Source of the DNA: Thermoplasmatales archaeon SW_10_69_26
Lineage (GTDB): Archaea; Thermoplasmatota; SW-10-69-26
Assembly: GCA_003009755.1 (NCBI GenBank)
Contig: PXUB01000042.1
Span: 730-64,729 of the forward strand
Length of the DNA: 64,000 bases
Reading direction: 5' to 3'
Shown: positions 1-64,000 of the stretch, piece by piece
How positions within the stretch are numbered: position 1 is the first letter of the stretch
Layout of the letters: every line of letters starts with the position of its first letter
Made by a program: the position numbers and the translations under genes
Notes under the pieces: model-generated
Told to the model about the DNA's origin: nothing
What the model saw: the letters and a program-made list of their open reading frames with translations, nothing else
Database searches by the model: none

Positions 1-96
1 CGCTGGACTACCAGACTCCAAGCGAAGTGTACCTGGCAGGGTTGATCACAGAGGAGGGCGTGTACAGGCTCGTCAACGAGGTCCCTGGATAGTACA
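1..96 (+). mobile_element. Right end of an IS481-family-like insertion sequence (transposase C-terminus plus terminal inverted repeat)
   Basis: Frame 3..92 reads LDYQTPSEVYLAGLITEEGVYRLVNEVPG*, matching the L-x-Y-x-T-P-x-E-V-Y tail of rve integrase-core transposases. It ends in GTCAACGAGGTCCCTGGATAGTACA; an ...ACA terminus overlapping the stop codon is typical of IS481. Truncated by the window edge. Confidence 0.65.
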
Positions 97-120
97 GTGC
101 CAGCGGACGGCGTGCGGGGG

Positions 121-732
121 TCACCCAGGGTCAGGTGGCGAGGCCGGCCCCAGCTCCGCGTAGAAGACCCGGTGGCTGAACGTGACCTGGTAGCTGTTCG
201 AGCCGTCGGGTTCGGTCTCGAGATCCGGAGCCTCCGAGACCGGGCGACGCCCCGGGGCGTCCTCGAGGCTGACCTGGATCTCCCAGGTGCCCTGCCCCTC
301 CTCGCTGGCTGCCTGGTCGACCTGCTGGCGAGCCATCGAGCGGTTGACGGCCTCCACGACGTCGAGCTGGGGGACCGGGCGGAGCTCGAGGGCGGTCTCG
401 ATCGTCTCGTTGCGCGAGGTGTTCGTGATCGGGGTCCCGTTCGGCGGCCGGACCTCCATGCGGAACTCGTCCGGTTCGCCGACGTCGTCGGTCCAGTTCA
501 GGCGGACCGTGACCTCGGTGACGTTCGCGCGAGACAGCTCGAAGGTGTGGGTCCGGTTGCGGTCCTCCTCGAGCTCGCCCTCCTGGACCGTCGCGGGCCC
601 CTCCTCGAGGGACCACTCGACACCGTAGGCCAACGCCGTCGCGTCGGCATCCCCGCCGGTGAAGGCCAACACCGCGACCAAACCGGCCAGCAGCGCGAGC
701 GCGGCCGCGCCGAGCCAGACCCGACGGTCCAT
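121..732 (-). CDS. Membrane-anchored/secreted hypothetical protein
   Basis: 203 aa, N-terminal hydrophobic helix, acidic beta-rich domain (VTVRLNWTDD...GTWEIQV). Confidence 0.75.
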   Translation of the reverse strand: MDRRVWLGAAALALLAGLVAVLAFTGGDADATALAYGVEWSLEEGPATVQEGELEEDRNRTHTFELSRANVTEVTVRLNWTDDVGEPDEFRMEVRPPNGTPITNTSRNETIETALELRPVPQLDVVEAVNRSMARQQVDQAASEEGQGTWEIQVSLEDAPGRRPVSEAPDLETEPDGSNSYQVTFSHRVFYAELGPASPPDPG

Positions 733-780
733 CGTCGTCGTCGATGGGTAGGGGGCCCTTCAACCTTGACCCAGGGGCGG

Positions 781-1725
781 TCACTCGGTCGCGAACCGGT
801 GCTCGAAGCCGCGGCCCAGCTCGATCGTCTCGTCCTCGCGCACGAGATCGGCGCCGGCCCCCTCCTGGACGCGCCCCACGACGGCAGCCTCGAGGCCTCG
901 CTCGGCCAACGCCGACAGGAGGCCCTCGGTCTCGGAAGCGGCGACCGTCGCCGCCAACTCGTAGTCTCCACCGGTCGAAAGCGCGTGCGCGAGCCCGCTT
1001 TCGATTCCGCTCGCCCAGGCGTGCAGCGGCACCTGGTCGGCCTCGAGCTGCACGCTCACGTCGGAGGCGTCGGCGATCGCCGTCGCCGCGTCAGCCAGGC
1101 CATCCGACAGATCCATCGCGCACCGAGCCCCCGCCTCGCGGAGCACCTGACCGGCCTCCAGCCGCAGCTCGGGCACCAGCGGGTCGGCCTCGTCGGCGTC
1201 CCCGCCCTCCCGGATCCGGTCCAGGGCAGCGCCGGCGCCGCCCAGCGGACCGGTCACGATGACGGCATCGCCGGGCCGGGCTTCGGTGCGGATCATCGCC
1301 TCGCCCGAAGGACAGGTGCCCAGCGCGGTGACCGTCACCGTCAGCTCCTCGCGCGGCTTTGTGTCCCCGCCGAGGACCTCGCCGCCGGCCGTCTCGACGC
1401 GGGTCGCGATCGCCTCCCCCAACGCCACCACGGTGGCGCGGTCGAGATCGGTGGGGATCCCGTAGGCGGCCAACACGCCGACGAGGTCGGCGCCGGCCGA
1501 GGCGAGGTCGGCCAAGGCCGCGCCCGCCGCCAGCCGCCCGGCGCCCTCGGCCCCCACGCCCTCGGGGAAGTGCGTGGCCTGTGCGAACCCGTCGACCGTG
1601 GCGATCAGGTCCTCCGCGCCGAAAGGCACCACCGCGCAGTCGGAGACGAACCCCGTCTCGTTGCGCTGCGAGCGCAGCCCCGCCGTGAGCTGGTTGATCA
1701 GCGTGCGCTCGGCGTCCTCGGGCAC
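781..1725 (-). CDS. thiL: Thiamine-monophosphate kinase
   Basis: DCAVV, ADLASAGA, GGDT, MDLSDGL and GGDYEL motifs; GTG start inferred at 1725. Confidence 0.9.
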   Translation of the reverse strand: MPEDAERTLINQLTAGLRSQRNETGFVSDCAVVPFGAEDLIATVDGFAQATHFPEGVGAEGAGRLAAGAALADLASAGADLVGVLAAYGIPTDLDRATVVALGEAIATRVETAGGEVLGGDTKPREELTVTVTALGTCPSGEAMIRTEARPGDAVIVTGPLGGAGAALDRIREGGDADEADPLVPELRLEAGQVLREAGARCAMDLSDGLADAATAIADASDVSVQLEADQVPLHAWASGIESGLAHALSTGGDYELAATVAASETEGLLSALAERGLEAAVVGRVQEGAGADLVREDETIELGRGFEHRFATE

Positions 1726-1727
1726 GG

Positions 1728-1925
1728 TCAGTCCTCGTCCTCGGTGGGCGGCCACGTCTGTGAGGTCAACGCCCCGGTCGGGCAGGCCTTCACGCACAGA
1801 TCGCACTCGATGCAGGCCTCCGTGATGTCGACGTCGCCGCGCCACAGCTCGACCGCGTCCACGGGGCACACGCCGACGCAGCCCCCGCAGTCGGTGCAAA
1901 GCTCACGGTGGAACTCCGGGATCAC
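1728..1925 (-). CDS. 2x[4Fe-4S] ferredoxin
   Basis: Two CxxCxxCxxxCP motifs in 65 aa. Confidence 0.9.
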   Translation of the reverse strand: MIPEFHRELCTDCGGCVGVCPVDAVELWRGDVDITEACIECDLCVKACPTGALTSQTWPPTEDED

Positions 1926-1969
1926 GAGCAGGGGAATCCGGTTCCCGCGGTTAAGGGTGTAGGGGTCTG

Positions 1970-3025
1970 CTATGGGTGATGGGCGAACGACGGGGCGGTG
2001 ACGTACTCGTAGAACAGCGGCGGCACGTGGTCTGCCGGCCCGAGACAGGCGCCGTCCCGGGCCTCGTTGTGATCGTCCTTCACGCAGATGTAGACCTCCG
2101 CGTCCTCGTGGACGTGGTCGTGATCCTGGTCGGCCAGGCGAAGGGACGTCGGCAACGGCTCACCTGGGTCCCGGTCGTCGGTGTCGAGGGTCCGGGTCTG
2201 CCAGGAGACCTCGGGCCCGAGACCCGCGCGGTCCTGTCCGTCGTAGGTGAGGTCGGCGTCGCGGACGTGGGCGCTCTCGACGAGGGTGTCTTGGTCGCGG
2301 TCGGGGCCGAAGGCTGCTCGTGTCGGGACCGGTTCCAGGTCGACCGGGCCAGCCGGCACGGCGTCGTCCCCGTCGTCGGGATCCACGTCCCGTTTGACTT
2401 GTCGGTGGGGCGGGTTGAAGTACGGCTCCCCGCCGCGGACGTGCAGGCAGACCTCGCTGGTCGCGATCTCCGCGTAGGCCGGATAGCCGTCGCCGTCCTC
2501 GTCCACCGGGCTGGCGATCCCGACCAGATTGAGCCCGCGACAGACGATCGAAGCCAGGGTTGGTGGACGATCCGGATCCTCGTCGCTCCCGTAAGGGGCC
2601 ACGTCGTAGGGAAGCGACAACGAGGGGCCGTCGGTCACGTTCGCCACCGCCCGTCCGGGATCAATGCGGACGAGGTCGAAGCTGGCGTCGGCCTCTACAG
2701 GTAGCCCGTCCCCGTCGCTGTCGGTGCCTCGGCGGACCTCGGTTGGGAGGAGCAAGCCGACGGGGCCCTCCGGCTCGTACTCGGTGAGGCTCTCGCATCC
2801 CCCGGCGTTCTCGAGGGCTCGGACCAGGTTCCGGCCCGCCTCGTTCGAGCAGATCCGCTCCTCGATCGCGTCCGGTACGTCGTCACCGTCGCTGTCTTCG
2901 CTTGCAGCCGAGGAGGCCCCGCCCAAGCCGATCGGGGTGAAGACAGCGACCGCCAAGATCCCGACGACAAGAGGACGGGAAGAGGCCGACATGGCGATGG
3001 GCCGAACCGTCGCCGAACGTTTCAT
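1970..3025 (-). CDS. Secreted acidic protein with DxDxDG (thrombospondin type-3-like, Ca-binding) motifs
   Basis: Signal peptide; DSDGDDVPD, DSDGDGLP, DEDGDGYP, DQDHDHV. The start could be the second Met. Confidence 0.7.
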   Translation of the reverse strand: MKRSATVRPIAMSASSRPLVVGILAVAVFTPIGLGGASSAASEDSDGDDVPDAIEERICSNEAGRNLVRALENAGGCESLTEYEPEGPVGLLLPTEVRRGTDSDGDGLPVEADASFDLVRIDPGRAVANVTDGPSLSLPYDVAPYGSDEDPDRPPTLASIVCRGLNLVGIASPVDEDGDGYPAYAEIATSEVCLHVRGGEPYFNPPHRQVKRDVDPDDGDDAVPAGPVDLEPVPTRAAFGPDRDQDTLVESAHVRDADLTYDGQDRAGLGPEVSWQTRTLDTDDRDPGEPLPTSLRLADQDHDHVHEDAEVYICVKDDHNEARDGACLGPADHVPPLFYEYVTAPSFAHHP

Positions 3026-3080
3026 CGTTCCGACGGGGATCCGCGCAACGCTTTTCCCTCCGCTGGAGCTACCTCTGGGC

Positions 3081-3800
3081 GTGCACCTCGTCCGCGACCG
3101 TCACCGCCGTGGCCCAGACAACATGGCGATCGACGAGGCCCTGCTCGAGCGAGCCGAGCCGATCGTCCGCCTGTACGGCTGGGAGCCGGCCTGCGTCACG
3201 CTCGGCTACCCCCAGGACGAGGACACCGTGGACGAGCAAGCGCTGGCCGACCGCGGTCTGGACCTGGCCCGGCGCCCCACCGGCGGCGGCTCGATCCACC
3301 ACGACGCGACCGAGGTCACGTACGCCGTCGTCCTCCCCACCGACTGGGACGGGCTACCCGGCGACCTCTTCGAGGACTACCGCTACATGAGCCGCGGCGT
3401 GCTCGAGGCTCTCCAGGCGTTGGGCGTCGATGCTAGCTACCGACGCTCGCAGGGCGGCCGGCGTGACTTCTGCTACCTGCGCGAGGCCGGCGTCTCGATC
3501 GTCGACGGCGAGGGCCGCAAGCTGTCCGGGGGCGCCCAACGACGGACGAAGGACGCCGTGCTCCAGCACGGGACCGTGATCGTCGAACGCGACGTCGAGC
3601 TCTTGGCCGACGTCTACGACGAGACCGCCGACGCCATCGAAGCCGGTGTCGGATCGCTGGCGAGCCTGGGTGTCGACGTCGACCGGGGGAGGCTCGTCGA
3701 CGAGCTGCTGGCGGCGTTCGAGCGCACGCTCGCGCCTGCCGAGGTCACCGAGAGCGGGCCCACGGCGCTGGACGAGGGCCTCGCCCGCCCCTCGGCCTAA
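3081..3800 (+). CDS. lplA: Lipoate-protein ligase A family protein
   Basis: NMAIDEAL, RRPTGGG, GRKLSGGAQ and LQHGT motifs; GTG start at 3081. Confidence 0.88.
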   Translation: MHLVRDRHRRGPDNMAIDEALLERAEPIVRLYGWEPACVTLGYPQDEDTVDEQALADRGLDLARRPTGGGSIHHDATEVTYAVVLPTDWDGLPGDLFEDYRYMSRGVLEALQALGVDASYRRSQGGRRDFCYLREAGVSIVDGEGRKLSGGAQRRTKDAVLQHGTVIVERDVELLADVYDETADAIEAGVGSLASLGVDVDRGRLVDELLAAFERTLAPAEVTESGPTALDEGLARPSA

Positions 3801-4061
3801 CCGTCGCGAGACCGTCGCTCGCCCACGACGAGCGCGCCCGCCAGCACAGCGGTCCCGCCGCCGACGCCGACGGCCGGCACACCGTTGGCTCCGTCCTCGC
3901 CGCCTCGCCGGCCACGAAGCTGCCCTCGGTCTCCGAGCTGGGTGGTGTTCCCGGCCCCGACATGGGCAGCTGGGCCGTGTGCACCGTCGACCGTCAGCGT
4001 GCCCTCGCGCAGCCGAAGGCGTGGAAGCCGTCGGGGCTGCCGCGATCGCCCAGGCTTGCAT
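3797..4061 (-). pseudogene. Remnant of a secreted protein with a PGF-CTERM-like tail
   Basis: One minus frame reads ...LREGTLTVDG...NGVPAVGVGGGTAVLAGALVVGERRSRDG* with no in-frame start. Confidence 0.35.
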
Positions 4062-4112
4062 GGTCACCGAGCGGGCCTGGCGGTGCAAGAGCCTGGCGGC
4101 AGGCCTGGGAGG

Positions 4113-4793
4113 TCAGCCGTCTGCGCTGGCGGCCGTCCCGTCCTCGAGGAAGGGGTACCCGCTCGGGCACACGTCCAGCAGCCGGCAATCCGAGCACTTG
4201 GGGTTGCGGGCCGAGCACGTCTGCCGGCCGTGCTCGATGAACAGGTGCGTGATGCGCTTCCAGTCCTCCTCGGGCAGCAGCTCCATCAGCTCCCGTTCGA
4301 TCTTGTCCGGCGTCGATCCGTCGACGAGATCCAGCCGTTGGCTGATCCGCTGGACGTGGGTGTCCACGACGACACCCTCGACCTTGCCGAACCCGTGATG
4401 CAGGACGACGTTGGCGGTCTTGCGACCGACGCCTGGCAGGTCGGTGAGCGCGCTCATCGTCTGCGGGACCTCGCCGCCGTGCTCGTCGACGATGATCTGC
4501 GCCGAGCCGATCAAGCGCTCGGCCTTCTGCCGGTAGAACCCCGTCGAGTGCACCAGCTCCTCGACGTTCTCCTGGTCGGCCTCGGCCATGCTCTCGACCG
4601 TCGGGTAAGCCGCGAACAGGTCGGGCGTGACCTTGTTCACCATCTCGTCGGTGCACTGGGCGGAGAGGATCGTGGCCACGAGCAGCTGCCAGCGGTCCTC
4701 GTAGGTCAACGAGATGTCCCAGTCCGGGAACTCGTTCACAAGTTCCTCGCGGACGTGGCGGGCGCGCTCGGCTCGGTCCACCGAGCCAGGCAA
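4113..4793 (-). CDS. nth: Endonuclease III
   Basis: LSAQCTD, HhH LPGVGRKTANVV, VVDTHV, and C-x6-C-x2-C-x5-C FeS motif. Confidence 0.95.
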   Translation of the reverse strand: MPGSVDRAERARHVREELVNEFPDWDISLTYEDRWQLLVATILSAQCTDEMVNKVTPDLFAAYPTVESMAEADQENVEELVHSTGFYRQKAERLIGSAQIIVDEHGGEVPQTMSALTDLPGVGRKTANVVLHHGFGKVEGVVVDTHVQRISQRLDLVDGSTPDKIERELMELLPEEDWKRITHLFIEHGRQTCSARNPKCSDCRLLDVCPSGYPFLEDGTAASADG

Positions 4794-4911
4794 CCCCGTG
4801 AGCGGTTTAAGCGCTGTGGTCGGCCGAGCAGGCCCCCCGCGGCGGGAGCGCGCCCTCCCGCGCCGATACGGGCCCCAAGGCTATTTGCTGGTGGGTGGGC
4901 CTGCGGGGGCG

Positions 4912-5259
4912 ATGTCCGAGCTGGACACGCTGTTCGAGCAGCCGGCCGAGCTCGTCGACGCCGTCGGCGGCGAGGAGCTCGTCGTCGAGGCCTTCCGCGA
5001 GATGGTGAAGGACGAGCTCAAGCGCCACATCCGGGAGACGCTGGACGAGAACCCGGAGCTGCGGGACGAGGTCAAGGACGCCGTCGGCCGCTACTTCGAG
5101 GCCAAGGTCGCCCAGACGCTGGCCATGGTCGCGCTCGCCAAGGCCGGCACGAAGGTGTCGTTGGCGTCCCTGCCGGATCAGCTGCAAGGCCAGGTCGGCG
5201 AGGATATCGCCCAGACGCTGGAGAAGGATCTCGCGCGCGTTCTCGAAGAGAGCCTGTAG
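4912..5259 (+). CDS. Hypothetical helical protein
   Basis: 115 aa acidic ORF (MSELDTLFEQ...) with host-like codon usage. Confidence 0.7.
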   Translation: MSELDTLFEQPAELVDAVGGEELVVEAFREMVKDELKRHIRETLDENPELRDEVKDAVGRYFEAKVAQTLAMVALAKAGTKVSLASLPDQLQGQVGEDIAQTLEKDLARVLEESL

Positions 5260-5443
5260 GCTCCCGCTGGCCGGCAACCAAGCAGGGTTCGCGAGGGGGA
5301 GGCCTCCACCGGCCAGCCGGGCGCTCCCGTGAAGCGGCCGTCCTCTTCCTCGGGCTCCGTCGGGAACCTTCTCTTCCCCTTTCCTCGCCCCCCTGCCGGG
5401 GATCGCTGCCGCCAGGCCGAGAGCTCCGATCGCCCGGTCCCGG

Positions 5444-7642
5444 CTAGGGATCCTGAGGCAGGTCGATCTCGGTCGCCTCGTCGAAGTCCCCCTCGTCCAG
5501 CGCCGCCAGCTGGTCTCTCGTCTGCCGCCAGACCTTCTCCACGCGGGTGAGATCCTGGCGCTGGTAGCGCATCCGCGGGGGTTGGCCTTCGCCGCCCGCC
5601 AGCGGGAAAAGCCCCTCGTCGCAAAGCTCCTCGAAGAGCTCGTCCGGCAGGCGAGCCCCGCGCATGTACACGAAGAACCGGTGCACGTCGACGCCGCCGG
5701 CTTCGGCCTCGTGGATGCCCGACAGCTCGATGCGTGCCACGCGTTCGTCGAGCAGCTTGTCGATCCACTCGCTGGCCTTCGCCTTGGAGGAGCGGGCTTC
5801 GTCGGGCACGTCGATGCCGGTCTGCTCGGACAGGCGGTCGAGGTGCTCGAGCTGGGCCGGCGTCGGGTGGTCGCCCTCCAGCCAACCCTCGTCGAGCGTG
5901 CGCTGGTAGGGAGCCTCCAGCCAGTCGAACTCCTCCTCGAGGAACGCGTGGTAGCTGAGCTCGCCCTCGGCGATCGCGTCGAGGGCCTCCTCCATGCGGG
6001 CCGTGTACTCGTAGTCGATCACGCGCGAGTAGCTTTCGCGCAGGTAGTCGACCAGCCGACGGCCCTTGTCCGTGGGGCGAAGCGTGCCGCTTCGCTTGCG
6101 CACGTAGCCGGCGCCGTCGCCGCGGGACTTGATGCGTTCCAGCGTCTGCCCGTACGTCGACGGGCGACCGATGCCGCGCTCCTTGAGCTCGGACACCAGC
6201 CGCCCCTCCCGGTAGCGGGCCGGCGGGTAGGTCCGCCGCGGCTCGGGGTAGGCCCGCTCCAGCGCGAGCTCGTGACCGGTCTCGAGCTCCGGCACGTCGA
6301 CCTCCTCGTACCGGTACCCGGGCTCCATCGTGCTCGCCAGCGGATCCTCGAGGTGGTCGTCGTACAGCGTCAGGAAGCCGGGATCGGTCAGCTCGTGCCC
6401 GCGAGCCTCAGCCGCGTGGCCGGCCGCGTCCAGATCGAGGATCGTCGTGCGGTACACGGCGGCCTGCATCTGGCTGGCGAGGAACCGCCAGTAGATCAGC
6501 CGGTACAGCTCGAACAGCTCCGGGTCGAGATCGTCCTCGAGGTTCTCCGGCCAGACGTCGGGATCCTCGGGCTCGGTGGGGCGGATCGCCTCGTGGGCGT
6601 CCTGAGCGCCGGCGCCCTGGTTCCACCGCCGCCCGCTGTACAGCTCCTCGCCGAAGGCTTCGCGCTGGTCGAGGGCCGACTTGGCGCGGTTGAGGGCCTC
6701 CGGGGAGACACGCGTGGAGTCGGTGCGCATGTAGGTGATGAGCGCGCGCTCGGTGCCGTCGATCTCGACGCCCTCGTAGAGCCGCTGGGCGAGCTCCATC
6801 GTCTCCTCGGGGGAGAGGTTCAGCGGCTGCCCGTCGGCGGCGTTCTGCAGGGTGTCGGTCGTGAACGGCGGCGGCGGCACGAGCTCGTCCTCGGGGTCGA
6901 CCTCGCACCACTGGACCGTGAGGCTGCCGGCCTCCGCCAGCGCCTCGACCCGATCGGTGACCTCGTCCCACGCGTCCTCCTCGATCTCGCCGTCGAGGTC
7001 GGCCGTCAACGGTTGCGGTTCCTCGGCGTCCTCGGGCTCGTGGAGGACGCGAGCGTGCAGGGTCCAGTACTCGCGCGGCTCGAAGTCCTCGATCTCCTGC
7101 TCGCGGTCGACGACGAGCCCGACCGCCGGGCTCTGCACGCGGCCCACGCTGGGGGCCCGCGGGCCCTCGGGATCGTACTTCACCATGTCGGAGAGGATGA
7201 ACCCGATCAGACGGTCGAGCACGCTCCGGGCGCGTTGGGCCTCGACCAGGTCCTCGTCCACACCGCGGGGCTCCTCGAGGGCGTCCTGGATCGCCGAGTA
7301 CACGATCGCGTTGAACGTGATCCGGTGGATCTCGGCGTCCGACGGGACGGCGGTCTCGAGGATGTCGGCCGCGATCGCCTCCCCCTCGCGGTCGGGGTCC
7401 GGGGCGAGGTAGACCTCGTCGGCGCCCTGCAGCTCCTCGCGCAGACGCGCAACCTGGCTGTCGCCGCGCCGGCGGATCGGCTGCATCTCGTAGCTGAACC
7501 CGGCCTCCACGTCCACGCCCAACCGATCGTTGGGCAGATCGCGGATGTGGCCGCCGCAGGCGATGACCTCGTACTCCCCGCGGACCAGGCGGCGGATCGT
7601 GCGCGTCTTCGCGCCCGACTCCACGACGATGACCCGGCGCAT
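5444..7642 (-). CDS. topA: Type IA DNA topoisomerase, bacterial TopA-like
   Basis: TOPRIM VVES...GHIRDL...DPDREGEAIA, SVGRVQS, catalytic ITYMRTDS, QDAHEAIRPT, GIGRPSTY. Confidence 0.93.
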   Translation of the reverse strand: MRRVIVVESGAKTRTIRRLVRGEYEVIACGGHIRDLPNDRLGVDVEAGFSYEMQPIRRRGDSQVARLREELQGADEVYLAPDPDREGEAIAADILETAVPSDAEIHRITFNAIVYSAIQDALEEPRGVDEDLVEAQRARSVLDRLIGFILSDMVKYDPEGPRAPSVGRVQSPAVGLVVDREQEIEDFEPREYWTLHARVLHEPEDAEEPQPLTADLDGEIEEDAWDEVTDRVEALAEAGSLTVQWCEVDPEDELVPPPPFTTDTLQNAADGQPLNLSPEETMELAQRLYEGVEIDGTERALITYMRTDSTRVSPEALNRAKSALDQREAFGEELYSGRRWNQGAGAQDAHEAIRPTEPEDPDVWPENLEDDLDPELFELYRLIYWRFLASQMQAAVYRTTILDLDAAGHAAEARGHELTDPGFLTLYDDHLEDPLASTMEPGYRYEEVDVPELETGHELALERAYPEPRRTYPPARYREGRLVSELKERGIGRPSTYGQTLERIKSRGDGAGYVRKRSGTLRPTDKGRRLVDYLRESYSRVIDYEYTARMEEALDAIAEGELSYHAFLEEEFDWLEAPYQRTLDEGWLEGDHPTPAQLEHLDRLSEQTGIDVPDEARSSKAKASEWIDKLLDERVARIELSGIHEAEAGGVDVHRFFVYMRGARLPDELFEELCDEGLFPLAGGEGQPPRMRYQRQDLTRVEKVWRQTRDQLAALDEGDFDEATEIDLPQDP

Positions 7643-7828
7643 CTACTCCCCCTGGATCTCTTCCTCGGTCAACCGACCGAGCATCATCTTGCAGAGGTTC
7701 TTGTACCCGATGCGCCGGTTGCGGTCGACCAGGTCCACCAGGTCCTCGAAGGCCTGCGGGTGCTTCATCTCGAAGGCCTCGACCTCGTGCAGGGCGCGCA
7801 ACAGCTCCTCGTCCGACGCGGCAGGCAT
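7643..7828 (-). CDS. Small hypothetical protein abutting topA
   Basis: 61 aa; its stop is directly adjacent to the topA ATG. Confidence 0.7.
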   Translation of the reverse strand: MPAASDEELLRALHEVEAFEMKHPQAFEDLVDLVDRNRRIGYKNLCKMMLGRLTEEEIQGE

Positions 7829-7878
7829 CGAACCCCCTCAGCGAGGAGGGGCGATAAAAGCACCGGCGTCCTGTCCCG

Positions 7879-8097
7879 TCACTCGTCCCCGTCGTCGGGT
7901 TCCTCGGACGCCTCCTCGAGCTGGGCCTGCAGCTCTTCGCGGATGCGCTTGGCGTCCTCGAGGCTGTCGGCCTCGATCACGAACGAGCCCTCGTAGCCGC
8001 ACTCCCGGCACTTGTGTCGCTGCCCGAGCGGGGTGAGGTGGTCGGCGTGCACCTCGTGGGACCCGCATCGGGGGCACAACCGGAGGCGAGGCTCCAT
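7879..8097 (-). CDS. Small Zn-ribbon protein
   Basis: CPRC...CREC with an acidic tail. Confidence 0.75.
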   Translation of the reverse strand: MEPRLRLCPRCGSHEVHADHLTPLGQRHKCRECGYEGSFVIEADSLEDAKRIREELQAQLEEASEEPDDGDE

Positions 8098-8137
8098 GGG
8101 ATGGGAACGGAGGCCACCGCTTTCAGGTTGGCGGCAC

Positions 8138-8383
8138 TCAGGTGTACATCGCGTCGTCTTCGTCGTCGAACGTGTCCTCGCCGGCCTGCTCGAGGACGTC
8201 GATCTTCAGGACGAGATGCGTGGGCACCAGCCGCTTGCCGTCGTCGGTCTCCAGCACCATCGCGTCGACGCTCCCCATCGAGGTGATGCCCTGGAAGGTG
8301 GCCTCGACCTCGAAGTTGTCCTCCCGCGTGCGGACGCTGGTGACCCGGTAGCGGGATCCTTGCGTGAGGTTGAAGTCGCTCAT
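8138..8383 (-). CDS. Small beta-barrel (Sm/SH3-like) hypothetical protein
   Basis: 81 aa, beta-strand pattern, acidic tail ending MYT; 9 bp downstream of the HTH gene. Confidence 0.75.
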   Translation of the reverse strand: MSDFNLTQGSRYRVTSVRTREDNFEVEATFQGITSMGSVDAMVLETDDGKRLVPTHLVLKIDVLEQAGEDTFDDEDDAMYT

Positions 8384-8392
8384 CGCGGGTCC

Positions 8393-8959
8393 CTAGGAGG
8401 GCCCAGCTTGGTTGGCGGCCGCCTCGGCCTTCGCCTCGGCTTCGGCCTCGACCTTCGTCTCCGGCGGGGACTTTCGATCGAAGGCGCCGTCGGTCTTCTG
8501 TCGCTCCTCCTCGGCCAGCTCCTGGAGGTGGTCCACCGTCTTGCGGTAGTTGTCCATCGCGACCTTGACGTGCGCCTCGACGAAGTTCCACGCTTTCGAG
8601 AGGTTCCCGTACCGGATCCGGTAGGCCTTCTTGGGCTGGCCCTCGCTGGAGTCCGGCCGCACGACCGACTCCTCGAGCAGGTCCAGCGCCTTCAGCTTGT
8701 TCAGGTGACGGTACACCGTCGGACGCGAGGTGTCCAGCACCGTGCAAAGCTCGTTGATCGTCCACGCTTTCTCCGGTCGCTTCAGGAAGCAGTTCACGAC
8801 GAGCCTGTAGGGTACCGAGTTGCGCACCGACTCGGTGTCCGTCTTCGGATCGTAGCCCTTCGGAAGGTAGCCGACCTGGTAGAGCAAGGTCGTGGCCACG
8901 GTCTCGAAGTCGTTCACCGGTGTCAGCGGTGTGTTGCTGACGACTTGGATCTCGAACAT
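8393..8959 (-). CDS. Winged-HTH transcriptional regulator
   Basis: WTINELCTVLDTSRPTVYRHLNKLKALDLLE helix-turn-helix and wing. Confidence 0.85.
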   Translation of the reverse strand: MFEIQVVSNTPLTPVNDFETVATTLLYQVGYLPKGYDPKTDTESVRNSVPYRLVVNCFLKRPEKAWTINELCTVLDTSRPTVYRHLNKLKALDLLEESVVRPDSSEGQPKKAYRIRYGNLSKAWNFVEAHVKVAMDNYRKTVDHLQELAEEERQKTDGAFDRKSPPETKVEAEAEAKAEAAANQAGPS

Positions 8960-9117
8960 CCCATCCCTCGCCGTTCGTATCCCCGCAGTCCGTAGTTAAG
9001 CGGTCCGGTTTCGTGATGGATACGTCGAGGCCGCCACCCGCCAACGGCACGCGCTCTACGTCACGACGCCGACCGTCGCCGACCCGCGTTTCCCGTGATC
9101 GACCGCTCTCGACGGCG

Positions 9118-9400
9118 GTGAAGCGCGCGACCGCGCTCCTGCTCGCGGTCGCTCTCGTGCTCCTGGCCGGCTGCCTCACCGGCCTGGACCCGGCCGACGA
9201 GCCGGCAACCGACGACGAGGCCACCGAGCCGGGTGGACGACCGAACCGGCGGTCCCCACGGCCCCCACCGAGGCCGCCACCGCGATCCTCGACGGCGAGC
9301 TGTCCGTGATCGGCGGCTTCGCAGACAGCGACGAGCGGACCGTGCTGCCCGGGATGTCCACCCCACGCCACGGGCTCGGCGTCGACGGCCCCCGGGGGCC
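9118..9400 (+). pseudogene. Remnant of a Kelch-repeat lipoprotein
   Basis: Lipobox LLAGC, then a second frame with TEAATAILDGELSVIGG and MSTPRHGLG (Kelch-like). Frameshifted and truncated. Confidence 0.55.
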
Positions 9401-9412
9401 GAGTGCTCGTCA

Positions 9413-9438
9413 CGGCCCTGCTTAACCAGACAGCCGGG
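9413..9438 (+). repeat. Terminal stub of the ~170-bp dispersed element
   Basis: CGGCCCTGCTTAACCAGACAGCCGGG matches the ends of the copies at 16105-16273 and 62280-62447. Confidence 0.8.
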
Positions 9439-9441
9439 CCC

Positions 9442-9463
9442 GAACCTATACGAAAACTCAACA
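9442..9463 (+). promoter_or_regulatory. Putative CarH-type operator (two 11-bp direct repeats)
   Basis: GAACCTATACG / AAAACTCAACA upstream of the operon leading to the CarH-like gene. Confidence 0.45.
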
Positions 9464-9496
9464 AGGGTGAGCCGCCTGCCGACCGCTGGTGACACG

Positions 9497-10405
9497 GTGC
9501 ACGTCGTCGTGACCGGCGGGACCGGGCTCATCGGCGCGCGCCTCACCCAGCAGCTCCGCGACCGGGGCGACGAGGTCACGATCGTGTCCCGCACACCTGG
9601 CGGGCCCGACACCCTCGTCTGGGACCCGCTCACACCAGGCTCGCTCGAACTTCCCACCGACACCGACGCCGTGATCCACCTCGCCGGCGCCCCGATCCAC
9701 GGCTGCCGGTGGACCGACGAGTACAAGCAGCAGATCCTCGAGAGCCGCGAGGAGGGCACCCGGACCGTCGTCGAAGCCATCCGCGACCACGGCGACGTCG
9801 ACCACCTCGTCTCCGCCAGCGCGGTCGGCTACTACGGCGACCGCGGCGACGCCCCGATCACCGAGACCACCGACCCCGCCGACGACTTCCTCGCCACCGT
9901 CTGCCGCCGCTGGGAAGACCAAGCACGGCGCCTCGCCGACGACGACGCCCTCGCCCACGACCCCGCCATCGCCCGCACCGGCGTCGTCCTCAGCTCCGAA
10001 GACGGGGCCCTCACCGAGATGCTGAACCCCTTCGGCCCGATCAAGCCCTTCCACTGGGGCCTAGGCGGCCGCCTGGGCGACGGCCAACAGTGGTTCCCCT
10101 GGATCCACATCGACGACGAGGTCGCCGCCCTGATCGACCTGCTGGACGAGCGCCGATCCGGAGCCTACAACCTGACCGCCCCCGAACCCGTCCGCAACGA
10201 ACGCTTGACGGACGCCCTCGGAGACGAGCTGGGCCGCCCGACCCCTTTCCCCATCCCCCGCTTCGCGATGCAGCTCCTCTACGGCGAGGCGGCTCAGCTC
10301 CTCTTCGCCTCCCAACGCGTCCTCCCCCGACGGTTGACGGACGACGGGTTCGGCTTCGAGCATCGGACGGTCGAGGAGGCGATCGCCGATCTCCTCCCCC
10401 GATGA
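9497..10405 (+). CDS. TIGR01777-family NAD-dependent epimerase/oxidoreductase
   Basis: VVVTGGTGLIG, HLAGAPI, SASAVGYYG, WFPWIHIDD, SQRVLP. Start at 9497 or 9467. Confidence 0.9.
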   Translation: MHVVVTGGTGLIGARLTQQLRDRGDEVTIVSRTPGGPDTLVWDPLTPGSLELPTDTDAVIHLAGAPIHGCRWTDEYKQQILESREEGTRTVVEAIRDHGDVDHLVSASAVGYYGDRGDAPITETTDPADDFLATVCRRWEDQARRLADDDALAHDPAIARTGVVLSSEDGALTEMLNPFGPIKPFHWGLGGRLGDGQQWFPWIHIDDEVAALIDLLDERRSGAYNLTAPEPVRNERLTDALGDELGRPTPFPIPRFAMQLLYGEAAQLLFASQRVLPRRLTDDGFGFEHRTVEEAIADLLPR

Positions 10406-10895
10406 CCCACCCGCCAAGCCCACGATCCGATCCGCGGGCGAAGGCTACCTCCTCGAGCAGCGCCAGCTCCTCGACGAACCTCGCGAGAACGTCTTCGACT
10501 TCTTCGCCGACGCTCGCAATCTCGAAGCCATCACGCCCGACCGGCTGAGGTTCGAGGTCCGAGATGCCGAGGAACCGATCGCCGAGGGCAGCCGCATCCG
10601 CTACCGCCTGCGGCTGCGCGGCATCCCCCTCCGCTGGGTCTCCCGCATCGCCGCCTGGGACCCGCCCCGAGCCTTCGCCGACGTCCAGATGCAGGGCCCC
10701 TACCGCCGCTGGGAGCACGTCCACCTCTTCGTCGACCGCGGCGACCGAACGCTCGCCGTCGATCGCGTCCGCTACAACCTGCCCATCGGCCCCGCCGGCA
10801 GCCTCGCCCACCGCCTCTTCGTCGCCGACGACCTGCGATCGATCTTCGCGTACCGCGCCCGACGCCTCGCCGAACGCTTCGGGACGCTTCGCTGA
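10402..10895 (+). CDS. SRPBCC/START-like family protein (ATG out of frame by one base)
   Basis: The frame from 10404 reads VFDFFADARNLEAITP...GIPLRWVSRIAAWDPP...FADVQMQGPYRRWEH. The ATG at 10402 needs one extra base to join it. Confidence 0.8.
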
Positions 10896-10903
10896 CGAGG
10901 CCC

Positions 10904-10979
10904 GTGTACAGGTTCGGCCTTCGTGGGCCACAGACGGGGCCCATACCGGTTGCAAGTTCGGTACCTTTGTACAGGTTCT
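10904..10979. promoter_or_regulatory. Repeated TGTACAGGTTC motif upstream of the CarH-like gene
   Basis: TGTACAGGTTC at 10905 and 10968. The reverse complement GAACCTGTACA resembles the 9442 and 11963 motifs. Confidence 0.5.
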
Positions 10980-11010
10980 CCCCCTCATTCACGAGGCCGA
11001 GCGTCCCACC

Positions 11011-11886
11011 ATGGCCGAGAACCCGTCCGGCGGTCCCGCCCTCTACCCGATCTCCACGGTCGCCGACCGCACCGGTCTCTCGGTCCCGACCCTCCGTCAA
11101 TGGGAGAACCGCTACGGGTTCCCTGACCCCCAGCGGACCGAGGGTGGCCATCGACGGTACACGGAGACCGACATCCAAGCCCTGCTCACCGTCTGCTCCT
11201 GGGTCGAGGATGGCGCCAGCCCCTCGGCCGCGATCGACCGGCTCAGCGAGGTCGCCGACGAGGGCGAGGCCGACCGCCGACGTCTGGCCGGCGAGCTCGC
11301 CGCCGCCCTGCTCGACCGCGACCGCGAACGCGCCGCCCGCGTGTACTCCCGCGGCCAAACCATGCACGCCCTCTCGCCCTTCCTCGAGGAGGTCGTCCGC
11401 CCCGCCCTCGACCGCGTCGGCGAGGCCTGGCGAAAGGACGCCGTCGACGTCGCCGACGAGCACTTCGCCACCGCGTTCATCGAGAGCCAGCTCCACTCCC
11501 TGCTGGCCTCCCACCCGAGCTCGTCCGATCCCGACGTCATCGTCACGACGCTTCCCGACGAACGCCACGAGCTGGGGGCCCTCAGCCTCGTGCTCGTCCT
11601 CCGCAGCCACGGGCTCGATGCCGCTTTCCTGGGGGCGGACACCCCACTGTCCGACCTCGCCGGGTTCGTGGACGACCAGGGCGTGGAGGCCGTGGCGATC
11701 TCCGCCCCTCGACGGGAGCCCGTGATGGCTCTCGAGGCGGGGGCCCTGGCTGGTATTGCGCCTGCCGTCTTCGTGGGCGGCGCCGCCGCCGAGGCCGACC
11801 CCGACCTGGTGGAGGATCGCGGCGCCATCCCGGTGGAGGCCGACCTCTCCGGGGTCGCCCGGCGCATCGCCCGCCGTCTGTTGTGA
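11011..11886 (+). CDS. carH: MerR-family regulator with cobalamin-binding domain (CarH/LitR-like)
   Basis: MerR HTH (TLRQWENRYG...RTEGGHRRY), W-x9-EH (WRKDAVDVADEH) and E-x-H-x-x-G (ERHELG); adjacent to crt genes. Confidence 0.85.
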   Translation: MAENPSGGPALYPISTVADRTGLSVPTLRQWENRYGFPDPQRTEGGHRRYTETDIQALLTVCSWVEDGASPSAAIDRLSEVADEGEADRRRLAGELAAALLDRDRERAARVYSRGQTMHALSPFLEEVVRPALDRVGEAWRKDAVDVADEHFATAFIESQLHSLLASHPSSSDPDVIVTTLPDERHELGALSLVLVLRSHGLDAAFLGADTPLSDLAGFVDDQGVEAVAISAPRREPVMALEAGALAGIAPAVFVGGAAAEADPDLVEDRGAIPVEADLSGVARRIARRLL

Positions 11887-11933
11887 CGGCTGTCGATCGG
11901 CCTCGCTTCGTGGGGCGAGTGCCCGTCGGGCAA

Positions 11934-11984
11934 ACCTCTTGACGGAGGAGGCGCTACGATAACTGTACAGTACCTGTACGAGAG
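11934..11984 (+). promoter_or_regulatory. Putative crtB promoter with three 11-bp-spaced operator repeats
   Basis: AACCTCTTGACGGA (also at 16292), then CGCTAC (11952), CTGTAC (11963) and CTGTAC (11974) at exact 11-bp spacing. Confidence 0.55.
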
Positions 11985-12009
11985 GTCGTCGACGATCAGT
12001 GCGAGCAAC

Positions 12010-12939
12010 GAACGGGCTCGGCGGATCCACGAGCAGACCGGCCCCACCTTCTACCTCGCCACGCGGTTGTTGCCCGAACGGGCCCGTCAGGACACGCACG
12101 TCCTCTACGCCTTCTTCCGCAGCGCCGACGAGATCGTGGACGGGGACACCACGCCCTCGGCCGCCGATCAACGCGACCGCCTGGACCGCATGCGCCGCGT
12201 GGCCCGCGGTGACCGGACGGGCGAGGGCATCCCGGCCGCCTTCGCCGACGTCCGTCGCGACAACGGGATCCCGCCCGCAGACGTCGACCGCTTCATCGAA
12301 GCGATGCAGACCGACGTCGACCAAGAGCCCTTCGAGACGTTCGCCGAGCTGCGAACCTACATGGAGGGCTCGGCCGCCGCCGTCGGCCGCATGATGGCTC
12401 GCGTCCTCGGCGCCCCCGACGACGCCGAGGTGCTGCGACGAGCCTCCGCCCTCGGCGAGGCCTTCCAGCTGACGAACTTCGTCCGCGACGTCCGCGAGGA
12501 CCACCGACAGCTCGACCGGGTGTACCTGCCCCTCGAGACGCTGCGGAAGTTCGACGTCGCTCGCGGGGACCTCGAGGCCGAGAAGGCCAGCCGCGCCCTC
12601 CGGGCAGCGGTGGGCTACGAGCTGGACCGCGCCCTCGGGTTCTACCGCGAGGGCGTCACCGGCATCCAGCACCTACCGGCCGACTGCCGGTTCCCCGTCA
12701 CCCTCGCTGCGATCCTCTACGCCGACCACCACCGCTTGATGCGCGAGCAAGGCTTGGATGTCCTCGCCCAGCGCCCCACGCTCTCCCGCAGCCGCAAGCT
12801 GTGGCTGGCCGCCAAAGCTCGCGGCCTCCGCCCGCTCAGCGACGGCCCCGTGGACCTGTTCGAACGGGCCTCGGCCGTCGATCTGCCCGAGGACGACGAG
12901 CGCCTGCGCGTGACCGTCGTCGATCCCGCCCGTCATTGA
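12010..12939 (+). CDS. crtB: Phytoene synthase (start codon unclear)
   Basis: TGPTFYLATRLLP, LYAFFRSADEIVD, YMEGSAAAVG, FQLTNFVRDVRED. Homology extends upstream of the first in-frame start (TTG 12067). Confidence 0.9.
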   Translation, partial: ERARRIHEQTGPTFYLATRLLPERARQDTHVLYAFFRSADEIVDGDTTPSAADQRDRLDRMRRVARGDRTGEGIPAAFADVRRDNGIPPADVDRFIEAMQTDVDQEPFETFAELRTYMEGSAAAVGRMMARVLGAPDDAEVLRRASALGEAFQLTNFVRDVREDHRQLDRVYLPLETLRKFDVARGDLEAEKASRALRAAVGYELDRALGFYREGVTGIQHLPADCRFPVTLAAILYADHHRLMREQGLDVLAQRPTLSRSRKLWLAAKARGLRPLSDGPVDLFERASAVDLPEDDERLRVTVVDPARH

Positions 12940-13757
12940 CCACCGACCAGGCCCTGGGTCTGGAACCCCTCGGCCGTCAGCAGGGCGGCCCCCACGCCGA
13001 CGGCGATCGCGGCCGGCGCGAGGTTCCCGAACGCCAGGTTGATCGCCCCCCACAGGACGACGAAGCTCACCAGATCGTCCAGCAGGAACTCGCAACCGTC
13101 CACCCGCGCCCGCAACCGCTCACGGTCGATCGTGGCCTCGACGACCCCGACCGTGACCGCCGCCGACAGGACCCAGCCGGCCACGTTCGTCCAGGGGACC
13201 TCGTGGAAGAGGCCCGGGTCCGCGTACCGCCAGAACCCGAGGCTGACGGCCGCCGGATCGAGCACGAGATCCAACGTCACCACCAAGCCCACCGCGAGCC
13301 CGACGCGCGCCCATCGCCCGGGCAACTTGCCCGTCCGCAGGCTCGCCAGAAGGTAGGCGTCGAACACGAGGGGCAAGAACAGGATCGGCAACGCGATCGG
13401 CAAGCCGCCGACGGTCGGACCCAGCGACACCTCGTACGTGAAGGAGCCATAGGGCCACCCGGTGGCTAGGGCCAAGGCCTCGATCCCGTACGTGTAGGCG
13501 GTCAACGCGATCAGGCCCACGCCCAGCCGCCGCGTCGCCACGGGCGCCAGACCGACGATCAACGGGGACCGCATCACCGTCACCCCGACGAGGATGAGCC
13601 ACGGGTTGAACGACAGCCAGTCGAGCGAAGGCGGGATCCAGCCCCGCCCGCTCGCCAACAGCAACATCGCGCCGACGAGCGGGAACACGACGGCGATCGT
13701 GAACCGGTTGTCCCGCACCACGGCATCCAGCCGGTCCGTGAGCGAGGCCGCGCTCAC
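12933..13757 (-). CDS. cruF: Bisanhydrobacterioruberin hydratase
   Basis: NRFTIAVVFPLVG, VMRSPL, TGWPYG, DLVLDP, CEFLLDDLVSF; lies after lyeJ. Confidence 0.85.
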   Translation of the reverse strand: MSAASLTDRLDAVVRDNRFTIAVVFPLVGAMLLLASGRGWIPPSLDWLSFNPWLILVGVTVMRSPLIVGLAPVATRRLGVGLIALTAYTYGIEALALATGWPYGSFTYEVSLGPTVGGLPIALPILFLPLVFDAYLLASLRTGKLPGRWARVGLAVGLVVTLDLVLDPAAVSLGFWRYADPGLFHEVPWTNVAGWVLSAAVTVGVVEATIDRERLRARVDGCEFLLDDLVSFVVLWGAINLAFGNLAPAAIAVGVGAALLTAEGFQTQGLVGGQ

Positions 13758-14596
13758 AGCCACACCCCGGGCTCCCCCGTCGCGAGCAGGCCCCCGATCG
13801 TCAACGCGGCGCCCGCCGCGGCGTTGATCCACGGGTAGGCCCAGTAGGCACGCCCGAGCGGGACGCCGGAGATCTCGATCGCGACCAGCACCACGGGGTA
13901 GATGGCGAACACCGCGGCCGCCGGCACCGACGCGAGGCTCACCAAGCCGGCGGCCACGGCCCACATCCCCAGGCAGTAGCCGACCGTCCCCCGGCGGCCG
14001 AGCACGGTCGCGGTCGTCCGCACACCGGCCCGGCGATCGGGCTCGATGTCCGGGATCGCCGAGAACGTGTGCATCGCCATCGTCCACGCCCACGCGCCCC
14101 CCATCAGCCAGGCGTCGGGTTGGTGCCCGCTCACCGTCACGTAGGCCGCCGCGCCGGGAAGGACGTACAACCCGTTGGACGCCGAGTCGAGGAACGGACG
14201 CGCCTTGAACCGCACCGGCGGCGCGCTGTAAGCCACGGACAGGGCCCCGAACCCCAGCATCCACGGCCAAGCCCCTCGCGGAAGGGCCGCCGTCAGCGCC
14301 AACCCGGCCGCCAGCGCCGCCACGATGGACGCCCAGACGCCTCGTCCACCCTGCCAGCGAGCCTCCTTGTCGTCCTTCTTCGGGTTGACCTGGTCGATGT
14401 CCGCGTCGAAGCGGTCGTTCACCCCGTAGAGGAAGACGTTGGCCGGCAGCAGGCAGAACGCGAACAGGGCCCACGGGCGCCAGGCGGCCAGCTGGCCGAG
14501 GGAACCGACACCCCAGGCCACCCCCACGAGCACCGGCCCGGCCAGGTACAGCCAGAACCGGGGCCGCGAGAGGCGGACCAGGTAGGCCCCGCTCAT
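13754..14596 (-). CDS. lyeJ: Lycopene elongase (UbiA prenyltransferase family)
   Basis: LSRPRFWLYLAGP, YGVNDRFDADID, YSAPPVRFK, MHTFSAIPDIEPD. Confidence 0.88.
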   Translation of the reverse strand: MSGAYLVRLSRPRFWLYLAGPVLVGVAWGVGSLGQLAAWRPWALFAFCLLPANVFLYGVNDRFDADIDQVNPKKDDKEARWQGGRGVWASIVAALAAGLALTAALPRGAWPWMLGFGALSVAYSAPPVRFKARPFLDSASNGLYVLPGAAAYVTVSGHQPDAWLMGGAWAWTMAMHTFSAIPDIEPDRRAGVRTTATVLGRRGTVGYCLGMWAVAAGLVSLASVPAAAVFAIYPVVLVAIEISGVPLGRAYWAYPWINAAAGAALTIGGLLATGEPGVWL

Positions 14597-16071
14597 CGCT
14601 CGGCCATCGCCTCCGCGGTCAACAGCCCGCTGATCAGGCACATCGGGACGCCGATGCCGGGCGTCGTGTACTGCCCGACGAAGAACAAATCCTCCATCGC
14701 GCCGGAGACGCGGTCGGGCCGCAGCGTGGCCGTCTGATCCAACGTGTGGGCCAGGCCCAGCGCGGTCCCGTCGTAGGCGTTGTAGCGGGAGGCGAAATCG
14801 TCGACCGCGAACACGCGCTCGGTCACGATGCGATCGCGCACGTCCACGCCGGTGTGCTCGGCGAGATCGGCGAGCACCCGATCGCGGAACCGCTGGCGCA
14901 GCTTGGGCCCGTCGCGGAGACCGGCCGCCACCGGCACGAGCACGAACAGGTTGCTGGCGCCCGCCGGCGCGACCCCGTCGTCGGTCTGGGAGGGAGCGCA
15001 CACGTAGTAGGCCGGGTCCTCGGGCCAGGCGGCCTCCTCGAACAGGGCATCGAAGTGACCGCGCCAGTCCGTCGGCAACACCAACGAGTGGTGAGCCAGC
15101 GGATCGATCGACCCCTCGACGCCCAGGTACAGCAGGAACGCGCTGGGCGCCCACGTCCGCCCCTCCCAGTAGTCGGCCCCGTGCTGGCGGTGATCCTCCG
15201 AGAGCAGATCCTGCTCGACGTGCGCGTAGTCAGCGTTCGTGACGACGCGATCGGGCTCGCGGTCGCCCTCGGCCGTCCGCACCCGCGGCCTGGCGCCGGA
15301 TCGATCGATGCCCGTCACCGGCGTCCCGGTCGTGAGCGTGGCGCCTTGCTCGCGGGCCACCTCGGCGACCGCGTTCGCCACGGTCGCCATGCCGCCCTCG
15401 GGATACCAGACGCCCATGTTGTGGTCGACGTGGCCCATGAGGTTGTACAGGGCCGGCGTCCACTCGGGGTCCCCGCCGAGGAACACGAGCGTGTACTGCA
15501 TGATCTTCTGCAGCTTCGGGTGCTCGAAGTGGTCGGCCACGTGGTCGGCCAGGGAGCCGAACATCGGCAAGCCCCAGGCCTGGCGAGCCACGTCGAGGCT
15601 CAGGAAGTCCCGCAGCCGCCGGCGATCCTCGTAGACGAACTCCCTCATGCCCGTCTCGTAGGATTCCCGAGCCGTCGCCAGGTAGGCGTCCAGCGCCTCG
15701 CCGGCGCCCTCCTCGTAGCTTTCGAAGGTGCGCCTGGTCTCGGCGAGGTCCGGGGTGATCTCGACGCGGTCGCCGTCCTTGAAGAAGATCCGGTAGTGGG
15801 GATCCAACTGCGTGAGCTCGAAACGCTCCTCGGGGCTGGTCCCCATGTGCTCGAAGAACGTCTCGAAGACGTCTGGCATGAGGTACCAGGAGGGCCCCAT
15901 GTCGAAGCTGAACCCGTCCTGGACGAGCCGGCTGGCTCGACCGCCGACCTGGTCGTTCTTCTCGACCACCTCGACGTCGGCCCCGGCTCGGGCGGCGTAG
16001 GCCGCGGTCGCGAGACCGCCGAACCCTCCGCCGACCGGCCACGAGGTTCGCGCATCCGGTCCACCATCCAC
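14593..16071 (-). CDS. crtD: Phytoene desaturase family; by synteny carotenoid 3,4-desaturase
   Basis: GGGFGGL, FDMGPSWY, YPEGGM, GLAHTLDQT, PGIGVPMCLISG; crtD-lyeJ-cruF order as in haloarchaea. The N-terminal strand before GxGxxG looks irregular. Confidence 0.85.
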   Translation of the reverse strand: MDGGPDARTSWPVGGGFGGLATAAYAARAGADVEVVEKNDQVGGRASRLVQDGFSFDMGPSWYLMPDVFETFFEHMGTSPEERFELTQLDPHYRIFFKDGDRVEITPDLAETRRTFESYEEGAGEALDAYLATARESYETGMREFVYEDRRRLRDFLSLDVARQAWGLPMFGSLADHVADHFEHPKLQKIMQYTLVFLGGDPEWTPALYNLMGHVDHNMGVWYPEGGMATVANAVAEVAREQGATLTTGTPVTGIDRSGARPRVRTAEGDREPDRVVTNADYAHVEQDLLSEDHRQHGADYWEGRTWAPSAFLLYLGVEGSIDPLAHHSLVLPTDWRGHFDALFEEAAWPEDPAYYVCAPSQTDDGVAPAGASNLFVLVPVAAGLRDGPKLRQRFRDRVLADLAEHTGVDVRDRIVTERVFAVDDFASRYNAYDGTALGLAHTLDQTATLRPDRVSGAMEDLFFVGQYTTPGIGVPMCLISGLLTAEAMAER

Positions 16072-16104
16072 GAGGGTCCCAAAAACCCCTGCTCCGACTG
16101 TGGC

Positions 16105-16273
16105 CTCGCGTTGAAGGATAAGAAACCCGGGGGGGCCACCAAGTACGCGAAGGGACGCCAGGGCACAAGGGGGAGCAGCTGCCGTGACAACGCTGCCCGG
16201 CGGTGAGTCACAGGCCCTTCGTGGCCTTGGCGATCCTTCGTGTCCTTCGCGGCCCCTGCTTAACCAGACAGCC
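16105..16273 (+). repeat. ~170-bp dispersed palindromic element (MITE/REP-like or ncRNA), copy 1
   Basis: Highly similar to the reverse complement of 62280-62447; 9-10-nt periodic arms and a central hairpin GTGAC..GTCAC (16184-16211). Confidence 0.9.
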
Positions 16274-16326
16274 CGCCGTGGCCTTCCCGACAACCTCTTG
16301 ACGGACGGACCACACTTGCCAATTGG

Positions 16327-17355
16327 ATGGTGCTGGAGGCCCTCCCCGACGTGCTGCCCTACCTGCTTGAGTTCTTCGAGCAGTACGGGCTCGTCGCCAT
16401 GTTCGTCCTCCTCGTTCTCGACGGGGCCATGCTCATCCCCGTCTTGCCGGGCGAGGCCGTGATGATCATGGCCGTCACCCAGCACGCCAGCAACATCCGC
16501 GAGCTCGCCTTCATCACCGTGTTGGCGACACTGGCTGGCATCGTCGGGAGCCTCATCCTCTACACGATGGCTCGGGTCGGCGGCCGCCCGCTGATCGAGA
16601 ACCATCCCCGGCTGTTCATGATGGACCGACGGCGCCGAGAGAAGCTCGAGGAGGCCTTCGAGCGCCCGCTCGGGCAGAGCCTCGTGTGCCTGTTGCGCGT
16701 GATCCCGTTGACGCGCATCGTGGTGAACATCCCCGCCGGGCTGGCTCGCATGGGGGTGGGCCGGTTCGTCGTGCTGTCCTCGATCGGGATGGCGATCTTC
16801 CACAGCGGGTTCATGTGGCTGGCTTACGAGTCCCAACAGTCCGGCAGCGTCGTGGCCGAGCAAGCCACGGCCCTCCAAGAGACGTACGCCACGCCCGCCT
16901 GGCAGTACCTGCAAGCCAACGAGGTCGTCGCCATCGTCGGCGTGATCGCGTTCGGCGCCTGGTTGTCGTTCAAGTCCTCGCGCCGGATGATGAAGCATCC
17001 GCGCGGGGCGATCACCTCGATCCTCGGCTGGCTGACCGTTCGCGTGCTCGTGCTCGGCACCCTGACCCTCTGGGGCGCTCTCGTGTACGACCCCCAGCTG
17101 CTGTACGAGGTCGCGCTGGCCGGCGGCCTCGACGTCCCCGCCATCGCCCTCCAGGTCGGACTGCCGCCCGTTCGCCTGCTGGCCTACTTCGGCCTGATCA
17201 CCTGGACGCTGGGCATGGTGTTGTGGGGCCTGGAATCGGTCGCCCGCAGCCGCCGCGACGAGGCCGAGCGACGGCATGCCGAGGCCGAGGAGGCCGACGA
17301 GCTGCCCGACCCCGAGATCGAACCCGTCGGCGAGTACTCGAGCCCGCCGGGGTAG
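16327..17355 (+). CDS. DedA/VTT-domain membrane protein with C-terminal extension
   Basis: LIPVLPGEAV, GSLILY..ARVGGR, RVIPLTR..VNIPAG..RM...F. Confidence 0.85.
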   Translation: MVLEALPDVLPYLLEFFEQYGLVAMFVLLVLDGAMLIPVLPGEAVMIMAVTQHASNIRELAFITVLATLAGIVGSLILYTMARVGGRPLIENHPRLFMMDRRRREKLEEAFERPLGQSLVCLLRVIPLTRIVVNIPAGLARMGVGRFVVLSSIGMAIFHSGFMWLAYESQQSGSVVAEQATALQETYATPAWQYLQANEVVAIVGVIAFGAWLSFKSSRRMMKHPRGAITSILGWLTVRVLVLGTLTLWGALVYDPQLLYEVALAGGLDVPAIALQVGLPPVRLLAYFGLITWTLGMVLWGLESVARSRRDEAERRHAEAEEADELPDPEIEPVGEYSSPPG

Positions 17356-17454
17356 GGGGACCAGGGGAAACGGCGCCTCGGTCTAACGACGCCTTTACGA
17401 GGCTCGGCAGGACTCGATCGCCGGGGCCCCGTGGCTCTGGGGAAATGGTGATCG

Positions 17455-17667
17455 ATGAGTCGAATCGCCCTGATTGCGCTAGCGTTGGGTATCGGACTGA
17501 TGGTCGCTCCGGGCGTCGCCCAATCCACGGGCCTTGGCAGCTCTGTCGCCGAGGACCTGGACCCTGTCGGCAACGCCGAGGCTCACTACGACAGTGAGTG
17601 CATCAAGGGGCCCTGCGTGTGCTACTTCGGTCCCGGCACACCCGGATACCACTGCCACGCCGGATAG
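17455..17667 (+). CDS. Small secreted Cys-rich peptide
   Basis: 70 aa: signal peptide, acidic spacer ending AEA, 27-aa core with 4 Cys; followed by a pyrimidine tract. Confidence 0.65.
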   Translation: MSRIALIALALGIGLMVAPGVAQSTGLGSSVAEDLDPVGNAEAHYDSECIKGPCVCYFGPGTPGYHCHAG

Positions 17668-17876
17668 CCGGCCCCGACGTCCACGCCTAGGCCCTCGCGG
17701 GCCTTCCCTCTCGCTTCTCTTTCCTCTGGTCCAGGACGTGGCCGAGGTGTACGACCGATGAGGTGCTCGGCCTCGACAGCGACCGTTACCGGGCCGCGTT
17801 CGTGTTCGACGAGCGATCGGAAGCTCAGGGCTTCGCTGATCAACATCTCCCCAGGTAACTCGCTCCCGCGACCCCC

Positions 17877-18273
17877 ATGGCGGCCCGCGGGCTCGCGGTG
17901 AGAGCGCGACGACTGCATGGTCCTCGAACGGATACGGCTCGTCAGAGCCGCACGAATCACGAGGAGCAAGCCGTTCGCGGGGCTGCATTGGCACATCGGG
18001 GCGCTCGTCTCGTGGTACGACGGTTCCCGCGAGATGGTCGTTGCTCGGCGCCGACCGTCGAGCGAGTCCGGCCCCCTTTTTGGGCCGGACGACTTACGAG
18101 GAGCGGGCCGGCCGGGACGGGGACACTCGTTTCCGCCGTGGGACGGTGGTCTCGTGGTATGACGGCTCCCGTGAGAAGACCGGTGTCGATCGTCCGGTCT
18201 TCGAGCGAGTACGGCTCGTCAGAGCCGTACGAATTACGAGGAGCTAGCTGTTGGCGGGTTGTATTCGCACGGC
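17877..18273 (+). repeat. Three tandem degenerate 5'-tRNA-Val copies with twin-hairpin inserts
   Basis: Units at ~17877, 17998 and 18140; inserts 18029-18093 and 18171-18233 sit inside the anticodon loop. Confidence 0.85.
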
Positions 18274-18345
18274 GGGGCGGTGGTCTAGTGGTATGACGGC
18301 TCCCTTACGAGGAGCAAGCCGCAGGTTCAAATCCTGCCCGCCCCA
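18274..18345 (+). tRNA. tRNA-Val(TAC)
   Basis: GGGGCGG/CCGCCCC-A acceptor, GCTCC-CTTACGA-GGAGC anticodon arm, GGTTCAAATCC T-arm. Confidence 0.95.
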
Positions 18346-18354
18346 TTCGTAGCA

Positions 18355-18471
18355 GGGCAGGATTTGAACTCTGGTTCAATCGCGAAGGGCCGGAGGCTAC
18401 GCGCGGTCCTTCGCGAGAGCCCGAACGCGCGTCGATAGGTGCAACGTTCGGGTGAAATCCTGCCCGCCCCA
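18355..18471 (+). repeat. tRNA-Val 3'-end duplication with twin-hairpin insert
   Basis: GGGCAGGATTTGAAC, GGTTCAA, two hairpins, then AAATCCTGCCCGCCCCA (identical to 18329-18345). Confidence 0.85.
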
Positions 18472-18833
18472 CTCGCCGCTGACTAAGCCGGCCCGTCTCC
18501 GTCCGCCACCGGGTCGCCTGCACGGGGTCTTGTCACCTCGGTGACAACGGAACTACTTTCGTCGTTCGCCATGGCGTTGAGGCAAGCGGTCGCGTCCGTC
18601 CCCCCAACACGTCCAACCCCCGTTCCTGCAACACCCCCGGACCGACTCCTGTGCTGTTCCTACCCCCGGGCGCGACCGCTTGTCCCCACCTTTCCCGTGA
18701 CCCAAGCTCCGACCAGCCGGCGGTGGGCCACCGCCGCTCGGAGGCGGCGGTCATGTGCCTGTCCGCCAAGCGGGAAGCTTAAGGGCGGAGGTCGGCTGTC
18801 CTCAACGCGCGGACCGCTTGCGTCCCGCAGACC

Positions 18834-18906
18834 AGCCCGGTGGTGTAGCGGCCAATCATTTCGGCCTTTGGAGCCGAATACGCAGGTTCGAATCCTGCCC
18901 GGGCTA
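18834..18906 (+). tRNA. tRNA-Gln(TTG)
   Basis: AGCCCGG/CCGGGCT-A acceptor, TCGGC-CTTTGGA-GCCGA anticodon arm, GGTTCGAATCC T-arm. Confidence 0.95.
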
Positions 18907-19583
18907 TGGGATCGAGGACCTGCTCCTCAGCCTCTCCCGTCGCCAGCGTCTCGCCAAGGCTGGCTGACGGTGTCGCGCTGCGTCGAAAGCCCGCAGGGGG
19001 ATTTCTTCCTCGCGCTCCTTGTCAGACAGCCTTGGCGCGGGCCCCGCCGGGCCCGCCCGGATGGGAGACGCTGGCTCGGTCCGAGGCATCGTCGCCGGTC
19101 CTCGGTCCCTGCGGATACCGCTGGTCGTCAGCGGGCAGGATGAGAACCGCAGGTTCGATCGTGAGAGCCGGTGGAAGAGCGGGCGGTTCTCACGAGCGGC
19201 CGAACCGGCGTCCACTGCTCGGTTCGGCCAGAATCCTGCCCGGGCTATACCGGTCGAGTCCTCGTTCCTCAGGTTCTCCCGTCGCGAGCACCTCGCCAGC
19301 CGCCGCTGACGGTGTCGCTCTGCTTCGGAAGCCCGCAAGGGGATTCCTGCATCGAGCTCCTTGCCAGCGACGGCTGGCGCGAGCTGAAGGCTCGCCCAAC
19401 GGGAGGTGCTTACTCGGTCCGAACACATCGTCACGAAGACTCGACCGGTGCTCCAATCGCGGATCGTAGAGGGCAGGATGAGAACCTTGGTTTGATCCCG
19501 AGGCGCGGTGTCGACCGCACGCGTCTCGGGAGCGGCCGAACCGGCGTTCACTGCTCGGTTCGGCCAGAATCCTGCCCGGGCTA
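18907..19583 (+). repeat. Two tandem ~340-bp structured units, each ending in the tRNA-Gln 3' end
   Basis: GAATCCTGCCCGGGCTAT at 18890, 19231 and 19567; the units are diverged but their stems co-vary. Confidence 0.9.
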
Positions 19584-19594
19584 TCCCTCCTACC

Positions 19595-20032
19595 TCACCA
19601 CACCTGGAACAGCAGGAAGTACACCGCGATCCCCATCACGATCGAGACGAGCCACATCGGGGCGACCTTGGTCGCCAACTGCCGGTGCTCGGTCCAGTGG
19701 CTGCGCATCGCGCGCAGGTACACGAAGGGGATGAGCACGATCGTGGCGACGGCCAACACCATGTGCGTGCCGAGGAAGGCGTAGTAGAAGGTGCTCGCCC
19801 AACCCGGTGCAGTGGGGTTCTGCGCGGCGAACGAGGTCGGGCCGTGGAGGAACATCCGGACGAGGTACAGCGCCAGGAACAGGCTGAACAGCGCTGTGGC
19901 TGCGATCATCAACTGCTTGTGCCGGTCCACGTTGCCTCGCCGGATCTCGTGGACGGCTCGCAGGATCAAGACCCCGACGACGGCCACGATGACCGTGTTC
20001 GCCGGCGGGATCGCGGCGATGAGGTCGACCAC
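19595..20032 (-). CDS. DUF420 family membrane protein
   Basis: HKQLM...FLALY...Y..FLGTHMVLA...HRQLA...WL.SIVMGIAVY pattern. Confidence 0.85.
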   Translation of the reverse strand: MVDLIAAIPPANTVIVAVVGVLILRAVHEIRRGNVDRHKQLMIAATALFSLFLALYLVRMFLHGPTSFAAQNPTAPGWASTFYYAFLGTHMVLAVATIVLIPFVYLRAMRSHWTEHRQLATKVAPMWLVSIVMGIAVYFLLFQVW

Positions 20033-20096
20033 GGATCGACCAAGCGGCCATGGCACAAAACCCTTAGCCGGACGCCGCCTCGGGAGGTTCGTCCCC

Positions 20097-20969
20097 GTGC
20101 GTGTCAGCTGGGTCCTGCTCGTCGCGTTGACAGCGTGCCTCGTGCCGGCCGCTCCGGCCCTGGCCCAGACGACCGGTTCGGCCTCCGTGGACCTGTCGCT
20201 GCCGACGCTGGCGGCGCCCGTCTCCCCGGCCGAGCCGCAGAACTCCTCGGTCACCGTCCGCTACGAGTGGAACGATGGGATGGCCGAGGACAACGTGACC
20301 GTCGACCTCTCCCACGTCGACGGACCGCCTTGGCTGAACTCCTCGTTCTCGCCGAGCACCGTCGAGTTCGACCTCGGCAACCAGGCCTCCGGGGTCGAGA
20401 CGCGCATCGTGAACGTGACCCTGGACGTGGCCTCCGACGCGACCGCCTACACCGAGGCCGAGGCCACCTACCGGGCCGAAGCCGAAGCCAGCGGCACGCT
20501 GCCGGCCGCCGAGATCGAGGAGAGCCTCGCGTTCGAGTCCGGGTTCGCCGGCCAGCTCGTCGCCGCCCTTCCTGAAGGCAACGTCACCGCCTGGGGCGGC
20601 CTCCGCCAGGAGGTCCCGATCGACCTCGAGAACACCGCCAACGGCCCGATCGAGGTCGACGTCCGCGTCGACCGCATCCCCGCCGACGCCCGCGGCACGC
20701 CGCCGGACGCGATCGTCCTCGGCCACGAACCCGGCAACGAGTCGACGACCGCCACGATGGAGATCCGGGTTCCCTGGAGCCTCAGCGTCGAGGGCCCGGT
20801 CGAGCTCGCGCTCGACGCCGCCCACGAGACCGAAGGCACCGAGCTGGACGACCGCCGGCTGGCCTTCACCCTCGACGGCCGAAGCGCCGTCCCCGTGCCC
20901 GGCCCTGGTCCCTGGATCACCCTGCTCGCCGCCGCGTTCGCGCTCGCCGTCCGGGCCCGCTCGAGATGA
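20097..20969 (+). CDS. Secreted Ig-like protein with PGF-CTERM-like anchor
   Basis: Signal peptide, beta-rich body, VPGPG-hydrophobic-RARSR tail. Confidence 0.75.
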   Translation: MRVSWVLLVALTACLVPAAPALAQTTGSASVDLSLPTLAAPVSPAEPQNSSVTVRYEWNDGMAEDNVTVDLSHVDGPPWLNSSFSPSTVEFDLGNQASGVETRIVNVTLDVASDATAYTEAEATYRAEAEASGTLPAAEIEESLAFESGFAGQLVAALPEGNVTAWGGLRQEVPIDLENTANGPIEVDVRVDRIPADARGTPPDAIVLGHEPGNESTTATMEIRVPWSLSVEGPVELALDAAHETEGTELDDRRLAFTLDGRSAVPVPGPGPWITLLAAAFALAVRARSR

Positions 20970-21139
20970 ACCACTCGAAGAAAGGGAACCTCGCCCCTGG
21001 GTCACAACCGCGGCAGAACCCGACAACCCTTATACCACCGGAAGGGCTACGACCGGCGGGATGGGATCGCGCACGGGGCCGATCGGCCGAGTTCCCCGAC
21101 TAGGGCCAGTGCGATCGATCACCCGTCGGTGGTGAGCGC

Positions 21140-23071
21140 GTGAGCATCGCGAACGAACTTGCAGACAAGCAACGAGACATCGCCGTCTCAGAGTTCTTCG
21201 AGCGGAACAAGCACATCCTCGGGTTCGACAACACGACCCGAGCCCTCATCACGAGCGTCAAGGAGGGCGTCGACAACGCTCTCGACGCCTGCGAGGAGGG
21301 CAACGTGCTGCCCGACATCCGCGTCGAGATCCACGAGGGCGACGACGACGAGTACACCCTCGTCATCGAGGACAACGGCCCCGGCGTCGTCAAGCGCCAG
21401 GTCCCCAAGGTGTTCGGCCGGCTGCTCTACGGATCGCAGTTCCACCGCATCCGGCAAAGCCGCGGCCAGCAGGGCATCGGCATCAGCGCCGTCGTCATGT
21501 ACGGCCAGCTCACCTCCGGCCAACCCGCCACCATCTGCACACGCGTGGGACCCGACCACCCCGCCTACGAGCTCGATCTCCGCCTCGACACGAAGGAGAA
21601 CGAGCCCGAGGTCGTCGACGAGGAGATCGTCGACTGGGACAAGGACTCCGGCACGCGGCTCGAGATCACGATGGAGGCCCGCTACGTCCGCGGCGCCCAG
21701 TCCGTGTACGAGTACCTGCGGACCACCAGCATCGTCAACCCGCACGCCGAGCTCACGCTCGTCGAGCCCGACGGGACGACGACGAAGTTCCCGCGCTCCA
21801 GCGAGCAGCTACCGCCCGAGACGGTCGAGATCAAGCCCCACCCGCTAGGCATCGAACTCGGCCAGCTGCAGGAAATGGCGAAGAACACCGAGGCCCGCAA
21901 GATCACCTCGTTCCTGCAGAACGACTTCTGCCGCGTCGGTCTGCAGACGGCCCGCAAGATCTGCGACAAGGCGGGCATCGGCGAGGACCGCAAACCCTCC
22001 TACCTGAAGACCGACGACTGCAAGGCTCTGATGTCGGCCTTCGAGGAGGTCCGCATCGTCTCGCCGCCGACCGACTGCCTGTCCCCGATCGGCGAGACCC
22101 TGATCCGCCGCGGCCTCCGCACGGAGTTCGAGGACGCCGACCTCGTCGCGACCGAGACCCGCTCGGCCGAGGTCTACGGCGGCCACCCGTTCCAGATCGA
22201 GGCCGCCATCGTCCACAACAGCGACAAGCTGCCGGACGACGAGCAGGTCGAGATCCTGCGCCACGCCAACCGCGTCCCGCTGCTGTACCAACGCGGCGGA
22301 TGCGTGTCCACGAAGGCGATCGAGGACATCGACTGGCGCCGCTACGATCTCGACCAGCGCGGCGGTCAAGGCATCCCGCACGGCTCGTGCGCGATCCTCG
22401 TCCACGTCGCCTCGACCAACGTCCCCTTCACCAGCGAGTCCAAGGACGCCGTCGCCGACATCCCCGAGATCCGCAAGGAGATCGAGCTCGCCGTGCGCGA
22501 GTGCGCTCGCGAGATGCGCTCGCAGATCCGCAAGGGCAAGAAGATGAAGCGCCTCCGGCAGAAGGAGGACATCATCCGCAAGATCGTGCCCGCGATGGCG
22601 GAGAAGAGCGCCCAGATCCTCGACAAGGACGTCCCCGACTACGAGAAGGCGATCGCGCGCATCATGAACGCCGTCATGGTCACGCCCACGATCGAGTACG
22701 AGCAGGGCGTTGGCCACGACATCACGATCGAGGTCCGCAACTACACCTCCCACGGCAAACGGATGCAGGTCATGGCCGAGCTCCCCGCCGAGGGCGACGT
22801 CGAGGACCCCGAACCCGACGCCGGCTACCGCGGCAACATGATCGTCTGGGACGAGGACAAGATCGACACCGGCGAAGCCCGTGAGTTCTCCTACCGCGTC
22901 CGCGGACTGGCCGAGGCCGACATCCAGAACGTCGACATCTTCCTCGACGGCATCGACGCCACGCTGATCGCCGGCGCCGAGGCCTGGGAGGGATCCGAGA
23001 TCGAGGAGACCGCCCCCGAGCCGCAGGAGATCGACGACGGTGACGAGGTCACCCAGGAGGTGCAGGTCTGA
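21140..23071 (+). CDS. top6B: DNA topoisomerase VI subunit B
   Basis: [56 protein letters not shown]. Confidence 0.97.
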
Positions 23072-24183
23072 TGTCGACGAACGGAGCCAGGTTGGAAGAC
23101 GCCGACCGCGAGACCCTCGAGGCCCTGTACGAGCTCGCGCACAAGATCTACGACGATCTCGAGGACGGCGATGTCCCAGAGCTCAACCTCCCGGTACGGT
23201 CGAAGTCCAACATCGAGTTCGACGAGGAGCACGGCGTCTGGAAGTACGGGGACAGCCAGTCCACCCGGTCGGCGAAGAAGACCGACGGCGCCAAGATGCT
23301 GCTGCGGACGACGTACATGATCGACTTCATCCGCGAGATGCTGGAGACCGACAAGTCCAGCACCTTGCGAGAGATGTACTACATCAGCGAGGGCTGGGAC
23401 CTCGCCAAGTTCTCCGACCAATCCGAGTCCGACAAGCTGGCCGAGGACCTCGAGGTCATCACCGAGTACCTCCGCGAGGACTTCCAGCTCCGCCCCGAGG
23501 AGGACGGCGCCCGCATCCTCGGCGACGTCACCGTCGAGGAGGAGACCCGCACCGGCGACACGCGCGTCATCAACTGCCAAGACGACGTCGGCGACGCCGG
23601 GTACTCGGTGCCCTACAGCGTCGAGGAGGACAAGCTGCGGTTCGTCGACATCGACGCCGACTTCATCCTCGCCATCGAGACCGGCGGTATGTTCGACCGG
23701 CTCGTCGAGAACGGGTTCGACGAATCCCACAACGCGCTGCTGCTCCACCTCAAGGGCCAGCCCGCCCGGTCGACCCGGCGCCTGCTCAAGCGCCTGAACG
23801 AGGAGTACGGCCTGCCGACGTTCGTGTTCACGGACGCTGATCCCTGGTCCTACCGCATCTACGCCAGCGTGGCCTACGGTGCGATCAAGACCGCCCACAT
23901 CAGCGAGTACCTGGCCACGCCGGCCGCTCAGTACCTCGGCGTGACCCCCAGCGACATCGTGAACTACGACCTGCCCACCGACGACCTCTCCGAGCAGGAC
24001 GAACGCGCGCTCAACAGCGAGCTGTCCGATCCCCGCTTCGACGACGACCAGTGGCGGGGCGAGATCGAGTTCCAGCTCGAGCTCGGGAAGAAGTCCGAGC
24101 AGCAGGCACTCGCGAAGTACGGTCTCGACTTCGTGACCGACACCTACCTGCCCGAGAAGCTCTCCGAGATGGGCGTGATCTAG
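23071..24183 (+). CDS. top6A: DNA topoisomerase VI subunit A
   Basis: [39 protein letters not shown]. Confidence 0.97.
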
Positions 24184-24317
24184 GCTTCTCGCGCCGCCCC
24201 CAGGACCGAACGCCCGCCGCGGGCGGAACGAGTGGCCACGCTGACGGATGCTCCGGGGGCCCCCGCCTGCGACCCGAACCGATTTCACGGCCCGCGCCCA
24301 TACCCACGTCGGTCCCC

Positions 24318-24713
24318 GTGCATCGCCGCCTCGTGCTGACGGTCGTCCTGCTTCTGGCGGGCGTGGCCGCGCCCGTCGCGGCCGAGCAGGGCGCTCGCAG
24401 CTGCCAGGTCGACGTCGGCGCCCCCTTCCTCCTCCTCGACAGCGGCGAGCGCGCCTCCCAGCGGGTTACCGTCGGCGGGTGCCAACTGGTGCACGACCTG
24501 GACGAGGCTTCGGTCCTCACGGAGGCCGAGCCCGGCGACTGGCCCGTCACCCCGTTGTCGCAGGATTGCCGGATCCAAGTGGACGACGACGGCGACGGTA
24601 GCGGGCTCACGACGGTCGAGCGCGGCGACGAGGTCCGGCAAGGCGCGGACCTTTGGGCCAAGTGCGAAGCCGGCGACCGTCTCGACAACCGGATCGAGCT
24701 CGCACCGACCTAG
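24318..24713 (+). CDS. Secreted 4-Cys protein (paralog A)
   Basis: Signal peptide; ends CEAGDRLDNRIEL. Confidence 0.7.
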   Translation: MHRRLVLTVVLLLAGVAAPVAAEQGARSCQVDVGAPFLLLDSGERASQRVTVGGCQLVHDLDEASVLTEAEPGDWPVTPLSQDCRIQVDDDGDGSGLTTVERGDEVRQGADLWAKCEAGDRLDNRIELAPT

Positions 24714-24780
24714 TTGTTGTCACGGGCCGCTGTGAGGTTCGATTCACCTTACCGGGCCAGCCTGGACTCCAGGGAGCACC

Positions 24781-25176
24781 GTGGGAGGAACCGCGCGAAC
24801 CGTGATCGGAGGACTGTTGCTGGTGGGCCTCGTCGGCTTGGTCGCTCCAGCGGCGGCGGACCAGGGAACGTTCGGATGCACCGTGCTCGCCGGCACCGAA
24901 GGGGGAGCCCCCGCAGGCGGCCCGATCGGTGTGTCGTCGACCGGCACCGGGCCCGGCATGGGCGAGTGCGAGATGCACACCCTCGAGAAGCGCTCCAGGA
25001 CCACGCAGATCGACGTCCCCGACGGGTGCCAGATCCACGCCGACACCGACGTGGATCTGTTCGTCGAGGAACGGGTCGGCGAGGACGAGGTCTACACCTC
25101 CGGCACGTCGATGATCGCCTTCTGCGAGGCCGGCATCGTCATGGCCGACAACCGCGTCTCGTTGGTCGACATCTGA
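24781..25176 (+). CDS. Secreted 4-Cys protein (paralog B)
   Basis: Signal peptide; ends CEAGIVMADNRVSL. Confidence 0.7.
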   Translation: MGGTARTVIGGLLLVGLVGLVAPAAADQGTFGCTVLAGTEGGAPAGGPIGVSSTGTGPGMGECEMHTLEKRSRTTQIDVPDGCQIHADTDVDLFVEERVGEDEVYTSGTSMIAFCEAGIVMADNRVSLVDI

Positions 25177-25229
25177 CGGACAACCGCCGAGCAACAACGC
25201 TTTTCAACCTACAGGCGCCCACGATATAC

Positions 25230-26642
25230 ATGCGACTCCGGTGGATCACTGCGGTTTTGCTCATCACGGCCGGGCTCACCGGCTGCATCGGCAACCTGGT
25301 CGACGGTGACGCGGCCGAAACCGCGTCGACGGACACCGAGATCGACGCGATCGCGCCCAGCGAGGAACCGCTGTTCGCGAACCCGCAGACGGCTCCGCAC
25401 CCCGCCTTCGACTACCCCACGTTCACCACGCTGTCCGACGACGAGGACATGCCCGAGCTGTGGGAACCGATCGACCCTGCCAGCTTCGACACCAGCGACC
25501 TCGAGCTCAACCACACCGGCGAGGACCCCGGCGACGCCGAGTACGGCAGCGGGATCGCCATCTTCGGCTCCATGGTCATCGTGCCCGGTCGATCCACCGG
25601 CTCCAGCTGGGTGTTCGACATCTCCGACCCAGAGAACCCCGAGCTCGTCAGCGAGTTCGGCGCCCCCGGCCGCGACGTCGACACCCTCGCCTTCCCCGAC
25701 GGGCGCCTGTACGCCGTCTTCGCCACCGACAGCGGCGTCGTGCCCGTCTGGAACCTCACCAACCCCGAGGACCCGGCCAAGGCCGCCGAGCTCGAACCCG
25801 ACCGCGGCTCCCACAACGTCGGCGTCGTCCCCGGCACCCCGTTGGTCTACAACAGCGCCGGCGCCGGCGGCGGCGACACCGGCCGCGTCGGTGAAGGGAC
25901 CGAGGGCACCGCCATCTACGACTTCTCCGATCCGGAGAACCCCGAGCTCGCGCAGGACTTCGAGAACGGGTACAGCTGCCACGACATCTCGTTCAGCATC
26001 CGCGAAAGCATGGACGAGTACCGCGCCTACTGCGCCGGCTACGACGTGACGCAGATCTGGGACATCGCCGATCCCGCCGACCCCGAGGTCATCGTCGACA
26101 TCCCGGTCCACCACGGCATGCCCGACGTACCCGCCACGTCCGCGACGCCCGCGCGCTTCAGCCACCTGGCTCTGGCCAGCAACGACGGCGACACGCTGAT
26201 CGTCGGCGACGAGACCGGCGGCGGCGCCGCGCCCGCGTGCGATGCTCACACCAGCATGGGGCCCCAGACCGCTTCCGGCCCGGTCGGCAACCTGTACTTC
26301 TACGACATCAGCGACGAGACCGACCCGCAGTTCCAGTCGATGCTCAGCCCGGACAGCCCCGCGCTGATGACCGACGAGATCCAGGACGACCCGAACCGCG
26401 CCACCGGGTCCTGCACCGCCCACTTCGGTCGCATCATCCCCGCCGAGGACCGCAACGTCCTCGCCATCGGGTTCTACGCCCGCGGCGTCAATCTGGTCGA
26501 CTTCACCGACACCTCCAACCCGGAGATCGTCGACCAGTTCAACGAGAACACCAACACCTGGGACGTCTGGTTCTACAACGGCTACCTCGTGACCGGCGAC
26601 ACCCAGCGCGGCATGGACATCTTCACCCTCGACGGCGGGTAA
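25230..26642 (+). CDS. LVIVD-repeat lipoprotein
   Basis: Lipobox LTGC; repeated xxDISDPENP units; CHDI and CTAHFG. Confidence 0.85.
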   Translation: MRLRWITAVLLITAGLTGCIGNLVDGDAAETASTDTEIDAIAPSEEPLFANPQTAPHPAFDYPTFTTLSDDEDMPELWEPIDPASFDTSDLELNHTGEDPGDAEYGSGIAIFGSMVIVPGRSTGSSWVFDISDPENPELVSEFGAPGRDVDTLAFPDGRLYAVFATDSGVVPVWNLTNPEDPAKAAELEPDRGSHNVGVVPGTPLVYNSAGAGGGDTGRVGEGTEGTAIYDFSDPENPELAQDFENGYSCHDISFSIRESMDEYRAYCAGYDVTQIWDIADPADPEVIVDIPVHHGMPDVPATSATPARFSHLALASNDGDTLIVGDETGGGAAPACDAHTSMGPQTASGPVGNLYFYDISDETDPQFQSMLSPDSPALMTDEIQDDPNRATGSCTAHFGRIIPAEDRNVLAIGFYARGVNLVDFTDTSNPEIVDQFNENTNTWDVWFYNGYLVTGDTQRGMDIFTLDGG

Positions 26643-26878
26643 CCCGTCGAGCTGAGCCGGCGGGGCCGAGGCCCTGCCGGACGGTCCCAAGCCAGCGGTC
26701 CCCACAGCCTTCGACCCGAACGAGGGTCCTGGCGATCGTAGGCCCTGGCCTGTTCGATTGGGCTCGGCCCCGCTTTCCGGTGACAGAGAGAACGAAGGAG
26801 AGGGCGCCCGGCTGGGGCCTTTCCAGAACCCCTCAGGAAGGTTTCCGTCACACCCACCCAATGATCGTGCCAGGCTGG

Positions 26879-27031
26879 TCAGTGGACGGAGTCGTGATCG
26901 ACGGCGACGCGCTCGTCCTCGTCAGGACTCTCCAGCAGGACCGGCTGCCCCTCCTCGTCGCGGTCCACGACCTCGTACCCGCTGTTCACCATGCGGGACG
27001 CGGTCAGACGACCGACGCTGCGGTCAGCCAT
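26879..27031 (-). CDS. Small hypothetical protein
   Basis: 50 aa acidic ORF with GGAGG upstream. Confidence 0.45.
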   Translation of the reverse strand: MADRSVGRLTASRMVNSGYEVVDRDEEGQPVLLESPDEDERVAVDHDSVH

Positions 27032-27192
27032 GCGACGCCTCCGGTTGCCCGATAACATCTCCCTGTTCATCAGACGATCGGTCGAGGGACTCGTTCACTT
27101 CGCCTAGCGTGTCCAGCGGCGAGTGGAGCCGATGAGGGGGTGTCGCCTCACCCCAGACATCGTTCGCCGTGCGGCTTGACCCCTGCGCAGCC

Positions 27193-27246
27193 CCGAAGGG
27201 AAAAGGTTTTTATAGAACTGCAAGGGCGGCAAAGACTTATATAGAA
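27193..27246 (+). promoter_or_regulatory. Tandem BRE/TATA boxes of the thermosome gene
   Basis: AAAAGGTTTTTATAGAA and AAAGACTTATATAGAA; the second lies ~30 bp before the ATG. Confidence 0.7.
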
Positions 27247-27270
27247 GCGGTGTTTTGGTTAGCGTAGACT

Positions 27271-28968
27271 ATGAGAGGAAAAGAGGGTCAACCGTTCATC
27301 GTGCTCGCCGAGGGCACGGATCGGAGCCAGGGCCAGAACGCCCAAAGCAACAACATCCAGGCTGCCCGAGCGATCAGCGACGCCGTTCGCTCCACGCTCG
27401 GTCCCCGCGGCATGGACAAGATGCTCGTCGACTCGATGGGCGACGTCGTCATCACGAACGATGGCGTCACCATCCTCAACGAGATCGACATCCAGCACCC
27501 CGCCGCGAAGATGATGGTCGAGGTCGCCAAGAGCCTCGAGCAAGAGGTCGGCGACGGCACGACCAGCAGCGTCGTGCTCGCCGGTGAGCTCCTCAACAAG
27601 TCCGAGGACCTGCTCAACGACGTCCACGCTACTCTGATCACCCGCGGTTTCAACCTGGCCGCCGAGCGCGCCCAGGAGATCCTCGACAACCTCACCACCG
27701 ACGTCGACGTCGATGACGACGAGCTTCTCGCGAAGGTCGCCCGCACGTCGATGGCCAGCAAGCTCTCCGGTGGCCACCTCGACACCTTGGCGCCCGTCAC
27801 CGTGGAAGCCATCCGCGCCGTCTCCCGTCAGCGCGACGGCAACGTCGTCGTCGAGAAGGACGACATCGGCTTCTCCAAGAAGACCGGCGGCAGCGTCGAG
27901 GACACCGAGGTCATCGACGGCCTCCTCCTCGACAAGGACCGCGTCCACTCCGGCATGCCCGAAACCGTCGAGGACGCCAACATCCTGCTGCTCAACAAGG
28001 CGATCGAGTTCGAGAAGACCGAGGTCGACTCCGAGATCCAGATCTCCGACCCCGACCAGCTCCAGGCGTTCCTCGACCAAGAGCAGGACGTCCTCGAAGA
28101 GATGGTCGACCAGATCGAGGCCTCCGGTGCCAACGTCGTCTTCTGCCAGAAGGGCATCGACGACGTTGCCCAGCACCTCCTGGCCCGCCGCGGCATCTTC
28201 GCCGTCCGCCGCGCCAAGAAGTCCGACATGCAGCGCCTCGAGAAGGCAACCGGCGCCCGCATCGTCAACAGCCTCGACGACCTCACCGAGGACGACCTCG
28301 GCACGGCCGGCCGCGTCGAAGAGCGCACCATCGGCGACGACACCTCCACGTTCGTCACCGGTGCCCCCGACGCCGAGGCCGTCAGCGTGCTGATCCGCGG
28401 CGGCACCGAGCACGTCGTCGACGAGGTCGAGCGCACGCTCGAAGACTCCATCGGTAGCGTGGCGGCCGCCCTCGAAGAGGGCAAGGTCGTCCCCGGCGCC
28501 GGTGCGACCGAGACCGAGGTCGCGCTGCGCCTCCGCGAGTACGCCAACACCGTTGGCGGTCGCGAGCAGCTCGCCATCGAGACGTTCGCCGACGCCATCG
28601 AGATCGTGCCCCGCACGCTCGCCGAGAACGCTGGCATGGACGCCATCCAGGTGCTCGTCGACCTCCGCAGCGAGCACGAGAACGGCAACAAGTCCACCGG
28701 CGTGCTCGTCGACGAGGGCGAGATCCGCGACGCCACCGCCGAGGGCGCCGTCGAGCCCCTCCGCGTCAAGACGCAGACGATCAAGTCGGCCGCCGAGGCC
28801 GCCACGATGGTCCTGCGCATCGACGACGTCATCGCCTCCAAGGGCGCCTTCGACGAGGACGCCGGCGGTCCGCCCGCTGGCGGCCCCGGCGGTCCCGGCG
28901 GCGGCCCGCCCGGCGGCGGCATGCCCGGCGGCATGCCCGGCGGGATGGGCGGACTTCCTGGGATGTGA
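27271..28968 (+). CDS. ths: Thermosome (group II chaperonin) subunit
   Basis: [30 protein letters not shown] and a GGM-rich tail. Confidence 0.97.
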
Positions 28969-29183
28969 ATCGGGTCAAGAGACGTCCGCCCAGAGACCGG
29001 ATCTTGGATCCGGTCGAATCTGGAGACCCGGTGCCGTTGATCGGGTCTCCAGCCGGGCGGACTCCCCGGCATGTGAACACCGGGTCAAGCCCAACCGGAG
29101 TCCGCCCAGAGGACGAGCCCGCCAGGGCTCGTCCGAATCTGGAGGTCGACATCACCGCGCGACCTCCAGCCGCGGACTTCCTG
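28947..29183 (+). repeat. Tandem duplications of the thermosome 3' end with twin-hairpin inserts
   Basis: GGGCGGACT.CC.GG.ATGTGAA at 28947 and 29055, GCGGACTTCCTG at 29172. Each unit is GTCCGCCC-AGA-hairpin-GAAT-hairpin-CC-target. Confidence 0.85.
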
Positions 29184-29308
29184 ACGTCACCGTAGGGCCG
29201 GCCCTCGGGCCGACCCCTTCCCTCTTCCTCCCTTTCTCTTCTCACGACCAGTCGCGGTGCTGTTCCGCCCGATGGCCTCTTTCGACGACCGCCGACGCCT
29301 TGCTCGGA

Positions 29309-30373
29309 CTACCCGTCGAGGAGCCCCAGCACGCGGTCGTCCAGCGCCGAGGTCGGCACGTCGACGTCGGCGGGATCGACCCACTGCCAGGCTTCGCCGG
29401 TGACGACCTCCTCGCGCGGTTCGGCGGCCAGCGCCCGGACCTGCCACCGCTTGTGCGAGAACGTGTGCTCGACCCGCCCGATCGGCTCGGTCTCGTCCAC
29501 CTCCACCGCGAAGGGCAGATCCGGGGCGAGCGTGGCCGGCGGTGTGTCGCCGTGCTCGATCACCGGGGGGCCCCACAACCCGCCGAGCAGGCCATCGGGG
29601 TCGCGGCGGTGCACCAGGACCTGCCCGTTCCGCGCGAGGATCAGCGCCGTGACGGCGTGCGTGGACAGGTCCGGTGTCGATCGGTCGATGCCCAGCTCGT
29701 CGACCCGGGCCCCCTGGTAGGCCGTGCACACGGGGCTCAGCGGGCAAACCTCGCAGGCGGGGTCGACGGGCGTGCAGACGAGCGAGCCCAGCTCCATCAG
29801 CGCCTCGTTCAGGCGACCGGCTCGGCCCCGCTCGAACACCGGTCCCAGCCGCGTGCGGACCTCGCGTTTCAGCTTGTCGCTGGTAACCTCGCCCTCGATG
29901 CCCTCGACTCGGGCGCCCACGCGCGCCATGTTGCCGTCGACGGCGGGGGCCGGTTTGTCGAAGGCCATCGAGGCGATCGCGGCGGCCGTGTAGGGGCCCA
30001 CGCCGGGCAGCTGTTCCAGCTGGGATAGCCGGCGAGGCACCTCGCCGCCGTGCTCGTCCCTGATCTTGCGCGCCGTGCGCAACAGCCAGCGCGCCCGGTT
30101 GTAGTAGCCCAGGCCCTGCCAGGCGTCCAGCACCTCCTCCTCGCTGGCCTCGGCCAGGTCCTCGACGCCAGGCCAGCGCTCCAGCCAGCGCTCGTAGTAG
30201 GGAAGCGCGGTGCTCATCCGCGTCTGCTGCAGCATGATCTCGCGGACGAGCAACGCGTAGGGATCCTCGTCCTCGCTGCCCCGCCACGGCAGCTCGCGGC
30301 GATGCTCGGCGAACCAACCCAGCAGCCGCTCGTGCAGGCGGTCCAGCGCCTCGGGGTCCGAGGGTAGGCCCAC
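29309..30373 (-). CDS. mutY: A/G-specific adenine glycosylase
   Basis: RELPWR, EIMLQQT, WQGLGYY, LPGVGPYTA, VDGN, FeS cysteines and a NUDIX-like C-terminus. Confidence 0.93.
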   Translation of the reverse strand: MGLPSDPEALDRLHERLLGWFAEHRRELPWRGSEDEDPYALLVREIMLQQTRMSTALPYYERWLERWPGVEDLAEASEEEVLDAWQGLGYYNRARWLLRTARKIRDEHGGEVPRRLSQLEQLPGVGPYTAAAIASMAFDKPAPAVDGNMARVGARVEGIEGEVTSDKLKREVRTRLGPVFERGRAGRLNEALMELGSLVCTPVDPACEVCPLSPVCTAYQGARVDELGIDRSTPDLSTHAVTALILARNGQVLVHRRDPDGLLGGLWGPPVIEHGDTPPATLAPDLPFAVEVDETEPIGRVEHTFSHKRWQVRALAAEPREEVVTGEAWQWVDPADVDVPTSALDDRVLGLLDG

Positions 30374-30428
30374 GCGTCCCGGCAACCTCGCGGCCCACCT
30401 AAGCCTTCCGTCGACGCCGGCAGGGGGG

Positions 30429-30896
30429 TCAGCGGGTCACGAGCTCGATGCCTACCCGAGCGAGGGTCGGGCCCGGGTGCACGCCGGCCCCGTCCAGCAC
30501 GTCCAAGGCGTCGCGGCTGAGGTAGCACTCCTCGGCCTCGGCCGCCTGGGCTGTCTCGGCCAGCGTCGTTTCGAGCGGGGGCTCGAGGACGTGGGTCTGG
30601 ATGCGCTCGGCGGGGTCGCCGGCGGGCTCGAAGACGCCGGCCACCTCCTCCGCGTTGCGAGCCGCGATCTCGACGGCGTGCTCGCGGGCTCGCTGGGCCA
30701 GGACCTCGGCGACCGCGGTCAACGCCTCTCCGAGGTCGTCCGCGAGGGCGGAGCCCAGCAGGCGCGGCTCGGTCGGGACGAGGATCGCCAGGGGATCGAA
30801 GTGATCGCGCAGCGCCTCCTCGAGCACGCCGGGACAGCCGCGGGTCCCAAGATAGCAGACGGACCGCATCGTCGCGACCAACCGGCCGCGATGCAT
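30429..30896 (-). CDS. Hypothetical protein
   Basis: Acidic ORF with host-like codon usage; start uncertain. Confidence 0.55.
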   Translation of the reverse strand: MHRGRLVATMRSVCYLGTRGCPGVLEEALRDHFDPLAILVPTEPRLLGSALADDLGEALTAVAEVLAQRAREHAVEIAARNAEEVAGVFEPAGDPAERIQTHVLEPPLETTLAETAQAAEAEECYLSRDALDVLDGAGVHPGPTLARVGIELVTR

Positions 30897-30974
30897 CAAG
30901 GTGCCGGGTGCCCGGCTGGGGCGCCCTCTCGCAGGCAGGGACATTCATATATGGAAGGGGGCTTGCCGCCGTCG

Positions 30975-31430
30975 ATGGCCCTTCGCGTCCGGGACGTGAT
31001 GACGTCCGATCCGAGCACGGTCACGCCCGACACGCTGTTGACCGCCGTGGCCGACGAGATCATCGAGGAACGCTACAGCGGCGTCCCCGTCGTCGACGAG
31101 GACGACGAGCTCGTCGGCATCGTCGAGGTCGGCGACCTGTTGCCCCACCCCGAACAGGTGCCGTTCAGCCAGGTCGACGTGCTCGAGTTCCAGGGCGAAT
31201 GGGTCGACGAGGAGCACCTCGAGAACTACTACGAGCTGCTGCAGGAGCTCCGCGTCGAGGCGGTCATGCGGACCGATCCGGTGACCGCCGAGCGAGGAGC
31301 CCCGCTAGGCAAGGTGATCCGCCGGCTGCTGGAGGAGGACGCCCGACGGATCGTCGTCCTCGACGAGGGTGAGGTCATCGGTGTCGTGACCCGGACCGAT
31401 CTCCTCAAGTCCTTCGTCGGGTGGCCCTGA
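30975..31430 (+). CDS. CBS-domain pair protein
   Basis: VRDVMT...GVPVVD...LVGIV and VMRTDP...GVVTRTDLL. Confidence 0.9.
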   Translation: MALRVRDVMTSDPSTVTPDTLLTAVADEIIEERYSGVPVVDEDDELVGIVEVGDLLPHPEQVPFSQVDVLEFQGEWVDEEHLENYYELLQELRVEAVMRTDPVTAERGAPLGKVIRRLLEEDARRIVVLDEGEVIGVVTRTDLLKSFVGWP

Positions 31431-32647
31431 TGGCTGCAAGCGAGTTCGTCCAACCGCTGATCCACCTGTTCTTCCTGCTGCTGGCCGCGAAGATGACCGG
31501 CTGGTTGTTCCAGAAGGCCAAGCAGCCCGGCGTGATCGGGGAGGTCGTCGCCGGCGTCATCGTCGGACCAGCCCTGCTCGGGCTCGTCCCGGACACGCAC
31601 TTGATGAAGTTCGTCGCCGAGCTGGGAGCGATCTTCTTGCTGTTCCTCGTCGGCATCGAGACCCGGCTCGAGGACATCCTCGGCGTCGGCAAGGAGGCCT
31701 TCGCCGTCGGCGCCCTCGGCGTCATCGTCCCCTTCGGTGCCGGGTGGGCGATCAGCCTCTACGTCGGCTACAGCCAGGTCACCTCGCTGTTCGTCGGGAC
31801 CGCGCTCGTGGCCACGAGCGTCGGCATCACCGCCCGCGTGCTGCAGGAGCTGCAGGTCCTCTCCAAGCCCTACTCCCGCATCATCCTGGGCGCAGCCGTC
31901 ATCGACGACGTGCTGGGCCTGATCGTGCTCGCGATCGTGTCCGGCGTCGCCTCGACGGGCTCGTTCGTCGTGGGCGAGGTCGCCAAGCTCGTCGTCCTCT
32001 CGATCGTGTTCGTCGGCGGCGCCGCGGCGTTCGTGCCGGTCATGGGCAAGCTGGACATGGACTGGCTGCCCTTCGACAAGCCGATGGAGTTCGCGATCGT
32101 GTTCGGCGTCGGCATGGCCGCCTTGTCGGCCGTGATCGGGCTGGCCCCGATCGTGGGCGCCTTCTTCGCCGGGATGCTGGTGGCCGAGTTCGAGGCCCAG
32201 GACGATAGCTACGACATCGAGAGCCCGATCCAGGGCACCGGCGCCCTGTTGACCCCGATCTTCTTCGCCGTGATCGGGCTCCGGTTGGACTTGGCCGTGC
32301 TCTTCGAGACCGAGGTGCTCGTCCTCGGCGGGATCTTGACCGTCGTGGCCACGATCGGCAAGCTCCTCGGCGGGCTCGGCGCGCTCTCCCAGGGGACCCG
32401 CGAGGCGTCGATCGTCGGCATGGGCATGGTGCCTCGCGGCGAGGTCGGCCTGATCGTCGCCGCGATCGGCCTGTCGGCCGGCGCGGTCCAGGGAACCCAG
32501 TACGCGGTCGTGTTGTTCGTCGTCATCGCCACCACGATCCTGGCCCCGATCGCGATGCGCCCGATGATCCGCTGGGCCGAGGAAGCCGACGACGTCGACG
32601 AACCGCCCTCCGGTGCGACGCCGGACCTGCCCGACGTCAACTCGTGA
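31430..32647 (+). CDS. napA: CPA2 Na+/H+ antiporter, NapA-like
   Basis: ATSVGITARVL, GAAVIDDVLGL, GMVPRGEVGLIVA; many TM helices. Confidence 0.9.
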   Translation: MAASEFVQPLIHLFFLLLAAKMTGWLFQKAKQPGVIGEVVAGVIVGPALLGLVPDTHLMKFVAELGAIFLLFLVGIETRLEDILGVGKEAFAVGALGVIVPFGAGWAISLYVGYSQVTSLFVGTALVATSVGITARVLQELQVLSKPYSRIILGAAVIDDVLGLIVLAIVSGVASTGSFVVGEVAKLVVLSIVFVGGAAAFVPVMGKLDMDWLPFDKPMEFAIVFGVGMAALSAVIGLAPIVGAFFAGMLVAEFEAQDDSYDIESPIQGTGALLTPIFFAVIGLRLDLAVLFETEVLVLGGILTVVATIGKLLGGLGALSQGTREASIVGMGMVPRGEVGLIVAAIGLSAGAVQGTQYAVVLFVVIATTILAPIAMRPMIRWAEEADDVDEPPSGATPDLPDVNS

Positions 32648-33449
32648 GGGACGAAGGCAGCCGTAGCAGCTCTCGCACGAGGTTCGTCTTGGAGAACTCG
32701 CCGCCGGTGAACCAGCGCATGAACCCCTCCCAGCCGAACATCTCTCGCCGGATCGACGTCAACGAACCGCCGGCTGCCCGCAGCTCGTGAGCCTCGCGTG
32801 CACGCTCCGCGTACCAGTCCAGGGCGTCCGTCAACGCCGCTTCGGGGTCACTGGCGATCGAGCCGTGCCCCGGTAACAGCCGTCCGGCCTCGCGTTCGCG
32901 GAGCCGACGCAGGGACGCCAGCTCGGTCTCCAGATCCTCGTCGAAGCGGAGGTTGTCCCGGGTCCCGAGGTAGGCATCGCCGGTGAAAAGCCAGCCGCGC
33001 TCGCGGTGGTGGAGGGCCAGGTGGTGGCGGCTGTGACCCGGTGTCGGCACGGTCTCGAAGGTGCCGGCGGGCGTGGTGACCTCGCTCTCGAGGGGGCAGG
33101 CGTCGACCGGCTTAGCCTCCCCCCAGCTCTGGCGGCGGTACCCCGGCAACGAGGGCGGATCCGCGAGCACCTCAAGGGTGGGCTCGGGGGCGAACACCCG
33201 CGCGCCCTGGTCGGCCAAGGCGGCCGCCAGGCCGACGTGGTCCTCGTGGGCGTGCGTCAGCAGGACGTCGGTGATCTCCGTCTCGAGCACGTTCAGAACG
33301 TCGTCGACCCGGTTGGGAGGGCCGGCGTCGACCAGCACCGTGCCCACGCGGTAGAAGTGCGAGGTGACGGGCGCGAAGCCGACGACGCGACGTCCGGCGG
33401 TGATCCGGTCGACGTCGCCGCGCTCCTCGCGGCGCAGGATGGAACTCAC
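32637..33449 (-). CDS. MBL-fold metallo-hydrolase
   Basis: THAHEDH, TPGHS, FTGD, PGHG. Confidence 0.88.
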   Translation of the reverse strand: MSSILRREERGDVDRITAGRRVVGFAPVTSHFYRVGTVLVDAGPPNRVDDVLNVLETEITDVLLTHAHEDHVGLAAALADQGARVFAPEPTLEVLADPPSLPGYRRQSWGEAKPVDACPLESEVTTPAGTFETVPTPGHSRHHLALHHRERGWLFTGDAYLGTRDNLRFDEDLETELASLRRLREREAGRLLPGHGSIASDPEAALTDALDWYAERAREAHELRAAGGSLTSIRREMFGWEGFMRWFTGGEFSKTNLVRELLRLPSSLTS

Positions 33450-33538
33450 GGATCCCCAGCCGTCGGCCAGCTGAAAGCTTTGCCCCGGTGAGGCGTGCGA
33501 GCCAAGGTTTTTGCCTCCCGTCGCCGCTCGCGGCGACG

Positions 33539-34171
33539 ATGCCGGCCTCCGAGCTCGATCTCAAGCAGCTCAAGCTGGGTCCGATGGACAACTTCCAGTA
33601 CGTGTTCGGTCACCGCGACAGCAGTGAGCGCGCCATCGTCGACCCCGGGTTCGAGCCGGCGAAGATGCTCGAAGCCGCGAGGGAGGGCGGCCGCGAGGTC
33701 TCCCACATCCTGCTCACCCACGGCCACCGCGACCACGTCGCGTCCCTGGCCGAGGTCCGCAAGGAGACCGACGCCCAGCTCGTCGCGTATCCCTCGTCGA
33801 CGATGGGTCCCGACATCGACGCCGAGGACGGGGCCACGTTCGAGGTTGCCGGTGTCGAGGTCACCTCCCACCACACCCCCGGGCACGCGCCCGACCACGT
33901 CGTCTTCGTCGTGGACGACCAGGCCCTGATCAGCGGTGACGCGCTGTTCGTCGGCGACTGCGGACGCGTGGATCTTCCAGGCTCGGACATCGAGGCGATG
34001 TGGGAGACGCTGATGGAAACGGTCCCCTCCCTGGACCCCCACCTCGAGGTCTACCCCGGCCACGACTACGGGCCCGAACCCCACCGCTCGCTGGCGACCG
34101 AGCTCGAGGAGAACTTCACGCTCGAGAAGCGGGGGCTCGACGAGTTCCGCGAGTTCATGGGTGTGGAGTGA
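33539..34171 (+). CDS. MBL-fold hydrolase (glyoxalase II-like)
   Basis: THGHRDH, TPGH, SGDALF..CGR.D, YPGHDY. Confidence 0.9.
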   Translation: MPASELDLKQLKLGPMDNFQYVFGHRDSSERAIVDPGFEPAKMLEAAREGGREVSHILLTHGHRDHVASLAEVRKETDAQLVAYPSSTMGPDIDAEDGATFEVAGVEVTSHHTPGHAPDHVVFVVDDQALISGDALFVGDCGRVDLPGSDIEAMWETLMETVPSLDPHLEVYPGHDYGPEPHRSLATELEENFTLEKRGLDEFREFMGVE

Positions 34172-34173
34172 GG

Positions 34174-34535
34174 TCAGGCCCATCCGAGCCAGAGCTTGGC
34201 GAGCAGGCCGATGCCGAGCGCCCAGGTGAAGTTCGCGAGCGTGCCGAGGACGTAGTACGATTCGTGCTTTTCGTCCACGTCCTTCCGGATGAGGTTCTTC
34301 GCCGCGAACACGAGAGCCAGCGCGGTGAAGGCATCCACGACCACGAAGCTCAGGACGAGGACGTCCTCGAGCTTGCCGATGACGAAGCCCGGGCCCTCGG
34401 CACCGTCGGGTGTGTCTTGTCCGGCCTCTTTGAGGAGGAAATTCACCCACTTCCCGCTCAGTGTCAAGACGACGAGGTACGTGAGTGGCTAGACGAGCAA
34501 CGGATCGTGCACGTATCCAGCGGGGGATCAACCAT
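34174..34535 (-). CDS. DUF3307-like membrane protein (5' end frameshifted; intact frame 34174-34467)
   Basis: IGKLEDVLV...AAKNLIR...YYVLGTL pattern of SatD-neighbour proteins; the ATG at 34535 overlaps the upstream gene but is out of frame. Confidence 0.65.
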
Positions 34536-35178
34536 CCTCGGATCCTCCGAGCTCTCGAGCGAGGGCGTCCTCGATCAGTCGGCGGGTGCCGGTCACGTAT
34601 CGGGCCCGTACCGCCTTCAGGCTCTCCGAGATCGTCGGCTGCGTTACGTCGAAACGGTCGGCGACCTCCTCTTGGGAGCCGAGCTCCTGGTAGGCCTGGT
34701 AGACCTCGAGCCGGTGAGGCGTCCACTCGAGGAGATGGAAGTAGAGCAAGTTGACGAGCCGTTCGACCGATCCGTCGATCCGCCTTCCGTTGTGGAGGAC
34801 CCGGACGAGCGCACCCTCGCGATCCATCGTCTCGAGGGCCTCGGAAGCGTCGTGGATGGGTGGTCCGTCGAACCGCTGGAGGCTCCTCTCGTCCTCGGGT
34901 GGTACGATGTCTAGGGTGCCTCGCACGAGGGCGAACCTGGCGGGATGGGGATGGATCCCCGTCCAGAGCCTCCAGAGGATGGAACCGACGGGCGCGGACG
35001 GCGACAGGATACCTCCGAACTCGTCGATCCCTCGCAGGGTGGCGAACCTCGCAACCTGGTCGTCTCCATGCTGCTCGTTCGCCTCTCTGAGGGTCGATCG
35101 AACGTTCTCGCCGACCTGGTCCCGGCCGGGTTTCGACCGGGACCTCTTCAAGTCCGCGAGGAGTACGAGCGCGTCCAC
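34528..35178 (-). CDS. SatD-family protein (nucleotide-cyclase-like fold) with C-terminal HTH
   Basis: ADLKRSR, RGIDEFGG, FDGPPIHDA and SQEEVADRFDVTQPTISESL; lower-GC codon usage. Confidence 0.75.
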   Translation of the reverse strand: MDALVLLADLKRSRSKPGRDQVGENVRSTLREANEQHGDDQVARFATLRGIDEFGGILSPSAPVGSILWRLWTGIHPHPARFALVRGTLDIVPPEDERSLQRFDGPPIHDASEALETMDREGALVRVLHNGRRIDGSVERLVNLLYFHLLEWTPHRLEVYQAYQELGSQEEVADRFDVTQPTISESLKAVRARYVTGTRRLIEDALARELGGSEDG

Positions 35179-35188
35179 GTGGGTGGAA

Positions 35189-35317
35189 CTAGGTCATCCG
35201 CCCTATATCCTGGCATATAGGGTTGATAGCCTAGCCCCGCCGGGACCCCGACGCCGCACCGTCGAGGGAAGATAGGGATGAAAGCCTATATTACTTGGTA
35301 TAGCATGGGTAGCCTAT
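35189..35317. promoter_or_regulatory. Four 18-bp ATAGG-N8-CCTAT-type palindromes (operator array)
   Basis: Copies at 35189, 35217, 35272 and 35300, forming two pairs each with 28-bp spacing. Confidence 0.7.
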
Positions 35318-35356
35318 CCTCCTCCCCTTGCTGGCGCCTCGCCACCCTCGGCCCGG

Positions 35357-37204
35357 CTAGCCGGCGAGGTGGAACCCGTGGCCGTGGGCGTGGTCGAGCG
35401 CCGGCGAGTCCCCGTCGGCGAGGCCGACGGCGTCCACGATGTCGCCGGGCCCGACGGCCGTCGGGTCGGCCGGGTCCACGGCGACGACGAGGCCGGTCAT
35501 GCCGAGCGCGTAGTGGAATTCGCAGTAGTACGGGTACACGCCGGGCTCGTCGAACGTGTGCCGGTAGGTGTCGCCCACGCCGGTGAGGAGGCCGTCGAAC
35601 GAGTCGGGATCCCCGGCGTTGTTCTGGCAGGCCTCCGAGGTGGCGCCGGTGCAAAGCGCCTGGCTGGACGTGACCGTGTGTGGGATCGCCCCGCCGGTCC
35701 AGGCCAGGCTGGTGCCGGTGGGGACGACGATCGCCTGCGGCAGGAAGGACTGGCCGACGGCGGCGACCGGGGCTGCCGTGTCGTCGCCCACGGGGCTGGG
35801 GGACAGCGCGCCGGCGAGTTGGCCGGCGACGGGCGAGGCGGCCACGCGCAGGATCTGGCCGGCGTCGGCCACGTACATGGCGCCGTCGGGCCCGAACTGG
35901 ACGTCGGTCGGCAGCGCCAGGCCCTCGAGGAAGGCGTGGATGTCGGTGACCTCGCCCTGGTCGTCGAGGGCGACCTCGGTCACCTTGTGCGCCGTGTTGT
36001 GGCGGCTGGGGTGCTCGAGGCTCTCGACGATCGTGTTCTGGGCCTGGAAGAAGGCGCACTCGCCGACGAACACGCTGCTCGTGCGTTCCTCGGGGAACGT
36101 GAAGTCGGGGTGGCCCGGCTCGGCCTGCTTGGGGAAGTCGAGCCCCGTGGCGCAGACGTGGTAGCCAAGCAGGGCCTCGGCCGGCGGGCGGTCGGCGCAC
36201 GGGAAGTCCGGGTTCGGGGACCCGATCCACTGTTCCTTGCCGAGGTCGGTGATCTGGCCGGGCTCGCCCTGGCTAATGCAGAACGGGTAGCCGTGGTGGG
36301 CATCCTCGCGGATGCGTTCGAGCGTGTCCTGGCTGTTCGGGTTGTCGGCGCCGTTCGTCCCCGTGTAGGCGGTGCCCGCGAACGGGAGCTGTTGGGGAGC
36401 CCACGTGATGCCGAAGATGTTGCGGAAGCCGTGGGCGAAGACGTCGACCTTGTCCGCGAAGTCCTGGTTGCGGGGGTGGTCGACGACGTCCTCGTCGGCG
36501 ATCAGGTCGCCGTCGGTCTCCTGCCAGTGGAGCACGGCCGGGCCCTCGTCCGCCAGCCGGGCGGTGTCGACGCTCAGGAAGGCGCCGGTGTAGGGGAAGA
36601 CGTCCGTGTGACCGGTGCCGGTCCCGTTGCCGCTGTCGTTGGGGTTGCCCACGGGCAGGTACAGGCGGTCGTCCGGGCCGAAGCGGATGTGGTTGATGTG
36701 GTGCTGCCCGTTGGGGACGCCGTCGACGATCACCTGGCGGTCGCCGGTGGTCGGATCCACCTCGTACACGACGCCGAGGGGCCGCTGGGCGACGGCATCG
36801 TCGTAGCTGTCGGCGACGTACATCGAGCCCTCGTCGTCGAAGGCCAGCCCCAGCGGCTGGTTGAACCCGTCCGCGACCACAGTCCGGTCGACGGCGGCGG
36901 GCCCCAGCGGGGTCCAGGCCAGGTCGACGTGGACGATCTGGCCGTTCAGGTTGGCGTAGTAGAGGTCCTTCGTCGGGGGATCGGTGTCGGGGAGCTGGTC
37001 GAGCGCGTCGGGGCCCGCGTGGAACGTGATCACGGTCGGGGCCTGCGCGTCCGCCAGCACTTGCGTCACGAAGCCCTCGGCCGCGCGCGGCACCTCAGCC
37101 GAGTCGTGGGACGCCGGATGCGCGGGCGCCTCGTCCACCGGCGTCGAGCCGTGGTCGCCAGCCGCCACGGCTGCCGGACCGGCCAGCAGGCCGACGACGG
37201 CCAC
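35357..37204 (-). CDS. PQQ-dependent sugar-dehydrogenase-like beta-propeller fused to a cupredoxin domain
   Basis: PLGLAFD, HIRFGPDDRLY, HGFRNIFGITW; C-terminal HTVTS...YYCEFH...GM. The true start may be ATG 37254 with a one-base error. Confidence 0.8.
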   Translation of the reverse strand: MAVVGLLAGPAAVAAGDHGSTPVDEAPAHPASHDSAEVPRAAEGFVTQVLADAQAPTVITFHAGPDALDQLPDTDPPTKDLYYANLNGQIVHVDLAWTPLGPAAVDRTVVADGFNQPLGLAFDDEGSMYVADSYDDAVAQRPLGVVYEVDPTTGDRQVIVDGVPNGQHHINHIRFGPDDRLYLPVGNPNDSGNGTGTGHTDVFPYTGAFLSVDTARLADEGPAVLHWQETDGDLIADEDVVDHPRNQDFADKVDVFAHGFRNIFGITWAPQQLPFAGTAYTGTNGADNPNSQDTLERIREDAHHGYPFCISQGEPGQITDLGKEQWIGSPNPDFPCADRPPAEALLGYHVCATGLDFPKQAEPGHPDFTFPEERTSSVFVGECAFFQAQNTIVESLEHPSRHNTAHKVTEVALDDQGEVTDIHAFLEGLALPTDVQFGPDGAMYVADAGQILRVAASPVAGQLAGALSPSPVGDDTAAPVAAVGQSFLPQAIVVPTGTSLAWTGGAIPHTVTSSQALCTGATSEACQNNAGDPDSFDGLLTGVGDTYRHTFDEPGVYPYYCEFHYALGMTGLVVAVDPADPTAVGPGDIVDAVGLADGDSPALDHAHGHGFHLAG

Positions 37205-37341
37205 GAAGAGCGCGGCTCGCCGGAGCGTTCGAGCGTCTCGCCAACCGGTCGCATCGCGGGTTCCTATTCCAACGCCTCCCTCGAACTTCCATCACGCCCG
37301 AGAGCTAAAAACCTTCGTCAAACGGTCGGTTGAAACGACGC

Positions 37342-37761
37342 TCAGAACGGGCCCTTCTGCTCGGGTTCGCCGTCGTCGGCGCGCACGAACTCGTAGCGGA
37401 GCGGCACCTCGTGCCGGCTGCCGGTCGCGTACGGGCAATCGGGGCACTCAGTCCCGACCACGGTGCGGCCGCCCTCGAGCGTCATGTTCTCCACCTGGTC
37501 CAGGCGGCTGCCGCACACCGGGCACGCCTCGCGGGCCGGCTCGCCGGTCGTTCCCGTGCGGACGCGGACCTCGGCCAACCCGTGCTCGACCGCGAGCCGT
37601 CGGATACGCCGATCGCTGGCCCGTGCCTCAGGCTCCGCCTCGTGCAGGACCCGGCGGACGTTGGCGCCCAGCTCGGCTTGGCTGTCGACGATCGGCTGAC
37701 GACGGAGAGCCTCCTCGATCGCCGCGAGCAACTGCTCGTCGCCAGCGACGGTGTAGCCCAC
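37342..37761 (-). CDS. Hypothetical protein with Zn ribbon
   Basis: CPVC...CPDC; TTAA box ~25 bp upstream of GTG 37761. Confidence 0.75.
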   Translation of the reverse strand: MGYTVAGDEQLLAAIEEALRRQPIVDSQAELGANVRRVLHEAEPEARASDRRIRRLAVEHGLAEVRVRTGTTGEPAREACPVCGSRLDQVENMTLEGGRTVVGTECPDCPYATGSRHEVPLRYEFVRADDGEPEQKGPF

Positions 37762-37856
37762 GCCGACCTCGATGGCGTTCGCGGGTTTAAGCCTCCCGAG
37801 ATGCGTCGCCGCTCGCCGGCACACGCCTCATAAGGACCTCCTCCCTATGGTCCCGC

Positions 37857-38411
37857 GTGCCGTCGTTCGTCGTCCACGGCCTGATCCCGCTGCTGCTGAT
37901 CCTGGCGCTGCGGCTGGCGCCGCCCAAGGTGGCGTTGGCGACGCTGCCGTTCACCTGGCTGCCCGATCTGGACTTCTGGCTGGGGATCCATCGAGCGACG
38001 ACGAGCAACGTGTTCATCCTGCTGCCGACGCTGTACCTGTGGTGGCGCTGGCGGGAAGCCGAGCCCCAGCGGGCCCAGTACGCCGGCATCGCGACCCTCT
38101 ACCTCGCCAGCCACCTCATCATGGACATGTTCGCCGGCGGCATCGTGCCCTTCTGGCCCTTGTGGGACTACACCGTCTTCTGGCACTTCCTCATCCGCAT
38201 CAACACCCAGACCGGCGAGCGCGACGTCACCAACGACCCCGGCACGCACGAGGGTGCTCCGCAGGTCGTCGAGTGGTTCACCTGGTTGTCGCCGGTCGAG
38301 GCCGCGATGCTGGCGGTGACCGCCGTCGCCGTCGTCGGCACGCTCGGTTGGCGATGGTACCGGCAGGGCGGCCAGCTGCCCGGCTTCCTGGCGTCCGAGG
38401 ACGAGGGGTAG
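37857..38411 (+). CDS. Membrane metal-dependent hydrolase (YdjM-like)
   Basis: H, LPDLD, HR and SHLIMD motifs with TM helices. Confidence 0.8.
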   Translation: MPSFVVHGLIPLLLILALRLAPPKVALATLPFTWLPDLDFWLGIHRATTSNVFILLPTLYLWWRWREAEPQRAQYAGIATLYLASHLIMDMFAGGIVPFWPLWDYTVFWHFLIRINTQTGERDVTNDPGTHEGAPQVVEWFTWLSPVEAAMLAVTAVAVVGTLGWRWYRQGGQLPGFLASEDEG

Positions 38412-38492
38412 CGCCTCTCGCGTGTCACTTCGACTTCGTGACAGGGCGGGTGTGAAAGTCACCTGCCCCGACAGGCCTCGTGAGATGTTGCC

Positions 38493-39713
38493 ATGTCACG
38501 AGTTGTTGCTATCGTTCTCGCTGCCTGCACGATCACCCTGGCCGTCCCAGTCACGGGTGCCAGTACCGAATGCTCCACACCCCTAACCGACGACTGCCCC
38601 TCGGAGACCGCGGACGTCGACGCGCCTGCCGAGACCGAGGCCGAACAGGCCGCTGTCGGACCCAAGGTCGTCGTCACCGAGGAGCGATGGGAGAACCAGG
38701 ACCGGCGTCTCGAGCGTCAGGTCGTCGTCGCCGACGGCGGCCGCCTCGTGATCGAGGACTCGGTGATCGACATCCACTTCGACCAGACGTGCTCCGTCCG
38801 GATCAACGGCGAAGGCTGCATCGGCCACATCTCCGTCCAAGAGGACGGTGAACTCGTCGTCCGCAACTCGACGTTCACCTCCACGAACGAACCGCTCTTC
38901 GAGCGGGGCACCATCGTCGCCGAGGGCGGCAAGATCTCGATCACGGACTCGAAGTTGACCCAGTTCCGCGGGGTCAAGGCCCAGTACGAGGGCGAGCTGG
39001 TCTTCCGGTCGAACACCGTCACCGGGATGCTCGGAGGGGTCAGCATCATCCGCGGCGCCTCCAGCTCGATCGTCGACAACCACTTCTCCAACCAATCGTT
39101 CGCCGTAGGGGTCCAGGACTCCTCGCCCGAGATCCGGAACAACACGTTCGAGGACATCTCCGCGATCGCGCTTCGCATCCAGCAATCCATCGTCGGGGAC
39201 AAGGCCTTCACGACCGATCCGCTCGTCGTCGACAACGTCTTCGTGGACGTCGGGCAAGGCATCTTCACGGATTCCGGTGCGGGCTTCTCGATCGCTCACA
39301 ACCGGTTCGAGGACGCCCGCTTCCACGCGATCCACATCCGCGTCCCCACGTTCGACGGCCACCGCACGATGCTCGACCAGAGCCCACCGGTGGTCACCGA
39401 CAACGTCTTCGAGGACAACCACCGAGAGGTCCGAATCTTCACAAAAGAACGAGATAGGACCGCCGTCACCTCCACGTTCGAGATGACCGGGAACCTCATC
39501 CAGGGCACGATCTGCAACCACATCCAGGCCGAGGACCACCCGAACGCGACGCTCGTGGTCGAGGCCAACGACAACTGGTGGGACGGCGGAGATGGCCCCC
39601 GCGACCCGCTGCCCAACGACGACGATTGCGAGGCGCTGGACGGGTCGGCGACCTTCGAGATCGACTCGATCCTGAGAGCACCCCCGCTCGACGCCGGGCC
39701 CCGGATCGAGTGA
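38493..39713 (+). CDS. Secreted right-handed parallel beta-helix protein
   Basis: Signal peptide; repeated IxxNxF units; NDNWW. Confidence 0.8.
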   Translation: MSRVVAIVLAACTITLAVPVTGASTECSTPLTDDCPSETADVDAPAETEAEQAAVGPKVVVTEERWENQDRRLERQVVVADGGRLVIEDSVIDIHFDQTCSVRINGEGCIGHISVQEDGELVVRNSTFTSTNEPLFERGTIVAEGGKISITDSKLTQFRGVKAQYEGELVFRSNTVTGMLGGVSIIRGASSSIVDNHFSNQSFAVGVQDSSPEIRNNTFEDISAIALRIQQSIVGDKAFTTDPLVVDNVFVDVGQGIFTDSGAGFSIAHNRFEDARFHAIHIRVPTFDGHRTMLDQSPPVVTDNVFEDNHREVRIFTKERDRTAVTSTFEMTGNLIQGTICNHIQAEDHPNATLVVEANDNWWDGGDGPRDPLPNDDDCEALDGSATFEIDSILRAPPLDAGPRIE

Positions 39714-39779
39714 CGCCACGGTCTGGCCGGGCTCGAGAGGATCGAATGCTGGCGGCTTGAGGTTTGGTGGCGCCGACCG

Positions 39780-40337
39780 TCAGTTGGCGGCTGGCGCAGC
39801 CTCGGCCAGCCCGTCCTCGAAGACCCAGTAGAAGTGCTCGAGGAAGTCGTGCAGCGGGCGGCCCTCCTCCCATCGCAGCACGTAGGTGTCCGAGGCCGTC
39901 GTTGGCAGCTCGGGCACGCGGTCGGCCAGCATCTCCATCTTGCGAGTCAGATCACCCGTCGGGACCGTGAACAGCCGCCAGGGATCCTTCTCGTTGTGGC
40001 CCTTCAACCGGAACGCGTACAGGGCTAGGGTACCGGCCTTGCGCGCGCTCTCGGTCAACGCTTCGGCCTGCTCCTGCAGCTTGCCGCTGGATTCGGAGAA
40101 GTGCACCGTATCGCGGTTGGCGGCCTTGACCTCCACCATGAACGCGAACCCGTTGCGCATCACGATCAGATCGCCATCGCCCAGTGACCCGGCCGCGCGG
40201 ACGACCTGGAACGGCTCGCGCTTCGGTTGACGGTAAGCGAGCACGATGTCGTTCGAACCGGTGCGCGTCATCTTGTCGACGGTCGACTCGTCGCCCGTCA
40301 GGACGCCCTTCAACTCGCGCTCGTAAGCGTGACCCAT
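39780..40337 (-). CDS. hjc: Archaeal Holliday junction resolvase
   Basis: G..YEREL, VRAAGS...DLI, VEVK PD-(D/E)xK motifs. Confidence 0.8.
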   Translation of the reverse strand: MGHAYERELKGVLTGDESTVDKMTRTGSNDIVLAYRQPKREPFQVVRAAGSLGDGDLIVMRNGFAFMVEVKAANRDTVHFSESSGKLQEQAEALTESARKAGTLALYAFRLKGHNEKDPWRLFTVPTGDLTRKMEMLADRVPELPTTASDTYVLRWEEGRPLHDFLEHFYWVFEDGLAEAAPAAN

Positions 40338-40559
40338 CCCGACTCTACCAGCAGGAGAGGGAGGTATGGTTGTATCGGTTCGCGTCGACGCATCGATACC
40401 CAGCCTCTGTGCCCCCTCCGTGTCTCCGGGGCTCTGTGACCTTCCCCCCTCTCCCCCCCACCCCGCCAAGCTGGAATCGACAACGACTTAAGCGGGGCGC
40501 CCGCTCGAAGGCGTGGATGCACTCCCCGGCTCTCCGGGGTACCCGCTAGGAGGGATGAC

Positions 40560-41210
40560 ATGGCCATCGGTCAAAAGCTCAAGCAGAACGCACCAGGAGA
40601 GATCTTCTCCTGGATCAGCCAGGTTTTCGGGAAGGAACAGGCCAAGATCGGGATCTATGGCCCGCCCAACGCAGGCAAGACGACGCTCGCCAACCGCATC
40701 GTGCGGGACTGGGCGGGGGACGTCATGGGGGCGGCCAGCGAGGTCCCGCACGAGACGCGGCGTGCCCGCCGCAAGGCGAACATCCAGATGAGCCAGGACG
40801 GCAAGGGCCTGACCCTGGACATCGTGGACACGCCCGGCATCGCGACGAAGATCGATTTCAACGATTTCGTCGAAGAGCACGAGATGGAGGAGAACGACGC
40901 CAAGGACCGGGCCAAGGAGGCCACCGAGGGCGTCGTCGAAGCGATCCGATGGCTGGACGACGTCGACGGCATCATCCTAGTGATGGACGCCACGACGGAC
41001 CCGTTCAACCAGGTCAACGTCACGATCCTCGGCAACCTCGAGGCTCGCCGCCTCCCGGTCGTGATCGCGGCCAACAAGATCGACCTCCCCGAGTCCTCCC
41101 CAGCCACGCTCAAGAACGCCTTCCCGCAACACCCGGTGGTCCCGATCAGCGCGATCTCCGGCTACAACATCGACCAACTGTACGAGACGATGGTCGAGAA
41201 CTTCTCCTAG
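40560..41210 (+). CDS. oapA: Era-like GTPase OapA
   Basis: GPPNAGKTT, PHETRRA, DTPG, EATEGV, NKID. Confidence 0.88.
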   Translation: MAIGQKLKQNAPGEIFSWISQVFGKEQAKIGIYGPPNAGKTTLANRIVRDWAGDVMGAASEVPHETRRARRKANIQMSQDGKGLTLDIVDTPGIATKIDFNDFVEEHEMEENDAKDRAKEATEGVVEAIRWLDDVDGIILVMDATTDPFNQVNVTILGNLEARRLPVVIAANKIDLPESSPATLKNAFPQHPVVPISAISGYNIDQLYETMVENFS

Positions 41211-41218
41211 GTGGTTCG

Positions 41219-41620
41219 ATGTCCGAGAACGGCGTCAAGATCAACCTGGTCTCGAAGAGCATGCTCGATGAGATGTCCCTCCAGGAGAAGATCCAGTTCA
41301 TCCTGACCGAGGTCAAGCAGGACGTCATCCTCGTCCTCGAGGAGGGCCTGGAGCCCGACGAGGAGGCCAAGCTCATCGAATCCACGATGTTCGAGATCGA
41401 CCCCGAGTCCTTCGTCGGTATCGAGATGGAGAGCCAGCGCGAGATGGAGGCCGACTCGATCATCGGCAAGCTGTTCCAGCGCACCCCCTACGGCTCCCGC
41501 GCCTCGATGACCGTCGTCGGACCCGCCGACAAGCTCCGCACCGTGTACAAGGATGGCAACTCCATCGAGGCCATGGTGCTCGAGAAGCAGACGGCGGAGG
41601 CCAACGGGGCCGCCGCCTGA
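41219..41620 (+). CDS. oapB: DUF2073 protein OapB
   Basis: EKIQFIL...LVLEEGLEPDEEAKLIE.TM.EID...F.GIE...TVVGPA. Confidence 0.85.
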   Translation: MSENGVKINLVSKSMLDEMSLQEKIQFILTEVKQDVILVLEEGLEPDEEAKLIESTMFEIDPESFVGIEMESQREMEADSIIGKLFQRTPYGSRASMTVVGPADKLRTVYKDGNSIEAMVLEKQTAEANGAAA

Positions 41621-41629
41621 GGGGAAAGG

Positions 41630-42334
41630 ATGCCGCACCAGTGCCTGAACTGCGGGGATGCATTCGAGGAAGGCTCCACCGACCTCCTCGAGGGGTGTCC
41701 CTCCTGCGAGGGGACCCGGTTCTTCTACACCGAGGAACCGCTCGAAGAGGACGAGCGCGAGGAGCTTCAGGAGGACACCGACGACGACGTCGAGTCGATG
41801 CTCCAGGACATCGTCGACGAGGAGGATCAGCCCGATCTCGCCGAGGATATCTGGAGTCGCGAAGCCTGGGAGCAGTGGATCCGAGACAAGGCCAGCTCCA
41901 AGGCCGACGCCGACGACACCGACGTCTCCTTCGAGGAGATCGCCGACGCCGTCAAGCAACGCGACGAGGGCCCCAGCACGGCCCCCGAAGCCGGTCCGCC
42001 CGGCGGCGAACCGGACACGCACGGCTTCGAGACGGCCGACCCCGAGGCGTCCTCAAAGGAAGCCGACCCGGTGCAGGTCGAGCTCGGCGACGTGCAGGAG
42101 ACGACGCCGCCGACCGGCGAGGCCGAGGACCCGCCCGAGCAGGAAGCCGCGCGGGAGGCCCTGCAGCCGGCGCCCCAGCCCGGCGACGACGGGCGCCCCT
42201 CCACGCTGAACATCAACGACCCGGGCGAGTACGAGATCGACGTCCGGCGCCTGCTCGAGGACAGCCCGGTCATCGTGGAACGCGACGGCTCCTACGTGAT
42301 CCACCTGCCGAGCGTGTTCGACCGCGAGCAGTAG
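41630..42334 (+). CDS. oapC: Zn-ribbon protein OapC (DUF2072)
   Basis: MPHQCLNCG...GCPSC; C-terminal PGEYEIDV..L...DGSYVIHL. Confidence 0.85.
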   Translation: MPHQCLNCGDAFEEGSTDLLEGCPSCEGTRFFYTEEPLEEDEREELQEDTDDDVESMLQDIVDEEDQPDLAEDIWSREAWEQWIRDKASSKADADDTDVSFEEIADAVKQRDEGPSTAPEAGPPGGEPDTHGFETADPEASSKEADPVQVELGDVQETTPPTGEAEDPPEQEAAREALQPAPQPGDDGRPSTLNINDPGEYEIDVRRLLEDSPVIVERDGSYVIHLPSVFDREQ

Positions 42335-42341
42335 CCGACGG

Positions 42342-42548
42342 CTACCACCGCGTCACGAGGATCGTATCCTCGTCGCCGACCGGCGTCAGGTCGCCCTCCA
42401 GCCGCTGTGCATCCACGCCGTCGACGAACACCCGCAGCTCGTCGTCCTCGAGATCACCGAACTCGTCGAGGGCCTCGCCGAGCGTGCGGGCCTCCACGTC
42501 GGTCGGATCAACCCCGAGCTCGCTGCCGAAAACGATCCGAACCATCAT
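42342..42548 (-). CDS. Small ubiquitin-like (MoaD/ThiS-fold) protein lacking the C-terminal GG
   Basis: VEARTLGEAL...RVFVDG...LTPVGDEDTILV pattern; ends TRW. Confidence 0.6.
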   Translation of the reverse strand: MMVRIVFGSELGVDPTDVEARTLGEALDEFGDLEDDELRVFVDGVDAQRLEGDLTPVGDEDTILVTRW

Positions 42549-42702
42549 CCCCTCTAGGCTGGCCAGGGGCCATAAACGTCCGTCCGGACGCTCGCGCTGG
42601 GATCGAGGCCTCTTGCTCGAGGGCCGACCCTCGACGGAGCCGGGGGAACCGCTGGACCCTGGACGTAGCGGCTCCGAGGCCGTCGACGAGCGCCCTCGCG
42701 CG

Positions 42703-44070
42703 TCAGTAGGCTTGCTTGTCGGTCGCGATCTGTTGAACCCAGGCGTCCGTGCCGCCTTGCAGGTTGAAGGCGTTGAGCCCCACCGAACGCAAGAGCTCGG
42801 TCGCCTTCGCCGACCGGCCACCGGACTTGCAGTACACGACGACGTCCTTCTCGGCCGGCAGCTGGGACACCTCGTCCGGCAGATCGTCGAGCGGGATGTG
42901 CTCGCTGCCGTCGATCTTGACGATGTCGCGCTCCCAGTCCTCGCGAACGTCGAGCACGTGCAGCCCCTCCTCGCCGAGGCGGTCGGCCAGCTGTTGGACG
43001 GTGAGCTCGGCGCTCTCGTCCTCCTCTTGGGTGATCCCGCAGAACGCCTGGTAGTCGACGAGCTCGGTGACCTCGGGATCGTCGCCGCACACCGGGCACT
43101 CGGGGTCGGCGTTGATGTCGACCTCGTCGAAGGATCCCTCCATCGCGTTGTAGAGCACCAACCGGCCGGTCAGGGGCTCGCCCTCGTCGAGCAACAGCTT
43201 GACGGCTTCTGTGGCTTGCAGCACGCCCAACGTGCCCGGCAGGACACCCAGGACGCCGCCTTCGGCGCAGTTGGGGACCAGGCCCGGCGGAGGCGGCTCG
43301 GGGTACAGGCATCGATAACAGGGTCCTTCGTCGGCCCAGAAGACGCTGGCCTGCCCCTCGAAGCGGAAGATCGACGCGTGCACGTTGGGTTTGTCGAGGA
43401 GCACGCAGGCGTCGTTGGTCAGGTAGCGCGTGGGGAAGTTGTCGGTCCCGTCGAGTACGACGTCGTAGTCTTCGAGGATCGCCAGCGCGTTGTCGTTGGT
43501 CAACCGCGTGTCGTAGGTCTCGATCTCGATGTGCGGGTTCAGCCCCTCGAGCCGTTCCTTGGCGACCTCGACCTTCTTGCGGCCCTCGTCCTCGTAGTCG
43601 TAGAGGATCTGTCGGTGGAGGTTGCTGGCGTTGACGACGTCTGGATCGACGATCCCGATCCGACCGACCCCGGCCGCAGCCAAGTACAAGAGCGTGGGCG
43701 CACCCAGGCCGCCGGCACCGACCACGATCGCCGAGGAGCTTTTGAGCTCCTGCTGACCCTCCCGCCCGACCTGGGGCAGGATGAGGTGGCGCCCGTAGAA
43801 GCGCAGCTCCTCTTGGGACAGGTTCGGCAGGTGGTTAGGGTTGGTCGGGTCGCCGCCGGCGACGGCGGGGAGGACGAGCACCTCGTCGTCCTCGTCGAGC
43901 CCCGTGTCGGGACCCTCGAGCTCCCGCACGTTCGTCCCGTTCTTGAAGAAGTTGACGAACCGGTTGAGGTCCCCGTCGTCGTCCACGAGGTGCTTCTCGA
44001 GGCCGGGGTAGGCTTCGGCGTTGTCGTCCGTCTCCGAACGGAGGGGGGCAGGGATCTTGACCGTGACCAT
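42703..44070 (-). CDS. moeB: Ubl(CysO/MoaD)-E1 adenylyltransferase-rhodanese fusion (MoeZ/MoeB-like)
   Basis: Ubl ending LPAVAGG (aa 1-73), GAGGLG, SNLHRQ, CYRC, NCAEGG, CPVC, rhodanese CKSGGRS. Confidence 0.9.
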   Translation of the reverse strand: MVTVKIPAPLRSETDDNAEAYPGLEKHLVDDDGDLNRFVNFFKNGTNVRELEGPDTGLDEDDEVLVLPAVAGGDPTNPNHLPNLSQEELRFYGRHLILPQVGREGQQELKSSSAIVVGAGGLGAPTLLYLAAAGVGRIGIVDPDVVNASNLHRQILYDYEDEGRKKVEVAKERLEGLNPHIEIETYDTRLTNDNALAILEDYDVVLDGTDNFPTRYLTNDACVLLDKPNVHASIFRFEGQASVFWADEGPCYRCLYPEPPPPGLVPNCAEGGVLGVLPGTLGVLQATEAVKLLLDEGEPLTGRLVLYNAMEGSFDEVDINADPECPVCGDDPEVTELVDYQAFCGITQEEDESAELTVQQLADRLGEEGLHVLDVREDWERDIVKIDGSEHIPLDDLPDEVSQLPAEKDVVVYCKSGGRSAKATELLRSVGLNAFNLQGGTDAWVQQIATDKQAY

Positions 44071-44123
44071 CGCGTAGCGATGGCGAGGTCGTGTTATTCA
44101 AAGTTGGGCTGAAGGCAAGACCC

Positions 44124-44537
44124 TCAGGCCTCCAGGTCCACGCGCACGGGGACCTCGTCGAACCCCTCGCCGTTCCACACGCCTCCGAGGAACCGCAACG
44201 GAGCCAGCGAAGCCAACAGGTACGTCTTACCGGCCCAGCTTCCCCGTCCGACGTCGGTCTCCGAGAAGGCGGCATAGCCCCGCGGGTGGGAGTGGTAGAA
44301 GCCGACGATCTCGACCGCCGACCCGTCGGTCCGCTCCACAGCCTCGTACAACAGCTCGGGATCGATCTCGTACTCGGTGCGCGGGTTCTCGTGCACGTTC
44401 TCGGACCGCAGGGCCTCGGTCGCCTGCTCCTCGTTGGGCCCGATCAAGATCCCGCAGCACTCGTGGGGGGCCGCCTCGAGCCCGTGCTCGAACACCTCGT
44501 GGGCCACGCGCGGGGCCAGCTCGAGGACCTTGGTCAC
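44124..44537 (-). CDS. JAB/MPN+ metallopeptidase (Mec-like)
   Basis: PHECCG and YHSHP-x5-FS-x2-D JAMM motif; GTGA overlap with the cysteine synthase gene. Confidence 0.9.
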   Translation of the reverse strand: MTKVLELAPRVAHEVFEHGLEAAPHECCGILIGPNEEQATEALRSENVHENPRTEYEIDPELLYEAVERTDGSAVEIVGFYHSHPRGYAAFSETDVGRGSWAGKTYLLASLAPLRFLGGVWNGEGFDEVPVRVDLEA

Positions 44538-45469
44538 GACGAGCCCTCCTGGTCGATCGTCTCGCGGACCCGGTCGGCGTACAGCGTCGAGCGGTAGCGG
44601 TCGAACCCGTCGGGCAGGATCGTCGCCACCCTCGCATCTGGGGTCTCTTGGGCGATGGATCGGATGCCGGCCAGGGCTGCGCCGGCCGAGGGGCCCAGCG
44701 CCAGTCCCAGCTCGGTGAGGAACTCGGCGCCGGCCTGCCAGGCGTCCTCGGTGTCGACGACGCGCACCTCGTCGATCACCGACCGATCGAGGATGGCGGG
44801 CGTCTTGTTCGTCTCCAGGTGCTTCCAGCCCTCCATGCCGTGCAGGGGGCCGGCCGGTTGCAGACCGACGATCTCGATCTCGGGCACGGCCTTGCGCAGG
44901 TGGCGGGCCGTGCCGGTGATCGTGCCGCCGGTCCCGATCCCGGCCACGAAGTGCGTCAGCTGATCGGCCTGGTCGACGATCTCGGGCCCGGTCGTCTGCT
45001 CGTGGGCCCGCGGGTTGGCCGGGTTCGCGTACTGGTCGACGTAGACGACCTCCTCGCCCCGGCGCTGGGCGTGGTCGGTGCAGCGCTCGATCGCGCCGTC
45101 CTGGCCCTCGCCGGGCGGCGTCAAGGTGACCTCGGCCCCGTAGAGGGCGAACAGCCGTTTGCGCTCGTCGCTGGCGTTCTCCGGCATGAACAGGTGCACG
45201 TCGAACCCGAGCGCGCGCCCGAGCACGGCGTACGCGATGCCGGTGTTGCCGCTGGTGGCGTCCACGAGCGTGCCACCGGCCGACAGCTCGTCCCAGGCGT
45301 CCCGCACCATGGCCAGCGCCGGCCGATCCTTGACCGAGCCGCCCGGGTTGCGCGCCTCGAGCTTGCCGAACGCCCGAGCCCTGGAACCCAACAGCTGGGA
45401 GAGGTCGACGAGGGGCGTGTCGCCGATCAGCCGGACCAGCGAGGCATCGTCGGGGAAGCCTGGGGCCAC
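44534..45469 (-). CDS. cysM: PLP-dependent cysteine synthase (CysM-like)
   Basis: NPGGSVKDR, ATSGNTG, GIGTGGT. Confidence 0.88.
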   Translation of the reverse strand: MAPGFPDDASLVRLIGDTPLVDLSQLLGSRARAFGKLEARNPGGSVKDRPALAMVRDAWDELSAGGTLVDATSGNTGIAYAVLGRALGFDVHLFMPENASDERKRLFALYGAEVTLTPPGEGQDGAIERCTDHAQRRGEEVVYVDQYANPANPRAHEQTTGPEIVDQADQLTHFVAGIGTGGTITGTARHLRKAVPEIEIVGLQPAGPLHGMEGWKHLETNKTPAILDRSVIDEVRVVDTEDAWQAGAEFLTELGLALGPSAGAALAGIRSIAQETPDARVATILPDGFDRYRSTLYADRVRETIDQEGSS

Positions 45470-45585
45470 ACGCCCAGGGACCGGCAGGCCGCACGTCAGG
45501 GTTTCGGTCGCGGTAACCCGGTGAGGCCGGACGCTGAAACACGTTCACCGCAACGTTCAACCGGACGCCGGACCGATGGCCCCTC

Positions 45586-47256
45586 GTGGAGCGAGGCTGG
45601 GTTTCGGCCGTGCTCGCCGCGGCCCTGTTGGCCCTCACGCCGCCCGCGGGAGCCCAGACCCAGCCGGAGGCGGACCTGGACGCCGTGCGGATCGGCGCGC
45701 CTGTCTCCCCGGTCGAGGGCGTCGAGGTCGCCGTGAACGCGAGCGTCTCGTGCGAGGGCTGGGGGGAGGCCGGCGAGCGGACCCTCGCGGTCTTCGCCAC
45801 GGACTCCCCGGGGCCCGAGCAACGCCTCCGCGTCGAGCCGCGCGTCATCGAGCTGGAAGCCGGGCCCGACGAGTGCCGATCCGGCCAGCAACTGAACGCG
45901 TCGACGACGCTGACCGTGAGGCCCACGCGCGAGGCACACGCCGGCGTCGGAGTCGCCACGGACATCCAGATGCGATTGGAGGAGCGCACCGACGGCGAGG
46001 TCGTGCGCGAACACGGCCCCTGGTCGACGCCGGTCGCCTACGTGACCGGGCTGTGGGCGGAGGTCGAGGTCCAGCCGATCGACGATCGCATCCATCTCGG
46101 CTGGGACGAGCAACGCCACACGGAGCTCCGCCTGGCGGTCGAAGCCAACGGGGCCGTGGAGCGCGGCATCGAGGCTACCTCCCCGGAGGGCCTGGCCGTC
46201 AGGGTGGTCACGCCCGATCGAGGGATCGAGCCCGGGACCTCGCGGAAAGCCACGCTCAGCCTCGACGACGCGCGATCGGCGCCCGCGGGCGAGCGCACCT
46301 CGAACGTCTCCGTCCGGGTCGACGTCCGCGCCGACGGGATGAGCCATGGGTCTGCCCCGACCGCGACGGCGACGACCTCGTTCACCGTCGCCCAAGAGGG
46401 CTGGGAGGAGACCGGGCAGGCGGCCGGTTGGGGGCTCGTCGTGGTCGCCGGCCTCGGCTTCGCCGGGCTCGTCTACCGCCAGCGTCGCCGAGCGAAAGGG
46501 TCTCCGGCGGTTCCACCAGGCCCGAGCGAGCAGGACACGCGTGTGGCCGGCCAGGCCCCCCAGCAACGCCGGACTCTCGTCACCTGGCTGACGGTGCTCG
46601 GGCTCGTGGCGATCGTCTGGGGCACCGCCGAGGGGGCATGGCTCGTCGCCGCCGGCGTGCTCGCCTGGCTCGTCGCTGCATGGCTGGCCGGCGACGGTCG
46701 CCTTCCCGCCCTGATAAGGGACGGCTTGTCCGCCGTCGATCCCGACCGGGCCGGTGCCGCCGCGATCGCCCTCGCGCTGGCTGCCCTCGGGCTCCTCGTC
46801 GTCCACGAGGCGTTCGTGGCGCTGGTCGCGTTCCTGCTCGTCGCCGGCGCGTGGTCGTCGAGCCGCAGGGACCTGCCGGACTGGGTAAGCCAAGCGGTGC
46901 TCGCGGTCGGCGGCTTCGCCGTGCTCGTCCCCCTCCTAGCGCAGGAGCTCACGCTCGGCGTGCTGGGCGCCCTCGCCCGCGTGCCGGTCAACGGGCCGGC
47001 AGCCGTCGGTCTCGGCCTCGGCGGCCCGTTCCTCGTGGCGTTCGCGGTCCTGGCGGCGCGCTGCCGGGGCTGGCGACGAGCCGCGGCTCTGTCGGGGTTC
47101 GCGTTCGTGCTCGTCCAGGTGCCCGCGCCCGGGTTGCTCCTGGATCAGCGCCTCGATCTCGGGGCCGCCATCGTGGCAGGCGAGGTGGTCGTCTTGACCG
47201 GGCTGCTCGCCGCCGCCCTGCCGGGCCTTCACGCGTTGCTCGCCGAGCGGGACTAG
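45586..47256 (+). CDS. Membrane protein: exported beta-rich N-terminus plus multi-TM C-terminus
   Basis: Signal peptide, ~260 aa soluble domain, then about 9-10 hydrophobic segments. Confidence 0.7.
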   Translation: MERGWVSAVLAAALLALTPPAGAQTQPEADLDAVRIGAPVSPVEGVEVAVNASVSCEGWGEAGERTLAVFATDSPGPEQRLRVEPRVIELEAGPDECRSGQQLNASTTLTVRPTREAHAGVGVATDIQMRLEERTDGEVVREHGPWSTPVAYVTGLWAEVEVQPIDDRIHLGWDEQRHTELRLAVEANGAVERGIEATSPEGLAVRVVTPDRGIEPGTSRKATLSLDDARSAPAGERTSNVSVRVDVRADGMSHGSAPTATATTSFTVAQEGWEETGQAAGWGLVVVAGLGFAGLVYRQRRRAKGSPAVPPGPSEQDTRVAGQAPQQRRTLVTWLTVLGLVAIVWGTAEGAWLVAAGVLAWLVAAWLAGDGRLPALIRDGLSAVDPDRAGAAAIALALAALGLLVVHEAFVALVAFLLVAGAWSSSRRDLPDWVSQAVLAVGGFAVLVPLLAQELTLGVLGALARVPVNGPAAVGLGLGGPFLVAFAVLAARCRGWRRAAALSGFAFVLVQVPAPGLLLDQRLDLGAAIVAGEVVVLTGLLAAALPGLHALLAERD

Positions 47257-48167
47257 GCCGTCGCCTTGGCTGCGAACCCGTTTTGACCGCTGCGCAGGAT
47301 CTCGACGTACTCCTCGATGTGCGGGCCGCGGTTCTTGAACCGCTGGATGACCTCGTCCCAGTCGGGGTCGTAGCCGATGTACCATCCGCCGCGCTCGTCC
47401 TCGTCGGCGTGGGCGTCGACCTCGAGACCCAGGTCCTCGAGCTTCGGGATGACCTGGTCGTACCACTCGTACCGCATCTCGTCGTTCGTCATCGAGCGCA
47501 GGCCGAAGTCGATGATGTCCTGCACGTGCGTGGACTGGCGGTTCTCGGGCCCGAACCACTCGACGCCGTGGGGCCACATGCGGTCGACGGCGTCCTGCAG
47601 CATCTGCTTGGTCTTCTCGTTCCCGTTGGCCAGGCGCTTCATCCAGACGTCGCCGTGGCGTTGGTGGAACCGCTCCTCGACGTCGACCTTCTTCAGCGCT
47701 CGCCGCCAGGGACCATAGGAGCAGTGCTCGCTGATGTCGCCCAGCTGCACGGCGCCGGCCCGGTCGAAGAGGGCGTTGGCGACGGCCAGCTCGGCCCAGT
47801 TGTGGAGCCGGTAGTCGAAGAAGTGCATGTTCTTGTACTCGTGGGGCTCCCGCTCGTACACGAGCTCGTGCTTGTCCTCGCCCAGATCCTCGAGCAGCCG
47901 GTACATGATGTTGGCGTGCCCGGCCTCGTCCTGGACGATGGCCGAGGCCGAGATCCGCGTGTCCAGCGTGGGCGCCGTGTTGGCGACCGGCTGGTAGCAC
48001 AGGACGGACATGAGCTCGGTGTCGGCCTGGACCAGCATGAGCCGTTTCAGCGACTCGAGGTAGCCGGGGCTCATCTCCTCGACGGACTCGATCGTCTCCC
48101 CGTTGGCGACGGCGGTCTTGACCTCCTCGTCGCTGCGCTGGGGCTTGGGCGGCTCCTCGGCCATCAT
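47253..48167 (-). CDS. PaaA/PaaC-family ferritin-like diiron oxygenase subunit
   Basis: QADTE, QDEAGH, SYGPW, EERFH, QDAVDRMWP. Confidence 0.82.
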   Translation of the reverse strand: MMAEEPPKPQRSDEEVKTAVANGETIESVEEMSPGYLESLKRLMLVQADTELMSVLCYQPVANTAPTLDTRISASAIVQDEAGHANIMYRLLEDLGEDKHELVYEREPHEYKNMHFFDYRLHNWAELAVANALFDRAGAVQLGDISEHCSYGPWRRALKKVDVEERFHQRHGDVWMKRLANGNEKTKQMLQDAVDRMWPHGVEWFGPENRQSTHVQDIIDFGLRSMTNDEMRYEWYDQVIPKLEDLGLEVDAHADEDERGGWYIGYDPDWDEVIQRFKNRGPHIEEYVEILRSGQNGFAAKATA

Positions 48168-48202
48168 GAGACTATTGCACGTCCCAGAGAAAAGGGTTGT
48201 CG

Positions 48203-48649
48203 TCAACGGCCGCCGGTGTCGGGGAGCCGAGAGGCGCGTGCTTCCTCGATGAGGTCCTCGATGCTGGGCTTGGCCGCCTGCTCGTCCCCCGATCGGGTCG
48301 CCTCGGGGGGACCCTCGCGGTCGGCGGGCCGTCTGTCCGCCGCGACGGGCTCGGCGGTCAGCTCGAGCCTGCGCGCGAGCAGACCTGTGCCCAGCCCGGG
48401 CCCGCGTTGCACCTCGAACCCGAGCACGCGCTGGTGGCAGATCGTCCAACAGAACCGCTGCAAGGGCAACCGCACCAGCTCGCCGCTGTCCTCGTAGGTC
48501 GGCCCCTCGCGGTCGAGGGGGTCGGCGTCGCTGGCGGTCCCGCCGAGGTCGATCTCGCAGGTCCCCATCGTCAACCAGTCCAGCGACCGCACCTGGCCAG
48601 AGAAGAACAGACCCCCCCATGTGGCAGCGATCTCGACGGGGGCACTCAC
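48203..48649 (-). CDS. Hypothetical protein (possible PH-like fold)
   Basis: 148 aa from GTG 48649; host-like codon usage. Confidence 0.5.
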   Translation of the reverse strand: MSAPVEIAATWGGLFFSGQVRSLDWLTMGTCEIDLGGTASDADPLDREGPTYEDSGELVRLPLQRFCWTICHQRVLGFEVQRGPGLGTGLLARRLELTAEPVAADRRPADREGPPEATRSGDEQAAKPSIEDLIEEARASRLPDTGGR

Positions 48650-48803
48650 GCCGGCCAGGCCCTCACGCGGGCGCACGAGCCGGTGTCCACCGCGCGGTGG
48701 GCCGTGAGACTTCGCGTTGGGGACCGTTGGTCCTGTTCGCCTCCGACCCGAGGCCACGAGGCGACGGTGAGGCTTATGAACACCGGTCGGCTTGGCCTGC
48801 CCG

Positions 48804-49082
48804 ATGCCCGAGCGACACGAGGTCCGTTTCGAGAACGAGGACCTCACGATCGAGGTCGCCGAGGACGAGTACGTCCTGTCGAAGGCCGAGGAGGCCGGCC
48901 TCGACCTCCCCTACTCGTGCCGGATGGGCACCTGCTCGGTGTGCGCCGCCCGCGTCGAGGGCGATGTCGACCAGAGCGAGGGCATGATCCTCACCGAGGG
49001 CGAGAAGGAGGACGGCTACGTGCTGCTGTGCATCGCCGAGCCGCGCAGCGAGCTGTCGGTCGACACCGACGACGTGCCCTGA
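48804..49082 (+). CDS. fdx: Plant-type [2Fe-2S] ferredoxin
   Basis: LPYSCRMGTCSVC...VLLC. Confidence 0.92.
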   Translation: MPERHEVRFENEDLTIEVAEDEYVLSKAEEAGLDLPYSCRMGTCSVCAARVEGDVDQSEGMILTEGEKEDGYVLLCIAEPRSELSVDTDDVP

Positions 49083-49089
49083 GGGCCAC

Positions 49090-49368
49090 TCAGCCGACGA
49101 CGCCAGTCGCGGCGACCAGGTAGACGACGTCGAACACGGCGCCGATCGTCCATCCCCAGCGCTGGCGCGACCTGATGCCGACCGCGCCCACGATCATCAT
49201 CGCGCCCGCTGTCAGAGAGAACCCACGCCCGAGGGCAGCCCCGGCCTCGGTGGGCGCGAACATCGCGACCAGCCCGACCAGCCCCTGAAGGAAGGCGAAA
49301 AGGTTCGTGACGAGCAACCGCGGCTCGTCGCTCTCCTCCGCCGTGGTCCCGTGCGTCTTCGTCGCCAT
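49090..49368 (-). CDS. Small membrane protein
   Basis: 92 aa, three hydrophobic segments. Confidence 0.6.
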   Translation of the reverse strand: MATKTHGTTAEESDEPRLLVTNLFAFLQGLVGLVAMFAPTEAGAALGRGFSLTAGAMMIVGAVGIRSRQRWGWTIGAVFDVVYLVAATGVVG

Positions 49369-49427
49369 CGCTGGCGGATGCGCAACCGGGCCCTTCAAGC
49401 CCCGTCTTCCTCGCTGGGTCCGACCGC

Positions 49428-49748
49428 TCACACCGTGACGCCGGCGGTCCGCAGGACGTCGCGGGCCTCCTCGCTCATGCGGTCGGTCGTCCAGGGCGGA
49501 TCCCAGACGGTGTTGATCGTGACGCTGCCGACGCCGTCGACGGCCGCCACCGCTTCGCGCACGTCGTGTTTGAGGAAGTCCATCGCCGGGCACCCCATCG
49601 CGGTGAACGTCATGTCGATCTCGACCTGGGCCGGCTCGGCCTCGGAGACCTCGATCGCGTAAATCAGGCCCATGTCGACGATCGACACCGGCAGCTCGGG
49701 GTCGTCCACCTGCTTGAGGGCGTCCCGCACGGTCGACTCGTCGACCAC
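49428..49748 (-). CDS. DUF59/PaaD/SufT metal-sulfur cluster assembly factor
   Basis: DPEL.VSIVDMGLIY, T..GCP, WDPPWT. Confidence 0.9.
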   Translation of the reverse strand: MVDESTVRDALKQVDDPELPVSIVDMGLIYAIEVSEAEPAQVEIDMTFTAMGCPAMDFLKHDVREAVAAVDGVGSVTINTVWDPPWTTDRMSEEARDVLRTAGVTV

Positions 49749-49809
49749 ACGTATGCAGACGCGGACCCCATAGAAGGGGCTTTCGCCGGTTCCCCTACGC
49801 GGCCGAGCC

Positions 49810-50415
49810 TCAGCCCTCGTCCCCGTCGTCGAGCTTCGACAGGAAGTACCGGTGAACCCGGGGATCTGGGCTGAGCTCCGGGTGGAAGCTCAACGCGAGC
49901 ACGCTGCCCTGCTCGACGCCGACGATCGATCCATCGTCCAGGCGGGCCCACGGCTCGGCTCGGCCCCACGTGTCGGCGAAGGCGGGAGCGCGGATGAACA
50001 CCGCCGGGAACGGCTCCCCACCCAGTGCAGGGCAGGCGAGCTCGGTCTCGAAGCTCTCGCGCTGCCGCCCGAACGCGTTGCGTTCGATCGAGGCATCCAG
50101 TGCGCCCAACAGCTCGGTGTCGGTGGTCTCGACCTCCTCGTCGCCCTCGCTGGCGAGCAGGATGGCGCCCGCGCAGGTCGCCATCGTCGGCGCTCCCTCC
50201 GCGATGCGCCGAGCCAACGGCTCCCGCAGGTCCCCGGCGTCGAGCAGCTTCTCGATCGTCGTCGATTCGCCGCCGGGCAACACGAACCCGTCCACGTCCG
50301 CCAGCTGCTCGCGGCGACGGACCTGCACGACCTCACCATCGCTCACGAGACGATCGAGCACGCGCTCGTGCTCCTCGAAGGCACCTTGCACGGCCAGGAC
50401 GCCGATCCGGACCAC
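49810..50415 (-). CDS. pdxT: PLP synthase glutaminase subunit
   Basis: GVLAVQGAF.EH, PGGEST, TCAG, RNAFGRQ, FIRAP, FHPE. Confidence 0.95.
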   Translation of the reverse strand: MVRIGVLAVQGAFEEHERVLDRLVSDGEVVQVRRREQLADVDGFVLPGGESTTIEKLLDAGDLREPLARRIAEGAPTMATCAGAILLASEGDEEVETTDTELLGALDASIERNAFGRQRESFETELACPALGGEPFPAVFIRAPAFADTWGRAEPWARLDDGSIVGVEQGSVLALSFHPELSPDPRVHRYFLSKLDDGDEG

Positions 50416-50535
50416 GCCCCTGCACCCCGAGAGGCCGGGAAAAGCCTTGCGCGGGCTCCCCCTAGGCCGGTCTTACCCCACGCCGGTGACAGACACGGTT
50501 TGACAAGCCACCAAGCGGACTTACCCCTTGGCGCC

Positions 50536-51129
50536 ATGCGTAGGCTCTTCATCCTGTTCCTCGCCCTCGGGTTGATCGCCGGCGTGCCCACAGCGGCCGC
50601 CGACGGACTGACCTCCGATTGCGAGACCTTCCGCGCCGCCTCGATCCCCATCCTGCATCCGGCGTTGAACGCCGGCACCGTGCAGTTGTGCGACGAGGAC
50701 GACGATGGCGCCTTCGACACCGTCGCCTTCGAGACCCGGTACGTCCAGACCGAGGGCGTCGTCTCCGTGACCGACGAGGACAAGCAACGCCGCGACGGGC
50801 AAGACCGCGACACGAGGGCGCGGACGCTGATCGAGCCCAGCGTGCCCGGCGAGGCCGTCCTCTATCAGGACGTCCAAGCCAGCGACGACGGCAACGACGC
50901 CCAGTTCGACCGGACCGAGGCCGAGGGCGGCGTCAACACGCACCTGGGCGGACCCGGCTATTTCCTGTCCGCCAGCGACGACAACGGCAACGGTGTCCCG
51001 CAAAGCTACACCGTCCTCGTCTGCCCGGCGATCGCTTGCGTGGGACCCTCCGACGTCCCCCAGATCCCCGGCCGCATCGACCTGCCCGACACGATCGTCG
51101 ACCTGCCGGTCGTCGGGTACGTCCCCTGA
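50536..51129 (+). CDS. Secreted acidic protein
   Basis: Signal peptide; DEDDDG and DDNGNG motifs; 4 Cys. Confidence 0.7.
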   Translation: MRRLFILFLALGLIAGVPTAAADGLTSDCETFRAASIPILHPALNAGTVQLCDEDDDGAFDTVAFETRYVQTEGVVSVTDEDKQRRDGQDRDTRARTLIEPSVPGEAVLYQDVQASDDGNDAQFDRTEAEGGVNTHLGGPGYFLSASDDNGNGVPQSYTVLVCPAIACVGPSDVPQIPGRIDLPDTIVDLPVVGYVP

Positions 51130-51173
51130 TCGCCCGGGACACGTTCAAGGGGCCGTCCGGCGTTCGGGCCGCC

Positions 51174-51764
51174 ATGACCGTGACGCCGTCGCAGATGCTG
51201 CCGCTCGGCACACGCGCCCCCGACTTCTCGCTGCCCGACGAGAACCCGCTCACCGACGAGGGCACCGTGACGTTGAAGCACCACAGCGACCGGCCCGCGG
51301 TCCTCGTGGCCTTCCTCTGCAACCACTGTCCCTACGTCAAGCACATCGTCGACACCTTCGCCGAGAAGGCTAAAGAATACCAAGACCGAGGCGTGGGCGT
51401 GGTCGCCATCTCCAGCAACGATCCCGAGGAGTACCCCGACGACGCTCCCGACCAGATGGCCGACCTCGCCGAAGGGAAGGGCTTCACCTTCCCCTACTGC
51501 TTCGACGAGACCCAGGAGGTCGCCCAAGCCTACCGGGCCGCCTGCACCCCCGACTTCTTCCTCTTCGACGGGGATCTCGAGCTGTTCTACCGCGGCCAGT
51601 TCGACGGCAGCCGACCCGGCAACGACGAGCCCGTCACCGGCGAGGATCTGACCGAGGCCGTCGATCGTGTCCTCGCCGGCGAGGACCGACCCGAGGACCA
51701 GACCCCCAGCCAGGGCTGCAACATCAAGTGGAGATCCGGGAACGAGCCCGAGTACTTCGCCTAA
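51174..51764 (+). CDS. Thioredoxin-like AhpC/TSA family protein
   Basis: CNHCPYV, ACTPDFF, YRGQFD, GCNIKW. Confidence 0.9.
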   Translation: MTVTPSQMLPLGTRAPDFSLPDENPLTDEGTVTLKHHSDRPAVLVAFLCNHCPYVKHIVDTFAEKAKEYQDRGVGVVAISSNDPEEYPDDAPDQMADLAEGKGFTFPYCFDETQEVAQAYRAACTPDFFLFDGDLELFYRGQFDGSRPGNDEPVTGEDLTEAVDRVLAGEDRPEDQTPSQGCNIKWRSGNEPEYFA

Positions 51765-51823
51765 CGGCTCGTTCCGGACCCCTCACCGGGCTTCAAAGGC
51801 CAACGGCTCGTCACCCAAACCAG

Positions 51824-52691
51824 ATGCTGAGGGCCAGGGACGTCTCGAAGGCCTACCGGGGGGTCGAGGTCGTCGACGACGTCGACATCCACCTCGAACC
51901 GGGCCGCATCGTCGGGCTCGTGGGCGCCAACGGGGTCCAAGACGACCACGATCAAGATGCTGGCCGGGCTCGTCGAGCCGACCAGCGGCTCCGTCGAGCT
52001 CGAAGGCCAAGCCACCGTGACGCCCTGGGCACGAGGGCGCATCGGGCTGCTCACGGAGGCCTCGGCCCTCTACGAAGAGCACACCCCACGCGGGTACCTG
52101 GCCTTCTTCGCCGATCTCTACGACGTTCCCGACGACGTGGCCCGCCAACGCAGCGACCGCGTCCTCGATCGCCTGAGCCTGTCCGCGGAGGCCCGCAGCC
52201 AGCGCATCGGCACGATGAGCAAGGGCATGCGGCGCAAGGTCGCCCTCGCCCGCACCCTGCTCCACGACCCGCCGGTCCTGTTGCTCGACGAGCCGACCAG
52301 CGGCCTGGACCCCGTCACCGCGCGCGAGCTCGAGGACTTCGTCCGGGAGCTGCGCGACGACGACAAAGCCGTGCTGCTCAGCGCCCACGATCTGGCCCAG
52401 GTCGAAGCCCTGTGCGACGAGGTGCTCGTCATGCACGAGGGCCGGGTCCAGCTGCGCGGCTCCGTGCCCGAGCTGCGCGAGGCGGCCGGCGCCAAGCGCT
52501 ACACGATCCGCGCCACGAGCCCGTTCGGTGGCAGCTCGGCCCGCGGGGGCGCCCACGAGGCCACCGTCGAGGCCTGGCCCAAGGTCGAGGACGCCATCGA
52601 CGAGGTGCGCGCCGACGGAGGCGAGGTGCTCGAGGTCGAGTCCGCGCTGCCCGGGCTCGACCAGGTGCTGCGGAACCTCGCGGAGGCCTGA
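51824..52691 (+). pseudogene. ABC transporter ATP-binding protein, frameshifted in Walker A
   Basis: GLVGANG then KTTTIKML in another frame (~51935); MSKGM and LLLDEPTSGLD intact. Confidence 0.85.
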
Positions 52692-52695
52692 AGCG

Positions 52696-54011
52696 TTGGC
52701 GGACGCGCTGGACGTCGCCCGGCAGGAGATCGCCCGCTACCAGCGCCTCACCGACCGACGCCTCCTCGTCGCGATCGTCGTCCTCGGCGCGCTTGTCGGC
52801 GGCATCTGGCCCGTCGCCCAGGATCGCGGGGTCCACCCCGACCAGGGGTTGTACGCGGTCTAAACCGAGGAGGGCTCGCCCGTGGCCGCCGTCGTCGACA
52901 GCGATCCCTCCCTGGTGCACGCCGGCGAGGATCGAGCCCCGGACGTCATCGTCTCCGGGAACCGCATCGTCTGGAGCCCGGACAGCGACCGATCGGAGGC
53001 CGCCGCCGACCGGCTCGAGACCGCCGCCCAGGTCTATAGGGACGAGGCCATGCTCGACGAGGAGGATCAGGCCGCGGCCTTCCCCCCCCGGCGCCGTCGG
53101 GGTCGCCCCCGAGATGAAGGTCGCCTACACCGGCAACGGCACCTTCGACGAGACCCTGCAGGCCAGCGGCCACCTCGCACCGGTCGAGATGGACACCGAC
53201 GAGGCCTTCCAGGCGTTCCGCGATGGCCGGGTCTCCGGCGTCGTCCACGAGCACGATCCCGGGCCCGATCCCCCACGCGTCGTCTCGGCCACGGTACCGG
53301 AAGGCGAGATCGTCTCCTCGTTGCTCGTCACCGAGCTGAAAACCTCGCTCGAGGACTACGAGCGCCAGCTGCGCGAGGACAACGCCGACCGCCTGGAGCA
53401 CCCGATCATCACGTACGCCGAGTCCGAGGCCCAGCCCAACGTCGCGTTCACGTTCGCCTACAGCGTCCTGATCCCGCTCCTCGTCGCGACGCCCGTCTTC
53501 GGCGGGAGCGATCACCGCCGACTCGCTCAGCGACGAGATCAACGAGAACACGCTCCCGCTGCTGCAGGCCAGCCCGCTCACCAGCACCGAGATCGTGCTC
53601 GGCAAGCTCGCCGCGCCCGTGCTGCTCGTGCCCGCGCAGGTGGCCGCCTGGGTCCTGCTGTTGCCGGTCAACGGGCTGCCGGTCGCCCGGCTGGACGTCG
53701 TCCTCCTGACGGCGACCGTGCTGGGCGCCCTGCTGTCCGGGTGCGGCACGCTCGTGGCCGCCTTCACCCAGCGCGAGGGCCCCACGCAGGCCGTCTACAC
53801 GGTGCTCGTGCTCGGCTTGGGGTTGGCCAGCCTGCTGGCGCCCCAGGACCCGGCCAACCTGATCGCGCGCGCCAGCGTCGGCACGCTCTCGGCGGCCAGC
53901 TGGGTCACGGTTGGGGCCTACGCGGCCCTGGCGGCTGTCGTCCTCGCTGGCGCTGTGCTCGTGGTGCGGTCCCGGCTCCGGGCCGACCAGCTTCGACCCG
54001 GAGCCGGATGA
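52696..54011 (+). pseudogene. Disrupted ABC-2 permease gene(s)
   Basis: In-frame TAA at 52861, frame changes near 53090 and 53508; LLQASPL...IVLGK permease motif. Confidence 0.7.
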
Positions 54012-54024
54012 GGACGGGCCTCGG

Positions 54025-56277
54025 TCACCAGCGCTGCCGTCGCAGAGCGGTCAACGCGGCCGCCAGGGCCGAGAGGACCGCCAGGATGCCGAAGCCCGGG
54101 ACCGGCATCGGCCCGTCGTCGGCGTCGGTGCTCGCGGCGTCGAGCTCCTCGCCGTCGGCGCTGTTCTCGCCGGTGATCGGGCTCGGGTCCGTCGTGTTCT
54201 CGCGCGGGCTCCGGTCGACCGACATCTGCCAGTCGAGCGCGTTGCGGACGATCTGGTTGCCCGTGTACGTCGTAGCGTAGTCGGCGAGCCCGTAGGGATG
54301 GTAGTACGCCTCGCTGGGGTTGGGCAAAAGCGCCCCCACGAAGCTGATCTCGCCCTCGCCCTTCGTGACCTGGCCGAGGTTGACCTGATCCTCGTCGAGC
54401 TGGCCGACGGTCTCGCCGTCGGCGTCCTCGAGGTCCGAGCGGTCGACGAACCACGCCGGGGCGTTCTCGCCCTCCTCGAAGCCCAGCGGCATCGGCTCGA
54501 ACGTCTGCCGGGCGAGGCCGCGCACGCCGTCGGCGAGCTCGTGGTCGCGGTCCACGAAGTTCGTGTGACCGGCGTAGACGCTCGCCTCGTCGATCGCGCT
54601 CTCGGCGACGACGCCCAAGGGCGCCAGCAGGCGGAGCGCGCTGTCGGTCAACAGCAGGTTGCCGCCGTCCTCGACGAAAGTCTCGAGCGCGGCGACGGCG
54701 TCCTCGTTGCCGAGGATGCGTTCGGCCGCGCTGCCCGGGACGACGAGGTTGTCGACCCGGTCGAGGGAGCCGAAAGCCTCGGGGGCCAGCGGTTGAGCCG
54801 GGTTCGCCTCGCCGTCGTCGACGAGGTAGGGTTGCCGATCCTCGAAGTAGGCGTTGGGGGTGGCGTTGTAGCCGTCGTTCTCCCAGTCCCAGTTGTCGTC
54901 GGCGTCGTTGATCGACGCCCACCCGGTCAGCTCGTCGTTGTCCTCGCTCGTCGCGAGGTCCTCGGTCGGGACGTAGGCCGTCTCGGTGCCGTTGGTCTCG
55001 ATCTCGACATGGAACGTCTCGGCGGCGACGTCCATGAACGAGCCGACGATCGTGCGCGTCGTCTCGATGTGGTAGGCGTTCATCCGCTGCGAGACGCCGG
55101 GGTAGTAGTTGTCGAACGTGATATGGTTGTAGGCGAACTCGAAGTCGACGCCGGGCGCGTCGAGGCCGTCGTTCTGGGCGAAGAAGTCGCTGGAGAACCC
55201 GGAGTCGACGTACCCGATCGTGTCCCACACGGTGCCCCAGTCGTTGAACTCGCCGCCCCAGGCGCCGGCCTCGGGCGCGGCGTTCCACTCGGCGAAGCTC
55301 GGGTTGGCGTTCAGCCGCTGCTTGATGAGTTCGGCGAGCGCGGTCGTGACCTTGACCTCGGCCGGCTCCATCTGCGCGGCGGGCAGCATCGTCAACACGA
55401 AGTTGCCCTCACGCAGGCAGACCTCGCCCTCGCCGGCGACGTTGGGCGGGTTCACGCACTGCACCTCGCGGCTGGAGTCGATCAACGCGTTGGCCGGGTA
55501 GAGCATGCCGTGCAGGTCGCTGGCGAGGTGGATGTCCGTGAAGTTCGTCGTCAGCCACGTCCAGAACGCCCGCGTCTCCGGCTCCTTGAGCGCGGCGTGC
55601 GAGAGCTCGGTCGTGTTGCCGCGGCTCCAGCCGGTCGTCGGGGCCTGGCGGTTGAGGTCGGTCCCGTTGCCGTTGCCGCGAACGTAGTTCTGCGTCTCGA
55701 CGCCGGCGACGGAGAGGTACTCGGCGTCGTTTTGCCGGTACTCCGCCTGCTCGTGAGTCCAACCGTCGGGGTTGGGGAATAGGAAGATCAACCGCGTGTA
55801 GTCCAGCATGGCGAGCCGGTCCTCGGTCGCCACGCCGGTGTCCGTCTCGTCGTTGGTGGCCTTGGCGAAGTCCTCGATGACGCGGAGACCCCCCTCGCGG
55901 CCACCCTTCTCGTTGCCGTGGATCGAGAGCATGAACAGGACGTTCAGCTTCTCGTCCTCGGGCACGGTCGACGCCTCGTTCGTGACCGTGACGGCGAACG
56001 TCGGGAACGTGTCGTGACCGCCGGCTGCGTTGTCCCAGCCGTAGGATGGCCCGATCTCGTGGTAGGTCACGAGGTCGGGGTTCTCCTCCTCGAGGGTCTC
56101 GAGCCCGTCGAGCGCGTCCTCCAGGGACGCGAAGTCGTTCGTCTCCATCGCCTCCGGGAACAGCCGTCCCGTGACCGTGCGGGCCTCCTCCCCGAACAGG
56201 CCGGGGGTCGGGAGGGCCGAGGCCATCGGCGTCGTGATCATCACCGCCGCCAGCAGGATCGCTCCAACCCGTCGCAT
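54025..56277 (-). CDS. M14-family zinc carboxypeptidase with PGF-CTERM anchor
   Basis: IHGNE, NPDG, RGNGNGTDLNR, DLHG; tail VPGFG-hydrophobic-RRQRW. Confidence 0.88.
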   Translation of the reverse strand: MRRVGAILLAAVMITTPMASALPTPGLFGEEARTVTGRLFPEAMETNDFASLEDALDGLETLEEENPDLVTYHEIGPSYGWDNAAGGHDTFPTFAVTVTNEASTVPEDEKLNVLFMLSIHGNEKGGREGGLRVIEDFAKATNDETDTGVATEDRLAMLDYTRLIFLFPNPDGWTHEQAEYRQNDAEYLSVAGVETQNYVRGNGNGTDLNRQAPTTGWSRGNTTELSHAALKEPETRAFWTWLTTNFTDIHLASDLHGMLYPANALIDSSREVQCVNPPNVAGEGEVCLREGNFVLTMLPAAQMEPAEVKVTTALAELIKQRLNANPSFAEWNAAPEAGAWGGEFNDWGTVWDTIGYVDSGFSSDFFAQNDGLDAPGVDFEFAYNHITFDNYYPGVSQRMNAYHIETTRTIVGSFMDVAAETFHVEIETNGTETAYVPTEDLATSEDNDELTGWASINDADDNWDWENDGYNATPNAYFEDRQPYLVDDGEANPAQPLAPEAFGSLDRVDNLVVPGSAAERILGNEDAVAALETFVEDGGNLLLTDSALRLLAPLGVVAESAIDEASVYAGHTNFVDRDHELADGVRGLARQTFEPMPLGFEEGENAPAWFVDRSDLEDADGETVGQLDEDQVNLGQVTKGEGEISFVGALLPNPSEAYYHPYGLADYATTYTGNQIVRNALDWQMSVDRSPRENTTDPSPITGENSADGEELDAASTDADDGPMPVPGFGILAVLSALAAALTALRRQRW

Positions 56278-56394
56278 GCTCGCTCGCTACTCACCCTCCG
56301 GCTACTTAGGCGTTGTTGGTGAACGGACGGGCGCTTCACCCAGCCGTCCCCTCAGGCCGCAAACGTCGTAGGCCAGGTCCGACTAGGCCGACCG

Positions 56395-57105
56395 ATGCCC
56401 TTCGACACGAAGCAGGCCGCACGCGAGCGCGTCTGGTCCACGCTCGAGGACGAGGGCCTGGCCCGGTTCCCCTTCCCGCCCCAGGGACGGATCCCGAACT
56501 TCGCCGGAGCCCAGGATGCCGCCGCCCGGCTCGTCGACCAGCCGCTTTTGCGCGAGGCCGACCGCGTCAAGGTCAACCCCGACGCGCCCCAACGCTTCGT
56601 GCGCCAGGCCCTGCTCGAGGCCGGCACCAGGGTGTTCGTCCCGACCCCGCGCCTGCGGGGTGGGTTCAAGCGCTTGGACCCCGACGCGATCGCGGCCGAG
56701 GACCTGGCGGACGCAGCCAAGCTCTCGCAGATGGACGCCCACGCCGAACCGGTCGACCTCGACGAGCTGCCCGCCATGGACGCGATCGTCGCCGGCAGCG
56801 TCGCCGTCACCCGCGAGGGCCGCCGCGCGGGCAAGGGCGAGGGCTACACCGACCTCGAGTACGCGATCTTGCGCGAGCTCGGCCACCCGGACACGCCCGT
56901 CGCCACCACCGTCCACCCGGTCCAGATCGTCGACGGCCTACCGCGCGACGACACCGACGTCCCGCTGTCGCTCGTCGTCAGCCCCGAGGAGGCGATCCGT
57001 GTCGACGAGACGCCGCCCGCGCCGGAGGGCATCGATTGGACGAAGCTCGACGAGGACCGCATCGAGGAGATGCCCGTGCTCGCTGAGATGCGCCAGCGGT
57101 CGTGA
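56395..57105 (+). CDS. 5-formyltetrahydrofolate cyclo-ligase family (MTHFSD-like)
   Basis: GRIPNFAGA, KVNPDAPQ, PTPRL, GSVAV...GKGEGYTDLE. Confidence 0.9.
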   Translation: MPFDTKQAARERVWSTLEDEGLARFPFPPQGRIPNFAGAQDAAARLVDQPLLREADRVKVNPDAPQRFVRQALLEAGTRVFVPTPRLRGGFKRLDPDAIAAEDLADAAKLSQMDAHAEPVDLDELPAMDAIVAGSVAVTREGRRAGKGEGYTDLEYAILRELGHPDTPVATTVHPVQIVDGLPRDDTDVPLSLVVSPEEAIRVDETPPAPEGIDWTKLDEDRIEEMPVLAEMRQRS

Positions 57106-57231
57106 CGGGCGCAAAGCTAAGTCTGGCGAGCGGCGGTCCAGTGAGAAGGGACAAAGGGAAGGCCCAGGTCGATCCGAGGATCGACGTGGGCTAGGCGTCC
57201 TCGCGGACGCAGCCGGGGAAGGCGAGACCGG

Positions 57232-57357
57232 TCAGTAGGGGCTGTCGAGGCGCTCGACGTCGGTGGCGCGGAGGCCTCGGTCGCCCTCTTCGATCTCGAA
57301 CTCGAACTCGTCCCCTTCTTGGGGCTCACCGCCTTCGATGTCGTCCATGTGGAAGAA
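57232..57357 (-). pseudogene. Cold-shock protein 3'-half fragment
   Basis: FFHMDDIEGGEPQEGDEFEFEIEEGDRGLRATDVERLDSPY* with no 5' part. Confidence 0.8.
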
Positions 57358-57385
57358 TCGTGTGGGGTAGGACGATCGCTACAGG

Positions 57386-57604
57386 CTAGGTGCCTCCGCC
57401 ACCGCCGGTCTCGATCCGGTCCAGCTGTTTGGCCCGCAACCCGCGGGGGCCCTCCTCGATCTCGAACGCGAACTCCTCGCCCTGCTGGGGCTCGGGGCCG
57501 TCGATGTCCTCCAGGTGGGAGAAGGGATCATCGTCGGCGTCGGTCGTCTCGAGGAAGCCGTATCCTTTCCGGTCGTGGAAGAACGTGGCCTTCCCGCTCG
57601 GCAT
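57386..57604 (-). CDS. csp: Cold-shock domain protein (degenerate RNP2)
   Basis: KGYGFL RNP1; PFSH in place of VFFH. Confidence 0.75.
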   Translation of the reverse strand: MPSGKATFFHDRKGYGFLETTDADDDPFSHLEDIDGPEPQQGEEFAFEIEEGPRGLRAKQLDRIETGGGGGT

Positions 57605-57648
57605 GGTGGGGCTCCGTTGGAGCAACGATCGCCCGCCGTCAGGCGACC

Positions 57649-57818
57649 TCAGAAGCCTCCGCCGCTGTCGAGGCGGCTGATGTCGGTGGCGCGGAGGCCT
57701 CGGTCGCCCTCTTCGATCTCGAACTCGAACTCGTCCCCTTCTTGGGGCTCACCGCCTTCGATGTCGTCCATGTGGAAGAATTCCGGTCGTGGAAGAACGT
57801 GACTTTCCCGCTCGGCAT
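57649..57818 (-). pseudogene. Cold-shock protein with out-of-frame internal deletion
   Basis: MPSGKVTFFHDR joined directly to FFHMDD in another frame; RNP1 missing. Confidence 0.8.
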
Positions 57819-57864
57819 TGTCGAACCTCGCTGTGTTTGTCTCGGTATCGGAGATCGGTGAGGC

Positions 57865-58083
57865 TTAGAAGCCTCCGCCGCCACCGCTGTCGGTGCGGGT
57901 GAGGTCGGTGGCGCGGAGACCGCGCTCTCCCTCTTCGATCTCGAACTCGAACTCTTCGCCCTCTTGGGGCTCAGGGCCGTCGATGTCGTCCATGTGGAAG
58001 AAGACGTCGTCGTCGGCCTCGGGGGTTTCGATGAAACCGTACCCCTTCCTATCGTGGAAGAAGGCTACCTTACCGCTAGCCAT
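57865..58083 (-). CDS. csp: Cold-shock domain protein
   Basis: KGYGFI and DVFFH motifs. Confidence 0.92.
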   Translation of the reverse strand: MASGKVAFFHDRKGYGFIETPEADDDVFFHMDDIDGPEPQEGEEFEFEIEEGERGLRATDLTRTDSGGGGGF

Positions 58084-58147
58084 CAAACCCATTCAAGAAC
58101 GCCTATTTGATAAGCTTTTCCCTCCTGGTCGGGGGGCCTCGGCGGTT

Positions 58148-58585
58148 TCAGGCCCGTTCGAGCGCCGAATCGACGTCCTCACGCCGAACCTCCAGCGTCG
58201 CTTCGACGCGACCGTCCCGGACGAGGACGGGGACCTCCTGCAACCATCGATCCCGCAGGCGCTCGTCCTCGGTCACGTCGACCTCCCACAAGGCGAAGCC
58301 GAGCTCGGCCTGGGCATCGCGCAGGATCGCCCGAGCCTCGTCGCAGTGCGCGCACTCGTCGCGCACGACGAGCAGCAACGTCTCCCGACCGGGATCCTCC
58401 TCCACTCGCAGACTGAACGCCAGAGCCGTCAACAGACCCCCAGCGAGGATCAGGCCGGCGCCCAGCCGCCGCGATCCCCGGGCCAGGCGCTCGAGGCCCA
58501 GCCCGAGGACGGCGGTGGCGATCGCCAGCAGGACGCCCGTCGCCTCCGTGAACCGGCGAGCGGGCAGCTCGAACATCGGCCTCAC
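58148..58585 (-). CDS. Membrane-anchored glutaredoxin-like protein
   Basis: Two TM helices, then CAHCDEA...VDV...EVPVL. Confidence 0.75.
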   Translation of the reverse strand: MRPMFELPARRFTEATGVLLAIATAVLGLGLERLARGSRRLGAGLILAGGLLTALAFSLRVEEDPGRETLLLVVRDECAHCDEARAILRDAQAELGFALWEVDVTEDERLRDRWLQEVPVLVRDGRVEATLEVRREDVDSALERA

Positions 58586-59403
58586 CGCACGCGGTAGTAG
58601 TTGCGGTTCAGCTTGAAGACACGGTCGCCCTCGTCCATCATGCGCTCACGCCACGTCTTGATGCCGACGTACGTGAGCACCGCCAAGGTCAGCGGTAACA
58701 GCACCGTCATCCAGCTCAAAAGATCCCACTGCAAGAACTGGAAGAAGGGACCGATCAGGTCCTGGCCGAACTTGGTGGCCGTGACGGGCCAGCGGTTGTA
58801 GATCACGTTGTTGATCGAGTAGACGCTGGCCATCGTCAGGACGCCGAGCGCGAACACGCCCACGGAGGTCGTGAACGGCTGCTCCTGTGGGCGTTGGGCC
58901 TTCCCCCGATCCAGGAACGGGATCAGGAACAGCGGGATCAGCAACGGTGTGTGGAGCCCGATCAGACCCATCAGCTTGGCGTTCATCGGCCCGATGATCG
59001 GGAGCTGCACGATGGCGGTGCTGGGGCCCATGTCCCAGGGGGTCCACCACTGGCGGTCCCAGACGTGCCACCACTCGCCGACCCAGGCGCCCTCGGGGCC
59101 GTTCAACAGCTGGAAGTCGTTGCCCAGCTTGAGGAGCCCGTAGGACCACAGGAGGTACCAGTCCGGCAGGATGACCTCGGGTTGGCCGGCCGGATTGGCC
59201 GGTCCCTCGAGGAAGTAGGGCATGAACGCGGCCAGGTACAGCAGGGCCGCGGTGAAGAAGCAGACGATGACGATGTTGCGCACCATCTCGTGGGGCCAGA
59301 AGGGGAAGCCCTCGACCGGGCGCAGGGATTTCTCATCCCGGCGCTGGTTGTCCATGCGTTCGGCCTCCTCCACGTACTCCTGGGTGAGGGCCTTCAGGCT
59401 CAC
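58582..59403 (-). CDS. petD: Cytochrome b C-terminal subunit (subunit IV-like)
   Basis: PFWPHE, PANP, ILPDWY (PEWY-like), PFLDR. Confidence 0.88.
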   Translation of the reverse strand: MSLKALTQEYVEEAERMDNQRRDEKSLRPVEGFPFWPHEMVRNIVIVCFFTAALLYLAAFMPYFLEGPANPAGQPEVILPDWYLLWSYGLLKLGNDFQLLNGPEGAWVGEWWHVWDRQWWTPWDMGPSTAIVQLPIIGPMNAKLMGLIGLHTPLLIPLFLIPFLDRGKAQRPQEQPFTTSVGVFALGVLTMASVYSINNVIYNRWPVTATKFGQDLIGPFFQFLQWDLLSWMTVLLPLTLAVLTYVGIKTWRERMMDEGDRVFKLNRNYYRVR

Positions 59404-59466
59404 TGCGGACCCCTCCCCGTCGTCGGATGCCGTGTGAACGGTGTGGGCGTGGTCATCGTCGTCTCC

Positions 59467-60270
59467 TCAGTGCGGCTCCGCGATGCCTTGCCACCAGACG
59501 ATGGCGACGTGAGCGATCGAGGCGCCGAACGTCAAAAGCGGTAGCAGGATGACGTGCAAGACGTACATCCGCGTCACGGTCTCCTGTCCGAGCTCGACGC
59601 CCCCGAACAGCAGCCCGGCCAGCCACTTGCCGAGGATCGGTGTCGACAACGACATCTCCAACCCGATCCGGCCGGCCCAGAACGACAGCTGGCTCCAGGG
59701 CAGGATGTAGCCGGTGTAACCGAGCCCGAGCGTGAGCAGGAACAGGACGACGCCGAGCAGCCAGTTCAGCTCGCGCGGTTTCTTGTACGCCTGCGTGAAG
59801 TAGACGCGGGCCATGTGCAGCACGACCGCGGACACCATGACCATCGCGCTCCAGAAGTGGACGGCGCGGATCATGAAGCCCAGCGGCATCTCGGTCATGA
59901 TCAAGGCGACCGACTGCCAGGCTTGCGTCGCCTCGCCGACGCCCTCCATCATGACCGAGGACGTCGACGGGATGTAGTAGAACGTGAGCAGGATGCCGGA
60001 GATCGTGGCGAAGATGAACGCCAGGAACACGATCGAGCCCAGCGCGTACAGCGGGTACCAGTACCAGATGACGCGCAGGTTGTACTTCTCCGTGTGCGTG
60101 CGCGGGAGCTCGAAGTTCAGCTGATGGTAGAAGTGCTGGATGCTGTCCGCGTAGTTGCGGATGCGGTAGCGCTCGTCGAGCCAGGCGAAGGCCGCCAGCA
60201 GGAGCTTGGCGATTGGGCCGGGCTCGGTGAAGTCGTCGTCACGGCGAGCTTCGACGCCGTCCGGACTCAA
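59467..60270 (-). CDS. petB: Cytochrome b6-like N-terminal subunit
   Basis: SGILLTFYY, IRAVHFWSA, LHMARVY, PRELNW, GYILPW, LHV. Confidence 0.93.
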   Translation of the reverse strand: MSPDGVEARRDDDFTEPGPIAKLLLAAFAWLDERYRIRNYADSIQHFYHQLNFELPRTHTEKYNLRVIWYWYPLYALGSIVFLAFIFATISGILLTFYYIPSTSSVMMEGVGEATQAWQSVALIMTEMPLGFMIRAVHFWSAMVMVSAVVLHMARVYFTQAYKKPRELNWLLGVVLFLLTLGLGYTGYILPWSQLSFWAGRIGLEMSLSTPILGKWLAGLLFGGVELGQETVTRMYVLHVILLPLLTFGASIAHVAIVWWQGIAEPH

Positions 60271-60272
60271 GG

Positions 60273-61142
60273 CTAGTGCCCACCTCCGCCCTCGCCGCCT
60301 CCGCCCCCGCCGCCGCCACCGGGACCGGCGTCGGGGTACTCGAAGATCGTGCGGTTGTACGTCTCGATCTGGAACGGATCGTAGCGGGACAGGTGGCAGG
60401 TGCAGAAGATCGTGTCGCCGTAACCGGACGAGATCGCCAGCTCGGCGGTGTGGAAGTCCGGCACGCAGCAGAAGTGCGTGCAGAACGAGCAGCAGGCCAT
60501 GAAGATGTCATCCGGGTCGTCCGGATGCTCGGGGAACCAGCCCTCGCGGATCTCGTCCGCGATCGGCGTGGGGACCGTCGACATGAACCCCAGCTCCTCC
60601 TTCGGGGCTCGAACGATGATGCCGCTGATCTTGCTCTCGGGCTCGACGCCCTCCGAGCGCCATCGGAACGCGGCGCCCGATCCGGGGTAGCCCTCCCACT
60701 GCTCGTCGGGCGTGTCCTTCGGGAAGTCGCTGTAGTGGACCTCCTCGTCGATGTGCTCGGTGAACCAGGCGTCGAAGCCCTTGGCGACCTTCTCCTCGCT
60801 GACGTCGTAGCGGAGGACGTTGTCGGACTCGAAGCCCTGGAACGTCCCGGGCGCGCGCTCGTGAGAGCAATACTTGTACCACTTGAGCTGGTCCTCGGCG
60901 GCGTCGGGCCGGCCGCGGAGGATCCCGTCGTCGGTGATCTCCAGCGGGATCAACGGCAGGCCGTAGGGCGCCGGCGAGCCGGGGAGGACGCGCATGCCAG
61001 GGTACGAGATGTTGACGATCTCGACGCCGACGTCGGACACGGGTTGCAGCATGCCGAACCCGGCGGCGGTCACGGCACCGCCTGCCCCGACACCGGCACA
61101 GGCTTTCACGAAGCTCCTCCGATCGAATCCGTCTCCTGGCAT
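60273..61142 (-). CDS. petC: Rieske [2Fe-2S] protein (Tat signal)
   Basis: DRRSFVK Tat motif; CTHFCC and CTCH boxes. Confidence 0.9.
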   Translation of the reverse strand: MPGDGFDRRSFVKACAGVGAGGAVTAAGFGMLQPVSDVGVEIVNISYPGMRVLPGSPAPYGLPLIPLEITDDGILRGRPDAAEDQLKWYKYCSHERAPGTFQGFESDNVLRYDVSEEKVAKGFDAWFTEHIDEEVHYSDFPKDTPDEQWEGYPGSGAAFRWRSEGVEPESKISGIIVRAPKEELGFMSTVPTPIADEIREGWFPEHPDDPDDIFMACCSFCTHFCCVPDFHTAELAISSGYGDTIFCTCHLSRYDPFQIETYNRTIFEYPDAGPGGGGGGGGGEGGGGH

Positions 61143-61147
61143 GGTTC

Positions 61148-61435
61148 TCACAGCAGGTCTTCCCACTTCTCCTTCCGCTGCTTCACGACGATGATGTCGT
61201 CGAGGTAGAAGCGGCGGTAGAGGGCGAGGATGACGCCCAGCACGAGGAACGCGCTAGCGAGCCAGAACGTGAGGATCTGTTGAGCGTTGGGCGAGTTCCA
61301 GCCGAGCACGACGCCGGCCGAGAACAGGCCCACGAACGCGAGCTCCACGATCGTCAGCAACACGATGGCGACAGCCACGCCAAGCGGGGCCTCGGCCGGT
61401 TCGTGTCGGACGACGTCGCCGGGCTCTCTCGCCAC
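61148..61435 (-). CDS. Small 2-TM subunit in the bc-complex operon
   Basis: 95 aa, two TM helices, tightly packed in the operon. Confidence 0.7.
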   Translation of the reverse strand: MAREPGDVVRHEPAEAPLGVAVAIVLLTIVELAFVGLFSAGVVLGWNSPNAQQILTFWLASAFLVLGVILALYRRFYLDDIIVVKQRKEKWEDLL

Positions 61436-61444
61436 TCGAACACC

Positions 61445-62224
61445 TCACAAGATCAGGTAGATGCCGAGCCCGATCAGAGCCACCGCGATCAGGACTTGCG
61501 CCACGCGGCCGGGCGAGGGCAGGATGGGCTCCACCATCTCGCGCTCGTCGCCTTCCGCGGCGCCTGCGGCCACCGTGATCGTCTCGGGGCCACCGGCGCG
61601 ATGATCGGTCACGTTCTTGGACTCGCCGTAGCGGAGGAAGAAGAACGTGGCGAACAGGACGATGAAGATGATGACGAAGGAGATGACACCGACCCAGTAG
61701 GCGAGGTAGTCGACACCGAAGTCCTCGATGCCGCCCTCCTCGCCGCCACCGGTCGCGCCGACGGCGAGCGTGCCCTCCATGCCTTGGGACTGGTGACCGG
61801 GAACCGAGCAGATGTAGCCGACCTCGCCCTCGTAATCCTCGCCGAACGTGACGGTGAGGTTGTACTCCTCACCGGGGTCGAGCAGCGGCGTCTTGACCGC
61901 CTCGCCGTTGCCGTCTTCGCGCTGCCGGACGTCCTCCTCGGCGTGTTCGAAGTCTTGGCTGAGGAACGCGAAGTCGTGGGCGACCCCCCCGACGTTGACG
62001 ACGTGGAAGGTCACCTCGGTGTTGGGGCCGACCGTCATCTCTTCGGGATGGGTCGCGAACGGATCGTCCTGGCCCGGACCCAAGCGAACCTCGATCGTGG
62101 CTTCCGTGGGGCCGGTGAGCTCGTCCTCGGCGGCGTCGCCCTCCTGAGCGGCGACGAGGCCGGAGGCCAACGCGAAACCCGCGATCACGGCGACCAGGAG
62201 GGCGCATCGGGCTCGGGTTCCCAT
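61445..62224 (-). CDS. Membrane-anchored blue copper protein (cupredoxin)
   Basis: Signal peptide; AHDF...YICSVPGH...GM type-1 Cu ligands; two C-terminal TM helices. Confidence 0.88.
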   Translation of the reverse strand: MGTRARCALLVAVIAGFALASGLVAAQEGDAAEDELTGPTEATIEVRLGPGQDDPFATHPEEMTVGPNTEVTFHVVNVGGVAHDFAFLSQDFEHAEEDVRQREDGNGEAVKTPLLDPGEEYNLTVTFGEDYEGEVGYICSVPGHQSQGMEGTLAVGATGGGEEGGIEDFGVDYLAYWVGVISFVIIFIVLFATFFFLRYGESKNVTDHRAGGPETITVAAGAAEGDEREMVEPILPSPGRVAQVLIAVALIGLGIYLIL

Positions 62225-62279
62225 GATGACGTCTCGCCGAAGCGAGTCGACCTATTAGACTTTTGCTTAGCCGACCCCC

Positions 62280-62447
62280 GGCTGTCTGGTTAAGCAGGGG
62301 CCGCGAAGGACACGAAGGATCGCCATGGCCACGAAGGGCCTGTGACTCGCCGCCGGGCGGCGTTGTCACGGCAGCTGCTCTCCTTTGTGCCCTAGCGTCC
62401 CTTCGCGTGCTTGGTGGTCCCCCCGTTTGTTATCCTTACAGCGCGAG
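62280..62447 (-). repeat. ~170-bp dispersed palindromic element, copy 2
   Basis: The reverse complement aligns end to end with 16105-16273. Confidence 0.9.
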
Positions 62448-62582
62448 CCGACCCCACCCTCGGGAGGGTCTCCCTGTGCCGGATCGCCAACCCGTTCCGG
62501 CGACGCCGCGGGGGCTGTGGCTCCCCGTGACCCCGAAAACCTAAAGACCTCATCTGCGGGTCGTGCATGTGGAGGCGAGCCA

Positions 62583-63785
62583 GTGAACCGAACCTCGACC
62601 GCGATCCTCGTCGCCGTCGCGATGCTTTCGATGTCTGTTCCCGGGCAGGTGTCCGCGCACGAGAGCACGGCGGCGGACCTCAACGAGCTTGCTTACGACA
62701 ACGTCTGGCAGATCCTCGGTCCCGGAGGAGAGACCGACGATCCGACCGTCAACGAAGGCCTCAGCACGCTGGGGCTCGACGCCGAGGAGCGCGGCGGCGA
62801 GGCTCCCGACGACAACGAAGCCAGCTGCACGCACCACGACGACGGGATCATCGACGGTCAGGCTCCCGGCGACAACGTCTGCACCGACGACGACGGCGAC
62901 AGCGAACCGGACGACGACGTCCAGAACCTGAAGTTCTTCCAGTGCCAGGGAGCGAAGAGCTTCGCCAACCCCACCGAGCAAGCCGATCTCGAGTTCGAGG
63001 CTCCCTTCCCGGTGAACCACAACGACCTCGAGAACGGCATCTTCGAGGCGACCGGCAGCTTCTTCGTCCCCGTCGGGTTCAGTGGCGAGAACGCGAGCGA
63101 TGTCTCTGAGGTCCACTTCGGCTTCGCGCACACGTTCGCCTGGCCCGCCTCCTCCTCGCTGTGCCAGCCCCCGTTCCCGCTGTCCGGCGCCTACTACGAG
63201 TTCTACCGCGGCGACACGACGCCCGAGGACGGGTTCGAGATCCCGGTCAACACGCTGCTCGTCCCCGACGCCCCCTACGGCGCCGTGCTCCGCGCCCTCG
63301 ACGAGACCGGCAACACGCTCGGCGTGGCCTTCGTCTACGCGAACGTCAACAACTACCTCAACGACGCCAACTTCCGGCCGAACACGCCGAGCACATGCGA
63401 TAGCGATAACCCCGGCAACGCCGGCACCGACCTGTGCCCCTACCACGACACGACGCCGCCGCGCGCGACCGTCTACAAGTCCTTCGAGATGCCCGACGAC
63501 GTCTTCCCGCGCGGTGAGAACGCGGACGACGAATGCACCGAAGGTGTCGCCCTCGAGTACGGCGAGCCGGTGGAGACGTTCGAGGTGACCCGACCCAACG
63601 GGAACTCGGTCAGCTTCGACACCTACGACCCCGCCAACCGCGACGTCGACTCGACGCCCCTGGTGACCACGGCGAGAGACGACTGGGGTCCCGGCTTGTG
63701 CATCCTGAGCCCGCCCGGCGAGTTCACCGTGAAGGCGTGGGACCAGTCCGGCAACATCGGGGCGCAAACGATCATCACGACGTAG
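62583..63785 (+). CDS. Secreted acidic Cys-containing protein
   Basis: Signal peptide from GTG 62583; D-rich segments; DTTPP...VKAWDQSGN Ig-like end. Confidence 0.75.
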   Translation: MNRTSTAILVAVAMLSMSVPGQVSAHESTAADLNELAYDNVWQILGPGGETDDPTVNEGLSTLGLDAEERGGEAPDDNEASCTHHDDGIIDGQAPGDNVCTDDDGDSEPDDDVQNLKFFQCQGAKSFANPTEQADLEFEAPFPVNHNDLENGIFEATGSFFVPVGFSGENASDVSEVHFGFAHTFAWPASSSLCQPPFPLSGAYYEFYRGDTTPEDGFEIPVNTLLVPDAPYGAVLRALDETGNTLGVAFVYANVNNYLNDANFRPNTPSTCDSDNPGNAGTDLCPYHDTTPPRATVYKSFEMPDDVFPRGENADDECTEGVALEYGEPVETFEVTRPNGNSVSFDTYDPANRDVDSTPLVTTARDDWGPGLCILSPPGEFTVKAWDQSGNIGAQTIITT

Positions 63786-63962
63786 TCCCGAGGCCACCAC
63801 CATGGCCGCGCTCCGCGCGGCCTCCCCTCCCGTCTCTTCTCTGCTGTCTTCCACCGCCCAGCGGAGCTATGCCACCCTGCACGTTCTGTGCCCCAGGTCC
63901 GTTGTCCCCCATCACTCAAGTAGGACGAGACGCCTCGGTAGACCGAGGCAAGGAGGCAGTCG

Positions 63963-64000
63963 ATGAGTCGCAAAGCTATCGCTATCCTCGTCGCCGTCGC
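63963..64000 (+). CDS. N-terminus of a secreted protein (truncated by the window)
   Basis: MSRKAIAILVAV preceded by AGGAGG. Confidence 0.5.
   Translation, partial: MSRKAIAILVAV

Follow-up and report, generated by a model that had tools for sequence, protein, structure and literature searches.

The units beside tRNA-Val, tRNA-Gln and the thermosome subunit gene are members of a family of short non-coding cassettes, spread over the whole genome, each of which repeats the end of its adjoining gene. We assign a probability of roughly 0.45 to the reading that these units are RtT-type gene-end repeat cassettes, with the order spacer-X'-branched hairpins-X, which are non-autonomous and were recombined into gene ends. 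Here X denotes a direct copy of the gene end and X' a reverse complement of it.

Architecture of the units in the window

The window is the whole 64,000-nucleotide stretch of contig PXUB01000042.1 from Thermoplasmatales archaeon SW_10_69_26 that was analysed. The first-pass annotation had described about eight twin-hairpin, target-copying units at the three genes, and all eight are present, with the layout X'-hairpin-short linker-hairpin-X (Table 1). In the cassettes, X comprises the last 11-51 nt of the adjoining gene. X' exactly complements, in reverse, the beginning of X together with a further 4-7 nt deeper into the gene, an extension seen in 11/11 units whose X' is an uninterrupted reverse complement. 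The helix that X' and X close measures 8-9 bp at the thermosome gene and 9-11 bp in the three units downstream of tRNA genes. The cassette has a fixed size of 85-125 nt and the units overall measure 85-340 nt, with no integrase-type open reading frame. The insertion points are always hairpin loops, either the D, anticodon or T loop or the X'/X hairpin.

Table 1 Target genes and units in the window (window positions).
Feature	Position	Strand	Components
Val-upstream remnant unit U0	17921..17986	+	hairpin 17935-17950; copy of tRNA-Val positions 34-48 at 17959-17973
Val-upstream U1	17998..18104	+	diverged tRNA-Val 5'-half copy; hairpins 18041-18065 and 18066-18090; GAC; copy of positions 31-42 at 18093-18104
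Val-upstream U2	18140..18244	+	copy of tRNA-Val positions 5-31 at 18144-18170; alpha 18175-18202; beta 18209-18230; GAA
Val-upstream U2, 3' part	18234..18244	+	copy of tRNA-Val positions 32-42
tRNA-Val(TAC), target gene	18274..18345	+	
Val-downstream unit	18355..18471	+	X' 18355-18369; small hairpin 18366-18377; alpha 18380-18416; GA; beta 18419-18453; X 18455-18471
tRNA-Gln(TTG), target gene	18834..18906	+	
Long imperfect-hairpin module of Gln unit 1	18907..19131	+	second copy 19248-19470
Gln unit 1 core	19132..19247	+	X' 19132-19141; GAGAACC-GCA-GGTTCGA junction; alpha 19159-19195; GC; beta 19198-19229; X 19231-19247
Gln unit 2 core	19471..19583	+	X' 19471-19479; GAGAACC..GGTTTGA junction; alpha 19496-19531; beta 19534-19565; X 19567-19583
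Thermosome subunit gene, target	27271..28968	+	Pfam Cpn60_TCP1, E 2e-180; ends ..GGLPGM*
Thermosome unit 1	28984..29076	+	X' 28984-28991; beta 28995-29015; GAAT; alpha 29020-29052; CC; gene-end copy 29056-29076
Thermosome unit 2	29097..29191	+	X' within 29097-29105; beta 29111-29134; GAAT; alpha 29139-29169; CC

The hairpin pairs of U1 and U2 lie inside the anticodon loop of a partial tRNA-Val copy, and the sequence taken for a reverse complement in these two units is no more than the 5' strand that the anticodon stem naturally has. The U2 pair is matched by model R1, which was built from 16 units (G000:C42:18900-18962, 31.7 bits). Downstream of tRNA-Val, X' is complementary to tRNA-Val positions 52-66 at 15/15 nucleotides and X corresponds to positions 56-72; this unit scores 84.4 bits with R1, being one of its own training sequences. 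tRNA-Gln is followed by two units of ~340 nt each with the same layout, which end in the two cores listed in Table 1. X of the first corresponds to tRNA-Gln positions 57-73, and the R1 score of 90.3 bits is again that of a training sequence. The long-hairpin modules of the two Gln units are 76% identical over 131 nt, and further copies occur elsewhere in the genome and in relatives. At the thermosome gene the hairpin order is beta-alpha. Unit 1 re-copies the last 7 codons, with 3/3 changes silent, and unit 2 ends in a decayed third copy of the gene end, from 29171. Positions 17687-18193 are also contained, at ~97% identity, in Logan contigs of a run from a different study, and thus the units are not an assembly artefact.

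A genome-wide family

The first-pass annotation had proposed one non-coding multi-hairpin family with flanks made of the local target, to be sought by a genome-wide structure scan, and such units do recur throughout the genome and in relatives. Hairpin pairs enclosed by an outer stem of at least 8 nt form 62 clusters in the genome vs 6 in a dinucleotide-Markov simulated genome of equal size, and hairpin pairs carrying both stem-base motifs form 117 clusters vs 6 in the reversed genome. Among the merged module loci, 18/81 lie within 400 nt of a tRNA gene, where 1.4 are expected. Model R1 finds 61 places at E <= 0.1, 16 of them its training sequences. Automatic parsing yielded 29 X'-core-X units at 17 tRNA genes, after 4 of 33 parsed rows had been dropped as chance. 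Units are carried by at least 17 of the 57 predicted tRNA genes and by at least five protein genes (thermosome, TFB and others). The family is neither a chance product nor local.

Hairpin sequences vary while pairing is kept, as had been claimed: compensatory changes occur at 12/18 consensus pairs among 16 units, although in perfect palindromes such changes can arise by intrastrand correction without selection for the fold. The initial term "cruciform" is an assumption, as the data fit a DNA fold or an RNA fold alike. The other initial suggestion, structured RNAs with antisense or decoy copies of their neighbours, is neither favoured nor disfavoured by these data.

The twin-hairpin core is common to different targets, at up to 85% identity, and the X'/X flanks are target-specific. 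Core identity reaches 63/74 between the Leu-TAG and Leu-CAG units and 64/77 between those of Arg-CCT and Gln-TTG; 77 of 475 inter-locus core pairs align better than the best of 400 shuffles. A hairpin core shared by different targets indicates that the retargeting suggested initially has happened. Units lying 5' of a tRNA gene are mirrored (Ser-TGA), consistent with a process that acts on DNA and makes no distinction between the two gene ends.

Protein genes are re-copied in the same manner. The TFB gene has its last 51 nt re-copied, with 2/2 changes silent; a 356-aa gene on C19 is followed by five 90-nt units, and further units stand behind a 662-aa gene on C14 and a 309-aa gene on C31. The silent-only changes in the copied codons mean that one copy diverged while coding. 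Such differences could also come from later replacement of the gene end by homologous recombination with a diverged strain.

Decay is further advanced in distal copies (thermosome copy 3, Leu-TAG unit 3, Arg-TCG unit 3), and a decayed homologue behind tRNA-Gln of a same-family genome, G005, shows that units can be old and vertically inherited.

Relationship to the RtT repeats of E. coli

Since the late 1970s RtT has stood as an isolated oddity, tied to a single E. coli operon. The first-pass annotation regarded the units as undescribed and set the tyrT/rtT repeats aside as no explanation for anticodon-arm copies or a protein-coding target, a judgement that does not stand, since the E. coli tyrT repeats show the same X-spacer-X'-hairpins-X layout and the same GGATGAGAA.C..GGTTCGA junction, and full-length RtT matches occur here below threshold. 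In the tyrV-tyrT repeats the order is X-58 nt-GGGGAAGGAT-GAGAAGC..GGTTCGA-hairpins-X, where GGGGAAGGAT pairs with ATCCTTCCCC to form the closing helix. RtT (RF00391; rttR; the 178-bp repeats of the tyrT-tyrV operon) is, like the units here, arranged in tandem directly behind a tRNA gene; a complementary X' opens the unit, the junction GGAT-GAGAA.C-loop-GGTTCGA precedes two to four hairpins, and the last part of each unit copies the tRNA 3' end from the T loop onwards (AATCC..). RtT copy number differs among E. coli strains, with 1-14 RtT places per genome. The rttR gene is annotated as "small RNA RttR", and its annotated end falls exactly at the copied tRNA 3' end.

In the archaeal genome the junction motif GGATGAGAACC..GGTTCGA occurs in 10 units, all behind tRNA genes and both Gln units among them. 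The Val-downstream unit carries the unaltered reverse complement (GGATTTGAAC) in its place. Like both Gln units, it lies directly 3' of its tRNA gene and ends in a copy of the tRNA 3' end. The thermosome units, with a protein-gene target, do not, nor do the Val-upstream units on the 5' side.

The Rfam RtT consensus contains the junction motif (GGAUGAGAAcC..GGUUCGA). At the 45-bit gathering threshold RtT has no match in the window; with E-value thresholds, full-length matches (model positions 1-130) of 18.1 and 17.8 bits, both below the gathering threshold, were obtained at window positions 19457-19586 and at the Arg-TCG unit. A betaproteobacterial unit matches at full length with 25.1 bits, likewise below the 45-bit gathering score, and the E. 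coli repeats reach only 12-13 bits with model R1. Besides these low scores, the units here differ from RtT in their core, which always consists of two long GC hairpins that have stem-base motifs of their own, and in their spread over at least 17 tRNA genes rather than one. Units of this genome are found, too, on the 5' side, within anticodon or D loops belonging to partial copies of tRNAs, and after protein genes; units of the last kind, those of the thermosome gene included, lack the T-arm junction motif. The shared twin-hairpin core, the 5'-side units, the anticodon- and D-loop units, and the protein-gene targets with silent-only codon changes are new here.

A scan for the junction motif matched at least 120 stretches in other genomes. 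Among the 80 loci listed there are 97 motif matches, 82 of which have a tRNA gene on the same strand less than 1 kb upstream, and in 58 of these 82 a tRNA-tail copy of at least 10 nt follows the motif. The matches behind tRNA genes come from many bacterial phyla and from other archaea. In many bacterial cases a terminator-like hairpin stands between the tRNA gene and the unit. Conservation of the motif from E. coli to archaea argues for constraint at the RNA level, or for dependence on the universal T-arm sequence, no less than for mobility.

Proposed mechanism and alternative explanations

In the preferred reading, the cassette would recombine into the terminal segment of a gene, such that the gene end is rebuilt and a second end copy comes to lie beyond the cassette. 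The single strand would take a branched fold, closed by pairing of X' with X, that mimics the target in its double-stranded form. We infer that this fold is the recombination substrate; one strand exchange between a folded circle and the gene would give exactly X-spacer-X'-hairpins-X. Arrays may grow by more insertions beside the gene and by unequal crossing-over. The enzyme would presumably act in trans. If the cassette is transcribed together with its gene, the RNA form of this fold would have a 3' end like that of a tRNA, which matches the annotation of E. coli RtT.

The first-pass annotation had held that the enzyme is not encoded in this stretch, and this is borne out: no candidate enzyme was found beside the units, and Y1_Tnp (PF01797), the TnpB zinc ribbon (PF07282), RVT_1 and Cas1 have no match in the 95%-complete assembly. 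Phage_integrase has only three matches, all in ordinary islands at three tRNA genes. Among the contigs, neither a filled/empty polymorphism nor a circle junction was seen. An extension of this reading, which we consider rather unlikely, is that RtT-like cassettes form a domain-spanning class of tiny geneless mobile elements, in which target imitation by X'/X serves as the recombination site; they would be retargetable to any conserved gene end, that of a protein gene included, through a host or helper recombinase, with the tyrT repeats of E. coli as one fossil example.

The best-surviving alternative, possible yet less probable than insertion, is a local origin combined with an RNA function. 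Fold-back or template-switch replication errors at heavily transcribed gene ends would produce X-spacer-X'-X, unequal crossing-over would produce the arrays, and the hairpins would be kept as useful co-transcribed RNA, for instance as a module for 3' processing or stability that ends like a tRNA, as in RtT RNA. High expression of the target genes fits this reading, and at the C31 gene X' abuts X across a 1-nt loop with no hairpins between. Near-identical tandem units, such as those at Gly-TCC (2/79 core positions differ) and the varying number of RtT places in E. coli, suggest recent tandem duplication. The small-RNA annotation of rttR, the conservation of the motif across domains and the fruitless enzyme search also favour a local origin with RNA function. 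A local origin nevertheless leaves three things unexplained: why different targets have homologous cores between flanks specific to each target, why copied codons have changed only silently, and why 5'-side units are mirrored, which would make them antisense in the tRNA transcript. The terminator-like hairpins noted above count against it as well, as they do against the preferred reading.

It is improbable that the units are scars of tyrosine-integrase islands, i.e. internally deleted viruses or plasmids whose attL and attR cores survive as the X copies. Direct repeats of tRNA 3' ends are described as a hallmark of such integration (bioRxiv 10.1101/2022.07.05.498093), three integrase genes adjoin tRNA genes in the genome, and a 13.7-kb island at tRNA-Phe is bounded by a 14-nt tRNA-end copy. 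The three integrase matches, however, lie in islands separate from the units, and the tRNA-Phe units are outside the island, with a junction (in the T loop) that differs from the island's. Neither X' nor the fixed size is expected from random deletion, one small core is common to more than 20 different targets, and E. coli tyrT has the same layout without an island.

Still less probable are terminal-only IS200/IS605-type derivatives, in which a left-end and a right-end hairpin would have inserted as a single strand into the loops of dispensable tRNA-like hairpins. The haloarchaeal PATEs have two near-terminal palindromes and 52-bp terminal-only forms (PMC3119063), a pattern that resembles the hairpin pairs here, and the insertion into hairpin loops would fit. 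According to the same account, PATEs cause no target duplication, whereas the units always have X and X'; neither the Y1 transposase nor TnpB was matched, and there is no constant target oligonucleotide, since TTCGA, TTCAA, CTCCC and TTTCC were all seen in sequences read by eye.

Archaeal tRNA introns at non-canonical positions in paralogous tRNA genes are a very unlikely explanation: one same-family genome does have a full extra copy of tRNA-Val and its upstream region with hairpin inserts in the D and T loops (L006), but most units flank gene fragments only, the protein-gene targets and E. coli do not fit, and no consistent bulge-helix-bulge could be drawn by eye in the two cases inspected (L006 shows one possible central helix of 4 bp, Gln unit 1 shows none).

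Comparison with other systems

Integron attC sites and the CTX-phage attP(+) hairpin are folded single-strand sites in which an imperfect inverted repeat closes a variable, sometimes branched centre, with conserved structure and variable sequence; attC has conserved R''/R' core sites (RYYYAAC / GTTRRRY) and is served by the IntI integrase. By analogy, integration of a folded single strand would give the observed X-spacer-X'-core-X order. In the present units the paired arms derive from the target gene instead of a constant core site, the branch departs from the helix at its junction rather than its tip, and the tyrosine-recombinase matches in the genome are the three generic Phage_integrase ones.

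In att duplications and cis-mobilisable tRNA-island remnants the gene end is likewise rebuilt with a second copy downstream, and the targets are tRNA genes, at T-loop or anticodon-loop positions. The present units differ in their size of ~100 nt, the absence of an integrase, the inverted X', one core over many targets and the inclusion of protein genes. PATE/SMR elements of haloarchaea and REP/BIME/REPIN elements of bacteria are also short non-coding intergenic hairpin-pair repeats with many copies per genome; they have constant ends and no target duplication, and the Y1/RAYT transposases that go with them were not found in the assembly here. Tandem inversion duplications, produced by snap-back replication, show X ... 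X' ... X in direct-inverted-direct arrangement, and their junctions fall at short palindromes, for example TTCGAA of the T loop, but they predict no conserved hairpin core common to different loci.

Implications

The same layout and junction motif behind tRNA genes of many bacterial phyla and of archaea mean that RtT is no longer confined to one E. coli operon. One archaeal lineage has expanded an RtT-like family to dozens of copies, and the 3' ends of essential protein genes are among the targets between which the hairpin core has moved. RtT thereby becomes testable, either as a new route by which non-coding DNA spreads through rebuilding gene ends, or as a widespread structured RNA module at tRNA and mRNA 3' ends. 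The units also break assemblies, and they yield partial tRNA copies that confuse tRNA gene finders, as seen in the odd ARAGORN calls here.

Repeat units in the window

Reading and folding of the sequence bore out the non-coding units that the first-pass annotation had described beside tRNA-Val, tRNA-Gln and the thermosome gene, and gave their number as eight. One remnant and two full units lie 5' of tRNA-Val and a single unit lies 3' of it, two units follow tRNA-Gln, and another two follow the thermosome stop codon. A downstream unit begins with X', which matches part of the gene end as a perfect reverse complement; two strong hairpins (the core), separated by a joint of 2-4 nt, follow, and X, in which the end of the gene is copied directly, closes the unit. 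In the units upstream of tRNA-Val, the 5' half of the tRNA is copied and the hairpin pair is placed in the anticodon loop, the outer stem being the natural anticodon stem. At the gathering threshold, Rfam found only the two tRNAs in the window. The window corresponds to positions 730-64729 of contig C42 in the source genome, G000 (2.82 Mb, 69% GC, 49 contigs). This genome is archaeal, as judged by its thermosome gene and TFB gene, and the nearest Atlas clusters of the thermosome protein are archaeal. DNA of the window is present in halite metagenomes. The Val-upstream units are also present on contigs of a run from another study, and the units are therefore no assembly artefact.

Each tRNA-Gln unit contains a long imperfect-hairpin module of ~225 nt. 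Stretches resembling it are found on eight or more further G000 contigs and in genomes of the same family, and a related module of ~100 nt lies between copies of the tRNA-Glu end.

Coordinates of genes, repeat units and other features (C, contigs of G000; G007, a same-class genome from a different family)
Feature	Position	Remarks
tRNA-Val(TAC)	window 18274-18345	ARAGORN and Rfam
tRNA-Gln(TTG)	window 18834-18906	ARAGORN and Rfam
tRNA-Gln unit modules	window 18907-19131, 19248-19470	
Stretch similar to Gln-unit module (example)	C43:7548-7648	86%
Module related to Gln-unit module	C1:114150-114600	
Units at 356-aa gene	C19	five 90-nt units with a single hairpin
Unit at 662-aa gene	C14	one 85-nt unit
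Unit at 309-aa gene	C31	X' directly abuts X
Run of N at tRNA-Met	C25:104215-104243	
Over-long or undetermined tRNAs (examples)	C32:122460-122555, C39:7126-7222, C33:5486-5580	
tRNA-Gln 5' copies, locus L007	G007:C11, 1176-1437	
Integrase locus, tRNA-Phe	C19:58919-72742	tRNA-end direct repeats 13.4-13.7 kb off
Integrase locus, tRNA-Gly(CCC)	C2:33058-37633	only inverted copies found, ~4.4-4.5 kb off
Integrase locus, tRNA-Glu(CTC)	C1:107702-123009	tRNA-end direct repeats 8-15 kb off
Dispersed hairpin arrays	C8:11862-11917, C9:35503-35640, C32:73778-73915, C13:8450-8506	
Tandem beta-alpha units	C3:21931-22358	
Conserved-flank hairpin-pair repeat	C2:143-197, C45:108-162, C36:251-307, C32:106759-106815, C35:19193-19250, C36:11735-11793, C1:126069-126124	
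AT-rich repeat	C5:5283-5674, C22:11922-12088, C43:26991-27114	

Organization of the units across the genome

Comparison of k-mers between gene and flanks revealed partial copies, direct and inverted, with a period of ~110-130 nt beside many of the 57 predicted tRNA genes. Automatic parsing returned 33 X'-core-X rows, four of which were removed as chance matches in palindromic words or in coding DNA; the remaining 29 units belong to 17 tRNA genes. The two hairpins of the core are distinguished by their stem bases, which are of the ..GAGA.. type in alpha and of the G.ACG type in beta, and they occur in two arrangements. Arrangement A reads X'(..GGAT)-GAGAACC or TCGAACC-loop-GGTTCGA-alpha-GA-beta-GAA-X(ATCC..); arrangement B reads X'-GA-beta-GAAT-alpha-X and is the one found at protein genes and, in the Gly and Leu tRNAs, at the extreme 3' end. 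Wherever X' is uninterrupted (11 of 11 units), it extends 4-7 nt deeper into the gene than X does. Units on the 5' side of tRNAs (Ser-TGA, Arg-TCG and Arg-CCT) are mirrored, and for Ser-TGA and Leu-TAA, as also in a same-family genome, the hairpin pair sits in the D, anticodon or T loops of partial or whole extra tRNA copies.

Protein genes carry units as well. The last 51 nt of the TFB gene on contig C22 (NRYKELAEKLDIDIIL*) are re-copied after X'-beta-GAA-alpha, and both changes in the copy are silent. All three changes in the second copy of the thermosome end are likewise silent, and the third copy is decayed.

The units exceed chance expectation by several measures. Twin hairpins with an outer stem of at least 8 nt form 62 clusters in the genome versus 6 in a simulated genome, and hairpin pairs with the alpha and beta motifs form 117 clusters versus 6 in the reversed genome. 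Of the 81 merged loci, 18 have a tRNA gene no more than 400 nt away, with 1.4 expected. Flanking inverted repeats were present at 11 of 75 merged module loci versus 24 of 375 random places; this comparison was set aside, array merging having masked most units. A scan for X-X'-X triples returned 185 versus 17 in the control, but was used as a source of candidates only, many of the real matches being self-complementary words in coding DNA. Two scans were discarded, one for loose hairpin pairs (stems of at least 8 nt, G-U allowed; 2725 clusters, uninformative at 69% GC) and one with the beta-hairpin motif alone, which gave noise.

Several irregularities were seen near tRNA genes. A run of N, masked or unassembled, separates tRNA-Met from its unit. 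ARAGORN called over-long or undetermined tRNAs on several G000 contigs, and we take some of them for false calls caused by GC-rich DNA or for partial copies. At locus L007, the first 10-12 nt of tRNA-Gln recur five times 5' of the gene at a spacing of ~75 nt, every copy being accompanied by an AT-rich stretch; this looks like a different 5'-side repeat.

Covariation, shared cores and distribution

Alignment of 16 arrangement-A units showed compensatory change at 12 of 18 consensus pairs. The covariance model built from these units, R1, matched 61 places in G000 at E <= 0.1, 16 of which are its own training sequences, and gave matches in 6 of the 21 genomes of the class (E <= 1e-5) and in 7 of the 151 sampled from the phylum. 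This narrow distribution indicates that the twin-hairpin variant, which reaches its highest numbers in G000, is lineage-restricted. Metagenome scans returned no match with the thermosome end and 20 loci with the tRNA-Val 3' end; all 20 belong to unrelated organisms of low GC, and none carries a unit.

Cores from different targets are related, the best pairs being identical at 63 of 74 and 64 of 77 positions, and 77 of 475 core pairs outscore all 400 shuffles. Because the cores are homologous between targets although the X' and X flanks match the local gene, the units have been retargeted. A decayed homologue 3' of tRNA-Gln in another genus shows long vertical persistence.

Relationship to RtT repeats

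The junction motif GGATGAGAACC..GGTT(C/T)G, present in 10 G000 units, also occurs in the consensus of RtT RNA (Rfam RF00391), the repeat of the E. coli tyrT-tyrV operon. The tyrV-rttR region of E. coli K-12 shows three repeats of the order X, a spacer of 58 nt, an X' of 10 nt, the junction, hairpins and X, and the rttR annotation ends exactly at the copied CCA end. Of 5426 complete E. coli genomes, 4741 carry RtT repeats, at 1-14 places each. With E-value thresholds, the Rfam RtT model gave full-length, sub-threshold matches to a betaproteobacterial unit (25.1 bits), Gln unit 2 (18.1 bits) and an Arg-TCG unit (17.8 bits); conversely, the E. coli repeats score weakly with R1 (12-13 bits). Layout and motif being common and the RtT scores sub-threshold, the units are of the RtT kind without membership by the Rfam threshold, and the earlier description of them as a candidate undescribed system does not hold. 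What is new in the G000 variant is the twin-hairpin core, the 5' and loop positions, and the use of protein-gene ends.

In its strict form the motif occurs in at least 120 stretches in species genomes, mostly bacterial, with other archaea represented. Among the matches listed (80 loci), 82 of 97 follow a tRNA gene on the same strand, most commonly Ser, at a distance below 1 kb; 58 of these 82 then carry a copy of the tRNA tail of at least 10 nt within 260 nt, and the X' complementarity is 4-12 nt. Tandem arrays are common at the motif loci in other genomes, and a scan of viral contigs gave seven stretches. This breadth of the RtT kind across Bacteria and Archaea is unexpected. Searches of the literature on haloarchaeal MITEs, att hairpins and RtT/rttR/tyrT (PMC3119063, PMC13107129, bioRxiv 10.1101/2024.07.17.603846, PMC3318445 and bioRxiv 10.1101/2022.07.05.498093) turned up no account of the class beyond E. 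coli rttR.

Origin of the units

Four observations speak for cassette insertion rather than duplication that is purely local: the copied codons differ only silently, distal copies are more decayed, cores are common to different targets and the 5' units are mirrored. X-spacer-X'-core-X is the order expected if a folded single-stranded circle (X-spacer-X'-core, in which X' pairs with X) underwent one strand exchange with the gene. Insertion is inferred rather than observed, since no circle, enzyme or filled/empty pair was seen, the decayed tRNA-Gln homologue in another genus shows long vertical persistence, and homologous gene-end replacement and palindrome correction could mimic two of the four arguments. 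The Logan contigs listed contain no joint inside the arrays and have no bearing on excision or expression.

The main rival is a local fold-back origin combined with an RNA role, which is supported by the occurrence of the motif across domains and by the annotation of RtT as an RNA. Casposon or CRISPR-like integration was rejected, as Cas1 was not found and X can be anything between 11 and 51 nt long. Inspection by eye also dismissed a C/D box, most units having no D box, and a hammerhead ribozyme, the core C3/U4 and GAAA being absent.

Searches of the 95%-complete assembly found no Y1 transposase, TnpB, reverse transcriptase or Cas1. The first-pass interpretation is right in part, the units being a retargeted non-coding family with no enzyme encoded here. 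The three tyrosine-recombinase matches lie in islands adjoining tRNA-Gly, tRNA-Phe and tRNA-Glu. The tRNA-Phe units lie beyond the far end of the island there, and their junction differs from the island junction.

Integrase islands and other repeats

At each of the three integrase loci the tyrosine-integrase gene is directly beside the tRNA gene, and all three look like ordinary integrated islands, one of ~13.7 kb. Arrays of 3-5 hairpins that share the alpha and beta stem bases are dispersed away from tRNA genes on four contigs, and no gene-end copy was found beside them. On contig C3, long open frames contain or precede four tandem units of 115-118 nt, composed of beta-alpha pairs and a conserved spacer. 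A further repeat, a hairpin pair whose flanks are conserved, is present in at least seven copies, three of them at contig ends; it is probably a multi-copy element at which the assembly breaks. An AT-rich repeat that includes GAAAATTTCC in both orientations is conspicuous in this genome of 69% GC.

What the first reader, a model, noticed from the sequence alone, without database searches (positions are those of the whole stretch)
18907..19583. Two ~340-bp units after tRNA-Gln containing a ~200-nt co-varying nested structure
Seen, unit 1: ATCGAGGACC(18911)/GGTCCTCGGT(19097), CCAGCGTCTC(18943)/GAGACGCTGG(19065), CCAAGGCTG(18954)/CAGCCTTGG(19027). Unit 2 at equivalent positions: ACCGGTCGAGTC(19249)/GACTCGACCGGT(19438), AGCACCTC(19287)/GAGGTGCT(19403), CCAGCCG(19296)/CGGCTGG(19371). 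Stems change sequence while loop segments (CTCCCGTCGC, GCTGACGGTGTCGC, AAGCCCGCA, GCTCCTTG, CTCGGTCCGA) stay fixed. Each is followed by the T-arm cloverleaf module and the tRNA 3' end. Inference: an unannotated structured RNA or ssDNA element under selection for its fold, carried as cargo in the tRNA-anchored array.
Basis: seen in the sequence. Interest (0 to 1): 0.75.

Follow-up and report, generated by a model that had tools for sequence, protein, structure and literature searches.

The report
Structured hairpin repeat behind archaeal genes
The two look-alike 200-base folded elements after the glutamine tRNA gene are real copies of an uncatalogued family of rod-shaped repeats that sits directly behind stop codons and tRNA ends in a small group of salt-loving archaea, resembling the hairpin repeats known from bacteria.

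Summary
Observation confirmed: every quoted stem is at its coordinate. Both units fold far better than shuffles (z -7.6, -6.3). 16 of 75 pairs changed on both sides between the units and stayed paired.

The ~200-nt "cargo" is not special to this locus. It is one member ("class A") of a dispersed family: 14 strong copies in this 2.8-Mb genome, and copies in 6 of 40 related genomes searched. It has no Rfam match. Internal loops are conserved and stems covary (31 of 37 pairs in relatives; 23 of 37 on an unfitted alignment).

Copies lie directly behind stop codons (TFS, RpoN, ribosomal S10, thermosome) or tRNA 3' ends, co-oriented wherever the upstream gene call is clear. Presence at a given gene is patchy between relatives, and copies cluster within this genome. 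Its centre also occurs inside IS630-type MITEs.

Best reading: a REP/ERIC-like structured repeat, co-transcribed as a 3' trailer hairpin, gained and lost over time. In a relative it is missing from the loop of the conserved tRNA-Gln trailer hairpin.

RNA versus single-stranded DNA is unresolved: no RNA data, and no wobble asymmetry outside two conserved columns. Earlier scan notes flagged hairpin repeats in this genome and similar repeats elsewhere.

The parts
18834..18906 (+). tRNA-Gln(UUG) gene, the anchor of the array
   Evidence: ARAGORN; Rfam tRNA model 61.6 bits
18908..19109 (+). Class A structured element, copy 1. Outer stem P1 is 18908-18920 paired with 19097-19109. The conserved core matched by model R1 is 18924-19090.
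   Evidence: Fold z -7.58; R1 hit 118.4 bits at G000:C42:19653-19819; pair counts
19131..19247 (+). T-arm module 1. It holds an antisense copy of the tRNA-Gln T-arm/acceptor 3' strand (19131-19148), a copy of the T-stem 5' strand plus the start of the T-loop (19148-19158), two further hairpins, and an 18-nt copy of the tRNA 3' end (19230-19247).
   Evidence: the repeat finder D2, D6, D8, I5, I10; downstream tail search; fold
19249..19449 (+). Class A structured element, copy 2. P1 is 19249-19260 paired with 19438-19449. The R1 core is 19266-19428.
   Evidence: Fold z -6.26; R1 hit 137.8 bits at G000:C42:19995-20157
19470..19583 (+). T-arm module 2. The antisense arm is 19470-19486 and the tRNA 3'-end copy is 19566-19583.
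   Evidence: the repeat finder D2, D5, D8, I9, I11
18274..18471 (+). tRNA-Val(UAC) (18274-18345) with its own cargo-less T-arm module. The antisense arm is 18355-18369, with 15 of 15 complementary bases. The 3'-end copy is 18454-18471.
   Evidence: (I8, D3). A related-strain contig (run X4) skips 18329 to 18456 exactly between the direct repeats.

Best explanation
The ~200-nt 'cargo' is a member of a lineage-restricted, dispersed family of rod-shaped structured repeats, which I call class A. Each copy is a long imperfect hairpin. It has an outer stem P1 of free sequence, several inner stems, one variable side branch and an apical hairpin. These are joined by internal loops of fixed sequence, namely UCCCGUCG, CUGACGGYGUCGC, CUGCNUCG twice, GCUCCUUGYCAG and CUCGGUCCG.

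Copies begin within a few bases of a stop codon or of a tRNA discriminator base. They point the same way as the upstream gene wherever that gene call is clear.

Most likely mechanism (inferred): the element is transcribed as the 3' trailer of the upstream gene. The folded rod then acts at the RNA 3' end as a barrier to 3'-to-5' decay and/or a protein-binding or processing mark, as described for ERIC, bcr1 and REP repeats in bacteria. Behind tRNAs it would be released by 3'-end cleavage of the precursor.

The family is gained and lost on an evolutionary time scale by an unknown copying process. No terminal inverted repeat, target duplication or dedicated transposase was found.

In the window it lies in the loop of a larger trailer hairpin. 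That hairpin is formed by the tRNA-Gln T-arm 3' strand and its antisense copy in the T-arm module. The unit of element plus module, bounded by 17-18-nt copies of the tRNA 3' end, is present twice. Recombination between those repeats probably produced this.
For: SHOWN:
- Fold and compensation between the two units.
- Family size. Iterative nhmmer gave 28, then 57, then 72 hits. Model R1 gave 35 hits at E<=0.01 in this genome, 14 of them at 93.9-159.7 bits.
- Relatives. 6 of 40 related genomes have hits. That is 4 of 5 in the same family and 2 in other families of the class. 5 of 6 genomes of the order have hits, counting G000.
- Covariation on the 19 relatives' copies: 89.8% of cells paired against 65.7% when shuffled, 31 of 37 pairs with double changes, and slid controls at 33-44%.
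- Covariation on the unfitted MAFFT alignment of 13 own copies: 92.9% against 75.9%, 23 of 37 pairs, slid controls 37-45%. RNAalifold found 28 of 43 pairs compensated.
- A related-strain contig carries G18910A together with C19107T, the two sides of one P1 pair.
- Position in relatives. 12 of 13 full-length copies follow a stop codon and 1 follows tRNA-Gln. For the 11 with a correct ORF call (all but L054), the stop ends 2-17 nt before the R1 core, which itself begins after the P1 strand of about 13 nt.
- Position in this genome. Of the 14 strong copies, 5 follow tRNA 3' ends or copies of them, 5 follow ORFs with coding-type GC3 of 0.81-0.93, 3 follow ORFs with atypical GC3, and 1 is unclear.
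- Upstream genes by Pfam: TFIIS-type zinc ribbon, RNA_pol_N, a Glyoxalase-superfamily dioxygenase, PIN_9, Cpn60_TCP1, Ribosomal_S10 and RraA-like.
- Turnover. The element is present behind TFS in 1 of 4 relatives and behind tRNA-Gln(UUG) in 1 of 4. Behind RpoN it is in 0 of 2 assessable relatives. Copies in G000 are each other's nearest relatives at 0.79-0.81 identity.
- It is not coding.

BACKGROUND: repeats at gene 3' ends that are co-transcribed, affect mRNA stability and keep RNA structure by compensatory change are described in PMC3184786 (passages read).
Against: - No RNA data exist for this organism in the runs offered, so transcription of the element is inferred only from position and orientation.
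- The wobble test does not single out the + strand. There are 58 G-U against 27 A-C cells, but 40 of the G-U lie in two conserved columns. Outside those columns the count is 18 G-U against 27 A-C. The fold would therefore form equally well on the other strand or in single-stranded DNA.
- Presence at orthologous sites is patchy even within one genus: G005 has the element and G003 lacks it at two sites. The two copies behind the same RraA-like gene in that genus are not each other's nearest relatives. Both fit a selfish, replaceable element as well as a needed one.
- No oligo-T tract follows the elements: 3 of 26 have T4+ within 120 nt, against 3.4% of random windows. Their relation to termination is therefore unknown.
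- The copying mechanism is not identified.
Confidence: 0.5

Rival explanations
1. A purely selfish, non-autonomous mobile DNA hairpin of MITE, PATE or REPIN type. Its fold would be a single-stranded or cruciform DNA structure read by a transposase or recombinase supplied in trans. Its position behind stop codons would reflect only where insertions are tolerated or targeted.
For: Copies cluster within the genome at 0.79-0.81 identity. Presence is patchy at orthologous sites, including within one genus. The central module is shared with about 50 IS630-type MITE copies whose terminal repeats match an autonomous 1132-bp element carrying DDE_3 and HTH_33. There is no wobble asymmetry outside two columns. 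The build is modular and nested, with inserts in apical loops.
Against: Class A itself has no conserved terminal inverted repeat. P1 differs between copies and covaries. No TA or other target duplication was seen at its ends. No Y1 transposase (PF01797) and no TnpB domain (PF07282) was found in the 95%-complete assembly. Loops are conserved while stems drift, which is the opposite of what a transposase-bound terminal repeat shows. The strict co-orientation with the upstream gene is not expected of insertion without polarity.
Confidence: 0.25
2. A stand-alone small RNA with a function in trans. It would be cut out of tRNA trailers and 3' UTRs, with the tRNA-like T-arm modules in this array acting as punctuation for RNase Z or RNase P.
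For: Behind tRNAs the element starts within 2 nt of the discriminator base, where precursor cleavage would free its 5' end. In the window each copy is followed by a module ending in a tRNA 3' end. The internal loops are fixed in sequence across genera, as for protein- or RNA-binding sites.
Against: Tens of diverged copies per genome with free stem sequences are unusual for a trans-acting RNA. The T-arm module does not score as a tRNA (no RF00005 match there at E<=10). Most copies, those behind protein genes, have no such module. No expression data exist.
Confidence: 0.1
3. A folded single-stranded DNA recombination site of the integron attC kind, or an attachment site of tRNA-targeting integrases. 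It would mark joints at which DNA segments are inserted behind genes.
For: attC sites also lie right behind stop codons and keep structure while sequence drifts (recalled knowledge, not tested here). The units in the window are bounded by 17-18-nt tRNA 3'-end repeats. These have the same extent as the 18-nt repeats that flank a 13.75-kb element carrying an integrase gene at tRNA-Phe. A related strain lacks the tRNA-Val module exactly between its repeats.
Against: Those repeats bound the T-arm modules, not class A itself. Class A copies behind protein genes have no flanking direct repeats. No copy of the upstream gene's tail was found within 900 nt for the copies examined (the run stopped after item 31 of 72). 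The upstream genes are scattered housekeeping genes, not cassette arrays. The three tyrosine recombinase matches lie beside other tRNAs.
Confidence: 0.08
4. A by-product of a mutational process, namely template switching at hairpins that extends and copies palindromes in the G+C-rich spacers. There would be no selection on the fold beyond what the process itself makes.
For: The genome is full of hairpin modules behind genes (earlier notes). 16 of 57 tRNA calls are followed within 45 nt by an antisense copy of their own T-arm, which must be templated.
Against: The same loop sequences and the same helix order are kept across at least four genera and two further families, with 31 of 37 pairs compensated. 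A purely local mutational process would not produce this.
Confidence: 0.05

Closest known systems
ERIC/IRU repeats of enterobacteria and the bcr1 repeat of the Bacillus cereus group (review PMC3184786, passages read)
   Same: These are elements of 100-200 nt that fold into a long imperfect hairpin. They lie in transcribed 3' regions of genes, with tens of copies per genome. RNA-level structure is kept by compensatory changes (stated for bcr1). An effect on upstream mRNA stability has been shown for ERIC.
   Different: ERIC-type repeats have terminal inverted repeats and TA flanks; class A has neither. Class A keeps its loop sequences and lets all stems drift. It occurs in archaea, also follows tRNA genes directly, and no effect on mRNA has been tested.
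REP/BIME/REPIN elements mobilised by RAYT (Y1) transposases
   Same: G+C-rich extragenic palindromes just behind stop codons, often clustered in mosaics with other hairpin modules.
   Different: REPs are 20-40 nt and are tied to a RAYT gene. Here the unit is about 200 nt and no Y1 transposase domain was found in the assembly.
IS630-family MITEs of the same genome (my 'class B')
   Same: They share a homologous central module (P4-P7: CUGAG..GUCG..CUGCAUCG-hairpin-CUGCUUCG..CUCCUUG..CUCAG) and are picked up by the same profile and covariance model.
   Different: Class B has ~34-bp terminal inverted repeats (TAGACTGCCGG...), TA flanks and near-identical copies. It also has an autonomous relative with a DDE_3 transposase. 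Class A has none of these.
tRNA-linked repeats of the E. coli tyrT operon / RtT RNA (Rfam RF00391)
   Same: A tRNA gene followed by tandem units that each end in a copy of the tRNA 3' end (recalled). The second T-arm module gives a full-length but weak match to RF00391.
   Different: The score is 18.1 bits against a gathering score of 45, with E 1.9, so it is not a member. The resemblance concerns the T-arm modules, not the class A element.
Attachment-site repeats of integrative elements in tRNA genes (T-loop sublocation)
   Same: The direct repeats run from the middle of the T-loop to the discriminator base. This is the same extent as the repeats flanking the 13.75-kb element carrying an integrase gene at tRNA-Phe in this genome.
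   Different: The segments bounded here are only 126-341 nt and carry no genes.

Membership tests
Any Rfam 15 family | Covariance-model score at or above the family's gathering score | tested here: not met
   Only the two tRNAs pass in the whole window. At E<=10 nothing matches 18907-19112 or 19249-19456.
RtT RNA (RF00391) | Score at or above 45 bits | tested here: not met
   19457-19586 scores 18.1 bits, E 1.9.
MITE (for example ERIC, Correia, IS630-derived) | Terminal inverted repeats conserved between copies and shared with an autonomous IS | tested here: not met
   The outer stems of class A differ between copies and covary. The IS630-type repeat TAGACTGCCGG is absent from class A ends.
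MITE (for example ERIC, Correia, IS630-derived) | Target-site duplication at both ends | tested here: not met
   No shared flanking di- to pentanucleotide was seen at class A ends in the 13 own and 13 relatives' copies read. This was inspection by eye, not a statistical test.
MITE (for example ERIC, Correia, IS630-derived) | Presence/absence polymorphism between related genomes | tested here: met
   Behind TFS in 1 of 4 relatives, behind tRNA-Gln in 1 of 4, behind RpoN in 0 of 2. In the other direction, 4 of 10 relatives' host genes carry the element in G000.
REP/REPIN | Short (20-40 nt) palindrome with an associated RAYT (Y1_Tnp) gene | tested here: not met
   The unit is about 200 nt. PF01797 gives 0 matches in the own genome, which is 95% complete.
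TnpB/IscB guide RNA (omega RNA / reRNA) | Lies at the end of, or next to, a TnpB or IscB gene | tested here: not met
   PF07282 gives 0 matches in the own genome. The upstream genes are diverse housekeeping genes. IscB itself was not searched.
Integron attC site | Arrays of promoterless cassettes next to an IntI integrase | tested here: not met
   Copies lie behind scattered core genes on at least 10 contigs. The three PF00589 matches lie beside tRNA-Gly, tRNA-Phe and tRNA-Glu.
Integron attC site | R/L box motifs and extrahelical bases of the folded bottom strand | not tested
   No attC model was available in these tools.
Structured cis-acting 3'-UTR RNA element | Conserved secondary structure supported by covariation | tested here: met
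Structured cis-acting 3'-UTR RNA element | Transcribed with the upstream gene | not testable with these tools
   No RNA run was listed for this stretch.

The most novel reading that the evidence does not exclude
Class A is a dedicated 3'-end module of an archaeal lineage that has largely given up oligo-U terminators. In this reading the folded rod recruits a specific protein through its invariant loops, and so sets and protects the 3' ends of tRNA precursors and of mRNAs of highly expressed genes. In the tRNA-Gln array the tRNA-like T-arm modules would act as punctuation that releases two such RNAs. Two observations fit this. Relatives of one genus have a plain T5 run behind tRNA-Gln where this genome and two genomes of another genus (G003, G005) have the structured modules. 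No T-tract follows the elements.
Probability: 0.12. Interest if true: 0.75.

Novelty: new variant of a known kind. Interest (0 to 1): 0.45.

Why it matters
Large structured repeats behind stop codons are well described in a few bacteria but hardly at all in archaea.

This family has unusually clear covariation, invariant loops and a defined position behind both tRNAs and housekeeping genes. That makes it a good case for asking two questions: whether such repeats are selfish DNA or working parts of the transcript 3' end, and how RNA 3' ends are defined in G+C-rich archaea that lack obvious terminators.

It also cautions annotators that 'novel structured RNAs' found next to tRNA genes may be members of dispersed repeat families.

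Tried and rejected
- Known RNA family: rejected.
- Protein-coding: rejected. The overlapping ORFs have GC3 of 0.65-0.74, against 0.81 or more for clear genes here. The lengths of the 27 cores are spread over all residues mod 3, and no frame is open in all copies.
- TnpB guide RNA or IS200/605 end: no PF07282 or PF01797 match in the genome.
- Wider distribution by a three-motif DNA pattern. Genome contigs gave 29 matches, of which only 1 (L068, titled an uncultured Thermoplasmatales archaeon MAG) was confirmed by model R1. Viral contigs gave 0. Metagenome contigs gave 27 matches with 0 confirmed. The pattern matches only about a third of true copies, so this is weak evidence of absence.
- Expression: no RNA holder was listed for the stretch.
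- Search for copies of the upstream gene's tail downstream of the elements. Nothing was found beyond the tRNA repeats for items 0-31 of 72. The script then hit its time limit and had an error at contig ends.
- Wobble asymmetry as a strand test: inconclusive.
- Oligo-T behind the elements: not enriched enough to interpret, 3 of 26.
- One-unit variants of the array. Contigs of runs X3 and X4 skip 337 and 343 nt, but depth is low and likeness 85-95%, so they may be assembly collapse.
- K-turn and bulge-helix-bulge motifs were looked for by eye in the loops and not seen. No tool test was run.
- A loose 15-nt motif scan for 'empty' sites gave 378 mostly chance matches and was not used.
- Literature. 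Searches found no paper on this element. I read only passages of PMC3184786, and supplements were not consulted.

Full report
**1. The observation**

The region was read. tRNA-Val (18274-18345) and tRNA-Gln(UUG) (18834-18906) are the only RNA genes that ARAGORN and Rfam recognise in the window.

Behind tRNA-Gln lie two units, 18907-19247 and 19248-19583. Each consists of:
- a ~200-nt nested hairpin (18908-19109 and 19249-19449);
- a short linker;
- a ~115-nt multi-hairpin 'T-arm module' that ends in an 18-nt copy of the tRNA-Gln 3' end.

The units fold far better than dinucleotide shuffles: z -7.58 and -6.26, with 0 of 100 shuffles as good in each case.

Of the 75 pairs of the unit-1 hairpin, in unit 2 41 are unchanged, 2 changed on one side and stayed paired, 16 changed on both sides and stayed paired, 14 are broken and 2 are gapped.

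**2. A family, not a local oddity**

BLAST and an iterated nhmmer profile of the two hairpins found 28, then 57, then 72 matches in the 2.8-Mb, 49-contig genome. Reading them showed two classes.

*Class A* looks like the window copies. It has the same order of helices and the same internal-loop sequences, but different stem sequences.

*Class B* shares only the central module. It ends in a near-invariant terminus, and its copies are close to identical. Class B turned out to be a MITE:
- It has ~34-bp terminal inverted repeats beginning TAGACTGCCGG and TA flanks.
- 22 left-right end pairs lie 101-672 bp apart, out of 104 ends in the genome. Many ends sit at contig ends.
- There is one 1132-bp autonomous copy (G000:C32:89545-90676) whose frames carry DDE_3 (3.4e-22) and HTH_33/HTH_32, the make-up of IS630-family transposases.

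**3. Structure and covariation**

Thirteen class A copies of this genome were aligned with MAFFT (A1, A2). RNAalifold predicts 43 pairs, 28 of them with compensatory changes.

| Alignment | Sequences | Cells paired | Shuffled | Slid by 1-3 columns | Pairs changed on both sides |
|---|---|---|---|---|---|
| A2, unfitted MAFFT core | 13 own copies | 92.9% | 75.9% | 37-45% | 23 of 37 |
| A3, fitted to model R1 | 19 relatives' matches | 89.8% | 65.7% | 33-44% | 31 of 37 |

A covariance model R1 (158 positions, 37 pairs) finds 35 matches in this genome. Fourteen of these score 93.9-159.7 bits. It also finds matches in 6 of 40 related genomes: 4 of 5 of the same family, covering three other genera, and one each in two other families of the class. 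None was found in the other 34. The order holds only these six genomes, and 5 of the 6 have a match.

Alignment A3 is fitted to the model, which favours the structure, but the unfitted A2 gives the same picture.

There is also a population-level case. One contig of run X3 carries G18910A together with C19107T, the two partners of one P1 pair, and G19105A, which turns a U-G into a U-A pair.

No Rfam family matches, even at E<=10.

**4. Position**

*Relatives.* In the relatives, 12 of 13 full-length copies start just behind the stop codon of a co-oriented gene. The thirteenth follows tRNA-Gln(UUG). For L054 the gene end was read, because picked a wrong ORF. For the other 11, the stop ends 2-17 nt before the model core. 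That leaves room for little more than the ~13-nt P1 strand, and in L041 the TAA lies inside P1.

*This genome.* The 14 strong copies sit as follows:

| Context | Copies |
|---|---|
| Behind a tRNA 3' end or a copy of one: tRNA-Gln twice, tRNA-Met, the last 3'-end copy behind tRNA-Leu(CAG), and the distal repeat of a 13.75-kb insertion at tRNA-Phe | 5 |
| Behind ORFs with coding-type GC3 of 0.81-0.93 | 5 |
| Behind ORFs with atypical composition | 3 |
| Context unclear | 1 |

*Upstream genes.* Pfam names them as a TFIIS-type zinc ribbon (TFS), RNA polymerase subunit N, a Glyoxalase-superfamily dioxygenase, PIN_9, thermosome (Cpn60_TCP1), ribosomal protein S10 and an RraA-like protein. One further gene ends in a motif that I recall as typical of ribosomal stalk protein P1, but Pfam gave no match.

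The elements are not protein-coding.

**5. Turnover**

The element is found behind the same gene in different genera:
- TFS in G000 and G005;
- a 409-aa zinc-ribbon gene in G000 and G003;
- the RraA-like gene in G000 (truncated), G003 and G005;
- the P1-like gene in G000 and G002;
- S10 in G002 and G005;
- tRNA-Gln(UUG) in G000 and G005.

Direct checks show patchiness:

| Site checked | Result |
|---|---|
| TFS | element in 1 of 4 relatives that have the gene |
| tRNA-Gln(UUG) | 1 of 4 |
| RpoN | 0 of 2 assessable |
| Reverse test: relatives' host genes in G000 | 4 of 10 carry the element |

G005 and G003 belong to one genus, yet they differ at both the TFS and the tRNA-Gln site.

In identity over model columns, G000 copies are nearest to each other (TFS, C3b and the tRNA-Phe copy at 0.79-0.81). 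G005-TFS is nearest to G000-TFS at 0.71. The two copies behind the RraA-like gene in one genus are not nearest to each other.

So the family is old. It is kept at some sites, and it is also copied, lost or replaced.

**6. The tRNA context**

The tRNA-Gln loci compare as follows:

| Genome | Arrangement behind tRNA-Gln(UUG) |
|---|---|
| G003 | tRNA, a 29-nt loop, then the antisense arm of the T-arm module |
| G005 and G000 | class A fills that loop |
| G001, G004 (another genus) | a plain T5 run and no module |

Class A is therefore optional cargo inside a larger trailer hairpin. That hairpin is made of the tRNA T-arm/acceptor 3' strand and its downstream antisense copy. In all three genomes with a module, it contains the same 2x2 GA/GA mismatch.

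T-arm modules are a genome-wide feature. 15 of 57 ARAGORN calls have a second copy of their own 3' end 91-323 nt downstream, and 16 of 57 have an antisense copy of it within 45 nt.

A related-strain contig lacks the tRNA-Val module exactly between its two repeats: it skips 18329 to 18456, with 16 shared letters.

The repeats run from mid T-loop to the discriminator. This is the same extent as the 18-nt repeats that flank the 13.75-kb element carrying an integrase gene at tRNA-Phe. The duplication of the unit in the window is thus most simply explained by recombination at these repeats. This is inference.

**7. What it is and how it most likely works**

*Shown:* a conserved, covarying ~200-nt fold with fixed loops, a dispersed family, a strict position and orientation behind gene ends, turnover, and a centre shared with IS630-type MITEs.

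*Inferred:* the element is transcribed as the trailer of the upstream gene and acts as an RNA 3'-end hairpin in stability, processing or protein binding. This is the behaviour reported for ERIC, REP and bcr1 in bacteria (PMC3184786, passages read).

*Against certainty:*
- There is no RNA evidence.
- Outside two conserved G-U columns, wobble pairs do not favour the + strand: 18 G-U against 27 A-C.
- No T-tract follows the elements.
- No copying mechanism was found. There are no terminal repeats and no target duplication. The 95%-complete assembly has no Y1 transposase or TnpB match.

The main rival is a selfish mobile DNA hairpin. It explains the turnover equally well, but it explains less well the drifting ends, the fixed loops and the polarity.

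**8. Comparison and novelty**

The element works like ERIC, bcr1 and REP repeats, but it fails the defining tests of MITEs (terminal repeats, target duplication) and of REPs (size, RAYT). It is in no Rfam family.

The T-arm modules resemble the tRNA-linked repeats of E. coli tyrT, but they score far below the RtT threshold.

Earlier notes of this scan had already described hairpin modules and scrambled tRNA fragments in this genome (e1-891441, e1-5086123, e1-5086129). They had also described stop-codon-abutting hairpin repeats in other lineages.

I rate it a new variant of a known kind, of moderate interest.

Noticed in passing
window 18346-18471; genome-wide in G000: 15 of 57 ARAGORN tRNA calls are followed 91-323 nt downstream by a second copy of their own 3' end (mid T-loop to discriminator). 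16 of 57 are followed within 45 nt by an antisense copy of their T-arm. The modules between these copies hold fragments of the tRNA itself; for example, 19164-19180 resembles the tRNA-Gln 5' end and D-arm.
   Followed up: partly
window 18329-18456: A contig of run X4 from a related strain joins 18329 to 18456, with 16 shared letters. It therefore lacks the 126-nt T-arm module behind tRNA-Val exactly between its direct repeats.
   Followed up: partly
L135 (G003), L134 (G005), window 19131-19160: The antisense arm of the tRNA-Gln trailer module (GGATGAGAACC..GGTTCGATC) is conserved in three genomes of two genera. With the tRNA T-arm it forms a helix containing the same tandem GA/GA mismatch. Two genomes of another genus (L132, L133) have a T5 run there instead.
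   Followed up: partly
L140:101-1232 (G000:C32:89545-90676): A 1132-bp IS630-family element (DDE_3, HTH_33/32, frames offset as for a frameshift). Its terminal repeats match about 50 MITE copies of 101-672 bp with TA flanks. Many of these lie at contig ends and probably caused the assembly breaks.
   Followed up: yes
G000:C19:58975-72742 (L141, L142): A 13.75-kb segment bounded by 18-nt direct repeats of the tRNA-Phe 3' end. A tyrosine recombinase match lies beside the tRNA, which suggests an integrated element. A class A copy starts right after the distal repeat.
   Followed up: partly
G000:C2:48094-48420: The class A copy behind the P1-like gene is split in its apical hairpin by an insert of roughly 200 nt with lower G+C. 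The copy behind the same gene in G002 (L051) also has an enlarged apical hairpin.
   Followed up: no
L038:1560-1630 (G005): The class A copy behind tRNA-Gln in G005 carries an internal tandem duplication of about 35 nt of its 3' core strand.
   Followed up: no
window 18200-18304: Contigs of runs X1 and X4 'go back 105' from 18304 to 18200, with 29 other letters between. The repeat finder shows a 15-nt copy of the tRNA-Val anticodon arm at 18234-18248. This suggests a partial tRNA-Val copy or tandem variant upstream of the gene.
   Followed up: no
G000:C38:54420-54520 (minus strand): A short version of class A lies behind a stop codon. It has the outer shell (CTCGG..GGCTCCCTC ... CCTCGGTCCGACCCC) enclosing only a small hairpin. 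This suggests that the shell and the centre are separable modules.
   Followed up: no

Follow-up and report, generated by a model that had tools for sequence, protein, structure and literature searches.

Behind the thermosome gene of an uncultured salt-rock archaeon stand two small non-coding hairpin units, each of which holds a spare version of the gene's last codons and, in inverted form, a short piece of that same site. Since tRNA genes and further conserved genes have similar units, these probably represent a miniature mobile element able to insert at the end of a gene and leave it functional. Positions given here are those of the window, the entire stretch of 64,000 nucleotides that was analyzed.

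The thermosome gene (27271–28968, + strand; group II chaperonin, Pfam Cpn60_TCP1, E 2e-180) is an intact open reading frame that ends in GGGCGGACTTCCTGGGATGTGA and encodes a protein terminating ...GGLPGM*. Its in-frame tail, copy 1 (28947–28969, GGGCGGACTTCCTGGGATGTGAA, with the stop codon at 28966–28968), comprises a short segment X, GGGCGGAC, followed by TTCCTGGGATGTGA (28947–28968). A direct repeat of this tail, copy 2, lies 108 nt downstream on the same strand (29055–29077, GGGCGGACTCCCCGGCATGTGAA) and is composed of GGGCGGAC and TCCCCGGCATGTGA (29055–29076). The two copies are identical at 20 of 23 bases (87%), all three differences fall at third codon positions and both read GGLPGM*, exactly as the preliminary description had claimed when it spoke of a 3' end re-copied with synonymous differences only. 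The partial third copy that it placed at 29172 is also there: a truncated direct repeat of the CTT CCT type (29172–29183, + strand, GCGGACTTCCTG) that matches copy 1 at 12 of 12 bases. The gene is still intact because a complete tail stands ahead of the first unit.

Downstream of copy 3, at 29195–29245 (+ strand), the sequence contains a terminator-like G+C hairpin and a CT-rich tract that are probably the native thermosome 3' UTR. In three relatives of the family (G001, G004, and G010, loci read on the + strand) the thermosome stop codon is followed by a similar hairpin and CT-rich tract, and from this comparison we infer that copy 3 adjoins a conserved 3' UTR, as the leftover of a displaced native tail would. 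Because this remnant is also of the CTT CCT type, the in-frame copy 1 is probably native in type and copy 2 is probably the tail supplied by the second unit, unit b. The earlier supposition that the CTC CCC GGC spelling of copy 2 represents the native end is therefore probably wrong.

The anatomy of the units can be read directly. Both begin with the reverse complement of a gene-end segment (GTCCGCCC versus GGGCGGAC; on the opposite strand (T)GGGCGGAC reads GTCCGCCC(A)), a feature absent from the preliminary description. In unit a the inverted copy, GAcGTCCGCCCA (28981–28992, + strand), is the reverse complement of the gene-end sequence TGGGCGGACtTC over 12 nt, with 92% complementarity, and it is followed by a core (28993–29054, + strand) whose inverted repeats are arranged as GA, hairpin 1 (28995–29003/29007–29015), GAAT, hairpin 2 (29020–29030/29042–29052), and CC. 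In unit b the inverted copy, GGAGTCCGCCCA (29097–29108, + strand), is the reverse complement of TGGGCGGACTCC, with 11 nt that are 100% complementary to copy 2; its core (29109–29171, + strand), recognized from its inverted repeats and its predicted fold, runs GAG, hairpin 1 (29111–29120/29125–29134), GAAT, hairpin 2 (29139–29148/29160–29169), CC. The twin-hairpin layout first described for the two units is in both cases accurate. They have in common the elements GTCCGCCC-AGAG, CGAATCTGGAG, and CTCCAGCC; their hairpin stems differ, with eight base pairs changed on both sides and none broken in a reading by eye. The units measure about 108–116 nt and the inserted non-coding DNA about 85–95 nt.

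The 301-nt stretch has a predicted folding energy of -166.2 kcal/mol; shuffled versions average -134.8 (z = -5.0), and none of 100 was as stable. The predicted fold of unit a is a three-way junction closed by the pairing of 28984–28991 with 29055–29062; the predicted junctions have linkers of 3, 4, and 2 nt and perfect stems, and no bulge-helix-bulge motif of the archaeal intron type (two 3-nt bulges on opposite strands, 4 bp of helix between them) was seen in them by eye. The inverted copy has two pairing options, either upstream, with the stop codon looped out, or downstream, where it closes the three-way junction.

Contigs from public sequence runs bear on the reality of this arrangement. 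Contigs of one run (X1) match the locus exactly, in four overlapping pieces, over 28602–29500, and those of a second run from another study (X2) span 29007–29500 with a few differences; the sequence at the thermosome locus is not an assembly artefact of the metagenome-assembled genome (MAG). One X1 contig (depth 5) joins 29056 to 29172, so that 29057–29171 are missing, with an ambiguity of 7 bases: these 115 nt are exactly unit b, and tail copy 2 falls within them. The unit is directly seen to be present in some contigs and absent from another, an absence that a deletion between direct repeats of 7–8 nt could equally have produced. A wholly empty site, with no array at all, was not seen among the public contigs at the thermosome locus, and a search of metagenome contigs for related loci returned only thermosomes of at most 64% identity.

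The layout of gene tail, inverted copy, one or two hairpins, and tail copy recurs at many targets. It is found at six protein genes of the same genome, which encode the thermosome, TFB, GyrB, a rhodanese, GMP synthase, and a CoA ligase; the inverted copies at these genes are 9–18 nt long and were reached by 0, 0, 0, 0, 16, and 41 of 2000 shuffles. It is likewise found at tRNA genes, such as that for tRNA-Val in the window (inverted copy 18355–18369, tail copy 18454–18471), which sustains the original view that an architecture of the tRNA type extends to an mRNA target. Both the inverted and the direct target segments vary with the target gene, the flanking duplications range from 22 to 103 nt and the targets have no common core sequence. 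A check for the scaffold at other conserved genes, which had also been proposed, succeeded: an AGAG-hairpin-CGAATCTGGAG...CTCCAG scaffold stands behind a TFB gene whose re-copied end is 50 nt long. By exact pattern search, CGAATCTGGAG...CTCCAG occurs three times in the genome (thermosome units a and b, and TFB) and in none of 20 other genomes of the class, so a single scaffold is observed at two different genes.

Across the class, tail copies were found at 6 of 24 distinct guaA ends, 4 of 24 TFB ends, and 1 of 15 gyrB ends; for the thermosome there are 2 among 17 relatives' ends by script, to which G020 (by eye) and the present window are added. The distribution is patchy even within the family, since the thermosome ends of G001 and G004 (read on the + strand) and of G002 (scanned by script) have neither unit nor tail copy. 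The guaA stop codon is followed directly by an inverted copy of 18 nt in both G000 and G003; each fits its own gene perfectly, even though 5 of these 18 bases are not the same in the two genes. The script found no inverted copy of at least 8 nt in four of the six guaA cases, one of the four TFB cases, or the G003 thermosome case. At the TFB gene of G018 it is copy 1, rather than copy 2, that the inverted copy fits, and in the guaA of G003 it lies upstream of the duplicated segment; hence a closing stem with copy 2 is not a constant feature. For none of seven unit cores did blastn find a second full-length copy, the only match being a hairpin-1 module of about 26 nt; as the cores are not multi-copy, there is no signature of a burst, a point against a mobile element. 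The P0/P1 ribosomal stalk genes (C40:1978) share a C-terminal tail by paralogy rather than by insertion and were left out of the counts made on the six protein genes, as were all remaining candidates, several of which proved to be tandem repeat arrays or pairs from spurious open reading frames.

The differences between tail copies are overwhelmingly silent. Within sense codons 17 of 19 lie at third positions (p = 6e-7 against one-third), an excess that persists (p = 3.6e-4) against the one-half expected if a duplication were followed by decay of one copy. The stop codon is kept in five of six second copies, and in three of those five it is a different stop. Such silent differences and retained stops make both copies look like working gene ends from different lineages, although repeated overwriting of the spare copy by recombination with element-free strains could be another source of them.

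In one alternative, an insertion with long target duplication, a replication or repair event in situ, by template switching or snap-back at a hairpin behind the gene, would generate the long target duplication and, at the joint, the short inverted copy; no tail would travel, and the silent differences would come later, when either copy recombined with other strains. We consider this unlikely, though it has points in its favor: the inverted copy always fits the gene at which it stands, even in bases that immediately precede the duplication, the inverted copy at the TFB of G010, directly behind the stop codon, comes close to a snap-back of most of the tail, and some tail pairs are identical (guaA of G020 and G007, 0 differences). 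Moreover, long variable target duplications without a mobility gene are on record for restriction-modification genes, according to the available part of one report (PMC2853133). Against it stands, besides the third-position bias, the fact that the unit b tail (TCCCCGGCATGTGA) is no duplicate of the sequence on its right (TTCCTGACG...); this argues that unit b carried that tail and did not arise by duplication of the present target. The sharing of a conserved scaffold by thermosome and TFB units, and by guaA units from two genera, would need a transmissible element, and at least three ordered template switches would be needed each time.

We lean instead toward a miniature element, itself non-coding, that inserts at the end of a gene and either carries in or creates a new terminus for it. 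The two units would be copies of a hairpin-forming mobile element whose home, in this group of halophilic Thermoplasmatota, is the 3' end of tRNA genes and of conserved protein genes. Each unit would be bounded by a short target segment X (at the thermosome, GGGCGGAC) and would consist of a gene tail that extends through the stop codon into the first bases of the UTR, an inverted target copy, and a G+C hairpin or a pair of them, with conserved linkers rich in GA (AGAG ... CGAAUC) as connections. Upon insertion at X the gene would keep a full in-frame tail, the former tail would be shifted downstream as an untranslated spare, and a second insertion at the same X would stack a second unit. With the element folded as a single strand, the inverted copy may serve as its guide to the target strand or as the partner with which that strand pairs; the tail copy would presumably travel with the unit, and the enzyme would act in trans. 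A bolder form of this proposal, which we put forward tentatively and would not wager on, is a programmable homing element of about 110 non-coding nucleotides that contains its own target address and a differently spelled spare tail, enters the ends of essential genes and tRNA genes, stacks in tandem, crosses species, can be re-addressed from thermosome to TFB, and relies on a host or trans-acting enzyme.

It is improbable, in our judgment, that the units are instead RNA devices serving the host from the 3' UTR. They might be imagined as a translation-sensing switch, in which the inverted copy pairs with the coding end when this is untranslated and with the downstream copy after a ribosome opens the first stem, or as a stabilizer or terminator built on kink-turn-like hairpins. 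The two pairings of the inverted copy are indeed mutually exclusive, the hairpin stems covary while their linkers are conserved, and the 18-nt stem follows the guaA coding sequence across two genera, a behavior that makes either a mobility mechanism or an RNA function directly testable. The GA...GA flanks of hairpin 1, found at 34 places by a scan that itself required such a flank, could be likened to the tandem sheared G.A pairs that, next to a 3-nt bulge, characterize the kink-turns bound by L7Ae. Pairing, however, would require X alone and not a whole re-copied tail with its own stop. The arrangement is shared by tRNA genes, where a trailer complementary to the T-arm would hinder folding; it is patchy within the family, and part of the population does without unit b. 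In addition, the contig of an RNA run stops at 28966, and no RNA contig covers the units.

We doubt just as strongly that the units are scars of larger integrase-driven elements, which would have entered at the gene 3' end in the manner of phage 21 or e14 and later lost their interior, so that attL and attR would now be separated by only some hundred bases, as in cis-mobilisable elements. A 3' end present twice, with silent differences between the copies, is what attL and attR classically look like, tRNA genes are targeted too, and a weak tyrosine-recombinase match (C1:122312–122803) lies about 1 kb from a unit-rich tRNA locus. Independent deletions would nevertheless not leave one linker-hairpin scaffold at different genes, nor an inverted target copy abutting the stop codon; there is no integrase near the thermosome locus, and the targets lack a common core. 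Finally, that two strain alleles of the gene end were joined in tandem during assembly is conceivable for a MAG from a sample with strain variation, yet it is hardly credible when the junctions are reproduced by independent Logan contigs of two studies and the same architecture is present at many loci and in other genomes.

It counts against a mobile element that no enzyme is tied to the units. Profiles for Y1 TnpA and TnpB (PF01797, PF07282, and PF01385) gave no match in the genome under study (G000, 95% complete), with positive controls in 6–8 of 14 genomes, and the reverse transcriptase profile PF00078 gave none in the genome. The whole genome has only three tyrosine-recombinase (Phage_integrase) matches and three of IS110-type transposases; none is at the thermosome locus, and the three Phage_integrase matches are all on other contigs. 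Rfam covariance models applied to 27000–31000 of the window and to nine related loci yielded chance-level matches and one tRNA only, which speaks for the proposed element, and in the literature searched, hairpin elements of this small size that combine an inverted joint with a repeated gene end were not encountered. MITE copies share terminal inverted repeats and make a short target duplication of fixed length; the units differ in that their inverted segments are target-derived and gene-specific and their duplications vary in length (22–103 nt). The presence of such duplications, and the failure to find Y1 TnpA and TnpB, also separate them from the PATEs derived from IS200/IS605. They do not behave as diversity-generating retroelements either, in which adenine-specific differences would be expected: the tail copies differ by T/C, G/C, and A/G exchanges, all silent, and no reverse transcriptase was found. 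A hammerhead ribozyme was considered, as the flanks of hairpin 1 resemble ...GAG-stem-CGAA..., and rejected by eye against the consensus, since the CUGA part of the core is missing in the thermosome units. There is, separately, a multi-copy repeat with the same GAGA-hairpin-GAAT module, a distinct small element that starts right at stop codons; its identification as TnpB omega-RNA or IS1341 ends was rejected because neither TnpB nor TnpA was found in the genome.

If the proposed element is real, the smallest elements known to target gene ends would do without any gene of their own; the host gene would be protected by the supplied last codons and the site would be found through base pairing. 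The numerous "ghost" gene ends and exploded tRNA genes of archaea and bacteria not yet in culture would then be accounted for, and nature would offer a case in which DNA is inserted at an addressed target although no dedicated protein is encoded for the task. Annotators would also be warned that spare tails and tRNA fragments mark insertion sites and are not independent pseudogenes.

Among known systems, phage 21 and e14 integrate at the 3' end of icd and carry a replacement end, and integrase-less derivatives, for example cis-mobilisable elements, exist. The units resemble such integrative elements in their targets, which are tRNA genes or housekeeping genes entered at a conserved 3' end, in leaving the gene intact, and in having tail copies that differ almost only silently. 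They are unlike them in that the inserts are of about 85–95 nt, non-coding, and devoid of an integrase (the complete units, of 108–116 nt, encode none), with an inverted target copy, a hairpin scaffold, and no common core. Of the preliminary description's interpretation, that an element inserted and supplied a replacement terminus as integrative elements do, the first part is supported, in that the contig without unit b points to discrete DNA that can be inserted or excised and the gene is still intact; with no integrase at the locus and so short a non-coding insert, the likeness to integrative elements is one of analogy and not of membership.

Structure and pairing rather than fixed sequence are recognized elsewhere: IS200/IS605 elements rely on pairing between guide and target, and integron attC sites and the attP of CTX-phi are folded single strands. 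The known guides of the IS200/IS605 type are of 4–5 nt, and such elements make no long duplication. As a working analogy, the units may share with these systems an element-borne segment that pairs with or mimics the target; they are unlike them in that no HUH transposase was found here and no tyrosine recombinase is tied to the units.

Long variable target duplications, of tens of bases and in some cases over gene 3' ends, are described in bacteria (Nobusato et al. 2000; Furuta, Abe and Kobayashi 2010, PMC2853133), at least in the accessible portion of that work. There, as here, the insert lies between direct duplications, neither a transposase nor an integrase is present, and no mechanism is known; those inserts are kilobase restriction-modification genes, unlike our units, and the same portion mentions neither a hairpin scaffold nor an inverted joint copy. 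The PATEs and SMR-A of Haloquadratum walsbyi are non-coding, palindrome-bearing mobile repeats of 52–110 bp, some of which enter palindromes (PMC3119063). As far as the available text of that source goes, PATEs and SMRs make no target duplication, PATEs derive from IS200/IS605, and the movement of SMR-A is called enigmatic. The present units depart from PATEs in being flanked by duplications, in a genome where Y1 TnpA and TnpB were not found; like PATEs and SMR-A, to judge from the same text, they are small, non-coding, and palindromic and belong to halophilic archaea.

The thermosome gene of the window (ORF 27271-28968; Pfam Cpn60_TCP1, E 2e-180) lies on contig C42 of a metagenome-assembled genome of 2.8 Mb and 69% G+C, and the public runs that contain the stretch are halite metagenomes. 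Its 3' end reads GGGCGGACTTCCTGGGATGTGA; a second copy of this end, GGGCGGACTCCCCGGCATGTGA, stands 108 nt downstream and differs from the first at three positions, all of them third codon positions, both copies encoding GGLPGM*. A third copy of 12 nt, GCGGACTTCCTG, occupies 29172-29183. Two hairpin units, unit a (core 28993-29054) and unit b (core 29109-29171), lie between these copies and share a common skeleton: GTCCGCCC-AGAG-hairpin 1-CGAAUC-hairpin 2 (base CUGGAG/CUCCAG)-CC. Their stems differ, and by eye eight pairs are changed on both sides and none is broken; the folding of the thermosome stretch is far better than that of shuffled sequences (z = -5.0). Since the copies, the shared skeleton and the fold were all recovered, the re-copied end and twin-hairpin units reported in the preliminary description are correct.

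That description overlooked, however, that GTCCGCCC(A) is the reverse complement of (T)GGGCGGAC, the start of the re-copied segment; an inverted copy of its target therefore stands at the head of each unit. This inverted copy has two complementary partners: pairing upstream with the gene gives a hairpin that carries the final codons and the stop in its loop, and pairing downstream with the next tail copy closes a three-way junction, which is the predicted minimum-energy fold of unit a. In both thermosome units an NCC separates the last hairpin from the tail copy (29053-29054 and 29170-29171), and it recurs at the corresponding position in the units of the rhodanese, GMP synthase and CoA ligase genes (contigs C17, C40 and C14); its likeness to a tRNA-like 3' end is a post hoc one that could be chance in a genome so rich in G+C. 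Many hairpin-1 stems are of the form CGGATC-NNN-GATCCG, with paired GATC sites (e.g., window 28995-29015; C17:35213-35237; C6:543).

A scan of the same genome for ORF ends that re-occur downstream revealed five further protein genes with this layout: the tail of the gene comes first, then an inverted copy of the bases at the left edge of the duplication, then G+C hairpins (one or two), and last the second tail copy. The five genes encode TFB (duplication of about 50 nt, inverted copy of 14 nt), GyrB (about 102 and 9 nt) and, with the inverted copy directly after the stop, a rhodanese protein (about 30 and 14 nt), GMP synthase (about 30 and 18 nt) and a CoA ligase (about 32 and 12 nt). When the spacers of the six genes were shuffled, the inverted copies were equalled in 0, 0, 0, 0, 16 and 41 of 2000 trials. 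The preliminary description had suggested seeking the scaffold at other conserved genes, and it is present at TFB, where the thermosome scaffold (AGAG-hairpin-CGAATCTGGAG...CTCCAG) carries GTAGCGGTTCCGAA where the thermosome units have GTCCGCCC, and AACCGCTAC where they have GGGCGGAC. In its exact form this scaffold occurs three times in the genome and was found in none of the class's other 20 genomes. By blastn the unit cores are single-copy in the genome, and the recurring part is only the hairpin-1 module of about 26 nt, a version of which (GAGAGGACGGATCTCCGATCCGTCCG) was found at a dozen or so loci. One scan match, the ribosomal stalk P0/P1 pair (C40:1920-2350), was a false positive: the 53 nt of C-terminal tail that the two genes share, differing mostly at silent sites, reflect paralogy.

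The distribution of tail copies in the class was assessed by motif-anchored scans that counted distinct gene ends, among 21 genomes including that of the window (G000) for guaA, TFB and gyrB, and among relatives' loci only, the window being left out, for the thermosome. Tail copies were found at 6/24 guaA ends (G000, G003, G007, G009, G014, G020), at four of the 24 TFB ends (G000, G010, G016, G018), at one gyrB end of 15 (G000) and, by script, at two of 17 thermosome ends (G003, G013), to which G020 by eye and the window itself are added. In G000 and G003, which belong to different genera, the guaA units follow one plan: a TAG stop, an 18-nt inverted copy, GAG, hairpin 1, CGRAAC, hairpin 2 and a tail copy ending in TGA; each inverted copy is a perfect fit to the gene beside it, even though 5 of these 18 bases are not shared by the two genes. 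The guaA inverted copy of G003 has its pairing partner immediately upstream of the duplication, that of TFB in G018 fits the in-frame and not the spare copy, and that of TFB in G010 is close to a snap-back of most of the tail; the constant pairing is therefore the one with the in-frame gene end, and a closing stem formed with the spare copy is frequent, not universal. By script no inverted copy of at least 8 nt was found in four of the six guaA cases, one of the four TFB cases and the G003 thermosome case.

Among the contigs of four public runs compared with the thermosome stretch no allele without units was seen, and metagenome thermosome loci reached at most 64% identity. The family relatives G001, G004 and G010 have no unit at their thermosome ends (plus-strand reading); they carry a G+C hairpin and a CT-rich tract 25-45 nt past the stop, the counterpart of which in the window (29195-29245) adjoins the third, truncated tail copy. 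This remnant belongs, as does the in-frame copy, to the CTT CCT type. Its position suggests that the native tail was CTT CCT, that it was pushed rightward and afterwards shortened, and that unit b brought in the CTC CCC GGC copy. The order in the preliminary description, which took CTC CCC GGC as native, would then be reversed.

Run X1 contained the exact sequence in overlapping contigs, and run X2, from a different study, matched 29007-29500 apart from small differences where the units border, namely an insertion of GGC following 29055 and of GG following 29171. In one X1 contig 29056 is joined to 29172, with seven ambiguous bases (GCGGACT), and the 115 nt that are missing are exactly unit b. 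They include the tail TCCCCGGCATGTGA, and TTCCTGACG... stands immediately to their right; the thermosome tail held by unit b is therefore no copy of its present right flank. This contig may reflect an insertion, or a deletion between short repeats; in either case the unit boundaries are at X, the short target segment at the gene end.

Some tRNA genes of the genome show the arrangement seen at protein-gene ends. The tRNA-Val gene (window 18274-18345, within the affected region 17930-18480) is followed by GGGCAGGATTTGAAC, the inverse of its T arm (18355-18369), after which come a pair of hairpins and a repeat of the 18 bases that end the tRNA (18454-18471); on its upstream side are at least two blocks of 5' half copy, two hairpins and degenerate 3' half. 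Upstream of a tRNA-Ser gene (C1:123150-124000, L108) its first 24 or so bases occur in three copies, all with hairpin units; downstream, a second copy of the tRNA is interrupted by two hairpin-only inserts, one in the anticodon loop and one in the T loop. The genome also holds a separate repeat, in some 30-40 copies, that starts exactly at the stop codons of unrelated genes (YTAR followed by ACTGCCGGACGTGTTTTGCTTAAGCTCTCGCGCCGGTCT...GAGCGAGGCAAGGTCGCGGAGCCCGAGGAAGGAAACCCC...; e.g., C36:11400-11520; C32:131560-131780, L101; C39:12700-12950). It contains an A+T-rich promoter-like box, and a 52-nt hairpin block (including GAGA-hairpin-GAAT) is present in some copies and missing from others; its identification as a TnpB omega-RNA was dropped, the repeat being distinct and neither TnpB model matched in the genome.

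The interpretation that we cautiously favour is that of a miniature noncoding mobile element, its unit of tail, inverted target copy and hairpins being bounded by X. Such an element would integrate at X with the full gene end retained; its units could stack, as a and b, and be gained or lost whole, as unit b in the X1 contig; and it could be re-addressed to another gene, one scaffold being common to thermosome and TFB. By analogy, the inverted copy would be the address, and in an intermediate folded from a single strand it would pair with the target strand; its frequent position right at the stop would most simply reflect pressure for a tight hairpin, with shrinkage limited by the coding sequence.

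The main rival is an in-situ template switch that made both duplication and inverted joint, a process whose pattern is reported as "insertion with long target duplication" (PMC2853133). Of the 19 sense-codon differences between tail copies of the six protein genes, 17 are at third positions (p = 6e-7 against an expected 1/3; p = 3.6e-4 against the 1/2 expected for one freely decaying copy), and a stop codon is retained in five of the six second copies, three of which have a different one; simple duplication followed by decay is thus unlikely, and the two tail copies both have the look of functional gene ends. They probably represent different lineages of the functional gene, through a unit-carried tail or through a spare copy refreshed by recombination with other strains; the template switch, which takes the latter course, we consider unlikely, though it is the strongest rival. 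In-frame tails often have rarer A/T-ending or AGG/GGA codons and TAG (window 28955-28963; L014 of G020; L159 of G018; L124, guaA of G000), and spare copies common C/G-ending codons and TGA or TAA; a hand count at differing sites gave 11 A/T-ending codons in-frame versus 6 in the spare copies. Of the further alternatives, a host RNA switch seems doubtful, and scars of larger integrase-driven elements seem equally so. Elsewhere in the genome are three tyrosine-recombinase and three IS110-type transposase matches, with nothing that links them to the units except that one weak recombinase match (C1:122312-122803) lies about 1 kb from the tRNA-Ser array. An assembly artefact, in a stretch recovered from two studies, can hardly be credited.

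Rfam had no match to the units. Models for Y1 TnpA, TnpB (two) and reverse transcriptase, which had positive controls in other genomes, gave no match in that of the window, so that IS200/IS605 derivatives (PATEs), RAYT-moved REPs, TnpB guide RNAs and retroelements are not supported. Among the types searched, IS110 is the sole transposase type found (DEDD transposase genes at C3:88341-88769, C2:62978-63406 and C41:8005-8124), and the IS110 family uses programmable guide RNAs. The literature searched held no gene-less unit of about 110 nt with an inverted target copy and a conserved hairpin scaffold; integrating elements that replace a gene's 3' end are already known, as are insertions with long target duplications. 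IS200/IS605 guides, integron attC and CTX-phi attP serve as working analogies for the inverted copy rather than as families to which the units are assigned. PATEs and SMRs make no target duplication, according to their describers (PMC3119063), whereas the units described here are accompanied by one.
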